DNA of 64,000 bases from the NCBI GenBank assembly GCA_964016885.1, contig OZ024743.1, positions 188,046,001 through 188,110,000 of the forward strand, written 5' to 3'. The first letter of the stretch is position 1. Every line of letters starts with the position of its first letter. Made by a program: the position numbers and the translations under genes. The DNA comes from Eledone cirrhosa (taxonomy: Eukaryota). Below are positions 1 to 64,000 of the stretch, piece after piece. A model generated the notes under the pieces. It made no database searches, was not told the origin of the DNA, and worked only from the letters and a program-made list of their open reading frames with translations.

Positions 1-1
1 A

Positions 2-2559
2 TCGGAGAATCGTGCCAAACTCGGTTGCCAAATTACCTTCTTAAAACGCTGCCTAAAGAACAACATCATTCCAACCACCATCAGGAATATACATCTACCC
101 GAATGTTTACGATCACCATCCTTCCAAAACACCATCCGCCACATTCAACGCACGTTTATCAAGAAAATACTACGACACAACCACCACCAACTGCGACTCC
201 ATATACAAACGCTTTCCGAGCACATAGATCGTATAGCTCCAACCCTCACTCCTGACCACCAGGTCCAGGAAATACGCAAAGCTATAGATCAGTGTTACCA
301 CACCAGAGTCAAATATGATAAACAGCGCCTTATACGGAAATACGAATGGACTGTAAACAAATACTACAATGACAACATCCGCTCCCACAGACGGACCGAC
401 TACAACCACACCAGGGGCAACAGCTATACAACACCCTCCGCTACATCCCCCAACATCGATCTACCTACCAACGATGCTTCACACCTCGTTACCGACTTAA
501 CCGGTACCCTCACCAACGACGAACTCGAACTTCTGCGCCTCGGACCCAAGTTCATCATTACACAGCGTCTCGATGATAGACTGAAACTCGACATCGAAAC
601 CAACTTCTGTCGGACAGCATATCAACTGAAATGGCTAACCGCCATCCAAAACAACACCGAGATCGATTACAACCCCACAACCCACCGCACACTCCCCACG
701 TATCACCTCGACAACCCACTCCACCCCCCACCCACCAACCACGAACTTGACACTAAACTACTCAGGTTGAAACATTCTATCTCTAACATCCTTTCCCAAC
801 ACACACACACACACAATAAACGCAACCTCACCAATGCACAATTTAATACTCTCACCAACCTAAGATCCAGGAACCTTGTGTACCTTCCCTCTGACAAGGG
901 GAAAGAATTCTGTGTCATCTCGAGAGAGACCTACAGCAACTTAGCTCTCCAACATCTTAATGACCACAGCCTCTACTCGAAAGTCACAGGGACCTCCTCG
1001 ACTCTAATCGAGGAAGGCATGAACACCATATGGACTAACATCTGTGTCCAACGAAAACTGCCAAAGAAGGTAAAAAACAACATAATGACTCGAAACAGCA
1101 AATTACCCACCTTCTACCACCTGGTTAAAACACATAAACAAGGACCCGATTTGAAAATCAGGCCCATTGTCTCTAGCGTGGAGGGGCCCACTCTACAAAA
1201 TATCGTGGCTGCTCTCCACACTACTGAAACCTATTCTACACACACTACCAGCCCACGTCTGCAGCTCAAGGGAAGTCTTGGAGCGACTACACCATCTGGC
1301 GCCCAACACCAGAAAGGACAACGGTTATGCCTTCAGTCTTGATGTGGTCGCCCTTTATACCTCCGTACCAGCATCCCCAGCTGTCGACCTGTTGACCGAA
1401 CGAGTCCGAGCATCTAACTTACACTGCTTCGGACTCACACACACGGACATCCACCAACTCCTCTCCTTCGTTGTGGATAATGCACTCTTCAATTTCCTCG
1501 GCCACACGTACAAAAAAATCTCTGGGCTACCTATGGGCTCTAGTCTGTCCGGCATACTTGCGATCTCTTACATGGACCACCTGGAACGCAAGGCACTCAA
1601 TACCTGCCAACCCAACGCCGTCGCCTTCTACTCCAGATACGTTGATGATATCCTGATACTTACTTCTTCCCGGGAGATGGCGAATGAAATTCACCAAATC
1701 TTCAACGATACTGACCATCACGTCGATTTCACCATCGAACACCCAGGAGAAGACGGGTCACTCGCCCTCCTCGACTTCCGTATCAACATCTCGGAAGAAG
1801 GAGACATAAACACCACCTTCAACCGCAAAGCAGCGTGCAAGGACTTATTTGTGCATTATAACTCAGCCCTCCCCAACAACGCTAAGAGAGGCTATGTCCT
1901 AAATGAACTGACACGGATCACTAACAGATGCAGCGACCCGATGGGTGGTCTCACCCATACCACGCAATTCCGTAATCTACTCAGATCTAATGGTTATCCC
2001 AAGCGACTGATTAACGGAATTAGAGACCCCAGACCCAATAGACAGACACCCACTAGAAAATTAAATAATAGCAGGTGCTTCTTTAAAATCCCCCACCTGA
2101 GTGAATATACCACGAACGCCATCCGCAGGGCCATACGGACGGAGGGACTTGACATACATTTGGCCCATACAGGACCTTCGCTGCGAAGATGCCTCTCCAA
2201 CAAACCCGACGAGTCAGATGGGACGTGTTCCCTCAGCAACTGCCCGATACGGGGGGGCAGATTGCCTACGCACCTATGTCGTATATAAGATTCAATGCGA
2301 TAAATGTAACAAGTTTTACATAGGTAGTACCATCCGACCCCTACATGTTCGTATCAAGGAACTTATCAACACCAACGCATCTTCCTTCCGTAAACACATC
2401 CTTAAATGCGGAAACCCACAGGGTAGACCCTTGGTCACAGTCCTAGCGACTGAACGCAGCATCGGATCCTTAAGGATAAAGGAAGCACTTGTTATTAAGA
2501 ACCTCAGACCCCCACTTAACAACCGGGCTGAGAGAAATGAGCTGACATGGCTAACTTAA
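2..2559 (+). pseudogene. Frameshifted PLE polyprotein (N-terminal domain, RT, Cys linker, GIY-YIG)
   Basis: Three overlapping frames (2..1342, 1167..2288, 2101..2559) join into one PLE-type ORF. Confidence 0.92.
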
Positions 2560-2997
2560 CCATAGTGACCATTCACAGCCTACGGCCTGCTATCTTCACA
2601 CACACGCACATATATGCATACCCATACGCATACACACACACATCTATATTTATACACGCACACATGTTTTTACAACCTACCACCTTTCACACCCTTTGAT
2701 TTCCAGCTTCTACAGCCCACTATCTTTCACAGACACACACACTCACACATATACACACTTACACTTATACACACACAGTTACACACACATATATATTTAC
2801 ACATCTTACGGCTTTCACACGCTAGCGCACCCTCTTGATTTAACCCATTTGGTCAGTAGCTTTTGCCACAGCCTATTACGCGCACGCGCATTCTTTCCCT
2901 CGTTTAAATTTTAAACATTTTCTCCCCATAACGGCATTCCTGTCTTAACGACATCACAACTTTCTCCGCTTGGCCTGTTCCCCCCCTTTTGGAACTT

Positions 2998-3033
2998 TCC
3001 CCCGTTGATGGGCGTGAGCCCGAAATATTGGGA
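2998..3033 (+). ncRNA. Degenerate minimal type I hammerhead ribozyme in the PLE 3' terminal repeat
   Basis: TCCC-CCGTTGA-T-GGGC-GTGA-GCCC-GAAA-TATT-GGGA: helix I TCCC/GGGA, helix II GGGC/GCCC, palindromic ATAT helix III. Core differs from CUGANGA at two positions. Confidence 0.6.
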
Positions 3034-3205
3034 TTAAATCTCTACTACGGTAACCCTTCTACCTTTGTTTTGTTTTCATCTTTGTCTCTCTCAATTTTCA
3101 CTTTCACCTGTTTTTCCTATCTATCTTTCACTTCCTACCTCGAGATTTCCCTCTGCATTGTTGTGGCTTTCTTAACTACGTATTTTATATATATATATAT
3201 ATATA

Positions 3206-3751
3206 TAAAATTAGTCCTTCATCAGTGATCTTCCAACCTTCATTGGTATTTCATCGCTTTAAAAACCATATACCTCTGGTTGATGCGAGCAATAACTAAA
3301 TAAAGTTATTGGGACAAGTAATATAGCGTGAAGCGAGCGAGATATTAAACAAAGATGGTATTGCAACGGAAAGATAGGAAGAGACAAGTAGATGATATCT
3401 GTAAGCTTAAGCTTGGTGAAATCATGGACGAGAGATACAGACCATCCGACATGGGTGAGATGTGAGCGAGAAAAGGATTTCACACAGGTCAAACGGAAGG
3501 AAGTGAGATAGGGGGAGAAGCAGAGAGTGAGCGAGTGGAAGTGTGAGGAAGAGGCCAGCTGAGAGAGAGTGTGACTGGCAGAGGGGGTAAAAAGAAGGTG
3601 AGAGATACAGAGAGAGGAGAAGCGGTAAGAAAGAAACAGACAATTGCAGTTGAGGAAAAAATATAAATATAAGAAAAATGGAGTGCTGCGTGGTTGCACA
3701 TGGGTTACCCATGTGCAACCACGCAGCACTCCATTTTTCTTATATTTATAT
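3206..3751 (-). mobile_element. Non-coding ~550-bp fold-back element, family A copy 1, between (TA)n tracts
   Basis: Homologous in opposite orientation to 19473-20068. Ends in a perfect palindrome at 3661-3751. Contains CTGATGAAGGAC on the minus strand. Confidence 0.8.
3661..3751. repeat. Perfect 91-bp palindrome (45-bp arms, 1-nt centre)
   Basis: atataaatataagaaaaatggagtgctgcgtggttgcacatgggt-t-acccatgtgcaaccacgcagcactccatttttcttatatttatat. Confidence 0.97.
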
Positions 3752-6700
3752 ATATATATATTATTATTATTATTAAGCATTTACATTACTCAGAGAAATA
3801 AAACTTAATATTAAGCCATGAAATAAAATGTAATTGTTGCTAGGATTACAAATCGTTTCCAGTTGGCATTATGAAATTCAATGAAATTATTGTTTGCTGC
3901 TGTTACATGTAATACACAAACATTCCATGAAACTATGGGCATTTTAGTTTAATAAAATTTGTTTTTTGCAGGCGCCAACATATTATTCATCAACCAAATA
4001 ACATGGCTATTGCAATTGGGCAATTACTTTATCATGCTGTGCATAATTAATTGAACAATCAAAGCATATGAATTTATAAACACAAAAATTATAGAAATTT
4101 GTTCTGATTAATGTACATCTTTTAGGGGACAATCAGTTTTGAGATGCATATAGTATTCTAAAAATGATCATCTATGAATTAATTTTCCCCCAGATGTGTT
4201 GCACCAAATTATGAGAGTTCATCATCATCATCATCACCGTTTTACGTCCGTTCTTCCACGCTAGCATGGGATATAGAAATATTGAAATAGTGGAGCAAAT
4301 GTTGGCCAAAAAATCATAAAATGTCATTCACTTGAGCGTTTAAAATATTGGAATCACTATATATATCACTATATATATATCGCTATAAATTAAATACTTC
4401 AAAATGTTGTGGAAAAAACAAATTGTCAAAAAAGCTCTATTCTATACTAATAGCCAGAACAGATTTTACGGGTTACTATCATCTGATGCTCAAACAATTC
4501 AGCCAATCCAACACCATGGACTGGTATTTATTTGTCAGCCAATAAAATATTAAAGACAAAAAAATTAAAGGCATGAAAAGAATTAAACTCAGGGTGCTAA
4601 GAACCAGATGAAATACTGCAAGGCATTCTCTCTGATAGTCTAACAACAGCCAATGTAGCACTTTATACTATTTTTTTATTATTTTGTTAGGGAGGAAAGG
4701 GTAACACTCGTAATTCGTTTCAAGGCCTCCAAGGCTGGTGAAGCAAGAAGAAATGTACCCCAAAATCAGAGACCTAGTTCAAATGCTTGTAATAGTATGT
4801 ACTTTGCTAAACTAGATGATGGATTAAATCTAAATACTATATACTATACTATGATATACATATTCACTTCAACTGCTTGGGCACTCAAAACATGAAGAGC
4901 CAGAACAAATACTGCAAAGTATTTGGTCCATAGCACAAACAATTATTCCACTAATCCACTGTTCAAGAGTGGTACTCTATTTTATCAACCTTTTATTTGA
5001 ATACGATATAATATACCAGTATAAATATCTACAATTTCTACTCATTTTATGAAAATATTTTCAAATTTTGTATTCCTAATACTGGTTGAATATGCCACAA
5101 GTGGTGAAAGCTAAAGTTTCCATCTATCCAATATGTAAACAACATTATTTATGTGAATTTATCATTGCCATTTCTATTTGCTATCAAAAGCATATAGTAA
5201 AATGGTGGTTCTGTTGCATTCATTAATTATTGTGCTCATAACAGAAGATGCAGGATTTCTCATGCATACTACCAAGAGAGTACAGATCTAGAACTTACAA
5301 TGAAAATAAATTGTGCTGCTATTTGTGAACATATCATGTTCAGTGGGATCAGATGTGAAGAAAAGATTTCAATTTTGTGAAAGCAAAAACTAACATTGTT
5401 GTTTATCCATAAGTCAGTTCTGATTAAGCAGAGCTATGATCTGTCATTTTTGTAGACTACATCATCCCCTCCGCCACTCCTTTGCTCTAGAGACAGTGGT
5501 GTGTAAATTTTGGGGTGAAATGTAACTACTATTTCTATCAGATCAAACTACTCAATGAAGGATCTTTAATATTTCTCTTCTTTAAAAAAAACTGTGAGAT
5601 CCTTTCGGTTGATCTGAGGAGCTGAAATAGCTATGATTTAAAACAGAATGGGCCATCTTAAAGTGTTGCTTTTTACTAACGAAAATGGCCAGTGGTCATT
5701 TCAAATTCTAGTAGTTATATTCGATTTTTAATTTAGACTAGTGCATGAAGTTAACTTATGCAGAGGCTTCACAAGTAACTAGATATACAATTACAGAGTT
5801 TGCATGAATTAGAGCAAACTACAGCCATGAAATGAATTCCTCAAAATATCTAAAATCTTTGGGCCAATTATTTTGAGTATATTTTGTATGAATTATATAT
5901 GGGTGTGTAAGCCAAAAACTTAAAATGTTTCCCTCGAAGTTACAAGAAAGCACTTCCTAAATAATACATTTTTCTGAAACATGAGTTCAGTGTCTTATAA
6001 TCTTGACAGCTTTGTTTTGATGTCTAATAAGATTCTAACATCAAACATAACGTTGTTAGCTGAATACTTGACTAAATTATAACATCAAAGATAGTAACTT
6101 TGTTTTATTAAAAGCATCAGTTTCCACTGACATTACTATGAACAATTACAATTCTTTTATTTGTGTATGTAAAAAAGAAATCTATTATTCTGAATTATCT
6201 ACAGACGAGACAATGGTTCATGTGTTTTTAAGTTATTATATATGTTTGGTTCTTGATATATCTGTAAAATATGAATAATATTTCTGAATTGATTAAAATG
6301 AAATCATTTTAACGAATACACTGTAATTTTGTATTTTAATCAGATTTCAGTGTTTGTGTATATGTGCCTGAGTTTAATCATCCATACATCCTTGTGTGTG
6401 TATGCATCCATGTGTGGAATACAAGACAGCATGACTACTATACTACCAGATAAATAAATGTCAATGACTACTTAAAATGATATTGGAGTAGGAATAGAAA
6501 TGAAGCATGAAACTGTAGTATTGTTGTGTTTTTGTGGGAGCCCTTGAAATATCAAATCATGTAACAAATATGAATCAAATGTTAGTATTTCCCTGTGTTA
6601 ATATCACAAATTGTTGTTACCAATCCCAATGAAAATTTGTTGTTACTTTAATTTCCTGTTGGATTATTCTTTGTGTTTTATTTCTCTTTGTTTTGTCATC

Positions 6701-9700
6701 AGGGAAAATCAATACCAAAAGGAATAAGATAAAAAAAATAAAAATAAAGATATTTTAATTTATTTTTAATCGTGCAATGTGTCTCTAGTTTTTATTGTTT
6801 AGCCCATGATCAAGCCTAAACCAGCAGATCGATTAAACAAAGGCATTTTAACTGTAACCAACTTGTCTAAAAGTACTTTATCCTATGTGTCTATTTAAAA
6901 ACAATACGCTGTGTTTTGCAAGAGATTTGACTGCTATATGTAGCAGGTTGAGTAACCACTTAGAGATTCTCTTATTGGCTCTCAATGTGTCTATAGTAGC
7001 AACCACCCATTACATCCATGAAATAAAATAAACAAATATATACATCATAAAAAGCTACAACAATACAATACAAAACAAATAGCTAATAATTGCTTGTAAT
7101 ACAAATTGCAGAGCATTGATCTGAGAAAATATATTGTATCAAAATTCAGGAACATGCCAAATAACAATAGTATCTTTGAATATGCAAAACTAACCAAAAG
7201 AGTCTGGTTGCTTGTAGTACCAACAAATTCTAAAATATACATTATATATGCAAAAATGCTGTCCGTTGCTATGAAAGAATAACGCTTGTTATCTTATGTG
7301 TCAATAAATTTCACCATTTATCTCCAACATTAAACCTATGTCAATAGTCATTTTCAAGATGAGATCAATGATACAGCAACACAATCTATCCAATATCCAT
7401 GAAATTCCAATACATTGAATACATCAATACACATAAACGGATACAAATTATTGACAATAGTTGTTTGTGTAAAAGAAAAAAGTAATGATAAACTAAAGGA
7501 GGATGGTGGCTAAATGGTTAAGGTAGTTCTAATTTGTGTAAGTTCCACATTCTCATTCTGTGTTTGGAGAGGAGTAAGAGACATAGCAAATAGTGTTCTA
7601 TAGTAATAGCAAATAGAAGTGGCAGGTGGAAGCATAGGAGTATCACAATGTCCATTGGGATATTCATGCCTTCTATCTTGTATTTTGAGTTCAATTCCTG
7701 CTAAGGTCAAATTTGCCTTTTACTTTTTCAAGATTGATGAATAATGTACCAGTCTAGGATATTGGACTGGCAGAATTATTAAAGAGCTGGATATGAGGTA
7801 TTTCTAATGGCCCCTTGTATTTTGAGTTCAAATCATGGCATAGCCTGCCAGACACAATATATACAGCTGTAGTCAACTCATAGATAACGTTAGAGCAATC
7901 CATGGTGTTCAAACTACTGAGAGCTGATGATATCTGATGACAATAATAATAAAATACTGATACCAAATACAATTGGTAATAGGAAAATTGAAAGAAAGCT
8001 ATATATAACTTTCACCAAGGCAAACAAATTTATCTAATTTTACTATTACTCACAATAATATCGAAAGCAATGTTTGAATTTGTGATTTCTATGTATGAGT
8101 AATTTACAAAAACATGAAATAAAGTGAGGAACATTTAAGTTTAGATTGTAAAACAAAATTGTTGAAATGAGGATACAAATATAGTGATTTATTTATATTC
8201 TTTTATTCTTTTATTGGTGTCAACACTCACTGGTGGTCATAGAGGAGTACGACATGCAGTGCTTTAGTTGATATCGACCCAGTAGACATATTAGTTGGGA
8301 ACATAATTGTTGATCGCTATTTGTCAACCAGCATAGTTATGGGACACCCCCACCCCCAATGCAAACACTTACACTCACATGATTGATTCTGCATAGTTTC
8401 TATCTACCAAATTCCATTCAAAAGCTATTGATCAACCCAAGTCTATAGCAGAAGACATTTTTATTAAGGTGTTGCATATTGGGATTGAGCCAGGAATCAT
8501 TTGGTAGAAAGTAAACTTCATAATCTCACACCTCTATTGGCACTTATATGATGTATATAAATATTTTTTGTTATTCAGAGCTGCTATATGATGATGACAA
8601 TTATGATGATGATGATGGTGATAATGCTATTTGCTTGAATTATAAAACAAATATCAATATTTGATTAGAAAATACTAATGTTAACTCATAAAATCAATAA
8701 AAATCCATATCTGCTTTCTGCTGACTTGACATTGAAGCCAACATCTTTTTATAGCCTTTGAAACAGTTATACATGCATTGAATCTGTGAGTGGTAGACTT
8801 AATCCATCACTGTTCTTCAGAGAACAGCAGCATGTAGAACTGGTATCAATCAATATAGCATAGAATGATATGGTGTTGATAATATATTGATGAGTGACAG
8901 CTTAGGCAATACCTTGACTCAACATTTGCAGAGGACAAAGGAAAATAGATATCTTTCAGTTTCTGCTAGGATTAGCATGAAGTTAATCATCATCTTGCAA
9001 ATATTTACTGTCTTCTCTTACTGGCCATAATGTCTAAATTGAATTGCAATAGTAAAATTGTTAAAAGAAAGCAATGCCAAATAATAGGGAAAGAAATCTG
9101 GGTTTAATTTAGCCTTCGATGTTCATAGTTCCTATGATTTATTTTTAATCTCATAGTCAGAAGGAACGTTTGTGCCCATGATCTATTACAGGGATTTTGA
9201 AACTGGTGTGACGAAGTGGGGAAGGTATCTTGACATTGGAGACTTAATCCAAATGCAACAGAATGCTCTCTACTAAAGGCACCCAAGAAAGATGGTGTTA
9301 AACCTGATAACAAGTGAAGTCTATTATTTAAGTAGGGATTTGAACTTAAAAAAGCAAAGAGCCACAATAAATACTGCATGGCATCCTTTTTGATTTACTG
9401 ATGAAGCTGCTAGTCTACCACTTCATTTATTGAACCTAGAAGAATGAAAGGTAAAGTTGGCTTTAGTGGAATTCAAATTCAAAATATGAGGAGCTAGAAC
9501 AAATATCGCAAAGCATTTCATCCAATGCTGAAAGGTTTTGCCAGTTTCCCCACTTGTGTTTTAATTAATTTTGAAAATAATCAATTATAAGGAGGGATTT
9601 AGTAAAACTAGTTAATTTTTAAGGTAGTGTTTACATACATAACTAAAACATAAATTCTTACATGCAATTATAATGAAAGGTTTAAATATGAAGATTATAA

Positions 9701-10075
9701 AATGGGTGGTTCCTCTCAGATAGGTCAATATCAAGATTGTCAAGCAATTTTGTTCCTTTTTTTTTCTGGTGGAAATATTCATGATGCTGCAATACTGTAA
9801 ATCTGTTTCTTTGAGGCAAATCTAAAAAATACTAATGTCAAGTTTTACCAGTAAATCAATCTATATATAAATTGGAGTGACTTCTGTCCGTCCGTCCATC
9901 ACACTATGTGTGTGCAAAAGGAAGGAAAGGGATGGGGAGTAAACTATAGCAAAACAGCGACTGGCATTCCATTTGCTATGATGTGTGTGAGTGTATGTGT
10001 ATTTGTGTTTGTGTGTGGATGTATGTGTGTGTCTGTGTGAATGTATGTGTATTTGTATGAATGTATGTCTGTGAG

Positions 10076-12715
10076 GAGTACTTACTTGTACTTGTACTTG
10101 TGTCGACATTCACCCTGGATGGGTTGAGCCGGCTTCTTCCCTTGTCCTGACGGCATCCCGAACCATGGCAGCCCATGCACGACGGTCCCGGGCTAGGTCA
10201 CTGGAGATAGCGAGCCAGTCACGGTTCCATCGGCGCAGGCCAGCCACCTGCAGACCTGAGAGTTCGGAGAGGTCCTCCTTGATCGTCGTTGCCCAGATCT
10301 TCAGCTTCCCACCAACGTGCTTGCGGCAGTTAGGGAGTGGAGGTGGGAGGAGAACATCGCAGATCAGCTCACCCTCAGGGCACCGGGCCGCGTGACCAAA
10401 CCATCTCGAGTGCCGTTGCAGAAGAACTGAAGGAAGGGTTGAAGATTCAAGCGAAGACGAAGACTGGTGGTAGGTACCCGATCAACGCGTCGGCAGCGAA
10501 GAATGCGGCGGAGACAGTCATTGTCGAAGACCTCCAGCCCTAATTGATCGACTACCCTCATAGGCCATGTGTCACAGCCATAGAGGAGGATAGTGTGAAC
10601 GACAGCCTGGTAGATTCGCCCTTGGGTCACTGAGGTGATCTCTCTTCGGTCCCACAGACACTGCTGCAGGCGCCCAAAAGTGGGTCTGGCAGCACCTATG
10701 TGACGTTTGACCTCGACTTGGCAGCATTGATTCATAGACCAACAGCGGCGGCTGCAGTGTGCACCCTTTCGAGAGCACCCTGTACATCTGTCCCGTTAGC
10801 GCCCATTAGCACGATGTCATCCGCGTAGGCCAGGTCTGTCACCATGACTCCTCTCCTGAACTGTACGCCTGGGTAATCCTGGAGTGCTGTGTTGAGAGTG
10901 TAGTCAATGGCATAGTTGAAGAGAGTTGGCGATAGCACACACCCCTGCCGAACACCGGTCCCAACAACGAACGACTCCGTCTCCTGCTATAGACCCTCAC
11001 GCGAGCCCGAGTCGACTGGTAGCAGCCTTGTATGAGATGAAGCAGCTTCACTGGGATGGCGTCCGCCTGCATTATACGAATAGGGCTTCCCGATCTACTG
11101 AGTCGAAGGCAGCTGCAAAGTTGATGAAGCAGGGGACGGTAGGCTGTTGATGTGCCCACCGTTGCTCCAGGAGATTGAAGATTTGATCAATGCACCCCCT
11201 CCCCTGACAGAAGCAGCCCTGAGAAGGATGGGTACGGACATCACGGATGGCCTGGAACCTCTTCAGCAGAAGGATTGTGAAGGTTTTGGCAGCAACGTCA
11301 ATTAAACTGATACCCCTGTAGTTGGGACACAGTTTCCTGTTGCCTTTTTTGAAGAAGGGTAGGAGAGTCACCTCACTCCAGTCACCAGGGAACCGCTCCA
11401 TCGTCCACACCGAGGAGAAGACTCGATGGAGCCAAGCTGCGAAGACATCAGGCTCGGCCTTGAAGACCTCAGCTGGAATGCCATCTTCGCCCGGCGCCTT
11501 GTTGTTCTGGAGATGTGACAGGACACTACATACCTCCTCAACCGTTGGAGGGGCAGTGCTGCACCCATATTCTTCTCTGGAAGGCTGCACGTAGGCTGGC
11601 GTGCGAGGTGGCAGGTACTTGAGCAGCTCAGAGAAATGGTCCCGCCACCGGACTAGCCGGTCATTCAATCACGGATTGTCTCACTGATACCCATACTGCT
11701 TCGGCTGGCCCACTTCACCAGTTGGTAGAGCTTGCGCGAGTCACCACAGGCTGCTACCCTCTCCGTCTTCTCTGCAAACTCACACCTGTGTGCATTCCGA
11801 TCGGCCCGAGTAGCCCGAGATGTGCGACATCGGAGATCTCAAAGATTGAGTGCACCCTCGAGTCGGACCACTCTCGTCCCTCCACGAGTTCAAGAGTGCC
11901 GCCGGAGATCCAGTCCCGATGGTGTCTTTGGGGTCGACCCGAGATGCTCTCCGGCCACCTCAACCATCGCTGCCCTGAGTGCGTTCCACTCCTGCTTCGG
12001 CTGCTGTTCTACTTTGTTACGCAGCATTTGGAATCGGTTTTGCAGCTCTAGCCGGAAAGCATTTCCAGCATCGAGCTTGAGTCACGAGATGTCGATCCTT
12101 TTCTGGCGGTTGGGAGGAAGTTTCGCCTGCAGCCGCAGAGTATGGTCTGACCCATGCTCACTGCTCGTATCAGCTCCTCGATACACACGCGAGTCCATCA
12201 CTGAGCTGGCCCAATGTGATCTGACCAGGATGTAGTCAATCTGATTGGCCGTTCTTCCGTCATTGGATCACCACATGACAAAGTGACGCCAAGGGTGTTG
12301 GAACCGGGTGTAGGTGATGATAAGACGATTGGCATCCGCGAAGGATACGAGCCGTTCACCATTGTCACAGCGTATGCCTAGGGCGAAGCATCCTAAAATA
12401 TTCCGTGTTGTATCATCAGCCAGCTCTGTCCGTGCATTCCAGTCCCCAGTGACAATGAGAACATCACTGGAGGGGACGCCATCCATGGTTGTTTGGAGAT
12501 CGGCATAGAACTGTGTCTTGTCAACCTCATCCTCATTGAGTGTGCCTTTTTTTAAGAAGAGTAGGAGAGTGTAGTCAATGGTAGGAGAGTGTAGTCAACG
12601 CTGATGTTGGAGATTTGACCCTTCAATCGAACAAGCGAAGTTCCCGATGGCATAGCTCTGACACTACCCGTTGCCACCGCCCTGCCGCATTGAGGAGGGG
12701 TTGGACTTTAGGGTA
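10076..12715 (-). mobile_element. RTE-clade LINE (APE endonuclease + RT), internally deleted and frameshifted, 13-bp TSD
   Basis: APE motifs GDWNAR, NQIDYIL, SDH. RT motifs KAPGEDGIPAE, NYRGISL, LSPTLFN, DLAYADD, ILLYGCDTW. TSD gtatgtctgtgag at 10063-10075 and 12716-12728. (ACAAGT)n tail on the minus strand. Confidence 0.93.
12640..12715 (-). ncRNA. Candidate decayed HDV-like ribozyme at the RTE 5' terminus
   Basis: ACCCTA..AGTCCAAC-CCC-TCCTCAAT-GCG-GCAGGGC-GG-TGGCA...TGCCA-TC follows the order P1/P2/P3/L3(CC)/P3'/P1'/GG/P4/C. P2' is unclear because of an adjacent deletion. Confidence 0.5.
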
Positions 12716-13126
12716 GTATGTCTGTGAGTGCATATTTTTGTAAGTATGTTTGTGTTTGCGCATTTATATTTATATACTCATACATATAAATATATGTATA
12801 TGCACATACACATGCGCATGTGCATCTGCATGTTGAAAATAATTCTAGTTTAATAAAATACAAAAATAGGCAGGTTTGTTATTCTGAGGCCAATCTAGGT
12901 GTTTTGAGCATAACACATCATCTTAATTCTCAATGACTCAGTACATAGAAACAAAAAATGAGTTAGTAGAAAATTCATTTTGTATATCCAGTTTAGAATA
13001 ATTAAACCATATCCCTGTATGTCAAAAGAAGCAACTAAATGAGTTAGTGTTTCGAGAGCATCTGGTTGTTTCAAAACATCCCATCCAACCCATGCCCACA
13101 TGGAAAAGTCAATTTAAAAACAATGA

Positions 13127-14341
13127 TGAAATTAACCTGTCTAAGACTAAAGTTCTAGTTTGTAGGAAGGGAAGTAGGGCACTGGTCCCATCCGGGAAAT
13201 GGCGATGCTCAGTGTGTAGGAATGGAGTAGGTAGAAACTCCATTTTATGTCCCAAATGCAAAGTATGGGTGCATAAAAGATGTAGTGGGATCACAGGTAA
13301 GCTAACTAAGAATATAGATTTTATATGTGGCCGGTGCTCTGGTGCAATAAGTAGTAGCAAGTGCCCACAGAATATTATCTCATTCCATTGCACAGATGGT
13401 TCTATAGAAATAGTGGACACCTTCCGTTACCTGGGTGACAAAATCAGCAGTGGGGGAGGGTGCTCTGAAAGTACAGTAGTTAGAATCAGAACTGGATGGA
13501 AAAAGTTCAGAGAGCTTATACCACTATTAGCCGCTAAAGGGTTCTCTCTAAAAATGAAAGGCAGGTTGTATGATGCCTGCATACGAATCGCAATGTTGCA
13601 TGGCAGTGAGACCTGGGCATTGTGTGCAGAGGATATACGCAGACTGGAGAGGAACGAAGCTTGCATGCTCCGCTGGATGTGTAACAGTAATATACGTGAA
13701 TGGCAAAGCATAAACGAACTAAGGGAAAAATTAGAAATAAGAGGGATCAAGACTACGTTGGTATGGTCACGTGATACGCATGAAAGACGACAGCTGTATA
13801 AAAAGTGCAGGGCAATAAAGATAGACGGTAGCCACAGAGTAGGTAGACCCAGAAAAACCTGGGGCGACTTGATAAATTCCGAACTCACACAGTTACACCT
13901 CTCCAAGACAATGTCACTGGACCGAGATCTTTGGCGCTACACAGTAATAGAGAAGACCCGCCTTACCTAAGTACAAAGTGAAACCTACTACAGTCAGTAG
14001 GCACCTCTAACAAAATACACCCCTGTCCAACCACCCCCACCCCATCCACACCACCCCTTTCAATGTAAAGTTATGTTGATACCACAACATACAGTCCGAA
14101 ACAAAGGAGGTCGTGTAGGTGTCACGACACAAAAAAAACACAGTCCACGCTGTAATGTGGCCGTGTAGGTAACATGGTAAAAACCTCCCAGCCCTACACT
14201 GTAAACGTGAATGGTGTTAGGAAGGGCATCCAGCCATAGAAAACCCGCCAGACAGTCCTATGCAAGCAAGACAACCACTCTTTCCTCAAGTGGGAAAACT
14301 CCCGTCCAAACCCATGCAAGCGTGGAAGATGGACGTTAAGC

Positions 14342-14386
<45 letters not shown>
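13127..14386 (+). mobile_element. 5'-truncated RTE LINE (RT C-terminal part with PHD-like insert), (GAT)n tail
   Basis: INLSKTKVL, EIVDTFRYLG, MLHGSETW, GRPRKTW. Near-identical to 46277-47535. Confidence 0.92.
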
Positions 14387-14387
<1 letters not shown>

Positions 14388-14399
14388 AGGGCAACTCAA

Positions 14400-14856
14400 G
14401 AATCTTCCCCACCTCACGCAAGTTCCTAACCCACTCCTTAAAGTAGTCACTCTGGAGCCACAACAAAAGTGCCAAGCCCATACTATAAAGTGGTCATGTA
14501 GGTGTCACAACAAAATCGCCCAGTACACACTGGAAAGTGGTTGTGTAGGTCTCACGACAAAAAGCGCCCACTCCAAACTGTAGAGTGGTCATGTAGGAGT
14601 CATGACAAAAGCTCCCAGTCTGCACTGTAAAGTGGTTATGTTAGAGACATGACAGAAAGTGCCCAGCCCACACTAAAATGGTTGTGTAGGTGTCACGATA
14701 AAAAACATTCAGCACACATTGTAAATGTGGTTGGTATTAGGAAGGGCATCCAGCCATAGAAACCAAGCCCAAATCTGACCTGATCTCCCAGAAAGGGACA
14801 GCCCATCCTACCCAATGCTAGCATGGTAAATGGACATTAAATGGTGATGATGATGA
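14400..14856 (+). repeat. RTE 3'UTR/SINE-tail derivative with ~48-bp diverged tandem units
   Basis: Repeated ctgtaaagtggtcatgtaggtgtcacgacaaaa-like units, then aggaagggcatccagccatagaaa...atgatgat. Similar arrays at ~23700-23900 and ~57590-57850. Confidence 0.7.
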
Positions 14857-15646
14857 TTCAAGGGATGCAAAAAGATGCAATGATATTTCTGACAGACTGA
14901 TAGAAAATCAGATCTTCAGATATGCAGTAACTATCATTAATTACAACCATAAAAATGAAGATGGCTCACTTGATGGTCTGACCTGCCTCCTAAGTAAGCT
15001 AATTATTGTTAAAGGTGGTTTCAAATATGTTGAGAGAATTGTGGACAAAATTCATGAAAAGGTTATTGGTATTGGCAATGTATAGTTTCTCTTCTGAAGA
15101 AAAATAATCACATATTAATGCATATTAGTAAAGAGCATGGCACTGCATATGGGTGCAGGTATGATTTGTATGGTTAAGAAGTATGTTTCACAATCATATG
15201 ATAGTGGATTTATTTCCCTTTGCCGCACTTTTAACAAATGTATTTTATATCAGTGAGTTGCTCAATACATTGTAAATGGAATTTTCAATATGAAAACATT
15301 GTAGTAGTCTATCACATATTTATGTGTGTGTGTGTGTGTATGGGATGTGTGTGTGTGCATATGTGCATGTGTGTGTTTGTTAGTGTGGGTGTATGTATGC
15401 ATGTGTGGGTGTATGTATGTATGTGAATGTGCGTGTATACATGGGTATGTGCGTGTGTGTGTGTGTGTGTCAATGTGCCTGTACATGTCTATGTTTCACT
15501 GTGAAATGGGCCATAGGAGAACACTCGCAGAAATGGTGAAGGGTTAAGCAATGGGCTAAGCTATCTTTTTTCATAGAAAAATTGATATCCTACTGGAAGT
15601 GTACAAGAATGAGCTAACGTGTAACACAGAATAGAATGGAAATAAT

Positions 15647-15827
15647 TGTTTCTACTGTTGGCACAAGGCCAGCAATCACCCAGTACATTACTGGTACTTT
15701 ATTTTATCGACCCCGTAAGGATGAAAGGCAAAGTTAACCTCGGTGGGATTTGAACTCAGACCGTAAAGGGACGTAGCTATGGTGGAAAGCATGACGTCCA
15801 ACCCTCTACCGATACTGCCAATTCACC
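15647..15827 (-). mobile_element. tRNA-derived SINE (family S1) with 22-bp TSD
   Basis: A box TGGCAGTATCGG, B box GAGTTCAAATCC, core actttgcctttcatcc...gataaaataaagtaccag. TSD cacagaatagaatggaaataat at 15625-15646 and 15828-15849. Confidence 0.9.
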
Positions 15828-16194
15828 CACAGAATAGAATGGAAATAATGAAAGCAGTAAAGAACAGTTGATTATATTAATTCTAGTACGTGAATAGATA
15901 GATGAAAAACTAAGTTGACTACAGCATGATTTGAACTTAGAAGGATTTAAACACATATTAAGAAATATTTCTAATTTAGGCTCTTGGCCAACAATTTTTG
16001 GCAAAGAGCAAAATCGATTACTCCAATCCTAGTACTTTATTGGTGTTTTGTGTTATTAACCTTGAAAGGATGAAATGTGAAGTTGGTCCCAGCAAGATTT
16101 GAAATCAGAACATAAAGAACCAGAACAAATACAGCCCTCTGATAACTCAAGCTATCCACTCCCCTTGAAATTGATAATAATAATGATAATAATA

Positions 16195-16335
16195 ATTTCT
16201 ACTTTTGGCACAAGGCGAGCGATTACCCCAGTGCACCACTGGTACTTTATTTTATCGACCACGTAAGGATGAAAGGCAAAGTTAACCTCAGCAGATTTTA
16301 ACTCAGAACGCAAAGGGCCATAACTATGCTGCAAA
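16195..16335 (-). mobile_element. SINE S1, 5'-truncated
   Basis: Same consensus, with (TAA)n tail. Confidence 0.85.
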
Positions 16336-17024
16336 GCAGAATAATATTTTATTGGTCATTCGGGCCAAGAAAGGGGACAATACAAATGAACAAGGATAGT
16401 GTGCATTTACATAATTAATTGTGTAAACAAAGCAAACAGGTGACAAAAATAATAAATTAGTTTGGGATTCCACCCTAATCTCCAAGAGCAGCCCAGAACG
16501 GTGCATCTCTCCTCTCAGAACTCCTATAGATGCATTCACTTGGACTTACATTATTATGTTTACCTACCTTTTAACAAATGAACTAGGAGATGACACTCCC
16601 CACTTCACTCTCACCTTCATTTCCAAGTGGAACATGCAAAGGTTGGTGAGGGCTTGGTTGGAAAGGAAATTGCCTGTCATCAGTCATTTCAGTCGTGTCC
16701 ACCATACAAGCTCTTTTGCTAAAGCCACCAGACAGAGGAAAATTGTGTCCTTCCCAGCTAAAAGAAGATGGCAGGACGATCTTCATGAGAGATTTAGCCA
16801 ATAGCCAGATTTGTCCTACATGAAACAAGTGCTGTTTGATAAAACTTTACAAGTCAGCAATGCACAGACGCTAGATGAATTCATAAAAAACCATTTTGTC
16901 ACTCTGCACTCATCTTGGATAGGTCTGTTTAACAGCACTTCTGTGCCTGTAAAGTTTATTTCGAACTGGCAATGTTCCCCTGTAGTATGGTATGGAATTT
17001 CTGGAAATTATCCATAGGCATTCA

Positions 17025-18135
17025 TTAGATCCTTCTGTGATGAAGTTACTGCAGCATTAGATGTAATTAATTCTGAGTCATATATCCTGATTGATGACTT
17101 CAATGTACATGTTGGCACAGACCACCTGACATAGAAAGGAGTGATTGGAAGGAATGGTGACCCTGAACTAAATATGAATGGACAGGCCTAATTAGACTTC
17201 TGTTCTAGCATGGACTCTCTTCTATGAACATCTTCCAGCACAGAAACACCCATAAATATACATGGTATAAGAGGATTCAGGGATATAGATCAATTATCAA
17301 TTTTGTTATTGTCTCTGATCTCTTCAATTCTGTAATGGATGTTCATGTTAAGAGAGGGGCTGAGCGGTCAACTGATCACCATCTAGTTATCAGCAACATG
17401 ATACTACCTAAAGCCAAAGAAGCCCACAAAATTGGCAGATCCAGGGTGACCTACAGGATAAATTGGGAAGCGCTGGTGGATAAGGAAGTCAGGAGCAGGT
17501 ATGCATCCAAATGCAGAGAACTCCCTGTGCAAACTGAGGGTGTTGAAATGGACAGGAGATTATTCAGCTCAGTAGTTTCTGCATCAACTGTTAAAAGTTG
17601 CAAGCATAAGAGGCTAGGTGCTGCAGGAGGACCCCTTGGTTAAATAAAGAGGTAAAATGCCATCTGAGCAAAGGAGGCCTACAAGGCTTGACTTTGAAAT
17701 AAGTCCTCCTTCTTGCACTTGCAGTAAAGGCAGGTTCAAAGAATCACAGCAGAGACAGTAAAGGTGTCCAAAGTTAAAACATTGGAAGATTTGGGGGTTA
17801 AGCTGGAATTCAACTTCAGATAGGCAAATAATGCGTTCTGGCAGACCATCTGCCGACTTTGCAATAAGAAGTTCTCCAAACATGCTATCAGGAATGCATC
17901 TGGGGTTCTTCTCTCTTTAGAGAGGTGCACCTTCGTGGGATGGAGAGAATACTTTTCTGATCTCCTAAACCTGATCACAACAGCATCTTCTGATGTACAG
18001 CAGTGACAAATCTCTCAGAGGCAGAGGTCACAAGAGCAGTTAAGGAGTTGAGATATGGCAATCCGCTAGGGAAGTTGAAATCTGACTGGAGACGTTAAAA
18101 GCCTTAAATGAAGGTATTCTCTAGCTGACTCACAG
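17025..18135 (+). mobile_element. Decayed RTE (Rex3/Expander-like) LINE fragment: APE endonuclease and linker
   Basis: MNIFQHRNTHKYTW...RSIINFVIVSDL...VKRGAERSTDHHL, WREYF. Paralogous to 59870-60925. Confidence 0.85.
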
Positions 18136-18705
18136 TGTGTTGTTGTTGTATGTCAGGCATTTTCTCCTTCAATGCTGTTGGTCTGATTCACTACCTCTAG
18201 GCATTTTGTGTTTGTGGAGACACATTTATATATTCAATTTTTTTTGTGTTTTTGCTAACAACTTGGGTTGAATGGCTAGTCAGTCCATTCGATGATGGAT
18301 GGTAAGGTTGGGCTTGGCAGGATTTGAAACCACAATAAAAAGGGCAGTAACTAAATACCAGAGGAAAGTTTTTCGACAACACTCCAATAAATCTTCGAAT
18401 ATATAATATGTCTTCATATGTATATTTAGATGAGAAAATTTGAAGACTTTGACATAACTGTCAGACAATAGTTGCCTCTGTCAGCTCAAGCATAATTTGG
18501 TTTAAAAAATATTATAATCAATAAAATAAACTAGGATTGATTCATAAAGAATGAGTCGTGCCCTAAACTATGATTTATAGAATAATTTAATATATTAACT
18601 TATAAATACACAGGGATAAATTAATGTACAAATCTATGGTTTATGCATGTATATGTATATATATATATGTGGATATGTATGTATTTATATATATATATAT
18701 ATATA

Positions 18706-18786
18706 TAACGAACGAGTTGTGGTAAGGAACCAGATGGACCATAACGCACCAGAGTACTCAATACTTAGGGTAGTAGAGTGGGTAAT
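18706..18786 (-). mobile_element. Short terminal-repeat fragment of the second PLE within (TA)n
   Basis: Matches 61754-61836 and 63621-63703. Confidence 0.88.
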
Positions 18787-18842
18787 ATATATATATAGCA
18801 AACCGTGTCACTCTTCTTTCTTGATATATATATATATATATA

Positions 18843-18870
<28 letters not shown>

Positions 18871-18877
<7 letters not shown>

Positions 18878-19430
18878 GTTTGAATATGTATAATAAAGCC
18901 AAAACAATGCAGGTATGGACATAGAAAAAAGAATGCAATTGCAAAAGATATTGTTGACAATTCGTCTTTTACCTTAGATTTATTTAAATGTCCTTAATTT
19001 TCGACATAATATCTCTTCTTCAGAGGGGAATAAACGTCTCAAACCAGCGTTCTAAATATCTTGCCAAGCCATGCTGACAGGAAATAGTATAGAGTATCTG
19101 TTCTATCTCTAATGTCAAAGAGTTCAAATTAGGTGGATAAAGAGTAGTCTCCCTTTAAAAGGGGTTTGTTTAGGTTTTTTTTTTATATACATGCCTGTTT
19201 AAGTGTGTGGGAGAATGCATGAAGGTGTAAGTATGTGAGTGTGTGTGTGTGAGTGTGAGAAGATAAGTCTATTCGTAAATCTAAGGTAAAAGACGAATTG
19301 TCAACAATATCTTTTGCAATTGCATTCTTTTTTCTATGTCCATACCTGCATTGTTTTGGCTTTATTATACATATTCAAACGTTTATACCTCATTACACAA
19401 TGCTTCAAGTGAACTATAACCTCCTCCATA
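18871..19430 (-). mobile_element. Fold-back element family B with perfect 112-bp inverted repeats and a hammerhead motif, in (TA)n
   Basis: 18871-18982 is the exact reverse complement of 19276-19387. (TA)n on both sides. Confidence 0.85.
18992..19026 (-). ncRNA. Minimal type I hammerhead ribozyme motif
   Basis: Minus strand CCT-CTGAAGA-A-GAGAT-ATT-ATGTC-GAAA-ATT-A-AGG: intact core, helix II with one mismatch, AATT palindromic helix III, 3-bp helix I. Confidence 0.65.
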
Positions 19431-19472
19431 TATATATATATATATATATATAAATATATATATATACATATA

Positions 19473-20068
19473 TATACATGAGAAGAATGGAGTGCTGCAT
19501 GGTTGCACATGGGTTACATATGAACAAAATTAGTCCTTCATCAATGATTTTCCAACCTTCATTGGTATTTCATCGCTTTAAAAATCATAGACCTCTAGTT
19601 GGTACGAGCAATACTGTTTCTTTCTTACTGCTTCCCCCCCTCCTCTCTCTGTATCTCTCACCTTCTTTTATCCCCTCTGTCAGTCACACTCTCTCTCGAC
19701 TGGCCTCTTCCTCACATCTCCACTCACTCACTCTCTGCTTCTCCCCCTCTCTCACTTCCTCCCGTTTGACCTGTGTGAAATACTTTTCTCGCTCACATCT
19801 CACCCATGTTGGATGGTCTGTATATCTCTCTCGTCTATGAATTCACCAAGCTTAAGCTTACAGATATCATGGACTTGTTTCTTACTATCTTTCTGTTGCA
19901 ATACCTTCTTTGTTTGTTTACATGTATTGCTCGCTTCACGCTATATTACTTGTCCCAATAGCTTTATTTAGCTATTGCTCGCACCAACTAGAGGTATATG
20001 ATTTTTAAAGCGATGAAATACCAATGAAGGTTGGAAAATCACTGATGAAGGACTAATTTTATTCATAT
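19473..20068 (+). mobile_element. Fold-back element family A copy 2, in (TA)n
   Basis: 19518-19613 is an inverted copy of 19973-20068. The body matches the reverse complement of 3206-3641. Confidence 0.85.
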
Positions 20069-20964
20069 ATATATACATATATATACATATATATATATCT
20101 CTATGTGTGTGTATATATGTGTATATATACATACATCCTATCTACCTCTCTCACTCCCTCTCTCTCTCTATATATATATGTGTGTGTGTGTGTGTAGGTG
20201 TATGCGTGTGTGGATAGAAATATTTTTACAACTGTATTCTAGACTTGTTATGCTGCACACTCATTCACATTCACACATACATACAGTCAGACATAGGCAT
20301 ACTTCTATACCTAAGGAAAAACACATACAATTCTTTATATTATTTCTACATTTTTATAGTTAATCTTGCTTTCTTTTTTTAGAATTGACAATTTTATAGA
20401 AAAGAAAAGTGAAGAGGAATAATAAAATAAAATAAAACAAAAAGGTAATGAATGAATAAATTTGGAAACACACCATGAATTTACAATTTTACAAGTATTT
20501 AAGCACACAAGATGATTTTTTTTTTTTTTTGCTATTCACTGAACTGAAAAAGATTATTGATGTAAAATATTATCAATGGAAAGATTTTCATTTTTATTTA
20601 AAATATTTTTGCTTACTTTTCTTTTTATTGTATTATTATATATTATTCTTAAAGCTCTGAATCTCTTCCTACAATTGTGGTAAGATGAGAGAACAATATA
20701 GAGCTACAGAATGTTATTTTCTAATTCAAGTTATCACACATCATATTGGATAAAAATTTTCACGAACAGTTGATAATACAGCAATTTAAAATAAAATCTC
20801 TTGAATAACCTTCTTTTTGTATATTTTTTTAGCCATTCCTAGCAGGTGTTTCCGAGTATTGAAACCCAAATCACAATATAGACCTGATGTTACACTAAAA
20901 CCCAAACATAAGTAAATAATAATAATAATATTTATAACAACAACAATAATAATAATAATAATAA

Positions 20965-21127
20965 TTGTTTCTACTTTTGGCACAAGGCCAGCAATTACCC
21001 TAGTGTATTACTGGTACTTTATTTTATCGACCCCATAAGGATGAAAGGCAAAATTAACCTCGGCGGGATTTGAACTCAGACCATAAAGGGCCGTAACTCT
21101 TTGCTGCTATCGATACTGCCAATCCAC
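20965..21127 (-). mobile_element. SINE S1 within (AAT)n
   Basis: Same consensus with a small internal deletion. Confidence 0.88.
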
Positions 21128-21168
21128 AATAATAATAATAATAATAATAATAAAAATAATAATAATAA

Positions 21169-23342
21169 TGGTGTGCAGGAATTAAAAATATAACATCCCT
21201 CCACCCGAAACTGACAACCATGTTCAATGACTGCTTGATGTCAGGTGAGGTACCAGAGTAGTTGACAAAAGATACCACAGTTCTGGTAATGAAAGACCGA
21301 ATCAAAGGTAATGATGTTACCAACTATAGACCTATCACATGTCTGTCCGTAATGTGGAACCTGTTGACAAGCATTATGTCTGAGGAAATCTACCATCACC
21401 TCCACACAAACAACTTGCTACCGGACGAACAGAAAGGATGCCGAAAGAAGTCCCGTGGTACAAAGGACCAGTTACTTATTGATAAGATGGTAATGAGGAA
21501 TTGCAAGAGGAGGCACACTGGTCTTGCCATGTGATGGATAGATTACAAAAAGGCATTTGACATGTTACCTCATTCTTGGATCACCAAAAGCCTACAGATC
21601 TTCAAGGTGGCAGATAACATCAGACAGTTGTTGGGCAAAAGTATGAAGTCCTGGGAAACAGAGTTAACATCAGCTGGAGAATCCTTGGGAGGCGTGAAGA
21701 TCAAGAGAGGTATCTTACAGGGAGATAGTCTGTCCCCTCTGTTGTTTGTCCTTGCCCTGATGCCCTTACCATTATACTGCGAAAAGTGAGAGCATGATAC
21801 AAGTTGGGAAAGGGAGAGCTTACCATCAATAACCTCCTCTTCATGGACAATCTTAAGCTCTTCGGGAAGAGTGAGAAGGAGTTGGATGTGCTTGTTGACA
21901 CTGTCCGTATTTTCACCAATGATATATGTATGCAATTTGGTATTAGTAAGTGTGGAGTCCTTGTGATGAAGAGGGGTAAATTGAGGAGAAGCAACGGAAT
22001 CCAGGTACCAACAGGTGAGATGATAAAGGAAATTGACACTGAAGAAGTATACAAGTATTCGGGTGTTCTGGGGGCTGATGACATCAAGAACAAAAAACTG
22101 AAGGAATTGATAAGAACTGAATACATTCGGAGAGTAAGGAGCGTATTAAAGTCACATCTGAACAGTAGGAATGCCATAAATGCAGTAAATTCCCGAGCTG
22201 TGTCTATTATTAGGTACAGTGCGGGAATTCTGAGATGAAATGTTGCTGAACAAAAAGAAATGGATAGGAAGACTAGGAAGCTATTGACTATCTACAACAT
22301 GTTCCACAAGAGGAGTGATGTCGATAGACTCTACTTAAGGAGATCTGAAGGTGGAAGAGGTCTTATCAGCATAGAGGACTGTGTTCAGATGGAGAAAAAC
22401 AACCTACACAAATGCGTGACTGATAGTAAGGAGCCAATGCTCAGAACTGTACTGAAGGAGAGGGCAATAGACCAGGGGATGTCCAAGGAGGAAATAACAA
22501 CAAGGAGAAAGAGCAGCCTTCAGGAAAAATCCCTTCATAGTACCTTCTTTGAGAACACTGAATTCAGAGATCCACAGACATGGAACTGGTTGAAAAGAGG
22601 AGACCTTAAAAAGGCTACAGAAGGAATGTTAATGGCTGCGCAAGAGCAGGCCCTCAAAATGAAGTGGTTGAAACACCATATTTACAAGGAGGAGGCTAGC
22701 CCACTGTGCAGGATCTGTGGAGAGAGAGAGGAGACTGTGGCTCACATTGTATCCGAGTGTAAATACCTAGCCCAGACTCACTATAAGGGCTGGAGACATG
22801 ATGATCCACTGGCACCTATGCAAAATGAACAATTTACCACATTCTGAGAAGTGGTATGAGCATAAGCCAGAGTTGGTGATAGAAAACTATCAGGTGAAGG
22901 TGCTGTGGGATTTTAGGATACAGACGGACAAGAAACTGGAACACAATAGACCTGACCTGGTGGTTTTGGACAAAGAAAAAAGATTGTGCCTGATTGTAGA
23001 TGTTTGCCTGCCCATTCGACACGAGAGTGCAAGAGAAGGAGAAGGAGAAAATTAACCTATACCAGGGCTTAAAGTGGGAGGTAAAAAGGATTTGGAACTG
23101 CCATGAAGTCAAAGTGGTCCCGATTGTTATAGGCGCACTAGGTACTATCTCAAAAAGTTTCCAGGAATGGTTAAAGAAAATTGGCCCCTTCACGCTTTTT
23201 GGAACGCTTCAAAAGGCATGCTTGCTGGGAACAGCAAGAACCCTCCGATACGTCCTGAATATCTGAGGCTGCAGGTAGTGGCTTGATATTCATTTCAACA
23301 AACTTTCCAGTTAACTAACATCAATGACTGAGACTCAAGGAA
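21169..23342 (+). mobile_element. Dong/R4-clade non-LTR retrotransposon, 5'-truncated, in (TAA)n
   Basis: [46 protein letters not shown] finger CRICGEREETVAHIVSEC, restriction-like endonuclease RPDLVV...DV...K...Y, LQKACLLGT. (AAT)n on both flanks. Confidence 0.93.
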
Positions 23343-23369
23343 CAATAATAATAATAATGATAATGATAA

Positions 23370-23670
23370 AATATAGTGCAGTTGTAATAGAGTGGAGATA
23401 TGATGAACTTAAGGAGCTTGATAGAAACACCAGGAAAATGATGACACTACAAGGGGCTCTACACCCTAAATGTGACATGGCTGGTTATATCTATCACAAC
23501 AGAGGGAAAGAAGCGGTCTTATTAGCTGTGAAATGTGTGTGAAGTCAGAGGAAAATAATCTGGCATGGTATGTAAAGAATTCAAAGGAGAGGTTGATGGC
23601 AGGTGTAAGAAAGATAATGGCCCAAAACAGTGATGAAGCACAAGAAAAAAAACATCCAATACTCTCGGTA
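23370..23670 (+). mobile_element. Older Dong/R4 fragment
   Basis: IKYSAVVIEW..ELKELDRNTRKMMTLQGALHPKCD. Confidence 0.75.
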
Positions 23671-25529
23671 AAGTGAATGGAAGTAGGATGGCTTTTAGCT
23701 GTAGAAACCATGCCAAAAATGTTGATAGGAGCCTTCAGTCATGACACAACAACCTCTCTTGTGCTGGTACTATGAAAAATGCATCCAGTACACCTTGTAA
23801 AGTTGTTAGTGATAAGAAAGACACACTCTAGTTGTAGAAACTATGACAAGCAATGTGTTGTGACATGACAACATCCATTGTGATGGTGCCACAGTAATGT
23901 TCCCTGTGCACAGAGTGGGAACATATGTAAGCAAGATGCAGATCCTTCCCAATCTGTGGGGTTAACAGCTCTGATTAAGTACTGATTTGTTCTTTGACAA
24001 TCCAGTCAACCTTTGCTAGCAAGGAGAACAGACATTCACCCTTTATCATTTAAAGCAGCCATATCTGGTCAGAATTCTCTCACGTCTTTCTATTCAAACT
24101 AGTCGTTACTTGATATTCAACATTTTATAGATTGGATATTATGTGAGGTAAAGCTTTTACCTCAAAAATACAATAATATCATCATCATCATCATCATCAT
24201 ATGTAATGTAATGTAAATGCTAATGGGTTAAATAATGAGGATGAAGGACAAATCTCTCATCATACAAGCATAAGAATTCACCATCCAGGTAAGATCAGAG
24301 CATTTCTTGGATCTGACCACATTCTCTTTTGATTATTTTTGCAAATTTGGTTTTCTTAAATTGTTCCTGAGCAATATCAGTCTTAGCCAAACTGTGAAGA
24401 ACACATTTTCAGTGAGATTCATCAACCATTAGCTGACTCTTGATTTGGAATTTATCAATCATCTAGGATTGTATGCTACTCAAAATTTCATGGCATTCTC
24501 AATTAGTAGCATATTTGTTTTGTCATCTAATAGGTTTATTATAAGAATAAGTAAGCTTGGGCTCTCTTTTTAGATCACTATAAAATTTAAATACTCTGTA
24601 GTTGTTTGGCACTTCTTTGTGAGATTACTTTTAACTTACCACTCAAATTTCGTTTAGACACTCTTTTTTTTTAATCATTTGCTTACTAATTTTACACCAT
24701 TCTACAGTCTCAATTTCATCTCTATCTCTGCAAGATGTCATGGCAATACTGTTATTTATAGGACTTTGGTGCTGGTTGCTCTATGAACAAGAAGATTCAG
24801 TATACATTTATAGATAACCACAGAATTGTGATAAGTAGTACTTTATAAACAATTATCTTCAGCTTTGAGACTTTTTGATTTTTCTACTGCCTGCTTTCAT
24901 TTTTCTCTTTCTATTTCCTCTTCATCTGGACAGAAAGTCCATAAGTGGCCATTTACCGCTGGATATATATAGTAACTGAATCTTCTGCCTTGTACCATTA
25001 CTCTGATTGACCTTTCTTTGTTCCTTCAATGGGATACATTCTCATGATAGTTTTATTGTCTCTGGGAACAGGGGACGGTCATTAATACCTGGATTTCAAT
25101 ACAAACCACAGTGGACTATTACTTATTACTGGTCACCTCTAAATTTACTAAATGTCTATAGTGTTGCACAAGTGTGATGACTAGCCAAGAGTCAATGTCC
25201 ATTTCAATATATCTAGCCATGATCCTAATGTTATTGAAATATATATATTGTCAGCTGTCTGGGAAAAGATATACCAGCTCTACCTATCTCCTCATTTTGC
25301 CATTGATCTAAAAGAACATTTATACACCTCCATTTATCTTAGCTACACATTATCCAGATCCTCCTCTAATTCCTACTTCAAGACCATATGTAAGCTCACA
25401 CTGTTTTTTGAAAAATAGAGTTATGTCACCTACCACACCTCTTTCTTCATAGGTTTGTCATTTAATGAGACATTGTCATTTAATGTGATATATTTTATTT
25501 ACTTCAACTTTTTATTGGGCTGTTCTAAT

Positions 25530-27390
25530 ATAATGGGTAGGTGTTGAATACAGGTGTTGTAATGGGCTGACACAGAACACAGGTGTTATAATTGGCTGAT
25601 ACAGAACACAGGTGTAATGTAATGGAGAGAAATAGAACACAGGTGTTATGGTATAATGGGCCAATATTGAACACAGGTGTTATAATGTAATGGACATATA
25701 TAAAACAGAGGTGTTATAATGGGTAGATATAGAACACATGTGTTTTAATATATTGGGTAGATTTAGAACACCAGGTGTTATAATGGGTAGATTTAGAACA
25801 CAGGTGTTTTAATATATTGGGCAGATATAGATTCACCAGGTGTTGTAATGGGTAGATTTAGAACACAGGTGTTTTAATATATTGGGTAGATTTAGAACAC
25901 CAGGTGTTATAATGAGTAGATATAGAACACAGGTGTTTTAATATATTGGGTAGATTTAGAACACCAGGTGTTATAATGGGTAGATTTAGAACACAGGTGT
26001 TTTAATATATTGGCTTGATTTAGAACACCAGGTGTTATAATGAGTAGGTATAGAACACAGGTGTTTTAATATATTTGGTAGATATAGAACACCAGGTGTT
26101 ATAATGGGTAGATTTAGAACACAGGTGTTTTAATATATTGGGTAGATTTAGAACACCAGGTGCTATAATGGGTAGATTTAGAACACAGGTGTTTTAATAT
26201 ATTGGCTAGATTTAGAACGCCAGGTGTTATAATGGGTAGATTTAGAACACAGGTGTTTTAATATATTTGGTAGATTTAGAACACCAGGTGTTATAATGGG
26301 TAGATTTAGAACACAGATGTTTTAATATATTTGGTAGATTTAGAACACCAGGTGTTATAATGGGTAGATATAGAACACAGGTGTTTTAATATATTGGGTA
26401 GATTTAGAACACCAGGTGTTATAATGGGTAGATTTAGAACACAGGTGTTTTAATATATTTGGTAGATTTAGAACACCAGGTGTTATAATGGGTAGATTTA
26501 GAACACAGGTGTTTTAATATATTTGGTAGATATGGAACACAGGTGTTATAATGGGTAGATATAGAACACAGGTGTTTTAATATATTTGGTAGATATAGAA
26601 CACCAGGTGTTATAATGAGTAGATTTAGAACACAGGTGTTTTAATATATTTGGTAGATTCAGAACACCAGGTGTTATAATGGGTAGATTTAGAACACAGG
26701 TGTTTTAATATATTTGGTAGATTCAGAACACCAGGTGTTATAATGGGTAGGTATAGAACACAGGTGTTTTAATATATTTGGTAGATTTAGAACACCAGGT
26801 GTTATAATGGGTAGATTTAGAGCACAGGTGTTTTAATATATTTGGTAGATTCAGAACACCAGGTGTTATAATGGGTAGATTTAGAACACAGGTGTTTTAA
26901 TATATTTGGTAGATTCAGAACACCAGGTGTTATAATGGGTAGGTATAGAACACAGGTGTTTTAATATATTTGGTAGATTTAGAACACCAGGTGTTATAAT
27001 GGGTAGATTTAGAACACAGGTGTTTTAATATATTTGGTAGATTTAGAACACCAGGTGTTATAATGGGTAGATATAGAACACAGGTGTTTTAATATATTGG
27101 GCAGATATAGATTCACCAAGTGTTATAATGGGTAGATATAGAACACAGATGTTTTAATAATTTGGGTAGATTTAGAACACAGGTGTTCAAATGTAATTGA
27201 CAGATACTGAAACCCGGGTGTTGTAATGTAATGAGCAGATTTAGATCACAGGTGTTGTAATGGGCAGATTTAGATCAACTGGTGTTGTACTGTAGTGGGC
27301 AAATATTGAGCACCAGCTGCTGCAATGTAACAAACATAGAATATAGGAACTGTAAAGTGATTGACAGGTATTGGAACACATGTGTGGAAA
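25530..27390. repeat. Minisatellite: 64-bp unit (30+34-bp related subunits), ~23 homogeneous units at ~25720-27190 with degenerate edges
   Basis: gggtagatttagaacaccaggtgttataat + gggtagatttagaacacaggtgttttaatatatt. Period of 64 checked at 25861/25925/25989/26053. Confidence 0.96.
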
Positions 27391-30300
27391 AGGGAGAGAA
27401 ACAAATGGAAGTAGCATCAGAAGGGATTGGGAGTGCATTTGTGTTTAATTTTGAAAGAAAGAAGTGGGTGTCTGCCCACATATTTTTCTGTTGATCTGAT
27501 TGTCAGAATTGTATACTGTCTCAGGCTGTGATAGGGAGTGAGTTAATAAATAGATAAATGTTGTCTTTGTATGCACATGAAAGCCCTGAAGAAAGATGAG
27601 AGCAACAGAGGTAAGACTCGATTGTTTTGTTATTTATCTATTCAACCACAAATGTCTCAAGTTGAGTTGAAGCTATTTTCTCACAATGCCTACAAATAAT
27701 AGAATACTGTTGTTTATGATGATGCTGTCATTACTCATATGACCATTTTTCTTTTTACATTGAAATTAATGTTTCCTCTGTGTTCTTCATTGTATGCATG
27801 TTAATATCTGTATGTTTGAATTACAATGTGTTGGGGAGAAGGACATATTCGTTTGTGTTACTGCTACCTCTACTTTAAAGTAATTCTACTTGCCACATCT
27901 GAGGTGACTCTCTTACAATGCACATGAATATTACACAATTTTCACCACTCTAGATAATGGAGTAGACCTTCAAATGCCTCAAAACACTTTGGTGGTAAAT
28001 AAAACAAAAAATAAATCAGTTTTCTTTTATGTAAGGTAATCTGGAAAGAAAATATCTGTAAAATGAGACTGTTCTGTGAACAATAGCAATTTTATTTATT
28101 TTAATCTTAATAAAATTGGATAAGTAAATATATTAAAGAAATAAGAAAAGCAGATATTTCAAAGAGTTGATGGTTCTAAAATCTTGGCAACGAGTCACTT
28201 TAACCAATTATATTAATCTTAGGTAAAACTTAAAAAGACAACACGAAAAAATTAAAGAAAATCTAGTTCACACCAAACTATATATTTTTAGATTCTTCCA
28301 TATTTACAACATGATGTATACTGTTGCTAGATATACACATTTCTCTTTATTTTCTATATTTCTATATTTCAGTTTGCTATTTCTGTTAACATTATATATA
28401 CTTTATATTACTTATCAAATATATTTAAATTTTTTTCTATTCTAGCAAGTGAAACACATAGAGCAAATGTATGTGATTCTACCTCATTATATAGCCTACT
28501 ATTAATAGCAGTCAAATTTTCCTTTAAATTTATGGATGGTCCCATTTGAGATGCTTTTGATAATAGGTCTGCTTAATCAAAATTGCCTTGATACCAGGCA
28601 AGAGCAATAGAGCCTAATGCTACTTGAACTTTTCTTAATACAATATATCATTCATAAGGCACATTCATTTCATGGAACTCAATCTAAATGAATTGATATT
28701 TATAATTTAGGTTCATCTTTATAGCTATTATATTGCCTTCTTCTGAGCAAGAGTAAACTTAGGACATAGCACTGTAAGCTAACACAATACTTGTCAATTA
28801 AACAAATGCCTTGAAATACAATGAGTTGACAGCAATATTGGTGCTGGGGCATTTTAAAATGCACACAGTTCACCCAGTAAAGTAGTAGTACTGAAGTTAC
28901 AATAAAATATCCCAATGCATACTGTAAAGTGTTTGGCATTATGAAACGAAGAAACGAAGACAACAATGGAGCATACTTGAAGAGTCTAGCATAATAACAT
29001 GACAACCATTCTAACCCATGCAAGCATTGAAAATAGACTATAAACAGTGATAATGATGATGATGATGATGATGACAGAGCATCACACTTCCTGTTTTTTT
29101 TTATGTGATCTGTTTGCTTTATGAATTTAAATCCAACCAAATATGTTGTTGCTTAGCTCTAGGCTAGTACTGAGAGATGGCTGTTATTTCTAGCAGAATA
29201 AGCATCTATATAGAGGCTCCTTCAATGGTCCATAATATATACTAGCAATATAATATTATTGATTCTTCTTGGATATACTTCTCTTTTACTGAAATTGTGT
29301 TTCATCATAATCATCTCCACCATTTGTAAGTCGTTTTCATGGTGATATGTGTTGAACAGGAATTTTTGAGGTACTTTATGCCTATGTTGTATTTCATACA
29401 ACACATTTTGCTTTTATTAAACATTGATCTTATGGCACGTATTTCACATGTATTTTTGTTAATGTATATCATATGCATCTGCTTACATATACATGTCATG
29501 TTAATTTGTAAAGTGGCCAGAAAAATATTGATCACCTAATATATAATTTATTGGGAGTATGTGTGTGTGTTTGTGATTGTTTGTTTTTTTTAGCTATAAT
29601 AAGGAAAATCTTTTGTGGCTGTCAGCTGTGCAGCACTTCTGTTGGGGATTTCCCATTAAATGCTGGATGTAGTGCAGAGGGATATTAGGGTAAAATGTTT
29701 AATTGTCTTTCTACCAATATCTTTTAGTCATCTCTTTTTACATACTTGGATGGCAGTCAAATATTCCTCAAACGAGAAATATCTTATTCTAAAAAGGAAA
29801 CATTGAATAATATATTCTGGAGTATGTTATTTCCTGTCCCCACAAAAAGAAAATAAAATAAAAATGGTTGGTAATTACTAATGCATACTGTACCACCTCA
29901 GACCAAGTTCAGCTGATGAACTCTTCCCTTTCTCACTCTTCTGACTCAGTAATGTCCCTCAAACTCAAAGTTAAACATGTTGCTCAATCCATTTTCTTCA
30001 GAACTGCAGCTTTCTGCAACTCTTACCTGTTCACATTTTCCTTGCAGTTATCAACATATTTGAAGTTCAAGATGATTTCTAAATGCACCACTCTTTTTAG
30101 TCCGAGAGGTACTGGAAATATCATGGTTGCTATTTCTCCTTTGAATTATACTAAACCATTATAAGTGATATTGAAAATATATGTAGAAAATAATATTATT
30201 AAGGTAGATGGGAATTTGATTCCCTCAGAGGATATATTAATCATATGTTTCTTCTCTAGAGGATTATATGTCCAACTATTTTTTCATGATAAAAAAGCCT

Positions 30301-33202
30301 ATATTGAAGCACTTATTTTAAGCTAACACACTTTCAAAATTCAATATTATTTCGTTTTCATTATTCAACTGTTTTGTTAATATTAGGTTACATATTTCTT
30401 AATTTGTAACAGAATACTAGGAATGTACATTGACCTTCTATTTATCCTTTCATTTTCTTGAAAGAAACTATGTTCAGATAGAAATATGCCACTAATCAAA
30501 ATATAGTGTCAGATTAGTTGGTTTTCTCTGCAAACGTTACCATCAATTACATTTTCAATTGAAAGTATCATAACATATATAATAGAGATTCTGTGGATCA
30601 AAATATAATCTAAATAAATCTGGGAATAGTGTGCTAGGGCAACAGGTCTGATAAAAGTGGGGTATGCATCGCTATCACCATAACATCATTATATGACAAT
30701 GAAAGATGTTTTGCTTAATCATATCAAGGAGGTTAAAAAGGCTGCTAAGACACCAATGAACTACCTGTAGTAAAATATGTAGCTTTTTTCTATATGGCAA
30801 CAAAGTTTTCATCATATACCTATGCAGTCTCTTAAATCTTTTCTTTTCCATACATCATGTAATACATCACTTATTATACTTTCCCTTCTCAGTTTGTTTA
30901 TTCAGCTAAACATCAGGCCATCGTTAATTTATCTTTTAATGTCATGTCATATCTATTCTCACTCAGTCGGTTTCTGATTGGGTGAGAAATTGCTGGGATT
31001 CTTTTTCACTACATATTTAACACACTTATTCTTACACATGATTATTATACTTGATACAAAACAGTATCTGACCTTCTTGTTTCATTGAACATAAATATTG
31101 TTGAAACCAAATTCACTTTCTCCTCTCTTGGTTTTGATAAAATAAGTAGCAACACACTCAAATGTTTGACACATTTCAATATCCTCTGAATATTCAGGAA
31201 ATTAGAAAATCTGATGTTCACCTATTGACTGATTATAGGTTACTCCAAGCTTAAACTTTAACATTCATCAGAACTAGTGCAGCTATTTTCAATTCCTTTC
31301 AGATATCTTGAAATATACAACTTCTGTTGAAACTGTATGTTATAAAGTTACCTTTTTATAATAGTACTAATTGAACCAGCAATGGACACAGTTTTATACC
31401 AATGAATGATAGGATTTGAAATACGGATCCCTATGAAATTTACCAGATTTTGTTCTTGATTAAAACATAAGCATATTGAAGCTAAACATATTGATAATAT
31501 AAAGAACACTTGCTTCACCTAAACCATTTACACCTAAATATCATACAAATTCCTTTTAATAACACTCTACCATCTTAAAAAAGGAAGAACACATTGGTAA
31601 ATGTATTCCTAAATAAGCTAAAAAGGTGGGATGATCATGGTTTAAATGTGCTTTGTCCTTAGATGTTCTCAGCCAAGCTTGACTTGAGGCTAAAAGACAA
31701 CATTAAAAATAAAAGATATAATTCACCACAGAGTATTTTAAATCCCATTTTCATATCATTTCATATTCACTTTTTATGTTGGTATGAGTTGGGTGATGTG
31801 TCATGGAATGGACCACTTCTTATTTTGAGTTATTGATTTTTTAGATAGGTCAAAGAACTATGACCTGCTCACAAATACCATTTTGAGCATGATTGCTACA
31901 GCTGCATACTTTTCAAGCAACAACTTCACAGATTGTACTAGATACATTTTATCAGTGCACCAACACTAAAAAAGGTTTTTCCTGTCTCTAGCAAGACTAA
32001 AGAACCCTTTCTACCTAATATTGCCTCTTTTCATTTGCCAACCACTTTACAAAGTGTATATTACATGTTTAAAATATAAATAATCAATTAGAATTAGTTG
32101 GGTAGACTGAGATAAAAATATAATTGCAGCATTTATGTGCTTTGAACTAATAGAATTATGGAAAGATCCTAACAATTATTGACAAGCCAAAAAATTGGTT
32201 TGGTCAAGTAACTATGATAATTTTCTAAGATCTGATGGTATACCCCCAAGATTAAATTCATACAAGATAGCAAATTTTGAACATATATAGCTTACCTTTT
32301 AGCACACTAAATGTTTTAGCTAATATCTGTTATTTTCTTTTATTTCAGAAATATAATATATCAAGAATTCGAAGTTGGTGTCTGAAATGGAATACATACA
32401 CATATGCATGTAGATAAGTACACATGTACACACACACAACAAAATAATAATACATACACATACACAGAAATAAACAAAAAGAAAAAAGAAAAAGAAAGAA
32501 GATGTAGAGAGAAAAGTTTCTTTAAAGAAAAATATATTTCTGATAAAATATGAATTCTGTATAAGTTCAAACTTTAATTGCAGCTTAGAAAAGAGAGAAC
32601 CAATGTTTCAAATATCGTTTTCTGTGTGTTCTGAAACTATTATTAACTTCATAAATATGACACTGTCTGTGACCTGTGTTTATATTTTACTGTATGAAAC
32701 ATTCAGCAGAAGAAAAGGCAATATGAGAAAAAACAAATTAAATAAGTTAACAACAAAAGATGATAGCAGAAAATAATGAAAATAATTCTTTCTTTAAAGA
32801 TGGTGAATTTATAGTAACAATAGAGCATCAAATAGAATGCCTTGCAGTATTTGTTTTAGCTCTCTCCATTATAAGTTCAACGCTTCTACTCACCACATGA
32901 AGATAAATCCCATTAAGATTAACATTACTTTTCACCTTTGGGGCCTGAATAATTAACAGTATTTATCAAGAAAAGTGGATAACTACCGTTATTGCCCAGA
33001 ACTAACAATCTAACCACAGGACCACAATGGATTATGAGAGCTGTAATGGATAAAGAGGGCATTGTGGCTGTCTCCAACTGTAATTGAATCCTTTCTTTAT
33101 TGGGGAAAATAGTAACATGTTACAGTCGATCTTACAAAATACATTGCAATATATATATGTATTCATGAGTGATATGAGATAATATTATAATGATATTAAT
33201 AA

Positions 33203-33485
33203 TTGTTTCTACTTTAGGCACAAGGCCAGCAATTACCCAGTGCATTACTGGTACTTTATTTTATCGACCCCGTGAGGATGAAAGGCAAAGTCAACCTCGG
33301 CGGGATTTGAACTCAGATCGTAAAGGGACGTAACTATGCTGGAAAGCATGGCGTCCGACCCTAATGATAATAATAATGATATTAATGATATTAATAATTG
33401 TTTCTACTTTTGGCACAAGGCCAGCAATTATTCCAGTGTATTACTGGTACTTTATTTTATCGACCCGTTAAGGATGAAAGGTAAA
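33203..33485 (-). mobile_element. Two tandem SINE S1 copies (33203-33362; partial 33397-33485)
   Basis: Same consensus with AT-rich duplicated flanks. Confidence 0.88.
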
Positions 33486-33570
33486 ATGTTATGATATTAT
33501 TATATTATTATTATTCACTCACAAATATATTTAGATATCCACCACGTTAAGAACGAAAACACATTTTGTT

Positions 33571-33635
<65 letters not shown>

Positions 33636-34239
33636 TAAATGGGTGCTTAGCACTTATATTAAGATACTTATATCAAGACAGGTTAGAGACGTTTTACATA
33701 TACAAAGGAATTCAAACAAGGGCAACTCACAACAACAGAGTTGAGAAGGCACAACCTATGTAGCATCATATCATCCTGCAGTAATGATACCATTCTGTTC
33801 AATTACTCTTGCACAATGAGTTCTCAGAATTCCCACTGAGCAATCTTAGCTTTAAACAAGCAATAAAATATCCCATACCCTCTAATGCCATGAACTGCAT
33901 AAATGATCTATTATCTAGAGGGTACCAGAATTTAACTCTGGCTATTTCTTCTCCAATACACCATTCAAATTGTGAACTGTTATGATATGTCTCTTTACTT
34001 CGTTAACACATACACACTGACATTCCCAACCATTCTCTTGCATACACTCTCTCTTCTTCTTGTACCTCATGTACAATTACCCACACATACACACAACATA
34101 TTATTTACCTGGTTTGCCTTTCATCTTTCTGGGGTTGATAAAATAAAGTACCAGTCACGAACTAGATCGATATAATTGACTTTCCCTTCCATGCAAATTG
34201 TTGACCATGTGCTTAAATTAGACATCATTATTTACGAGG

Positions 34240-34422
34240 GCGGTGGATTGGCAGTATCAGTAGAGGGTCGGACGCCATGCTTTCCAGCATAGTTACGTCC
34301 CTTTACGATCTGAGTTCAAATCCCGCCAAGGTTGACTTTGCCTTTCATCCTCACGGGGTCGATAAAATAAAGTACCAGTAATGCACTGGGTAATTGCTGG
34401 CCTTGTGCCTAAAGTAGAAACA
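34240..34422 (+). mobile_element. Full-length SINE S1 with TSD attatttacgagg
   Basis: A/B boxes, core and tail present. TSD on both sides. Confidence 0.92.
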
Positions 34423-34698
34423 ATTATTTACGAGGTTTTTGGTCAATTTGGTTATCATTATGACACAACTGAAGAATCCTCAAAACCCTTTGTTTAGCAT
34501 GTTTTCTATGATTAGGTACACTTCCTATCACAATACACTTTACTGAGTGTACTAGATGTATTATCAACAAAACACACAAAAATATTGAAATAAGGAAAAA
34601 CAAAAGCCAACAGTAAAGTCAGACATTGAAATATAAAAATACTTTTTCACTGCACGATGGGAGCTTCATATCTCAGAAATACTTATTGTATATGTTTG

Positions 34699-35042
34699 TC
34701 ATCATCATCATCATCATCATTTTACGTCCGCTTTTCCCTGCTTGCAAGGGTGGGACGGGAACTGATTCTGGCTTGATTTCTACAGCTGGATGCCCTTCCT
34801 AACACCAACCTCATTTACAGTGAGTGCTGGGTGCTTGTTTGCCGTGGCACCTCCACGACCACTTTGCAGTGGAATGATAGGGATCCCAGTCCCTATCATC
34901 TCATTTCTACAGCTGAGTAAACTGGAGCAATGTGAAATAAAGTGTCTTGCTCAAGGAAACAACACATTACCTGGTCTGAGAATTGAACTTACAACCTTTC
35001 GATTGCAAGGCCAATGCTCTAACCACTAAGCCATGTGCCTCC
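34699..35042 (-). mobile_element. tRNA-derived SINE family S2 (tRNA head, Meta-like core, RTE-derived 3' tail, (GAT)n)
   Basis: TGGCTTAGTGGTTAGAGC...GTTCAATTC head, ccttgagcaagacactttatttcacattgctccag core, tail shared with the RTE 3' end. Near-identical copy at 58440-58838. Confidence 0.85.
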
Positions 35043-35462
35043 ATTATAAATGTGTATAAATGTGTATTGGTTTACTGTGTCCATATATATCATTATGCAT
35101 GTATGTATGTATATGCACATGTGTGCATGCATGTATATACACACACATATATACACCCTCGTTTTCATGCACACATACATATATATATGTATAGTTACAT
35201 GTGTATGTTTGAATATGTGTGTATATATGTATGCATTCATGTAAATATATGTGTATATATGTATGCATTCATGTAAATATGTGTGTATATATGTATGCAT
35301 TCATGTATGTATGTATGCATTCATGTAAAAATTCTAATTTATATATCAGAAGGCAAGATCTAATGTTACACTGTTATGTAAATGAATATATACATATATA
35401 TTAGGTCTGGCTATAATGGAATCAAATTCCCATTATCACTGCCTCTGTCTCTCTCACTCTCC

Positions 35463-36560
35463 TCATCTCTCATTATTATGAGCAAATGAGGGCCCATGCA
35501 CTGGCCAACCAGACAGAATAAGGAAGGCATTTCCCCTGAGGATGGTGAGGGAAATGCATTGGAAGAGCCATTCCAACTCACGTGGCTCACACCTGGTAGC
35601 CAGCTCTGTGCTGATGGTGGTGAGTAGGGAGGTGGTCCTCATTCCAAGGACACTAGAAGTCACCACTGCTATGGGCTTGACAACAAACCTGTTGGAGAGA
35701 GACCTATATTTGGAGAGTTTGCTCTCATTGGTCCGAAATGGAGCAGAGCCTGGGTTAGTTGCAAACTGCACCAGGTTGCCACTTAAAAATGTGTCAGTGC
35801 ATGTGGCATCCCAGATGAGTGGTTTACCACCGCAGGGCAGGAAAATGGTTATGCTGTCTGGCCTTTTGCCATCCCCTTGGTCCAGCCCTGCCAGCTTGAG
35901 CTGGGAGGGGAAGCTTGCAACATCCAAGCGCCATGCTTATGATCTTGTTGAGAGCAGCATGGCATGGAAGGCGGCCAGCACTGTGGTGACAGGACAGTGG
36001 GTGGAGGCCAATAGAGTCTACGGTGGATCTACAGTGACATTTGTGTGGCTCACAGACCTGGAGGCTGTCTCTCAGGGAAACTGCAATTTTCAGGATATCA
36101 TTATCCAGCTGTGTTTCAGTCAAAAAGAAGGGTAAGGTATTGAGCCTGGCACTGTTGTGGGGTTGTGAGGTCGTGCTGGTGGAGCCGGTGCTCTAACCTG
36201 TCTGAGGCCATGTCACACATGTGCGGCATCCCATATGCTCCTAGGGGATTCCACACCCCTCCGCGTGGAAGAAGAAGAGGGACGGATGTCTACTGGGTGG
36301 AGTCTGGGCTGGTTTCAAGTTTTGCCATAGGCCTCAGGTTCCTAGATCACAGTGGGTTCCATTGTGTTGTGGAGAACCCTGTTGATGAGGGCATGGCAAG
36401 TGGTCACTGATGAAAGAAACGCCGCCAAAGCACGCAAGAGTGGAGACCGGAGATTTAGGCCACCATTTGTAAGGGATAAGGTGGTCTGTTGCCATCCAAA
36501 CTCATTAACCCTGACATTGCATATCTCCTCAGCTGCCACTCAGATACAAGTATCAAGGTA
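35463..36560 (-). mobile_element. CRE-clade (restriction-like endonuclease) non-LTR retrotransposon, 5'-truncated, frameshifted
   Basis: WQQTTLSLTNGGLNLRS...AAFLSS, zinc knuckle CHC..TVDSIGLHPLSC, RLE GKRPDSIT...LIWDATCTDT...E..KLSKY...QCISLTILRGNA. Confidence 0.88.
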
Positions 36561-39089
36561 AATGAGGAGAGATGTGTATATATATATATATGTGTATGTA
36601 TATATGTATGTATGTATGTGAAATGTTTTCCTTTCCTTGAAAGCTAGTACATTTAAAAATAAAATACTTCAACATTAAACTGATAATGGTCATTATATAT
36701 CAATGGTGACAATGCTGCTTCTGATGATGATGTTAATAACAATATTTTCTAACATATTTTTGTTTATGGTGACTTCTAATAACATCACCCATAACAACAA
36801 CAATCACATCAACATCATCATCATCAACAACAACGATAATAAATTTCTCAAATAAGAAAGATAATAAAAGTAATGACAATTATGACAACAATAACATTAA
36901 CATCAATATTTATGAAAACAAAAACAACAGGATGCCAATCAAAAGAATGTTTGTACTGAAAAAAAATCTTTCTTGTTTCTTGGCAGATAATTATCTTCAG
37001 TTGATGATGTATATTGTTCGGTCTCACTGAAATTAATGAAGCTTGCAGAATTGATAGTAGGAATAAATTGTCACAGTTGAAAGAAGAAAGTGATAATTTT
37101 ATTAGAAATAGCTGTTATGGTTCTGTTTAGCAGAAACTTCAAGAAATAAAGAAAGGACATTTCTATGGGTCCTTTAATTTATCATTATAATATATACTAT
37201 TTATTTATTTATTAAGTTATTATGTGTGTGTTAATACAAGTATATGCATATAGATATATGTGTGTAGATATGTATATGTATATATGTAAATAAGTGTGTA
37301 TGCATGTGTAAGAGTGAATGATTATATGTTTTCTATCATGTTTTAAAATTATTTGAATTATTTCTGTAAAGATGGGATTGATTTCTAAATAAAGAAATAA
37401 AACTCCATCACTAGAATTTTCATAACAATAACCTTAGAAAAGTTTTGCATTTTTTACTGATCCACTTTCAAATCATCATCATCATCATCATCGTCATCGT
37501 TTAACGTCTATCTTCCATGCTAGCATGGGAGGTCTGTAGTCTATTTGGTTGATGCTTAGTATATATTTGCATTCTGTTAAGCAATGTGTAGATCCATAAC
37601 CAGACAATTATTTCTGGTAGAACTTGATTATTGTTAGAATGTGATCATAACTTTATAATTATATTTTAATATACATATTAATTATACAAAAATAGTCGGA
37701 CAGAGGTTTCAGTTTACAGACATCAACTATGGAAATGAGAGTCAAATATCTTATGAGGATAATAATTATCTTTTTAACTCTTTTGCTACCAACCTACTCC
37801 AAATCACCTTTCATTTTCTGAAATAAAACCATCGTCATTAAAAGCTTCTTTTTAATGTAGAATCTTCCAAAGTAATTCTCTATAAGAATATTCTGTTTAA
37901 ATGATGGAAATATGAAAAAAAATATAAAACCAAAATTAACTAATGAGAGAAAGTGTAAAGATATGCAGATCTGGCAGTATAGGAAATTAGAGGAAAAGCC
38001 TATAAATGCCATAAATGGGAGGGAAAGGAGGATCTATGCATAGGGCAAGGTGGTGTTTTAGCTGCATCCTGCGGACAAACTAAAGATATTTCCATGAACA
38101 ATGGCCACCAATACCTGCTACAACAGCCACCCCATGCCGTGGGGCTCATTCCTCAGACAGGCTGCTGACATTCCAATTTTATGAAATAGCTTGGCAGAAT
38201 GAGGCCCAAGGGTACCTGAGGTCTTAACAGTAACTGGTACAAAGAGGAAGTGGCTGGCCAAGCCCAAGTATTTTCTTTTTAAAATATACTGCAAATACCA
38301 TCATAAGAATGAAATGATGAATAATTTTAATAAATGCCTGCAAATTACTCATTAATTAATGAGCTGCAGTACATTTCATTAGAAATATAATCACAAAAGT
38401 TAAATGGAGAAAAAGCAGTATCTTATGTATTTTATAGGGCCTCTAAGATTGTTGGTGTAGATGATGGAAGCGTGGGGAAAATACTCATCTAGCAATCAGC
38501 AAAACTATTGTCAGACTTAAGAACAGGTCTGAATTCTTTCGACAAAGTTGACACTGCTAAAAGTACCAAACGAATAGATGGAGTTGATGTTAGACTAGAT
38601 GTGAGTTCAGGTCTACAGTCCAATTAAATCTATACCACACATATCTTTACTCTGGTCAGTTTTGATACCTACTGGACTGTACTAGTTAACAATCGAGTAG
38701 TTTCATTATTAATAGAATGCCGTGTTAGTAAATGGATCCAAACCATCATCTTGCCATCAACTATCCTGTTGATTAAGTCATTATCTTCATGTAGGCATTT
38801 ATTTTTATAAATGTTTTTTTAAAACATTTTGTTAAAATCAAAAGTAGAAGAGAATTATAAATTCCGCTAAAATCTAAATGATTTATGAAGTACAAACCAA
38901 TGAAAAAACTTCTATCTGGCCACTTCCTTTGCCAGAAATAGAAAAAACAAATCACAACTTAATGTCTTCTAAAAGGGGTGGCAGTTACAAATGGAATCAT
39001 TTTTGACATTGTATCAAATAGCAACATGTTTAAAGCATAATCCAAAAGCTTTATATAAAGAACACCCAATCAGTTCCATCTGCTGTGTG

Positions 39090-39260
39090 CAAAAAAGAAA
39101 AAAGAAAAAAGAAAAAAGAAAAAAGAAAAAAGAAAAAGAAAAAAGGAAAAAGGAAAAAGAAAAAAGAAAAAAGAAAAAAGAAAAAAGAAAAAGAAAAAAG
39201 GAAAAAGGAAAAAGGAAAAAGAAAAAAGAAAAAAGAAAAAAGAAAAAAGAAAAAAGAAAA
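39090..39260. repeat. (GAAAAAA/GAAAAA)n purine tract
   Basis: Direct inspection. Confidence 0.95.
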
Positions 39261-41859
39261 TCTTATATTTAGAATAGGAAAGATTCAGTTCTTAAAATAT
39301 TTAGTTCCATATATGCTATTATGATAGATAATATAAAAATGTTTCATATCGCCTTTATGAAATAAGAAATAGGGTGAGTTATGAATAAAGCTTAAGATAA
39401 CATCAGGAAAACTTGGAAAAATAATTCTTTTTTTTTTTAATATGAACAACTGTAAAGGAAAAGAAACTCTTTATGTTGTGATAATATCTTGAAGTAGAAT
39501 TTCTGATGAAAATCTGTAAGCTATATTCTTATTTTATAGATAATGTTAAAGTTTCTATTAAACAAAGACAATATATACTGCATTTTATAGGCAAAATGCA
39601 AACAATACCAATAATAAATAAAATATAACGTTTAATACATTCATGTCATTTGTTCCTTTTCCTGTTTTACCACAAGGTGTAAAACTAATTCTGAAATACT
39701 GGTAATATAGAAATACAGGCAAGGAAATATGTTCCACTTGGATAAAATTATGTTGATGTAATAAGAACATCCCAATCTCAAATCTCAAAATGGGAAAAAA
39801 TTGCAACAACAAAACTACTATGTAATAGATATAACTCTAGAAATAAAAATCGTTCAGTTTAAATCATCTTTTGCCAAAGTTGTTATAGTGTCAGAAAGAA
39901 TGTTCAATTTCTTTATGTTTTGAGTTCAAATCCCTCTGGGGTCAATTTTCATGAAGTGATAAATATAGAATGATCGAAATACTGGAATATATCCTTCTCA
40001 ATCTTCTTTTGAATTTCTCTAGCTCTCTCTTTTGGAATTGGCTATATAGAGCCATGGAAGACCTATGGAAGATTGCAGACATAATCTTTTTTCCAGAAAT
40101 GGAGATAGGCTGAACAAAAGAAAAGCACCTCTTCTTCCCAAAAGCTTCCCATGTTACTGGGGCTGTCCATTGAAAGACAGTGGTGCAGTGCTCCACAACA
40201 GAGATCAAGAAACAGTTTCTAATTCTAAATTGTAGATGGTTCAGTCTAATTTATTGTATTGCCAATAAGAATCAGACAGAACTATTAAATAAACATTAAA
40301 TGCTTCTTAAATATAATATGATTCTTAAACTAACCATATATGGAGCTTTAATAATGGTCTTTAATTTTGACACAAAGTCAACAATGGTTTTTGGGGGGTG
40401 TGGAGTAGACAAAGTTGATTATAGTATTTGAGTGGTAATTTATTTTATTAAATCTGAAAGGATGAAAGACAAAGTTGACCTAAATGAGATTTGAACTGAG
40501 TGCATTAAGAGCCAAATACTGCCAATCTACCACCTTACATGAGGTGCTTTAATAATGCATTATACATTTTTGATTAATGTTTCCTTGCTTCTCTATATAT
40601 TCTGTCCAGGCATTCTGCAAACAGAATTTACAAATAGATATGATACTCATGCTGACTATTGTTAATTATACAATTAAAAATTAAAACTCTAGCTTTTGTT
40701 ATCCACATGATTTCATAGAAGTAATGCTTAAAGGGAAAATGTTTAACTTTAGTGTTAAATCAATTCATTTATTAGTCACATAATTTCATAGGATTAATCG
40801 TTAGATTTAATATCATAAATGTTAAACAGATCAGAATCAAATCATTTCAAAGAAAATTTATTGCTAATAAAACTTTCAAGAAATTCTGGGTTTTGTTGTT
40901 GTTGTTTAATCCCCAGTTGGAGATGATTGAATTGTTCCAGCTTTGATCATCTCAATATCTTTAGGTATAATCCATCCAGGACTATAACATTAAATGTATC
41001 TCACACGTTTAGAAATGGGATTTCATGGATGTTTGGCTGCTATTTTTAGTAGGTTTAGTGACCACCTAGAGGTTTTTTTAATTGAATTGAAATTTGGTAA
41101 CTATTACTGAGAACCGTGCAAAGTGGTTTAAGTACATGTAGTGCACCTGAGCACTGTACACAATATTTTCATTATTATTATTATATCAGAGTTACATTAA
41201 AGCATACTGCCCAGACGACGCAATAAAATATAAGGTAAATGTTAGGTTAGACACTAGCAGTATGAGTATTTCCTTGGCTCTTTAATCTTTTACCTAGCTT
41301 TTCAAAATAATCCAAATATAAGTAAATTTCATGGAGAGAAGTCTGATATATCTGGGCTGATCTGTCTGAGAAAACAGAAATTTGCCAACTGTTGAGAAAT
41401 ATTATCTCCCCATAACATACAAAATTATTTAAACATATATAATCCACTGTATAATTTTTACTGGGCAGTCAGTCATTAATATCTTCAGATTCTATTATTT
41501 TTTTACAACTACCTGTAAAGTAGTATTGCTGAGGACACAACAAAAAGCACCAACTTCATTCTGTTAGTTAGTAGTGCTGGAGTGAGGATAAAATACTGCC
41601 TGTGTATGCTGTAAGATGGTTAACATTTGGTAGAAACCAAATGATCAATCTAACCTCAGAATGTGACAACTTATGCAAATTTGGAAAATAGATACTAAAT
41701 AGTGATAACGAAAATGATAATTAAAGAATGTAAGATTGTAGAAACTTTTATATTCTGAGGACACAATTTTTATCAAACAATCGATATTTTCTAAATTTAA
41801 ATAAGAAGGTTCAACATAAAAGTTATGATGATAATGTATAAGATGAAACTGTTAGGTTA

Positions 41860-42268
41860 TCTAAATAAATAAAAGTCAAATGTCGTCCGTCCGTGTGTCA
41901 GTCCCTATGGAAGGGGATCGTGAAATTTCAACTTTTTGCTCAAAGCTCTGTGTAAGTATATGTGTGTGAATGTATGTGTAAAAGGGAGGAAAAGGGATGG
42001 TGAAAAAATATGGCAAAAACAGCCATCAGACTTCCAAACTTTCCACGCTCTGCGTGAGTGTATGTCTGAATGTATGAGTGTGTTTGTGTGAATATATGTG
42101 CGTATTTGTGTGAGTGTATGTCTGTATGTGTGTATTTGTGTGAGTTTATTGGTCTTTCTCGGTTTATATTTATACACACAAATATATATAATAACAACGA
42201 TATTAATTCAAATGTAAATACAGGTGTATATAACGATTCGAATGTAAATATTATATTCAATATGTTTG

Positions 42269-42300
<32 letters not shown>

Positions 42301-43960
42301 CATTCTCCCAGCGAAGAGTTTGTTTATATACATAGGCAAACATATATATACACACACACACAATTATGTGTGTAGAAATCTATATAATATTTGCGGATAT
42401 CTGTGTATATTGATGATTTTCTTTTTTTTGATATGTCAAAATATTTATTGAAAAATAATAATGATAATAATATATATCTGTTGTACAATACCAATGAGTG
42501 AGTGAGAGGAGGAGAAAGAGAGAGAAAGTTTCTGTTTACTTCTCTTCCACCCCTCCGTTTTCATTACAATTTCGTTGTTTCTTTGAAACATTTCGATAGA
42601 GAGAGAAATGTAAATAGTAGGAAAGAGTGTATATGTGAGGGTGTGAGTGAGTTAGAAAGGGAGAGAGAGTGAAAGAAACAGGCATAGAGACTAAAAAAGA
42701 TGAAGAGTTACAGAGGGTGAGAGAAAATATGTGTGTGTGAGAGAGAGAAATACAGATTGAGCACGAGAGAGAGAGAGAACAAGTTTGTATCAGAGTTGAA
42801 GAATTTGAAAGTGAGCACACACAAAGAGCGGGAGGTAGCGGGGGAGAGAGATACTGTATGAGTATGTTGTGTCAGTGAAGATACGTGCGTGTGTGTGAGA
42901 GAGACAACGCTTTGATATTGTAGCAGTGATCATGGCAGTGAAAGGGAGGAGGGGAGAGTAAATCATTGTTTCTACTTTTGGCACAAGGCCAGCAATATAA
43001 CACCAGTGTATTACTGGTACTTTATTTGATCGACCCCGTAAGGATGAAAGGCAAAGTTAACCTCGGCGGGATTTGATTTATATCTCCCTGAAGTTATTCA
43101 TGTAACGTTCGCTCATTTTTCATTTAATCCTAATTTCAATTTTCAAGAAAGTTGCCAAGGAGAAAAATGTTCTCATTCTCCACAAGCTCTTCAGACGTTG
43201 CTAACGAGGCAAGAGAGAGGTGGGGACATGCAGAAGAACAGTATTCTACAGTGCAGAAAAGGCAAGTACAGGTACCCAGAGCAAGGGCACTAGAGTCCCC
43301 TGCACAATGACAGCAAAGACATGAAAACGACCGAAGGAGGGCTGCTGAAGTTTGGGGTCCCAATAATGCTTCTAAGAAATTTAGACCCTCCTAAATTATA
43401 CAATGGGGCAAGGTTGAGTGTGAAGATATTATCACCTAATGTGATTGAAGCTACCATCATCATTGGGCGCACCTCTAGGGAAGATATTTCTATCACAAGA
43501 ATTCCAATTAAACCAACGGACATGCCATTCGAAACAATTCCCAGTGTGACTTAGCGTTGCAATGTCTATCAATAAAGCTGGAAATCAAACTTTACAATCT
43601 ACTGGCTTGCACTTAAATTAGCCTTTCTTTTCTCATGGTCAACTTTATGTTTGTTGCTCCAGGGTAGGTAGTTTACAAGACTTATTTGCCTATGCTCCGA
43701 ACCAGAAAACAAAGAATGTTGTTTACCCAGATGTAATTTCCTTCGACTCATGATAGAATTTATCTCCCCTCATAACAGAGATAAATTTTGTATTTTGATT
43801 TTTTATTAATTTCTGTATTATGAATTCAGAATTCATTTCATCATGTACCTCAACTGAAGAATAAATGGAATTTAGAAAAATAAATTTCTATACAAGTTTG
43901 CTTTCTTCTAATATATAAGGAACACTCTCATTCCCGAGCAATGCTGAGTGCGTGTTTTAG
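41860..43960 (+). mobile_element. Helitron deletion derivative with C-terminal PIF1-like helicase remnant (43321-43745)
   Basis: A|TC 5' end. GVPIMLLRNLDPPKLYNGARL..VIEATI..RIPIKPTDMPF; FPV..AMSINKA..QTL; FSHGQLYV..SRV; TKNVVY. Degenerate 3' hairpin cccgagcaatgctgag near 43933; 3' boundary approximate. Confidence 0.85.
42966..43076 (-). mobile_element. Partial SINE S1 nested in the Helitron
   Basis: Same consensus, head missing. Confidence 0.85.
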
Positions 43961-44244
43961 AGGGCCTGCGGTTGGCCCTTTATTGTTTTTTCTGTGTGCC
44001 TGTCTGTCGTACATGGCACAAAAAGCTTTGCTGTGGTAACTTGTCTTGCTAGAAATGACAGCAAAATAAAACCTTAGCTTCTACCATGCACGTGTGCACT
44101 CGCAGACACATACACACACACAGAGATTAAGTTGTATCTAGTTTGTACTACTATTTCTATATCTATGTATTCCTATCTATATATCAACAGTGTGGTAACT
44201 AGTTTCGCTTGAAATGACAACAAAATAAAACACTAGCTTCTAGA

Positions 44245-44256
44245 ACACACACACGC

Positions 44257-44326
<70 letters not shown>

Positions 44327-44345
44327 GCAAACACACACACACACG
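44245..44345. repeat. (CA)n microsatellite
   Basis: Direct inspection. Confidence 0.95.
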
Positions 44346-45825
44346 TTGATTTGTATCTATCTATGTATTACTCTTTTTGTCTCTATGTATTCCTATCTAA
44401 CTATCTATCACCAAGTACAGAAAGCATTATCCAAAGGTGAATGAACTGGAATTGTCTAATCTGAAATCATAAAAGTGCAATTGCATAAATAATATAACTC
44501 TGCTCCTTTTTAGTGGAATTTTTAACAGATGAGCATGAAAATAATATATTTTCTAATATTTTGTGATAAAATTTACTTACTAACAAAGATTTTACATGGT
44601 TGCATTTATTATCTAAGCCCCAAGGCAGCCCAAAGCCTATGATCAGAAGGATTTCATGTATATTAAACAGTTTTTTTGTTCTTTTTTTGTTTTTGTTTTT
44701 AATTAGTATCCTCTTTTTAATTGAATTTTCTGTGATTTTCATGATATTTGGTTGCTATTTCTAGCAGGGCAAGCGTAAATATACAGTATTGTTCACTGAC
44801 TCAAATATTTATTTTGTTTTTAAGTTGATTAGGAAATGTTTACATGACCACCAAACTGGTAAACCAATAAAATAACATGTTTTAAGGAAGGATACAATCA
44901 CCTTATATCTTGTGATTCGATATAAAGAATCAATATTTCCATTAATCATAATCTCATGGCTGGAATGTAACAACTGTTATTTTTCTACCAGAAGATATCT
45001 TGTAAGCAAGGCTTAAGGGGTTATAAAACCAGTTTATTGACTCAATATAAGTTTCAGATATCTTATAGATAGGAATATTCTGGTTCGTGTAGTAAAAGCT
45101 TTGGAAACCAATTTTAGAGCTGCCACAATAACCAAAACATAAATCAATCATTTGATCAATCCGTCAATTTTTCTTATAACCTGATTATTCTTGGAAAATC
45201 TATGACATATATACATTATATATAATTCTGATTGTTGATTTGGGTTTTTTTTTTCAAAAAAGATATATTTCAATAATATATCAAATTGAAATATATTTTA
45301 TCTATACATTGCAAAAATCAAAGAAAATAATAGAAAATATATTGAAAGGAAACGAAGCTGTTTCGTAAAATTAATTATAGTCAATAATAATGATTTTCTA
45401 CATTGGCACAAGACTTGTAAAGAAAGGATTTAGTCGATAAAATCAGCCTCATTTTGTTCATATATATATATATAATGAAGTACCAGGACATCCCAGCAGA
45501 AGGAAGCCACAGTCAAGGTAGACAAAGCACAACCTGAGCAGAGGTGGTGAGAGCTGATCTCAAATCAGTGAGACTCACAGGGAAGATAATGAAGGAAAGT
45601 AGTAAGTGGAGAGATGCTGTACTGAAAAGGACCCATCCAACAACCTATGCAAGCATGGAAAAACAAATGTAAAAACAATGATGATGATGACACACACACA
45701 TGCACACACATATATATTTATATAGATATATAGATATAGATATATACACATACACACACACACTCACATATATACATCTATATACATATATATATGCATA
45801 CACGCACACACACACATATATACAT

Positions 45826-45868
<43 letters not shown>

Positions 45869-45871
<3 letters not shown>

Positions 45872-47535
45872 GAGAAATACCTAGCTAAAAGTAAACCCCT
45901 ATACTTAGCTTTTGTCGACTTGGAGAAAGCCTTCGACAGAGTACCCCGTTCCATTATCTGGTGGGCTCTTAGAAAACTAGGTGTTGACGAATGGCTTGTG
46001 AGAGCTATACAAGCCATGTATAAAGAAACAGTCGGCAAGGTTAGAATTAACAATGAATATAGTGAAGAGTTTAGCGTAAAAGTTGGTGTTCATCAGGGCT
46101 CTGTTCTTAGCCCCCTACTATTTATTATTGCCCTTCAGGCTATAACAATGGAGTTCAAGACCGGCTGCCCATGGGACTCCTATACGCAAATGATCTAACG
46201 CTCATAGCTGAATCAATGGCCGAGCTAGAGAAGAAATTCCAAACATGGAAGCACGGCCAAGAATCAAAAGGCCTTAAAATTAATCTGGCTAAGACTAAAG
46301 TTCTAGTTTGTAGGAAAGAAAATAAGGCGTCGGTCCCTTCCGGGAAATGGCCATGCTCAGTGTGTAGGAAAGGCGTAGGTAGAAACTCCATTTTATGTCC
46401 CAAATGCAAAGTATGGGTGCATAAAAGATGTAGTGGGATCACAGGTAAGCTAACTAAGAACATAGATTTTACATTTGGCCGGTGCTCTGGTGCAATAAGT
46501 AGCAGCAAGTGCCCACGAAATACTAGCTCTTTCAATTGCGCAGAGGGTTCTATAGAAATAGTGGACAGCTTCCGTTACCTGGGTGACAAAATCAGCAGTG
46601 TGGGAGGGTGCTCTGAAAGTACAGTAGCTAGAGTCAGAACTGGATGGAAAAAGTTCAGAGAGCTTATACCACTATTAGCCGCTAAAGGGTTCTCCCTCAA
46701 AATGAAAGGCAGGTTGTATGATGCCTGCATACGAACAGCAATGTTGCATGGCAGTGAGACCTGGGCATTGTGTGCAGAGGATATATGCAGACTAGAGAGG
46801 AATGAAGCTTGCATGCTCCGCTGGATGTGTAATAGTAATATACGTGAACGGCAAAGCATAAACGAACTAAGGAAAAAATTAGAAATAAGATGGATCAGAT
46901 GTTGTTTACTCGAGAGAAGGCTACGTTGGTATGGTCACGTGATGCGCATGAAAGACGACAGCTGTATAACAAAGTGCAGGGCAATAAAGATAGACGGTAG
47001 CCACGGAGTAGGCAGACTCAGAAAAACCTGGGACGACCTGATAAATTCTGACCTCACACACTTACACCTCTCCAAGACAATGTCACTGGACCGAGATCTT
47101 TGGCGGTACTCAGTAATAGAGAAGACCCCGCCTTACCTAAATACAAAGTAAAACCTACTACAGTCAGTAGGCATCTCTAACAAAATACACCCCTTCCCAC
47201 CACCCCCACCCCATCCACACCGCTCCTTTCAATGTAAAGTTATGTTGGTCCCACAACATCCAGGCCGAAACAAATGATATCGTGTAGGTGTCACGACAAA
47301 AAAACACACAGTCCACGCTGTAAATGTGGCCGTGTAGGCAACACGGTAAAAACCTCCCAGCCCCACACTGTAAATGTGGTTGGTGTTAGGAAGGGCATCC
47401 AGCTGTAGAAAACCCGCCAGACAGTCCTATGCGAGCAAGACAACCACTCTTGCCTCAAGTGGGAAAACTCCCGTCCAAACCCATGCAAGCGTGGAACATG
47501 GACGTTAAACGATGATGATGATGATGATGATGATA
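45869..47535 (+). mobile_element. 5'-truncated RTE LINE (RT with PHD-like insert), inserted in (TA)n, (GAT)n tail
   Basis: FVDLEKAFDRVPR, GVHQGSVLSPLLF, frameshift then LLYANDL, GLKINLAKTKVL, FRYLG, RLRWYGHVMR. Confidence 0.95.
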
Positions 47536-48257
47536 TATATATATATATATAAATGAAAATAAAATTAATGTAAGCAAAATGCCAACAATAATTCAGGAAT
47601 ATATATATATATATATAAAGAATGAATAATAACAGGTAGACATCATAAAAAGGGAATACAGAATACAGAAGGATTAGGAACTAAGTTTCTTCAACAATTC
47701 TTCCATAACTCGTTGAGTAACCTCTCACCGTACGTCAACCCTATCCAATGTAGTAATTAACCATTACTGCATCTAGGATAATCCTATACCTAATATATAT
47801 ATATATATATATTGAAAATAGAGGTAGAAGCTTTCACCATTAATTTATTACTGAAAATAGTCTAATATTAAGGCATATGAACCGCCATAAGGAAAAAAAA
47901 TAGGCATTAGCATGCATGGGAATCAAAACCGTACCTATTATTTTCATAAGTATGCTGAACTGATTGCACCAACATACCCATCCTATTTTTCCCCCCATGA
48001 AATTTAGAAGCTATAGAGTAAATAGTGGTAAATATGAAAGCATGTGTGAATTAGGATACAGTGGTGATTGAAAATAAGTGGTATGGGTTCAATTTCTATA
48101 CATGCTAATGCCCTTTGGTTTTCATTATGGAGATCCATATTCCGTAATATTAGACTATTTTTTGTAGACAATTTATGGTGAAGGCTTCTAATTTTATTTT
48201 TAAAATTTTCAGTCACCACCATATGCAAATTCACACGGACTTATATATATATATAAA

Positions 48258-49535
48258 GATGGAAGTTTTAATAAGTAGAAAAGATGACAAGAAAGTAGCC
48301 TTGTTTGAGAGGGGTGGGAGAAATTCCATAAGGTGCATACAATGTAAAATATGGAGGCACAAGAGTAAGTTTGCAGGTAGACTAACGGCAAAGATAGACT
48401 TTATATGTAGCAGATGCACAGGGGAAGTAAGCATAAAGAGCACATGTGAAATAGTTTCCATCAGCTGCCATGGGAGCTCCATAGAAATTGTTGACAGCTT
48501 TAGCTACTTAGATGATCAAATTAGTAGTGGGGGAGGATGTGGTGAAAGTTATGATAAGAACAGGCTGGAAGAAGTTTAGAGATATATTACTGCTACTAAC
48601 AACAAAATGCTTTTTTCTCAGAGTGAAGAAGAGACTGTATAATGCTTGTGTGTGAACTGCAGTGCTATATGGCAGTGAAACATAGGCCTTGACTGCAGAG
48701 GCTAAAAAGAAATGAGTCAAGTATGCTCCCATGGATGTGTAATGTTAGTGTGCATGAGTGATATAGCATAAGCAAACTGAGAGAAAAACTTGGCATAAGA
48801 AGAACTGGATGTAATGTGCAAGAGAAAAGACTGCATTGGTATGGACATGTGATGCACATGGAAGATAGCAGATGCATATATAAATGCAGAGAAAGCCCAG
48901 TGGTTGGGACTCTTGAGGCTTCCCAGGAAGGCAAGGGATGAGGTTGTTAAAACTGATCTAAAAAAAAAACCTCACAACAGAAATGACTAAAGACCGCGAG
49001 GGCTGGCGCCATGCAGTACTGATTTAGACCCGACCTGTAGCATACAATGTGACCTAACCTATACCCATGCCCCAGCCTCTACTAGCACACACCAATAGTT
49101 ATCCTCAAAATCATACATCAACCCCATGCTGCATGCACCCTCCATTCTTAGCAGCTGCCCTCACCTCTTCTGTGAAGTGGTTGGTGATTGGAGGACCTTC
49201 AGCCATGTCAGGGACATGACAGCTTCCCAAGAGTTGGTGATATACACAATAAATGTGCCCAGTACACACAGTAAAGTGATTGGTGATAGGAAGGGCATCC
49301 AGACATTAAAATATTTCCAACAAATGGGTCGGGAGGACCCTCAGTTGTGTCAAAGACAGGACAACTTCTCCTGTGCACTCATTGAAGCGCCGACCATACA
49401 TAGGGTGAGACACAAATCCTTGGCCTACATGGGAGATCAGTGGTTCTGCTTCAGTACTAACTTGGTCTATGTAGACCTGTCCAACCCTTGCTAGCAGGGA
49501 AAGCAGTTGTTAAAATGGTGATAATGATGATGATA
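48258..49535 (+). mobile_element. Older degenerate copy of the same RTE lineage with 3'UTR
   Basis: GRNSIRCIQCKIWRHK...DFICSRC...IEIVDSFSYL. Tail cccttgctagcagggaaa...gatgat. Confidence 0.82.
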
Positions 49536-49798
49536 TATCATGCATTTTGTGAATACCTTCATTGGTTATATGTTTTATACATACCAGTCAGTGCTTCACT
49601 ATAATTTCAATGGAGAGAGTGACAAATGAGTGTCTGTGTAATGTGAACAGAATAAATGCCATGGACCACAAGGTGATTTTGTTTATAACACCAGCTTGTC
49701 ATCAGTTTTTTCACAAATGTGTATTTCTTTTGCTGAGACATAGACATTCACATACAGTTATAGATATAAATGTTTATATTCCTATTACAGTAGATAAT

Positions 49799-49981
49799 TG
49801 TTTCTACTTTAGGCACAAGGCCAGCAATTACCCAGTGCATTACTGGTACTTTATTTTATCGACCCCGTAAGGATGAAAGGCAAAGTCAACCTCGGCGGGA
49901 TTTGAACTCAGATCGTAAAGGGACGTAACTATGCTGGAAAGCATGGCGCCGACCCTCTACCGATACTGCCAATCCACTGCC
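49799..49981 (-). mobile_element. Full-length SINE S1 with TSD tattacagtag(a/c)taat
   Basis: Consensus match plus flanking duplication. Confidence 0.9.
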
Positions 49982-51339
49982 TTATTACAGTAGCTAATGC
50001 ATGCTTAAAGATCACCAGAGTATATAAAATTTCACATGCTGAATATATAAATGTATATAAAGTTACCAATTGGCGTATAGACTTGGAAAAATATTAATAT
50101 TTGAATTTTTTTCTATTATTTACATCTGTATATGTAAAAAAAGTATAAATGCTTTTATTGATAATTCAAAATATTTTAAAAGGAAAGTTTGTTTCGATTT
50201 TCATCCTTCTTCTCTTTGTGCATAACTTTATAGCAGTTAAGTGTATTTCTAACTTGTATTCTTATCTGCATCACTTTTATAAGTTTGGATTTGTATTCAT
50301 TGTTATCTGCTTCCAATTTTCAAATATTCTAAAATTAGCATCGATTAATTTAATTAAGAATTGTTTTGTTGGTGCCTCAATTTATTTGATGCTCATCCTA
50401 AACTCATTCCTGCTCTAATTTTAAAAGATCATGTCATAATTAGAGTTCACATCATGTGAGTCAAACATCTCTTTGAAATTACTGTTATCTATTCTAGACA
50501 TTTCCCAAGTGTAAACAAATTTGAGTGATTTCTGCAATAGCCACTGTTACTTCCACTTCAAATTCACAAAATCCATTTGTAAAGTGCGGAAGTGTAGCTT
50601 TTTAACAGCATATTACTGGTTGTTAGCTCACACCTTGCCTTAGTATTTTCCAATATATTTTTATGCTTAAAATCGTTTCAAAAGCCTGTAAGATTAATTA
50701 CATTTCATTCTGTTGTCAATTCAATAGCTCAGATAAAAGTTTGGATAAGATGTAGGTCTTTAGTGTTATTACTACTCTCTGGTTCATTGATTGTAGCAAT
50801 TAAAGAATATTTGCTAATGAGAATACAAATTTAACATTGCGAGATGTGACTTAACACATTATGGAAAATTAATAAAATTTTAAAGCACCAAACTATCCTA
50901 TTGTCTAGGAACATGCACTTTAAGAACATGCTTAGAGCCATCATCATCTATGGGGTGGATTTTATTTGTAAAGTCTGGGGCCATGTCTAATAGGTCCATG
51001 GAGATCAAAGGGTAGAAATCTGCAATGTCACATAGAATAAACCTAGTGATTTTTGTGTCATTGATACTCTACTACTAATAGTATAAATATTTATAATTTA
51101 AAAATGGTTTCATAGTTAAATAAATTACTCAATACATTAGTGGAGAGTAGGAAAGGTACATATTTATATCACAAAGAAAATAACTTCTACACAAGAACTG
51201 TTTCGTTCATTTGAATTCATCAGCAAAGTTGTAGTCCTATAGAATTCAAAGACACACACACACACACACACATATTTTGTGTTAGTTGATTAACGGACAG
51301 ATAGAGCACTTGACAAAGTGTACATGTAGATCTATGTAC

Positions 51340-52040
51340 TCCAGAGTATTGGTATTAAAACGAAGTAGAAGTCACTAGGTTAGAATATATCTAATTTTAT
51401 TAAATAAATGTTGTTATATACAATTTGATGGCAATTGCTCTGTAACAGCATAAGCCTCATCAGACAGCTATTACATCATCATTTTTTTAATTATGGTTAT
51501 CATTTTTACGTCCATTTTTCCATGCTTGCATTGATTGGATGGGTCCTTTCAGAACACTACCTCTCCCCTTACCATGTTCCTTCATTATCTCATCTGTGAT
51601 ATTCAGAGATTTGAGATCAGCACCTCTGCTTGGCCTACCTCTACTGCAGCTTCGTTACAGGGATTTCCTGGCACTTCTTCACCCAGTGATCATCATCCAT
51701 GTGCATCACATGTCCGTACCAATGCAGTCTTCTCTCTTGCACACTACTTCAGATTCCTTTACATGAATAAAGTAACAAAAATGAAATTAATAAAGTTTAA
51801 TCATGCAGTTTCTATTCAGTGATGTGATCTATTACTGAATGGAAACTGCATGAGTAATTTTCATTCATTTCATTTTCGTTCATGTTACTTTATGCATGTA
51901 CATTTTCTTCAACTAATGGCTGTCTGATGAAGTCGTAATTGTTACATAATATTAGTTACCATTGTAATTCGTGTAACAGCGATTATGTAATAAAATAAAA
52001 TACATTTCAACCTATTGCCTTTAATCCTCCATTCTATTCC
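51340..52040. mobile_element. Old fold-back element with a CTGATGA core in both arms, interrupted by an RTE 3' fragment (~51495-51760, minus)
   Basis: The reverse complement of 51340-51472 aligns with 51915-52035 (gctgtctgatga...acaac/acagc...taataaaat...aaccta). Central imperfect hairpin at 51761-51900. Confidence 0.65.
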
Positions 52041-52614
52041 TTTCATTAGCACTCATTAACAGCTATTCTCACAACATCACTGTGCACAACCCATGCCACC
52101 CACACACATTCTAGCAGCTGCCCCCCTGTTTGGTAAGCCCTCCATTGAGCCATGGAGGGCTTGCCAAACAAAGGGATGGGAGGACTCTCAGTTGTGCTAT
52201 ACATATGAAATTTCTCCTGTGCACTCAATAGAACATGAGACCAGCTACTGATCTCCTGGCCAGTCTAGGAGATCAATAGCTCTGCTTCAGTACTGACTTA
52301 GTCAATGTAGCCATTTCTAACCCTTGCTAGCAGGGAAAGTGTTCATTAAAATGATGACACAGGACTGTTATCTCTGGCATTAAGATGTAATACAGATGAC
52401 CCACCTTCCCATGTGCATGGGTTGAGGTATACATCTATTATGCGCTACCTTCACCTCCATCACCCCTTCCATACACCTCCTACATCATAACATTCCACCC
52501 ATGTCCTAACACCCCACACTACACCTACGTATTAACACCCTACCCCACACCCATTCTCCTAGATCTACCTCCCCAATCTCCATATATATACATATATATA
52601 CAAATAGGAAAAGA

Positions 52615-52694
52615 GTATTTTCCTATTACCCACTCTACTACCCTAAGTATTGAGTACTCTGGTGCGTTATGGTCCACCTGATATCTTACCACCC

Positions 52695-52698
<4 letters not shown>
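52615..52698 (+). mobile_element. Terminal-repeat fragment of the second PLE between (TA)n and (CT)n
   Basis: Reverse complement of 61760-61840. Confidence 0.85.
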
Positions 52699-52767
<69 letters not shown>

Positions 52768-52768
<1 letters not shown>

Positions 52769-52888
52769 GAAGGCGTGTGGCGGAGTGGTTAGAGAATTGG
52801 ATTCGCAATCGTAAGGTTGTGAGTTCGATTCCTGGACCAGGCGATGCGTTATGTCCTTGAGCAAGACACTTTATTTCACGTTGCTCCT
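52768..52888 (+). mobile_element. tRNA-head SINE fragment with Meta-like core (S2-related)
   Basis: TGGCGGAGTGG A box, GAGTTCGATTCC B box, gtccttgagcaagacactttatttcac. Confidence 0.82.
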
Positions 52889-52964
52889 TCTACTTGGAGT
52901 TGCGACTGATAGATAGTATTAGCAATTGGAAAGACCAACGGAAAGTCGATCGTCCCTCTCTCTG

Positions 52965-53004
<40 letters not shown>

Positions 53005-53115
53005 GGCTATCAGTAGAAAATCGTGTTTTATATTTGGGTTTTACATTCTCATCAGATAAACCTTTAGTACGGATTTTCAAATTGTCACATCACCTTTCAT
53101 TAATATTAACCTTCA

Positions 53116-53300
53116 AGGGTGGTGGATTGGCAGTATCGGTAGAGGGTCGGACGCCATGCTTTCCAGCATAGTTACGTCCCTTTACGGTCTGAGTTCAAAT
53201 CTCGCCGAGGTTGACTTTGCCTTTCATCCTTATGGGGTCGATAAAATAAAGTACCAGTAATGCATGGGTAATTGCTGGCCTTGTGCCTAAAGTAGAAACA
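53116..53300 (+). mobile_element. Full-length SINE S1 with TSD attaatatt(a/g)accttca
   Basis: Consensus match plus TSD. Confidence 0.9.
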
Positions 53301-54844
53301 ATTAATATTGACCTTCATTTGTCATAGTGCGAGATCAGCCTTATATTTCTCTGTGTGCATGTGCATGTGTGTGTGTATACACATGTATATGTGTGTGCTT
53401 ATATTAGTGTGTATGTATGTGTATATTGGCCTGTATCTTCTCTGCATGTTACTTGTTGACTTATTTTATCAATTATTGATTTGTAGTGGAAAATGTTATC
53501 AAATCAAGTAGCAAATCAGAATTATTCATTTGTGATGATGTTTTCACTTATATTACTTTTATTTATGTTAATTCTTGTTAGACTCTTTTATTCTCCTTGT
53601 TTTATGTTGTTGTTGCTTCTAGGAAAAGCTTTTAGAGTATTATCAGACTGTGAAAATATCTCTAGAATATATCTACAAAGATGCTCACAGAAATTGTTAC
53701 TCTTTTCATGATGACATTGTTGCAATTTGCGTTTTTGTGTAATTGTTTTTTGTTTTGTTTTGTTGTTGTTGTTTTTTTGTACCAACAACTCTATCAGTTT
53801 GATTTGGGCAGATGTATTTCATAAAGGGAAACAACAAGAAGAACATACATTTTAAGGCTTTCTTCCCTACTAAATCAATGGTTAGCCTTTGCAGACCACA
53901 CAATAACCTTCCATTTTCCTATTGATAGCATTCCCCACATCCAAGCTTTCATTTTGGAGTGTAATGGAAATATGAGGAAGTTATTGTATTGTGATAGGCA
54001 GGAAAGTGAATGGACATACACGTGGAGTATTGAGGGTTTCCAAGCACAGATCAGAATTCCTCATATAACTAAGCTGTAGTTCCAGGATTTCATAAATTTT
54101 AAAGAAACAAATTTTTCTCAATAATTTTGTTGGCAATATCAATGACTATATTTCATTTTATATTCTTCAATACCTATGATAAAAGCTTCAGCAAGCTGGG
54201 AGAATCATTAGAACTTCAGACAAAATGTTTTGAAGTACCTATTTCAACTCCTTGATCCACAAGATATTTCACCTGATGCTCTAAAAAGATTTCAACTCGT
54301 TGTATTCAAAGCCCACCAAAATCATAAATTTGCTTTTCATCCTCTTAGGATCAATAAAGTAAAATTCTAGATTGAAGAACTAAAGAAATTGTTAGAATGT
54401 TTGGTGGGATGCCTTATGCTATTTGTTTAAGGTCTTTGCATTCAGAATTCAAATACCAGCATGACCCACTTAGGTGGTAGATCTAATCTATCACCTTGTT
54501 TAATACCACCACCTAGCCCTTGCAGATTCACTCTGTTGCAAGCTTTCAAGCCAGTTCTCCAGAAGCCTTGAAAACATTAAGGATCCTGGGCACTGCCCTT
54601 CCTCCTGACTAAGCAATAAAACATGTTACATATACCAAATGTTAAACTAATACATATCAACATTGTACTGTATTCTTCTCCCATGTTTTTTCATGTTGAT
54701 CTTTCACATGCATATATTTAGTGTTTATTAATCTGAAATGCCTGCTTCTCAGTTTAAAATGTTTTCATAACTACTGCCTCATAATCTACATCTATTGAAG
54801 ACCAAGAATTCTGCCATTAATAAAATATCAATTTGTACAGTCAG

Positions 54845-55342
54845 TTTTGCTGACGAAGAAGGGTTTCTCCCTGCGTACCAAAGGCCGGTTATATGATGCC
54901 TGTGTGAGGAGTGCGATGCTGCATGGTAGTGAGACATGGGCAGCAACTGCAGAGGATATGCGATGGTTGGAGAGAAATGAGGCAAGCATGCTCCATTGGA
55001 TGTGCAATGTCAATGTGCGTGAATGACCCAGCATGGATGTGTTGAGAGAGAAACTGTGTCTGAGAGGGATAGAATGTAGTGTGCGAGAGAAGAGACTGTG
55101 GTGGTAAGGACATGTGATGCACATGGAGGATGACCAATGGGTGACCAATGGGTACCAGGAAATGCCAGTTGAAGGAAGACGTGGTAGAGGTAGACAACGA
55201 AAAACATGGGCAGAGGTGGTGAGAATAGACTTCAGATCGCTGAAGCTCACGGGGGAGATGATGAAGGACTGTGACAAGTGGAGAGATGCTGTGCTGAATA
55301 AGACTCATCCCACCCTTGCAAGCAGGAAAAAGCGGACGTAAA

Positions 55343-55371
<29 letters not shown>
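54845..55371 (+). mobile_element. RTE LINE 3' fragment with (GAT)n tail
   Basis: KGRLYDACVRSAMLHGSETW...GRRGRGRQRKTW. Confidence 0.88.
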
Positions 55372-55374
<3 letters not shown>

Positions 55375-56497
55375 AGACCAAACATATATATAAAATGTTT
55401 AAAGTACAGGTAAGATATGAAAAATGTACTGTACATCTGAATTGCACATCTTTCAACAATTATAGCCACACAAGCCAACAAAGGGAGTCTCCTCATAATC
55501 TTATAATATGTAAGATATAGAAAGCAGTCCTATAAAAAGGATATATTCGATAATATATTATATATGGACATGTAAAGGTTGATAAAGTTGTAGGGGCACC
55601 ATAGTGACATACAGAGTGTCTTGGGCATTTTAAACCTAGCAAATCCCAAACACACCCCTTCTTCATATCTTCATACCTGAACACATGTGATTTCTTCCAG
55701 AGAAAATGAGAGAGTGAAACAGAGGAAGTGAGGAAGAGATATAGAGGAAGAATCAACTCCAGTACTTGAGTGGTACTTTTTTAACAATTTCAAAATGTTT
55801 AATAATTGGACCATGGCCGGTTTTGAACTCAGAGCATAAGAAAGCCAGAATGAATAACACAAAGCATTCTAACAACTCTACTGATTTTCCATCAATTGGA
55901 TAATGTAGTCTTAGATATATTATTTCTGGAAACTCAATGGAATTGTCAACATGGGGACTGACTACTTTAATCATAAATCTGATCTGGGACTAAACAACAA
56001 TAATATTTTCACACTAGAACACTCATGAAAATCTTGTTGACTAGCAGGAATGTTTAATCTAATTAAAGAACTCATAAGCTGATGAAGCACTGTTGTTGCT
56101 GCTGTTGTTGTTGTTGATGTTGCTGCTGCTGCTAATCATGATGATGGTGATAATAATGATATCAATGATTATGGTTGCGGTGTTGATGATGATGATGATG
56201 ATGATGATGATGAGTATGATGATGCAACTATTGCTGCAGTTGATGGTGAAAATGATGATGTCAGAGATCATGGTCTTGGTGTTGTTGAGGCTGATGATGA
56301 TGAGCATGAAGATAATGATGTGAATGTTAAAGATAATTGATGGTGATGACAATAACACTGATGATGATGATGATGATAATGGTCATAATGATGATGGCAA
56401 GGATATTGTTAAGGACAATAATGTGGGTGCTGGTAATAGTGGTTCTCTTGGTTTTCATCAACAGGAAAATAGTGATGATGAGATGATGATAATAATA

Positions 56498-56944
56498 ATT
56501 GTTTCTACTTTTGGCACAAGACCAGCAATTACCCAGTGCATTACTGGTACTTTATTTTATCGACCCCCGTAAGGATGAAAGGCAAAGTTAACCTTGGCAG
56601 GATTTGAACTCAGAATGGCAAGGGCCGTAACTCTATGTGTCAAAGCATGGCATCCAACCCTCTACCAATACTGCCAATCCACTCTGCAATAAAATGTATG
56701 TGGTATATTGTCAAAATCAGTAGATACAGAACTGGCTGTCATGTAGTATTTAGGTGTGGATTGGCAGTATCGGTAGAGGGTCGGACGCCATGCTTTGACA
56801 CATAGAGTTACGGCCCTTGCCATTCTGAGTTCAAATCCCGCTGAAGTTAACTTTGCCTTTCATCCTTACGGGGTCGATAAAATAAAGTACCAGTAATACA
56901 CTGGGTAATTGCTGGCCTTGTGCCAAAAGTAGAAACAATTATTA
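56498..56944. mobile_element. Head-to-head inverted pair of SINE S1 copies (56498-56682 minus, 56755-56944 plus)
   Basis: Both share the variant aatggcaagggccgtaactctatgtgtcaaagc. Spacer ~72 bp. Confidence 0.92.
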
Positions 56945-57959
56945 CATTTTGCATTCAATGCAAAATGTAATAATATGGTGGAATCTTCCTTTTTTTCTCA
57001 GGATGGTCAACAACATTAACAGGTACCAGTCAAATGTTACTAAGGTCAATTTCATCATCAATCCCTTCTTTCAAAATTTGTTGACCATGACACTATTAAG
57101 TTAAAGTCTGTTCTAAGCTGAAAGCTCATCAGGCTGGTGCTTATTCCCAGTTTCCTTGGTGTTAAGTGACTGAGAGTACAAGACTTCCCCTGTATAGGAT
57201 GACAGTTTATTGCAGGATCAACTCCTCAGCTACTACTGGTACTCACTCTCAGTAATGTGAAATAAGGTGTTTTACTCAAGAACACAATGTAACAGCCTAT
57301 TCAGGAATCAAACAATAACACTATTCCATAATACAAAAGATCTGCCTAGCAGTACAAGCACTGCAGCACTAAAAGCCAACGTGGTGAGGGACCTGTCGTT
57401 ATATGGAAGGGAGAGGTGCTTTCAGACTGCAGTGGATGGAGCAGAATTTCTCATTGTGTGACACAACCAAATACACTCAGTTTACATTTACCACTCATTA
57501 AATGGTGGATGAACAGACTAAGAAAACATAAGATGGAGAAGAGCCTGTGACACTGTCAAGTACCTTTTTAGAGTTAATGTCACAATAAAATGTACTGAGT
57601 ATACACTATAAAATAACAGTGCTGGTATCATAATAAACTGCATCTATTACACCCTGTAAAGTGGTATGTGTAGTGCTATAATAAAATACACTCAGTACAC
57701 TCTGTAAAGTGGTAGTACTGGTGCCACAATAAAATACAACCAGTTCATTCTGTAAAGTAGTAGTGCTGGTATCATGATAAAGCACACCCACTAGACTCTG
57801 TGATGCGGTTGGAGTTTGAAAGGGCTTCCAGCTGTAGAGACTATGCCAAATATCGAATGAATGTGCAAGATGAGGTTAATTCAACCTGTCTGGTTCCAGA
57901 TTGTGACAACCATCCAAACTATACCAGTGGGGAAAGCAGATGTAAAATGATAAAGATAA

Positions 57960-58387
57960 TGTTAATGAGGATGATGATGATGATAATGATGACAATGATG
58001 ATGATAATGATGACAATGATGATGATGATGATAATGATGACACTGATGATGATGATGATGATAATGATGACAATGATGATGATAATGATGACAATGATGA
58101 TGATGATGATAATGATGACAATGATGATGATAATGATGACAATGATGATGATGATGATAATGATGACAATGATGATGATAATGATGACAATGATGATGAT
58201 GATGATAATGATGACAATGATGATGATAATGATGACAATGATGATGATGATGATAATGATGACAATGATGATGATGATGATAATGATGACAATGATGATG
58301 ATAATGATGACAATGATGATGATGATGATAATGATGACAATGATGATGATAATGATGACAATGATGATGATGATGATAATGATGACA

Positions 58388-58427
<40 letters not shown>
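57960..58427. repeat. Compound (GAT)n microsatellite with 21/27-bp higher-order units (…gataatgatgacaat)
   Basis: Expanded tail of an upstream RTE-tail element. Confidence 0.93.
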
Positions 58428-58428
<1 letters not shown>

Positions 58429-58438
58429 ATATATATAT

Positions 58439-58439
<1 letters not shown>

Positions 58440-58469
<30 letters not shown>

Positions 58470-58838
58470 CCGTTTTACATCCGTTCTATCACGCTATCAT
58501 GGGTTAGATGGGTTGTCCTGTTGTGGGCAGTGTCCAGTCGGCTAACATTGTCTTGCTTATATGGGAACTGATTCTGGCTTGATTTCTACAGCTGGATGCC
58601 CTTCCTAACACCAACCTCATTTACAGTGAGTGCTGGGTGCTTTTTTGCCGTGGCACCTCCACGACCACTTTGCAGTGGAATGATAGGGACCCCAGTCCCT
58701 ATCATCTCATTTCTACAGCTGAGTAAACTGGAGCAATGTGAAATAAAGTGTCTTGCTCAAGGAAACAACACATCACCCAGTCTGAGAATTGAACTCACAA
58801 CCTTTCGATTGCAAGCCCAATGCTCTAACCACTAAGCC
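58440..58838 (-). mobile_element. SINE family S2 second copy
   Basis: 58563-58838 is near-identical to 34757-35032. Confidence 0.87.
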
Positions 58839-59869
58839 ATATATATATATATAGAGAGAGAAAGATAGAGAGAGAGAAATAGAGAGAGAAATACACACAC
58901 ACCACACACACTCTCATATATATGTGCATATGTATATAAATATATCTGTATGGCTATATATACATATATAGGCATACATATACACACATATACAAGAAAC
59001 ATAAAGATTTTCCAGGATCCATTTAAGTAATTATAAAACAAAATACTTATTTATGTTTCAAGCATGTTTACTTTTATGTATTGAAAATTTACAGCATTTG
59101 AGAAATGTGTTCAAGATTTCAAAGCGAAGTTTAATGTTTCGGTTTTATAATGAAATGCTTGCTCGTGATTATTTTCATTTACATTTGTACCATTTCTGTC
59201 GGCTAATTGAGACCCAGTAAATTGCTTCTCATAAACGATTCTTGAATTGCAACTTGTCATTTAAAAGACGCTGTGCTTCCTAGTTGTCTAGAAATTTAAT
59301 ACTTCTGCAAATAGTATAATACAGGATTTGCTCAAATGTTTCTAGGCTAGTCTGTTGTAAGTGTTGCAAGACAATTAATAAAATATATGAGGTTATATTT
59401 AGAGTAGCTGAAAAATACATGCATATATCAGCTGTTGTGCTAACATTTACAGACTAAATCAATGTTATGTTACAAACAGATAGCAATGACCTCTGCATCA
59501 GAGTATGGTTTTTATGGAGAAACAGTCAGTGTAGTTGCAGTAGTTTTTATTATCAGTTACAATCTAGAGAACACAACAATGCTTAAATACTCAAGTTTTG
59601 TATATCATCAAATATGACTTAGTCTATGGGGTAGCAAGCAAATAAAGAAAATAAAAATAATAGATGAATATATAAATAAATACAAAACACAAAAGCTAAC
59701 TAATAATCCTACTGTATACAAAAATATTTCTGGGTTGTTGGTGGAGACATATATATATAATCAACTCACTTATTTCTGGCAATAGGCTTGTACCCTGTCC
59801 TCAGATGTGTGAAATGGATGCACAAAGATTGCATATCCTGAGACGTCAAAGAGGATCCGGAAGGGAGCA

Positions 59870-60925
59870 AAATTTAACAGTTGGAACCTGGAACATCACA
59901 ACACAGGAACCAGTTACTGGAACATCACAACGCAGGAACATGCTACTGGCTCAATATAGTCAGGGTATCCTCAACAAAGTTCCATGTGTCTGATACTGTA
60001 GATTTAGATGGAGGATGGAACATCCACTATTCAGGTGTGGTACCAGAAATAACTGCAATGGTGGGAGTGGGAATACTCACAAGTCCCTGGCTGTCAGAAT
60101 AAGTTATGAATTGGATCCCATTAGGAGGGAGGATTTACTTCTTGAAGCTTAGGCTGAAAGATAGGTCTCTGTGGGTGGTGCAAGTTTATGCACCAAACAA
60201 GGAGTCTGAATACAAATCTCTCATTGATGAAATCACTGCAGCATTAGATGTAGTTAAGACTGAGTTATATACCCTGGTGGGAAACTACAATGCCAATGTT
60301 AACACTGACAATCTGACATGGAAAGGACTGATTGGACGGAATGGCGACCCCAATCTAAATATGAATGGAGAGGCCCTACTAGATTTAAGTTCTAGCAATT
60401 GACTCTATTATGAACACCTTCTTCCAGCACAGAGACATCCATAAATATACATGGTTTAAGGGGAATCAGGGAAAGAGATCAATAATTGATTTTGTTATTG
60501 TTTCTGATCTTTTTAATTCTGTGCTGGATGTTCATGTAAAGAGAGGGACTGAGCTGTCAACTGATCACCATCTGATTATCTGCAACTTGAGACTAACTAA
60601 AGCCAAGGAAGCTCACAAAACTGGCAGGTTCAGGATGACCTACAGATAAAGTGGGAAGTATTGGTGGATAGAAGAAGTTATGCAGATACTATTGCATCCA
60701 AATTCAGAGAACTCCCTGAGTAAACTGAGGATGTTGAGACAGAGTGGTAATTGTTCAGTGCAGTAGTTTCTGCTTCAGCCATTAAACGCTGCGGACGAAA
60801 GAGGCTTGGTTTGGTGCTTGATGGCAGGAGGTCAATCAAGAGGTCAAAGGAGCCATCCAAAAAAGAAGGGGGCTTACAAATCTTGGCTTGGAAATAAGTC
60901 ATCCTTTTTGTGCTTGTGGTACAAT
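59870..60925 (+). mobile_element. Decayed RTE (Rex3/Expander-like) APE endonuclease region
   Basis: TVGTWNI, GVGILT, VQVYAPN, VGNYNA, MNTFFQHRDIHKYTW, RSIIDFVIVS, VKRGTELSTDHHL. Confidence 0.88.
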
Positions 60926-61069
60926 ACATTAGGGTGTGATACAGTGAAAATTGCGACCGGAGACATGTTGCCACAAAAGCCACCACAACAATGAAAATAA
61001 AAACAGGTTAAAGATGAACCTGGACCAGATCGATAGATATTATATAAATATCTTTGATTGGTTTCTGGG

Positions 61070-62098
61070 AATCTGCCTGATGGATGGTTTACGGTCGAAG
61101 TCGGATTTGTGGTCCTTCAGTGTGAAGTAGGGAGTCCGTGGGTCTAGGGGTTCAGTGCCGTCAGCGACCCCGAGGCTGAAGGAAATTTGTTGTCTATCTC
61201 GATTTATGTCCTCGATACTTGAATGGTTAGCCTTTTTATAGGTGGAGTTTAAGCTGCTCCTGATCAGTGTGTGGTATCTGTCGGGGTTGTCGAAGTAGAG
61301 GTTTCCAGTTTTGTCCGAATGCACCATGATGTCGTTGGTGTTTTCATACTCTGTTAATTTGCTACGGAGTTTTTGTAGGAATCTGTTGTGTCTGGGTTTG
61401 AATTTAATGCTCTTGACCAGTTGGAAAAGGTCATTCTCGAAGGGGGAGAGCATAGGGTTCGGAGGGGGAGATTTTTAGGTATTAAATCCGAATCTCTCCT
61501 TGGTATCGAAGTTCTGATTGTCGCAATATCTGTCGTAGAAAAAAGTTCTCCATCTTAGTCTTTTCGCAAAGAGGTCGATTCTTTGCGTGAGCATCTGAAG
61601 GTAAAGTTTTTTCGGTGGAACTGGGATGTTCTTGGTGGAGAAGTCGATGTTGTGTTTTCGCATGGTGCGGGTGAAAAAACTTGAGCTTGGCGGAAAAGTC
61701 TGGATAAGGCGTGGTAGGGTCGGAAAGTGCTCTACTACGGAGATAGGAGCTAGATAATGAAGGAAATGTGGTAAGGAACCAGATGGACCATAACGCACCA
61801 AAATACTCAATACTTAGGGTAGTAGAGTGGGTAATAGGAATAAGCATGACCCCGACGGCAGAGCTCAAGCCGTTTTGACGGCTAAATAAATAGCCGAACT
61901 TCTCAGGGGCTAATTCCTTATATGGGAAGATAGTAATTGTCAAAAGGATTGGCCAAAAATTTGTTGTAAAGACAGATGATTCTATCATGGCATTTGGTGG
62001 GCGGTAGGGGTAGCTGAACTTGCCGGTAGAACAAAGAGGGAGTGGGGGAAACCCAGTCAAGCGTTGAAAGTGAAATCTATACACCAGATTCTTCGTTA
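61070..62098 (-). mobile_element. Second PLE: terminal repeat plus N-terminal part of the ORF (ATG 61663), frameshifted and truncated before the RT core
   Basis: FSTKNIPVP...KRLRWRTFF...FGF; FENDL..LVKSIKF; SDKTGNLY; PYFTLKDHK..F...PSIR. Hammerhead in the upstream repeat. Abuts (TA)n(GA)n. Confidence 0.82.
61836..61918 (-). ncRNA. Extended type I hammerhead ribozyme (G12 mutated) in PLE terminal repeat
   Basis: AGGAAT-TA-GCCC-CTGAGAA-GTT-CGGCTA-TTTATT-TAGCCG-TC-AAAA-CGGC-TTGAGCTCT-GCCG-TC|GGGGT-CATGCTT-ATTCCT: all three helices and a GUC triplet. Confidence 0.72.
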
Positions 62099-62099
62099 C

Positions 62100-62228
<129 letters not shown>

Positions 62229-62365
62229 GTCTGCAGCACTAAGACCGAGGAGATCACAAATCATGGGAGTACATAGTTGGTATAAAGATAATTAGAATCC
62301 CGACTATGATGCCAAGCCGAAAAAACTTGGCATTGTGCAAGATAATACCACTCTCTCTTTCTCTT

Positions 62366-62461
<96 letters not shown>

Positions 62462-63079
62462 AATATACATATATCATAATCATCATCATCATCATCATCA
62501 CCATCATCACTGTTTAATGTCCATTTTTCCAGCTAGCATCGGTTAAGCGAGTTATCCCATTGTGAGACAAGCCAGACCAGATGACTGTGTAGTGCTCCTA
62601 AAGAACTTATTTTGGCTTTGTTTCTATGGCTGGATGCCCTCCCTAATACCAACCACATTTACAGAGTTGACAAGCTGCTTTTTATCATGACACGTACATG
62701 ACCACTTTACAGTGAGGACTGGGCGCTTTTTTCAAGACAATAAAATGACAACTTTACAATGTTGACTTGCCTGCGCTATGGGTGGGGAGGTGCATGGGGA
62801 TTGGAGAGGTAGATCCTGGGTGGGGCACTTATCTGGGGAAGGATGTGGGTGTGGATGACTGGGGGGGGGGTGTTAGGAAATGAGTGGAGTGTTAGGATGT
62901 GGGAGGTAATGGAAAAGTGGTGCATACTAGGTGCACATGGGAAGGTGGGTTTTCTGTATTAGTGCATAATGACAGAGATCTTGATATATACATATATGTG
63001 TATATATATATATATATATGTTGGCTAATAAAGACTTTTGATGTATTGAAGGCTTCTTTGTTTTATTTTCATAATATAT

Positions 63080-63600
<521 letters not shown>

Positions 63601-63620
63601 ATATATATATATATATATAT

Positions 63621-64000
63621 ATAACGAAGGAAGTGTGGTAAGGAACCAGGTGGACCATAATGCACCAGAGTACTCGATATTCTGGGTAGTAGAGTGGGTA
63701 ATAGGAAAAAGTTCAGGGCCCCGACGGCAGAGCTCAAGCATTCTGATGGCTATTTCTGGACGAAATTAGATTTTTAGCGTGGTAGTAAATAGCCGAACTT
63801 TTCAAGGGGTAATTCCATTTATGGTCATGCGATGATCATGCATTTCTGAAGGTTGTAGTTGTCAAAAGGATTGGTCAAAATTTCTTGTAAACACATTTAA
63901 ATCTTTCATGGTGGTGGGTAGGGGGTGGATGTCGCTGAACTTGCCTGTAGAACAATGAGGGAGTGGGTGAAGCCGGTCAAGCGTTGAAAGTAATTTCTAT
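63621..64000 (-). mobile_element. Diverged terminal repeat of the second PLE family, running off the window, with hammerhead motif at 63704-63816
   Basis: Collinear with 61754-62080. Core CCCC-TTGAAAA...GCCG-TC|GGGG. Confidence 0.85.

What the first reader, a model, noticed from the sequence alone, without database searches (positions are those of the whole stretch)
18871..20068. Recurrent architecture: unrelated non-coding fold-back elements with hammerhead cores inserted in (TA)n
Seen: five elements share a fold-back plan: A1 3206-3751, B 18871-19430, A2 19473-20068, D 63178-63600 and the older E 51340-52040. In B and A2 an inverted copy of the 3' tail is joined to a sense body whose own 3' end stops at an internal TATA/ATAT that merges into (TA)n. 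A1, A2, B and D have (TA)n on both sides. Each has a whole (B, degenerate E) or half (A, D) hammerhead core. Established: PLEs carry hammerheads in their pseudo-LTRs and often insert with inverted pLTRs. Inference: these are several non-autonomous ribozyme RNAs, or solo pLTRs, mobilised by PLE RT/GIY-YIG with (TA)n targeting and strand-switch priming. Two candidate PLE drivers lie in this window, both abutting (TA)n.
Basis: partly seen in the sequence, partly recalled or inferred. Interest (0 to 1): 0.75.

Follow-up and report, generated by a model that had tools for sequence, protein, structure and literature searches.

The report
Rewired hammerhead in Penelope-type mobile repeat
Three of the five fold-back pieces are ordinary broken ends of Penelope-like jumping genes, while the other two belong to a protein-less repeat family whose roughly 20,000 units carry a predicted self-cutting "hammerhead" RNA wired in an unusual order, likely the ribozyme that Naiad jumping genes were thought to lack; cutting is untested.

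Summary
The fold-backs and (TA)n flanks are real, but they are the known insertion signature of Penelope-like elements (PLEs). B is a 5'-truncated, inverted 3' end of a coding PLE family. D and E most likely are too. Only A (A1, A2) is non-autonomous: a closed 516-nt non-coding unit in head-to-tail arrays. Its "half hammerhead" is a complete core in scrambled order: cleavage block, then GAAA, then CUGAUGA. It has all four helices of the type-SGC/CSG hammerheads, plus a predicted kink-turn and a stem II completed by an upstream strand, a wiring outside the six published permutations. Two exact patterns give 20,285 matches in the genome against 0 for controls. In 24 hand-picked subfamily copies, 21 of 36 pairs change on both sides. 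By eye, 3 of 6 published Naiad 3' ends show the layout (2 clearly). Cleavage, expression and the mobilising element are unshown. The scan noted this ribozyme before, many times in this genome and in others. I reached the permuted order on my own; the kink-turn and Naiad leads came from those notes and I tested them here.

The parts
19473..20068 (+). A2: copy of the non-coding 516-nt family A; inverted piece 19473-19613 (spans the unit junction and 47-nt tail, with a damaged core) joined to a 5'-truncated sense body 19614-20068; (TA)n on both sides
19952..20053 (+). Predicted rewired hammerhead of A2: branch-helix 5' strand 19952-55, hairpin 19956-77, distal stem II strand 19979-83, I-II helix strand 19984-89, K-turn GA 19991-92, stem III 19993-97, predicted cut after A19998, stem I 19999-20005, stem II strand 20009-14, GAAA 20015-18, stem III to 20022, K-turn bulge and GA 20023-27, I-II helix strand 20029-34, stem I 20035-41, CUGAUGA 20042-48, position 10.1 at 20049, branch-helix 3' strand 20050-53
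   Evidence: fold inferred from covariation, cleavage untested
3200..3751 (-). A1: nearly one full unit of family A, with a 45-bp fold-back at the unit start (3661-3751); inserted tail-to-tail in the (TA)n at the end of the window PLE
3214..3315 (-). Predicted rewired hammerhead of A1, all core words present (GAAA from 3252, CUGAUGA from 3225)
18871..19427 (-). B: last 401 nt of the 3' UTR of a coding RT/GIY-YIG PLE family (sense 19275 to 18871) plus an inverted tail 19276-19427 carrying the optional 41-nt extension; 5-nt microhomology at the junction
18992..19027 (-). Ordinary minimal type I hammerhead of B (3-bp stem I, extra A after the core, palindromic AAUU in place of stem III)
   Evidence: layout as in PMC4209133
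63178..63600 (+). D: extreme 3' end of a likely Hydra-type PLE, truncated and folded back at the CTAG just before GAAA (63380); 11-nt slippage array between the arms
51275..52011 (+). E: old (70-83%) PLE 3' end with inverted tail 51275-51474, short fold-back near 51830 and decayed type I hammerhead (CUGAUGA 51924); about 51471-51760 is a different repeat inserted into it
1..3190 (+). Neighbouring frameshifted PLE (RT 1155-2288, GIY-YIG 2101-2559), related to but distinct from B's parent; not shown to mobilise A, B, D or E
61040..62098 (-). Neighbouring 5' part of a Hydra-like PLE; its terminal repeat recurs at 18707-18787, 52620-52692 and from 63618
   Evidence: clade read by eye against the Hydra alignment seen

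Best explanation
B is a truncated, inverted 3' end of a protein-coding Penelope-like family (D and E likely are too), and A is a separate non-coding 516-base tandem repeat family, likely copied by a Penelope-type enzyme into TA repeats, that carries a complete hammerhead core in scrambled order and is predicted to self-cleave. Mechanism: read-through or circular multimeric A RNA is taken up by a PLE RT-endonuclease (inferred; a Naiad is the best guess), which nicks (TA)n and starts reverse transcription at one of two internal TAT/ATAT sites about 47 nt apart (the two genomic ends are shown, priming inferred). Early termination and strand switching give variable 5' ends and inverted pieces (products shown, steps inferred). 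In the RNA the order is: branch strand, hairpin, distal stem II strand, I-II helix, kink-turn, stem III, AUA/AUC cut site, stem I, UAA linker, stem II, GAAA, stem III, kink-turn, I-II helix, stem I, CUGAUGA, one base pair of stem II, branch strand. The helices are supported by covariation. The kink-turn would bend stem III back so that the I-II helix can form in one molecule (inferred). Cleavage once per unit would give unit-length linear or circular RNA (untested).
For: A is closed: units of 516 nt head to tail; of 28 loci found with the last 125 nt, 8 reach the unit start, 5 wrap into the previous unit, 3 stop or invert, and none shares other upstream sequence joined to the unit. The permuted descriptor hits exactly A1 and A2 in the window, against 2 hits in 100 dinucleotide resamples. 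Exact patterns: 10,661 and 9,624 matches, controls 0. Covariation on 24 subfamily representatives: 93.4% of cells paired, 21 of 36 pairs changed on both sides (shuffled mean 12.0, 0 of 500 as high; slid controls 29-46% paired); I-II helix 5 of 6, stem I 6 of 7, stem III 2 of 5, 10.1-11.1 pair in four types (similar in 66, 84, 88). Among 132 distinct held copies with stems I and III intact the triplet is AUA 106, AUC 25, AAA 1, never ending in G, and the tandem GA/GA of a K-turn is present in 116. Distal stem II: the upstream strand pairs at least 3 of 4 in 118 of 120 copies, the downstream strand at most 2 of 4 in all 120. A second, older family with a different sequence shows the same layout (17 of 30 loci parsed). 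Published Naiad_Obim and Naiad_Ovul 3' ends show it by eye, with the same upstream hairpin. B: ORF upstream in 24 of 27 loci, Pfam RVT_1 and GIY-YIG.
Against: No cleavage or expression data. The covariation set was hand-picked, the sequences are related and the structure was derived from them, so the shuffle counts are not probabilities; stem III, distal stem II and the branch helix rest on only 1-2 double changes each. Only one base pair of stem II is covalently next to the core, and position 11.1 is unpaired in 4 of 120 copies. Most genomic copies run across the predicted cut site, so the templates were uncleaved, circular or multimeric. Hammerhead cleavage was dispensable for PLE insertion in vitro (PMC11167929) and only 1 of 9 retrozyme dimers cleaved in the 2026 preprint. 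No autonomous Naiad was found here: the Naiad-derived motif gave 1 match, in a short non-coding element. 3 of the 6 Naiad ends read by eye showed no such layout. For D, the ORF is collinear only in the sister subfamily (76% over 461 nt); in the window's own subfamily it lies about 4 kb upstream beyond microsatellites and an inverted piece. For E the ORF evidence is two decayed remnants read by eye.
Confidence: 0.7

Rival explanations
1. The rewired fold is real but no longer, or never, cuts on its own; it is kept as the RNA handle that the PLE protein binds, or it cuts only when protein (the RT, or a K-turn binder of the L7Ae/15.5K type) is bound.
For: Copies cross the cut site; the green anole PLE hammerhead cut only with protein and was dispensable for insertion; minimal PLE hammerheads are weak in vitro.
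Against: Core words are invariant across subfamilies while helices change, and the cut-site triplet keeps the not-G rule in 132 of 132 filtered copies, which fits selection on catalysis.
Confidence: 0.25
2. The core assembles only between two units or two molecules (a swapped double hammerhead), so the scrambled order reflects dimer folding and not a one-molecule knot.
For: Units lie in tandem; the simple fold of one unit gives the I-II helix plus stem III hairpin with stem I unpaired; metazoan PLE hammerheads are thought to act as dimers.
Against: Stem III is a stable 5-bp helix, unlike dimer-type hammerheads; the conserved K-turn signature offers a cis geometry; published SGC ribozymes with the same short linker cut as monomers.
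Confidence: 0.15
3. One reading: all five are members of one kind of non-autonomous ribozyme element or solo pseudo-LTR, driven by the two PLEs in this window.
For: Shared (TA)n targeting, two 3' ends and inversions.
Against: B runs into its own ORF in 24 of 27 loci; D and E relatives lie behind ORF remnants; B's parent is 57% identical in protein to the window PLE, so it is a different family.
Confidence: 0.05
4. They are MITEs or fold-back DNA transposons.
For: Inverted repeats near the ends of single copies.
Against: Inversion points and 5' ends differ from copy to copy, most copies have no inversion (A: 20 of 28), 3' ends are fixed, units form head-to-tail arrays.
Confidence: 0.01

Closest known systems
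Type-SGC (HRIMA-1 and variants) and type-CSG non-circularly permuted hammerheads, Eckert et al. 2023, PMC10085705 (read: outline, main text parts 2-6 of 8, supplement parts 2 and 6 and passages)
   Same: Order cleavage site, GAAA, CUGAnGA; short U-A linker from stem I into stem II; a helix joining the strand before stem I to the strand after stem II; all core nucleotides.
   Different: [quoted passage not shown] Here only position 10.1 follows CUGAUGA; the rest of stem II comes from an upstream strand, the molecule opens in a branch helix off stem II, and stem III is tied to the I-II helix through a predicted K-turn. That breaks their block C, so it is none of the six listed orders in the strict sense. 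Activity untested.
Non-LTR retrozymes of animals (Cervera and de la Pena 2020, PMC7229834, passages; Li, Clavereau and Pollet 2026, bioRxiv 10.64898/2026.07.22.740005, parts 1-3 of 5)
   Same: Non-coding tandem units of a few hundred bases, one hammerhead per unit, dispersed monomers to multimers, PLE-dependent by inference.
   Different: Retrozymes are defined by type I hammerheads; the descriptors used would miss this order. Circular RNA not shown here.
Naiad PLEs and non-autonomous Chlamys elements such as MRC1 (Craig et al. 2021, PMC8557442; passages, supplement parts 24-25 and table rows)
   Same: (TA)n targeting, 5' truncation, inverted 5' copy, optional tail, head-to-tail non-autonomous partners; Naiad 'HHR_half_core' noted with the second half on either side; two octopus Naiad ends share A's layout by eye.
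   Different: Naiads are described as lacking canonical hammerheads; A has no ORF and no Naiad partner was found in this genome.
Canonical C-terminal-endonuclease PLEs with minimal hammerheads (Cervera and de la Pena 2014, PMC4209133, parts 1-2 of 4; Frangieh et al. 2024, PMC11167929, parts 1-2 of 4)
   Same: B fits fully, D and E likely: type I hammerhead in the 3' repeat, two 3' ends, truncated and inverted copies, opposite-strand hammerhead pairs.
   Different: Ends here fall on TAT/ATAT words that could pair with the target, whereas the anole enzyme started at non-homologous sites in vitro; D has an unusually long stem II insert (94-116 nt) with a non-standard base.

Membership tests
Hammerhead ribozyme (family A motif) | Core words CUGAnGA and GAAA conserved | tested here: met
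   Invariant or nearly so in 24-28 subfamily copies; 20,285 pattern matches against 0
Hammerhead ribozyme (family A motif) | NUH triplet between stems III and I, A15.1-U16.1 pair | tested here: met
   AUA 106, AUC 25, AAA 1 of 132 filtered copies; U-A pair in 23 of 24
Hammerhead ribozyme (family A motif) | Stems I and III with compensatory changes | tested here: met
   Stem I 6 of 7 pairs, stem III 2 of 5 pairs changed on both sides
Hammerhead ribozyme (family A motif) | Stem II closing the core | tested here: inconclusive
   10.1-11.1 paired in 20 of 24 in four types; distal 4-5 bp come from an upstream strand, 1 double change
Hammerhead ribozyme (family A motif) | Site-specific self-cleavage | not testable with these tools
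   Needs in vitro transcription
Type-SGC hammerhead (Eckert 2023) | Order S, G, C with short linker from stem I to stem II | tested here: met
   compared with the published alignment
Type-SGC hammerhead (Eckert 2023) | [quoted passage not shown] | tested here: met
   6-bp helix, 5 of 6 pairs changed on both sides
Type-SGC hammerhead (Eckert 2023) | Block C unbroken: stem II strand directly after CUGAnGA | tested here: not met
   Downstream strand pairs at most 2 of 4 in 120 of 120 copies; upstream strand at least 3 of 4 in 118
Kink-turn | 3-nt bulge after the canonical helix, then tandem G-A/A-G | tested here: met
   GA/GA in 116 of 132 copies; consensus recalled from general knowledge, bend itself not tested
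Non-LTR retrozyme (family A) | Non-coding tandem units with one ribozyme each | tested here: met
   516-nt and about 710-770-nt units, no linked ORF seen in the loci scanned
Non-LTR retrozyme (family A) | Type I hammerhead | tested here: not met
   Only 11 genome matches have GAAA after the core, with no fitting stems
Non-LTR retrozyme (family A) | Expressed as linear or circular unit RNA | not testable with these tools
   No RNA run was offered
Naiad-dependent element (family A) | 3' end shared with an autonomous Naiad of the same genome | tested here: inconclusive
   Layout shared with published octopus Naiads by eye; no Naiad ORF found here; no protein search was made
Autonomous EN+ PLE, truncated copy (B) | RT plus C-terminal GIY-YIG ORF upstream in longer copies; hammerhead in the 3' repeat; optional tail | tested here: met
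Hydra-clade PLE, truncated copy (D, E) | Hydra-type ORF collinear upstream | tested here: inconclusive
   Met for D's sister subfamily; indirect for the window's D subfamily; decayed remnants for E; Pfam gave no hit on the D-linked ORF, clade read by eye
MITE | Fixed terminal inverted repeats and target duplication | tested here: not met
   Variable inversions and 5' ends; duplications cannot be read inside (TA)n

The most novel reading that the evidence does not exclude
Family A carries an active hammerhead in a seventh wiring: non-circularly permuted, opened in a branch off stem II and braced by a kink-turn. It is the missing ribozyme of the Naiad clade, has spread to about 20,000 units in one animal genome through Naiad-dependent retrozymes, and is invisible to all standard hammerhead descriptors.
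Probability: 0.5. Interest if true: 0.85.

Novelty: new variant of a known kind. Interest (0 to 1): 0.72.

Why it matters
Non-circularly permuted hammerheads were reported from environmental sequence and one doubtful bacterial case. A genomic animal family with thousands of copies and natural covariation gives them a host and a biological setting. If Naiads carry the same fold, the statement that this large PLE clade lacks hammerheads, and the inference that hammerheads are dispensable passengers of PLEs, would need revising. The construct is about 100 nt and can be tested in one transcription assay.

Tried and rejected
Rfam scan: no hammerhead family reported, so it is blind to these motifs. 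First idea that A is a type I hammerhead with GAAA deleted: a pattern search for an intact version gave 11 matches that look like point variants without fitting stems; dropped once the upstream GAAA was seen. First model of stem II from the downstream GGAC strand and of an I-II helix with the downstream U-rich strand: poorly paired (73%); replaced. Twister and HDV-like readings were considered by eye and dropped. Search for A's autonomous partner: no ORF joined upstream in the A-type loci scanned; the Naiad-derived motif led only to another non-coding family. Sequencing runs: no RNA holder listed; laying contigs of run X1 showed only presence and variants. One genome search was run on the wrong flank of an E locus and is uninformative. 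An apparent T/C difference between sense and inverted D copies was a selection effect of the query. Literature: searches found no paper placing a permuted hammerhead in an animal genome, retrozyme or Naiad; the library lacks most subscription papers and bioRxiv supplements were not seen. PMC13725137 (passages) only cites Eckert et al.; PMC10162972 (passages) has no 'permut'; PMC13282606 (passages) has no 'ribozyme'.

Full report
OBSERVATION. The five elements exist with the described fold-backs and, for A1, A2, B and D, (TA)n on both sides. A1 and A2 are 90% identical; B, D and E have no significant match to A or to each other. A lone CUGANGA is weak evidence: the window holds about 60. I therefore searched the genome with each element.

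B. 2,829 first-look candidates, top copies 96-99%. Other copies continue upstream into a 3' UTR and an ORF with RT and C-terminal GIY-YIG (Pfam RVT_1 2e-15, GIY-YIG 2e-5). 24 of 27 loci reach at least 60 nt into the ORF (the window copy and two same-place duplicates left out). There are two 3' ends 41 nt apart and 36 of 40 ends sit in (TA)n. The minimal type I hammerhead is shared by the family. B is a truncated, inverted copy of an autonomous PLE. Its protein is about 57% identical to the PLE at 1-3190, so that element is not its parent.

D AND E. 16 of 23 other D copies hold both core words with a 7-nt stem I region and a 94-116-nt stem II insert; the window copy is cut just before GAAA. A sister subfamily (76% over 461 nt) is collinear with a GIY-YIG ORF that resembles the Hydra alignment of Craig et al. 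by eye. For the window's own subfamily a similar ORF lies about 4 kb upstream, but not cleanly joined. The D sample is biased toward the query. E is an old family (70-83%); 9 of 23 copies keep both core words; two copies have decayed RT or GIY-YIG remnants upstream.

THE ARCHITECTURE IS KNOWN. Craig et al. describe 5' truncation, an inverted 5' copy, a 30-40 bp tail and (TA)n targets. Cervera and de la Pena report opposite-strand hammerhead pairs 100-700 bp apart. Frangieh et al. tie the tail to two internal start sites of reverse transcription. This part of the finding is ordinary.

FAMILY A. 3,991 candidates, top copies 93-96%. The unit is 516 nt and head to tail. In 28 loci found with the last 125 nt (2 same-place duplicates dropped): 24 end in (TA)n, 21 at the tail end and 7 at the junction end, 8 have an inverted 5' piece, and 8 reach the unit start, of which 5 wrap round and 3 stop or invert. 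No ORF is joined upstream. A is a non-autonomous element of retrozyme type.

THE RIBOZYME. No GAAA follows CUGAUGA. A diverged relative showed a conserved GAAA 27 nt upstream, with compensatory changes in two helices. A descriptor for the order cut site, GAAA, CUGAUGA hit nearly all held A copies and several diverged subfamilies. In the window it hits only A1 and A2, against 2 hits in 100 resamples. This is the order of type-SGC hammerheads, which were not found in genomes of known organisms. Two exact patterns give 10,661 and 9,624 matches with 0 for the reversed controls; these count units, not insertions. On 24 hand-picked subfamily representatives, 93.4% of cells pair and 21 of 36 pairs change on both sides. 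The sequences are related and the structure was derived from them, so this is support and not a probability. The cut-site triplet is AUA or AUC in 131 of 132 filtered copies.

WIRING. After reading earlier scan notes I tested two leads. First, the loop between stem III and the next helix has the K-turn signature, a 3-nt bulge plus tandem GA/GA, in 116 of 132 copies. Second, the published Naiad_Obim and Naiad_Ovul ends show the same layout by eye and place the stem II strand upstream. In A the upstream strand pairs with the strand before GAAA in at least 3 of 4 positions in 118 of 120 copies; the downstream strand never exceeds 2 of 4. The base after CUGAUGA still covaries with 11.1, and the next four bases pair with a strand at the 5' start (one double change in 6 copies). 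So the four helices of the SGC/CSG model are present, but block C is split and the molecule opens in a branch off stem II. A second, older family with a different sequence has the same plan, though many copies are decayed. Of six Naiad ends read by eye, two fit clearly, one loosely (Naiad_Esco) and three not.

MECHANISM. Shown: closed tandem unit, two 3' ends in (TA)n, variable 5' ends, inversions, conserved core and covarying helices. Inferred: transcription as multimers, PLE-driven target-primed insertion, strand switching, K-turn bend, a Naiad as driver. Untested: cleavage, circles, expression. Most copies cross the predicted cut site, which fits circular or uncleaved templates and also fits a slow or protein-gated ribozyme.

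VERDICT. The ribozyme inside A1 and A2 is a new variant of a known kind, not found in print by my searches, but already noted repeatedly by this scan. Interest 0.72.

Noticed in passing
L046:2832-2934 and L164-L193: A young sister family of A (99% among top copies, 1,276 candidates, unit about 710-770 nt with a (CTT)n tract) with the same ribozyme plan; a pattern run at G000:C1:43918166-43924210 shows nine units in tandem.
   Followed up: partly
L245:6846-6995, L246-L275: An older (75-82%) non-coding family with a different sequence but the same rewired-hammerhead layout and (TA)n ends; shares a 19-nt word with published octopus Naiads; no ORF found upstream within 1.5 kb.
   Followed up: partly
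3' ends of A, its sister family, B and D: At the 7 end sites where the element's continuation is known, the end falls on a TAT/ATAT word of at least 3 alternating bases (read by eye); such words make up 5-11% of positions. This suggests template-primer microhomology, unlike the non-homologous start seen in vitro for the anole PLE.
   Followed up: partly
window 63256-63380; L064, L068, L069: D copies fold back at the same CTAG just before GAAA in 4 independent loci (sample biased toward the query); the window copy adds 9.5 copies of an 11-nt slippage unit.
   Followed up: partly
L062-L090: The D hammerhead has a 94-116-nt stem II insert, a non-standard base of stem II and, in the window's subfamily, a GUU triplet.
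   Followed up: no
held loci: At least eight further type I hammerhead families occur in the flanks; PLE insertions of different families cluster in the same (TA)n tracts.
   Followed up: no
window 15640-15827, 20962-21116, 33197-33362, 34242-34431, 49790-49948, 53121-53264, 56495-56944: Ten or more copies of a young dispersed repeat of about 160-190 nt, SINE-like, up to 99% identical.
   Followed up: no
window 25546-27261: 64-bp minisatellite, about 24 copies, 93% matches.
   Followed up: no
L160:1159-3251: Nearly intact Hydra-like PLE ORF with one frameshift.
   Followed up: no
L075-L079: Five 98-99% identical 3-kb loci on C4 near 204.1-204.6 Mb: a segmental repeat carrying one D insertion.
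   Followed up: no
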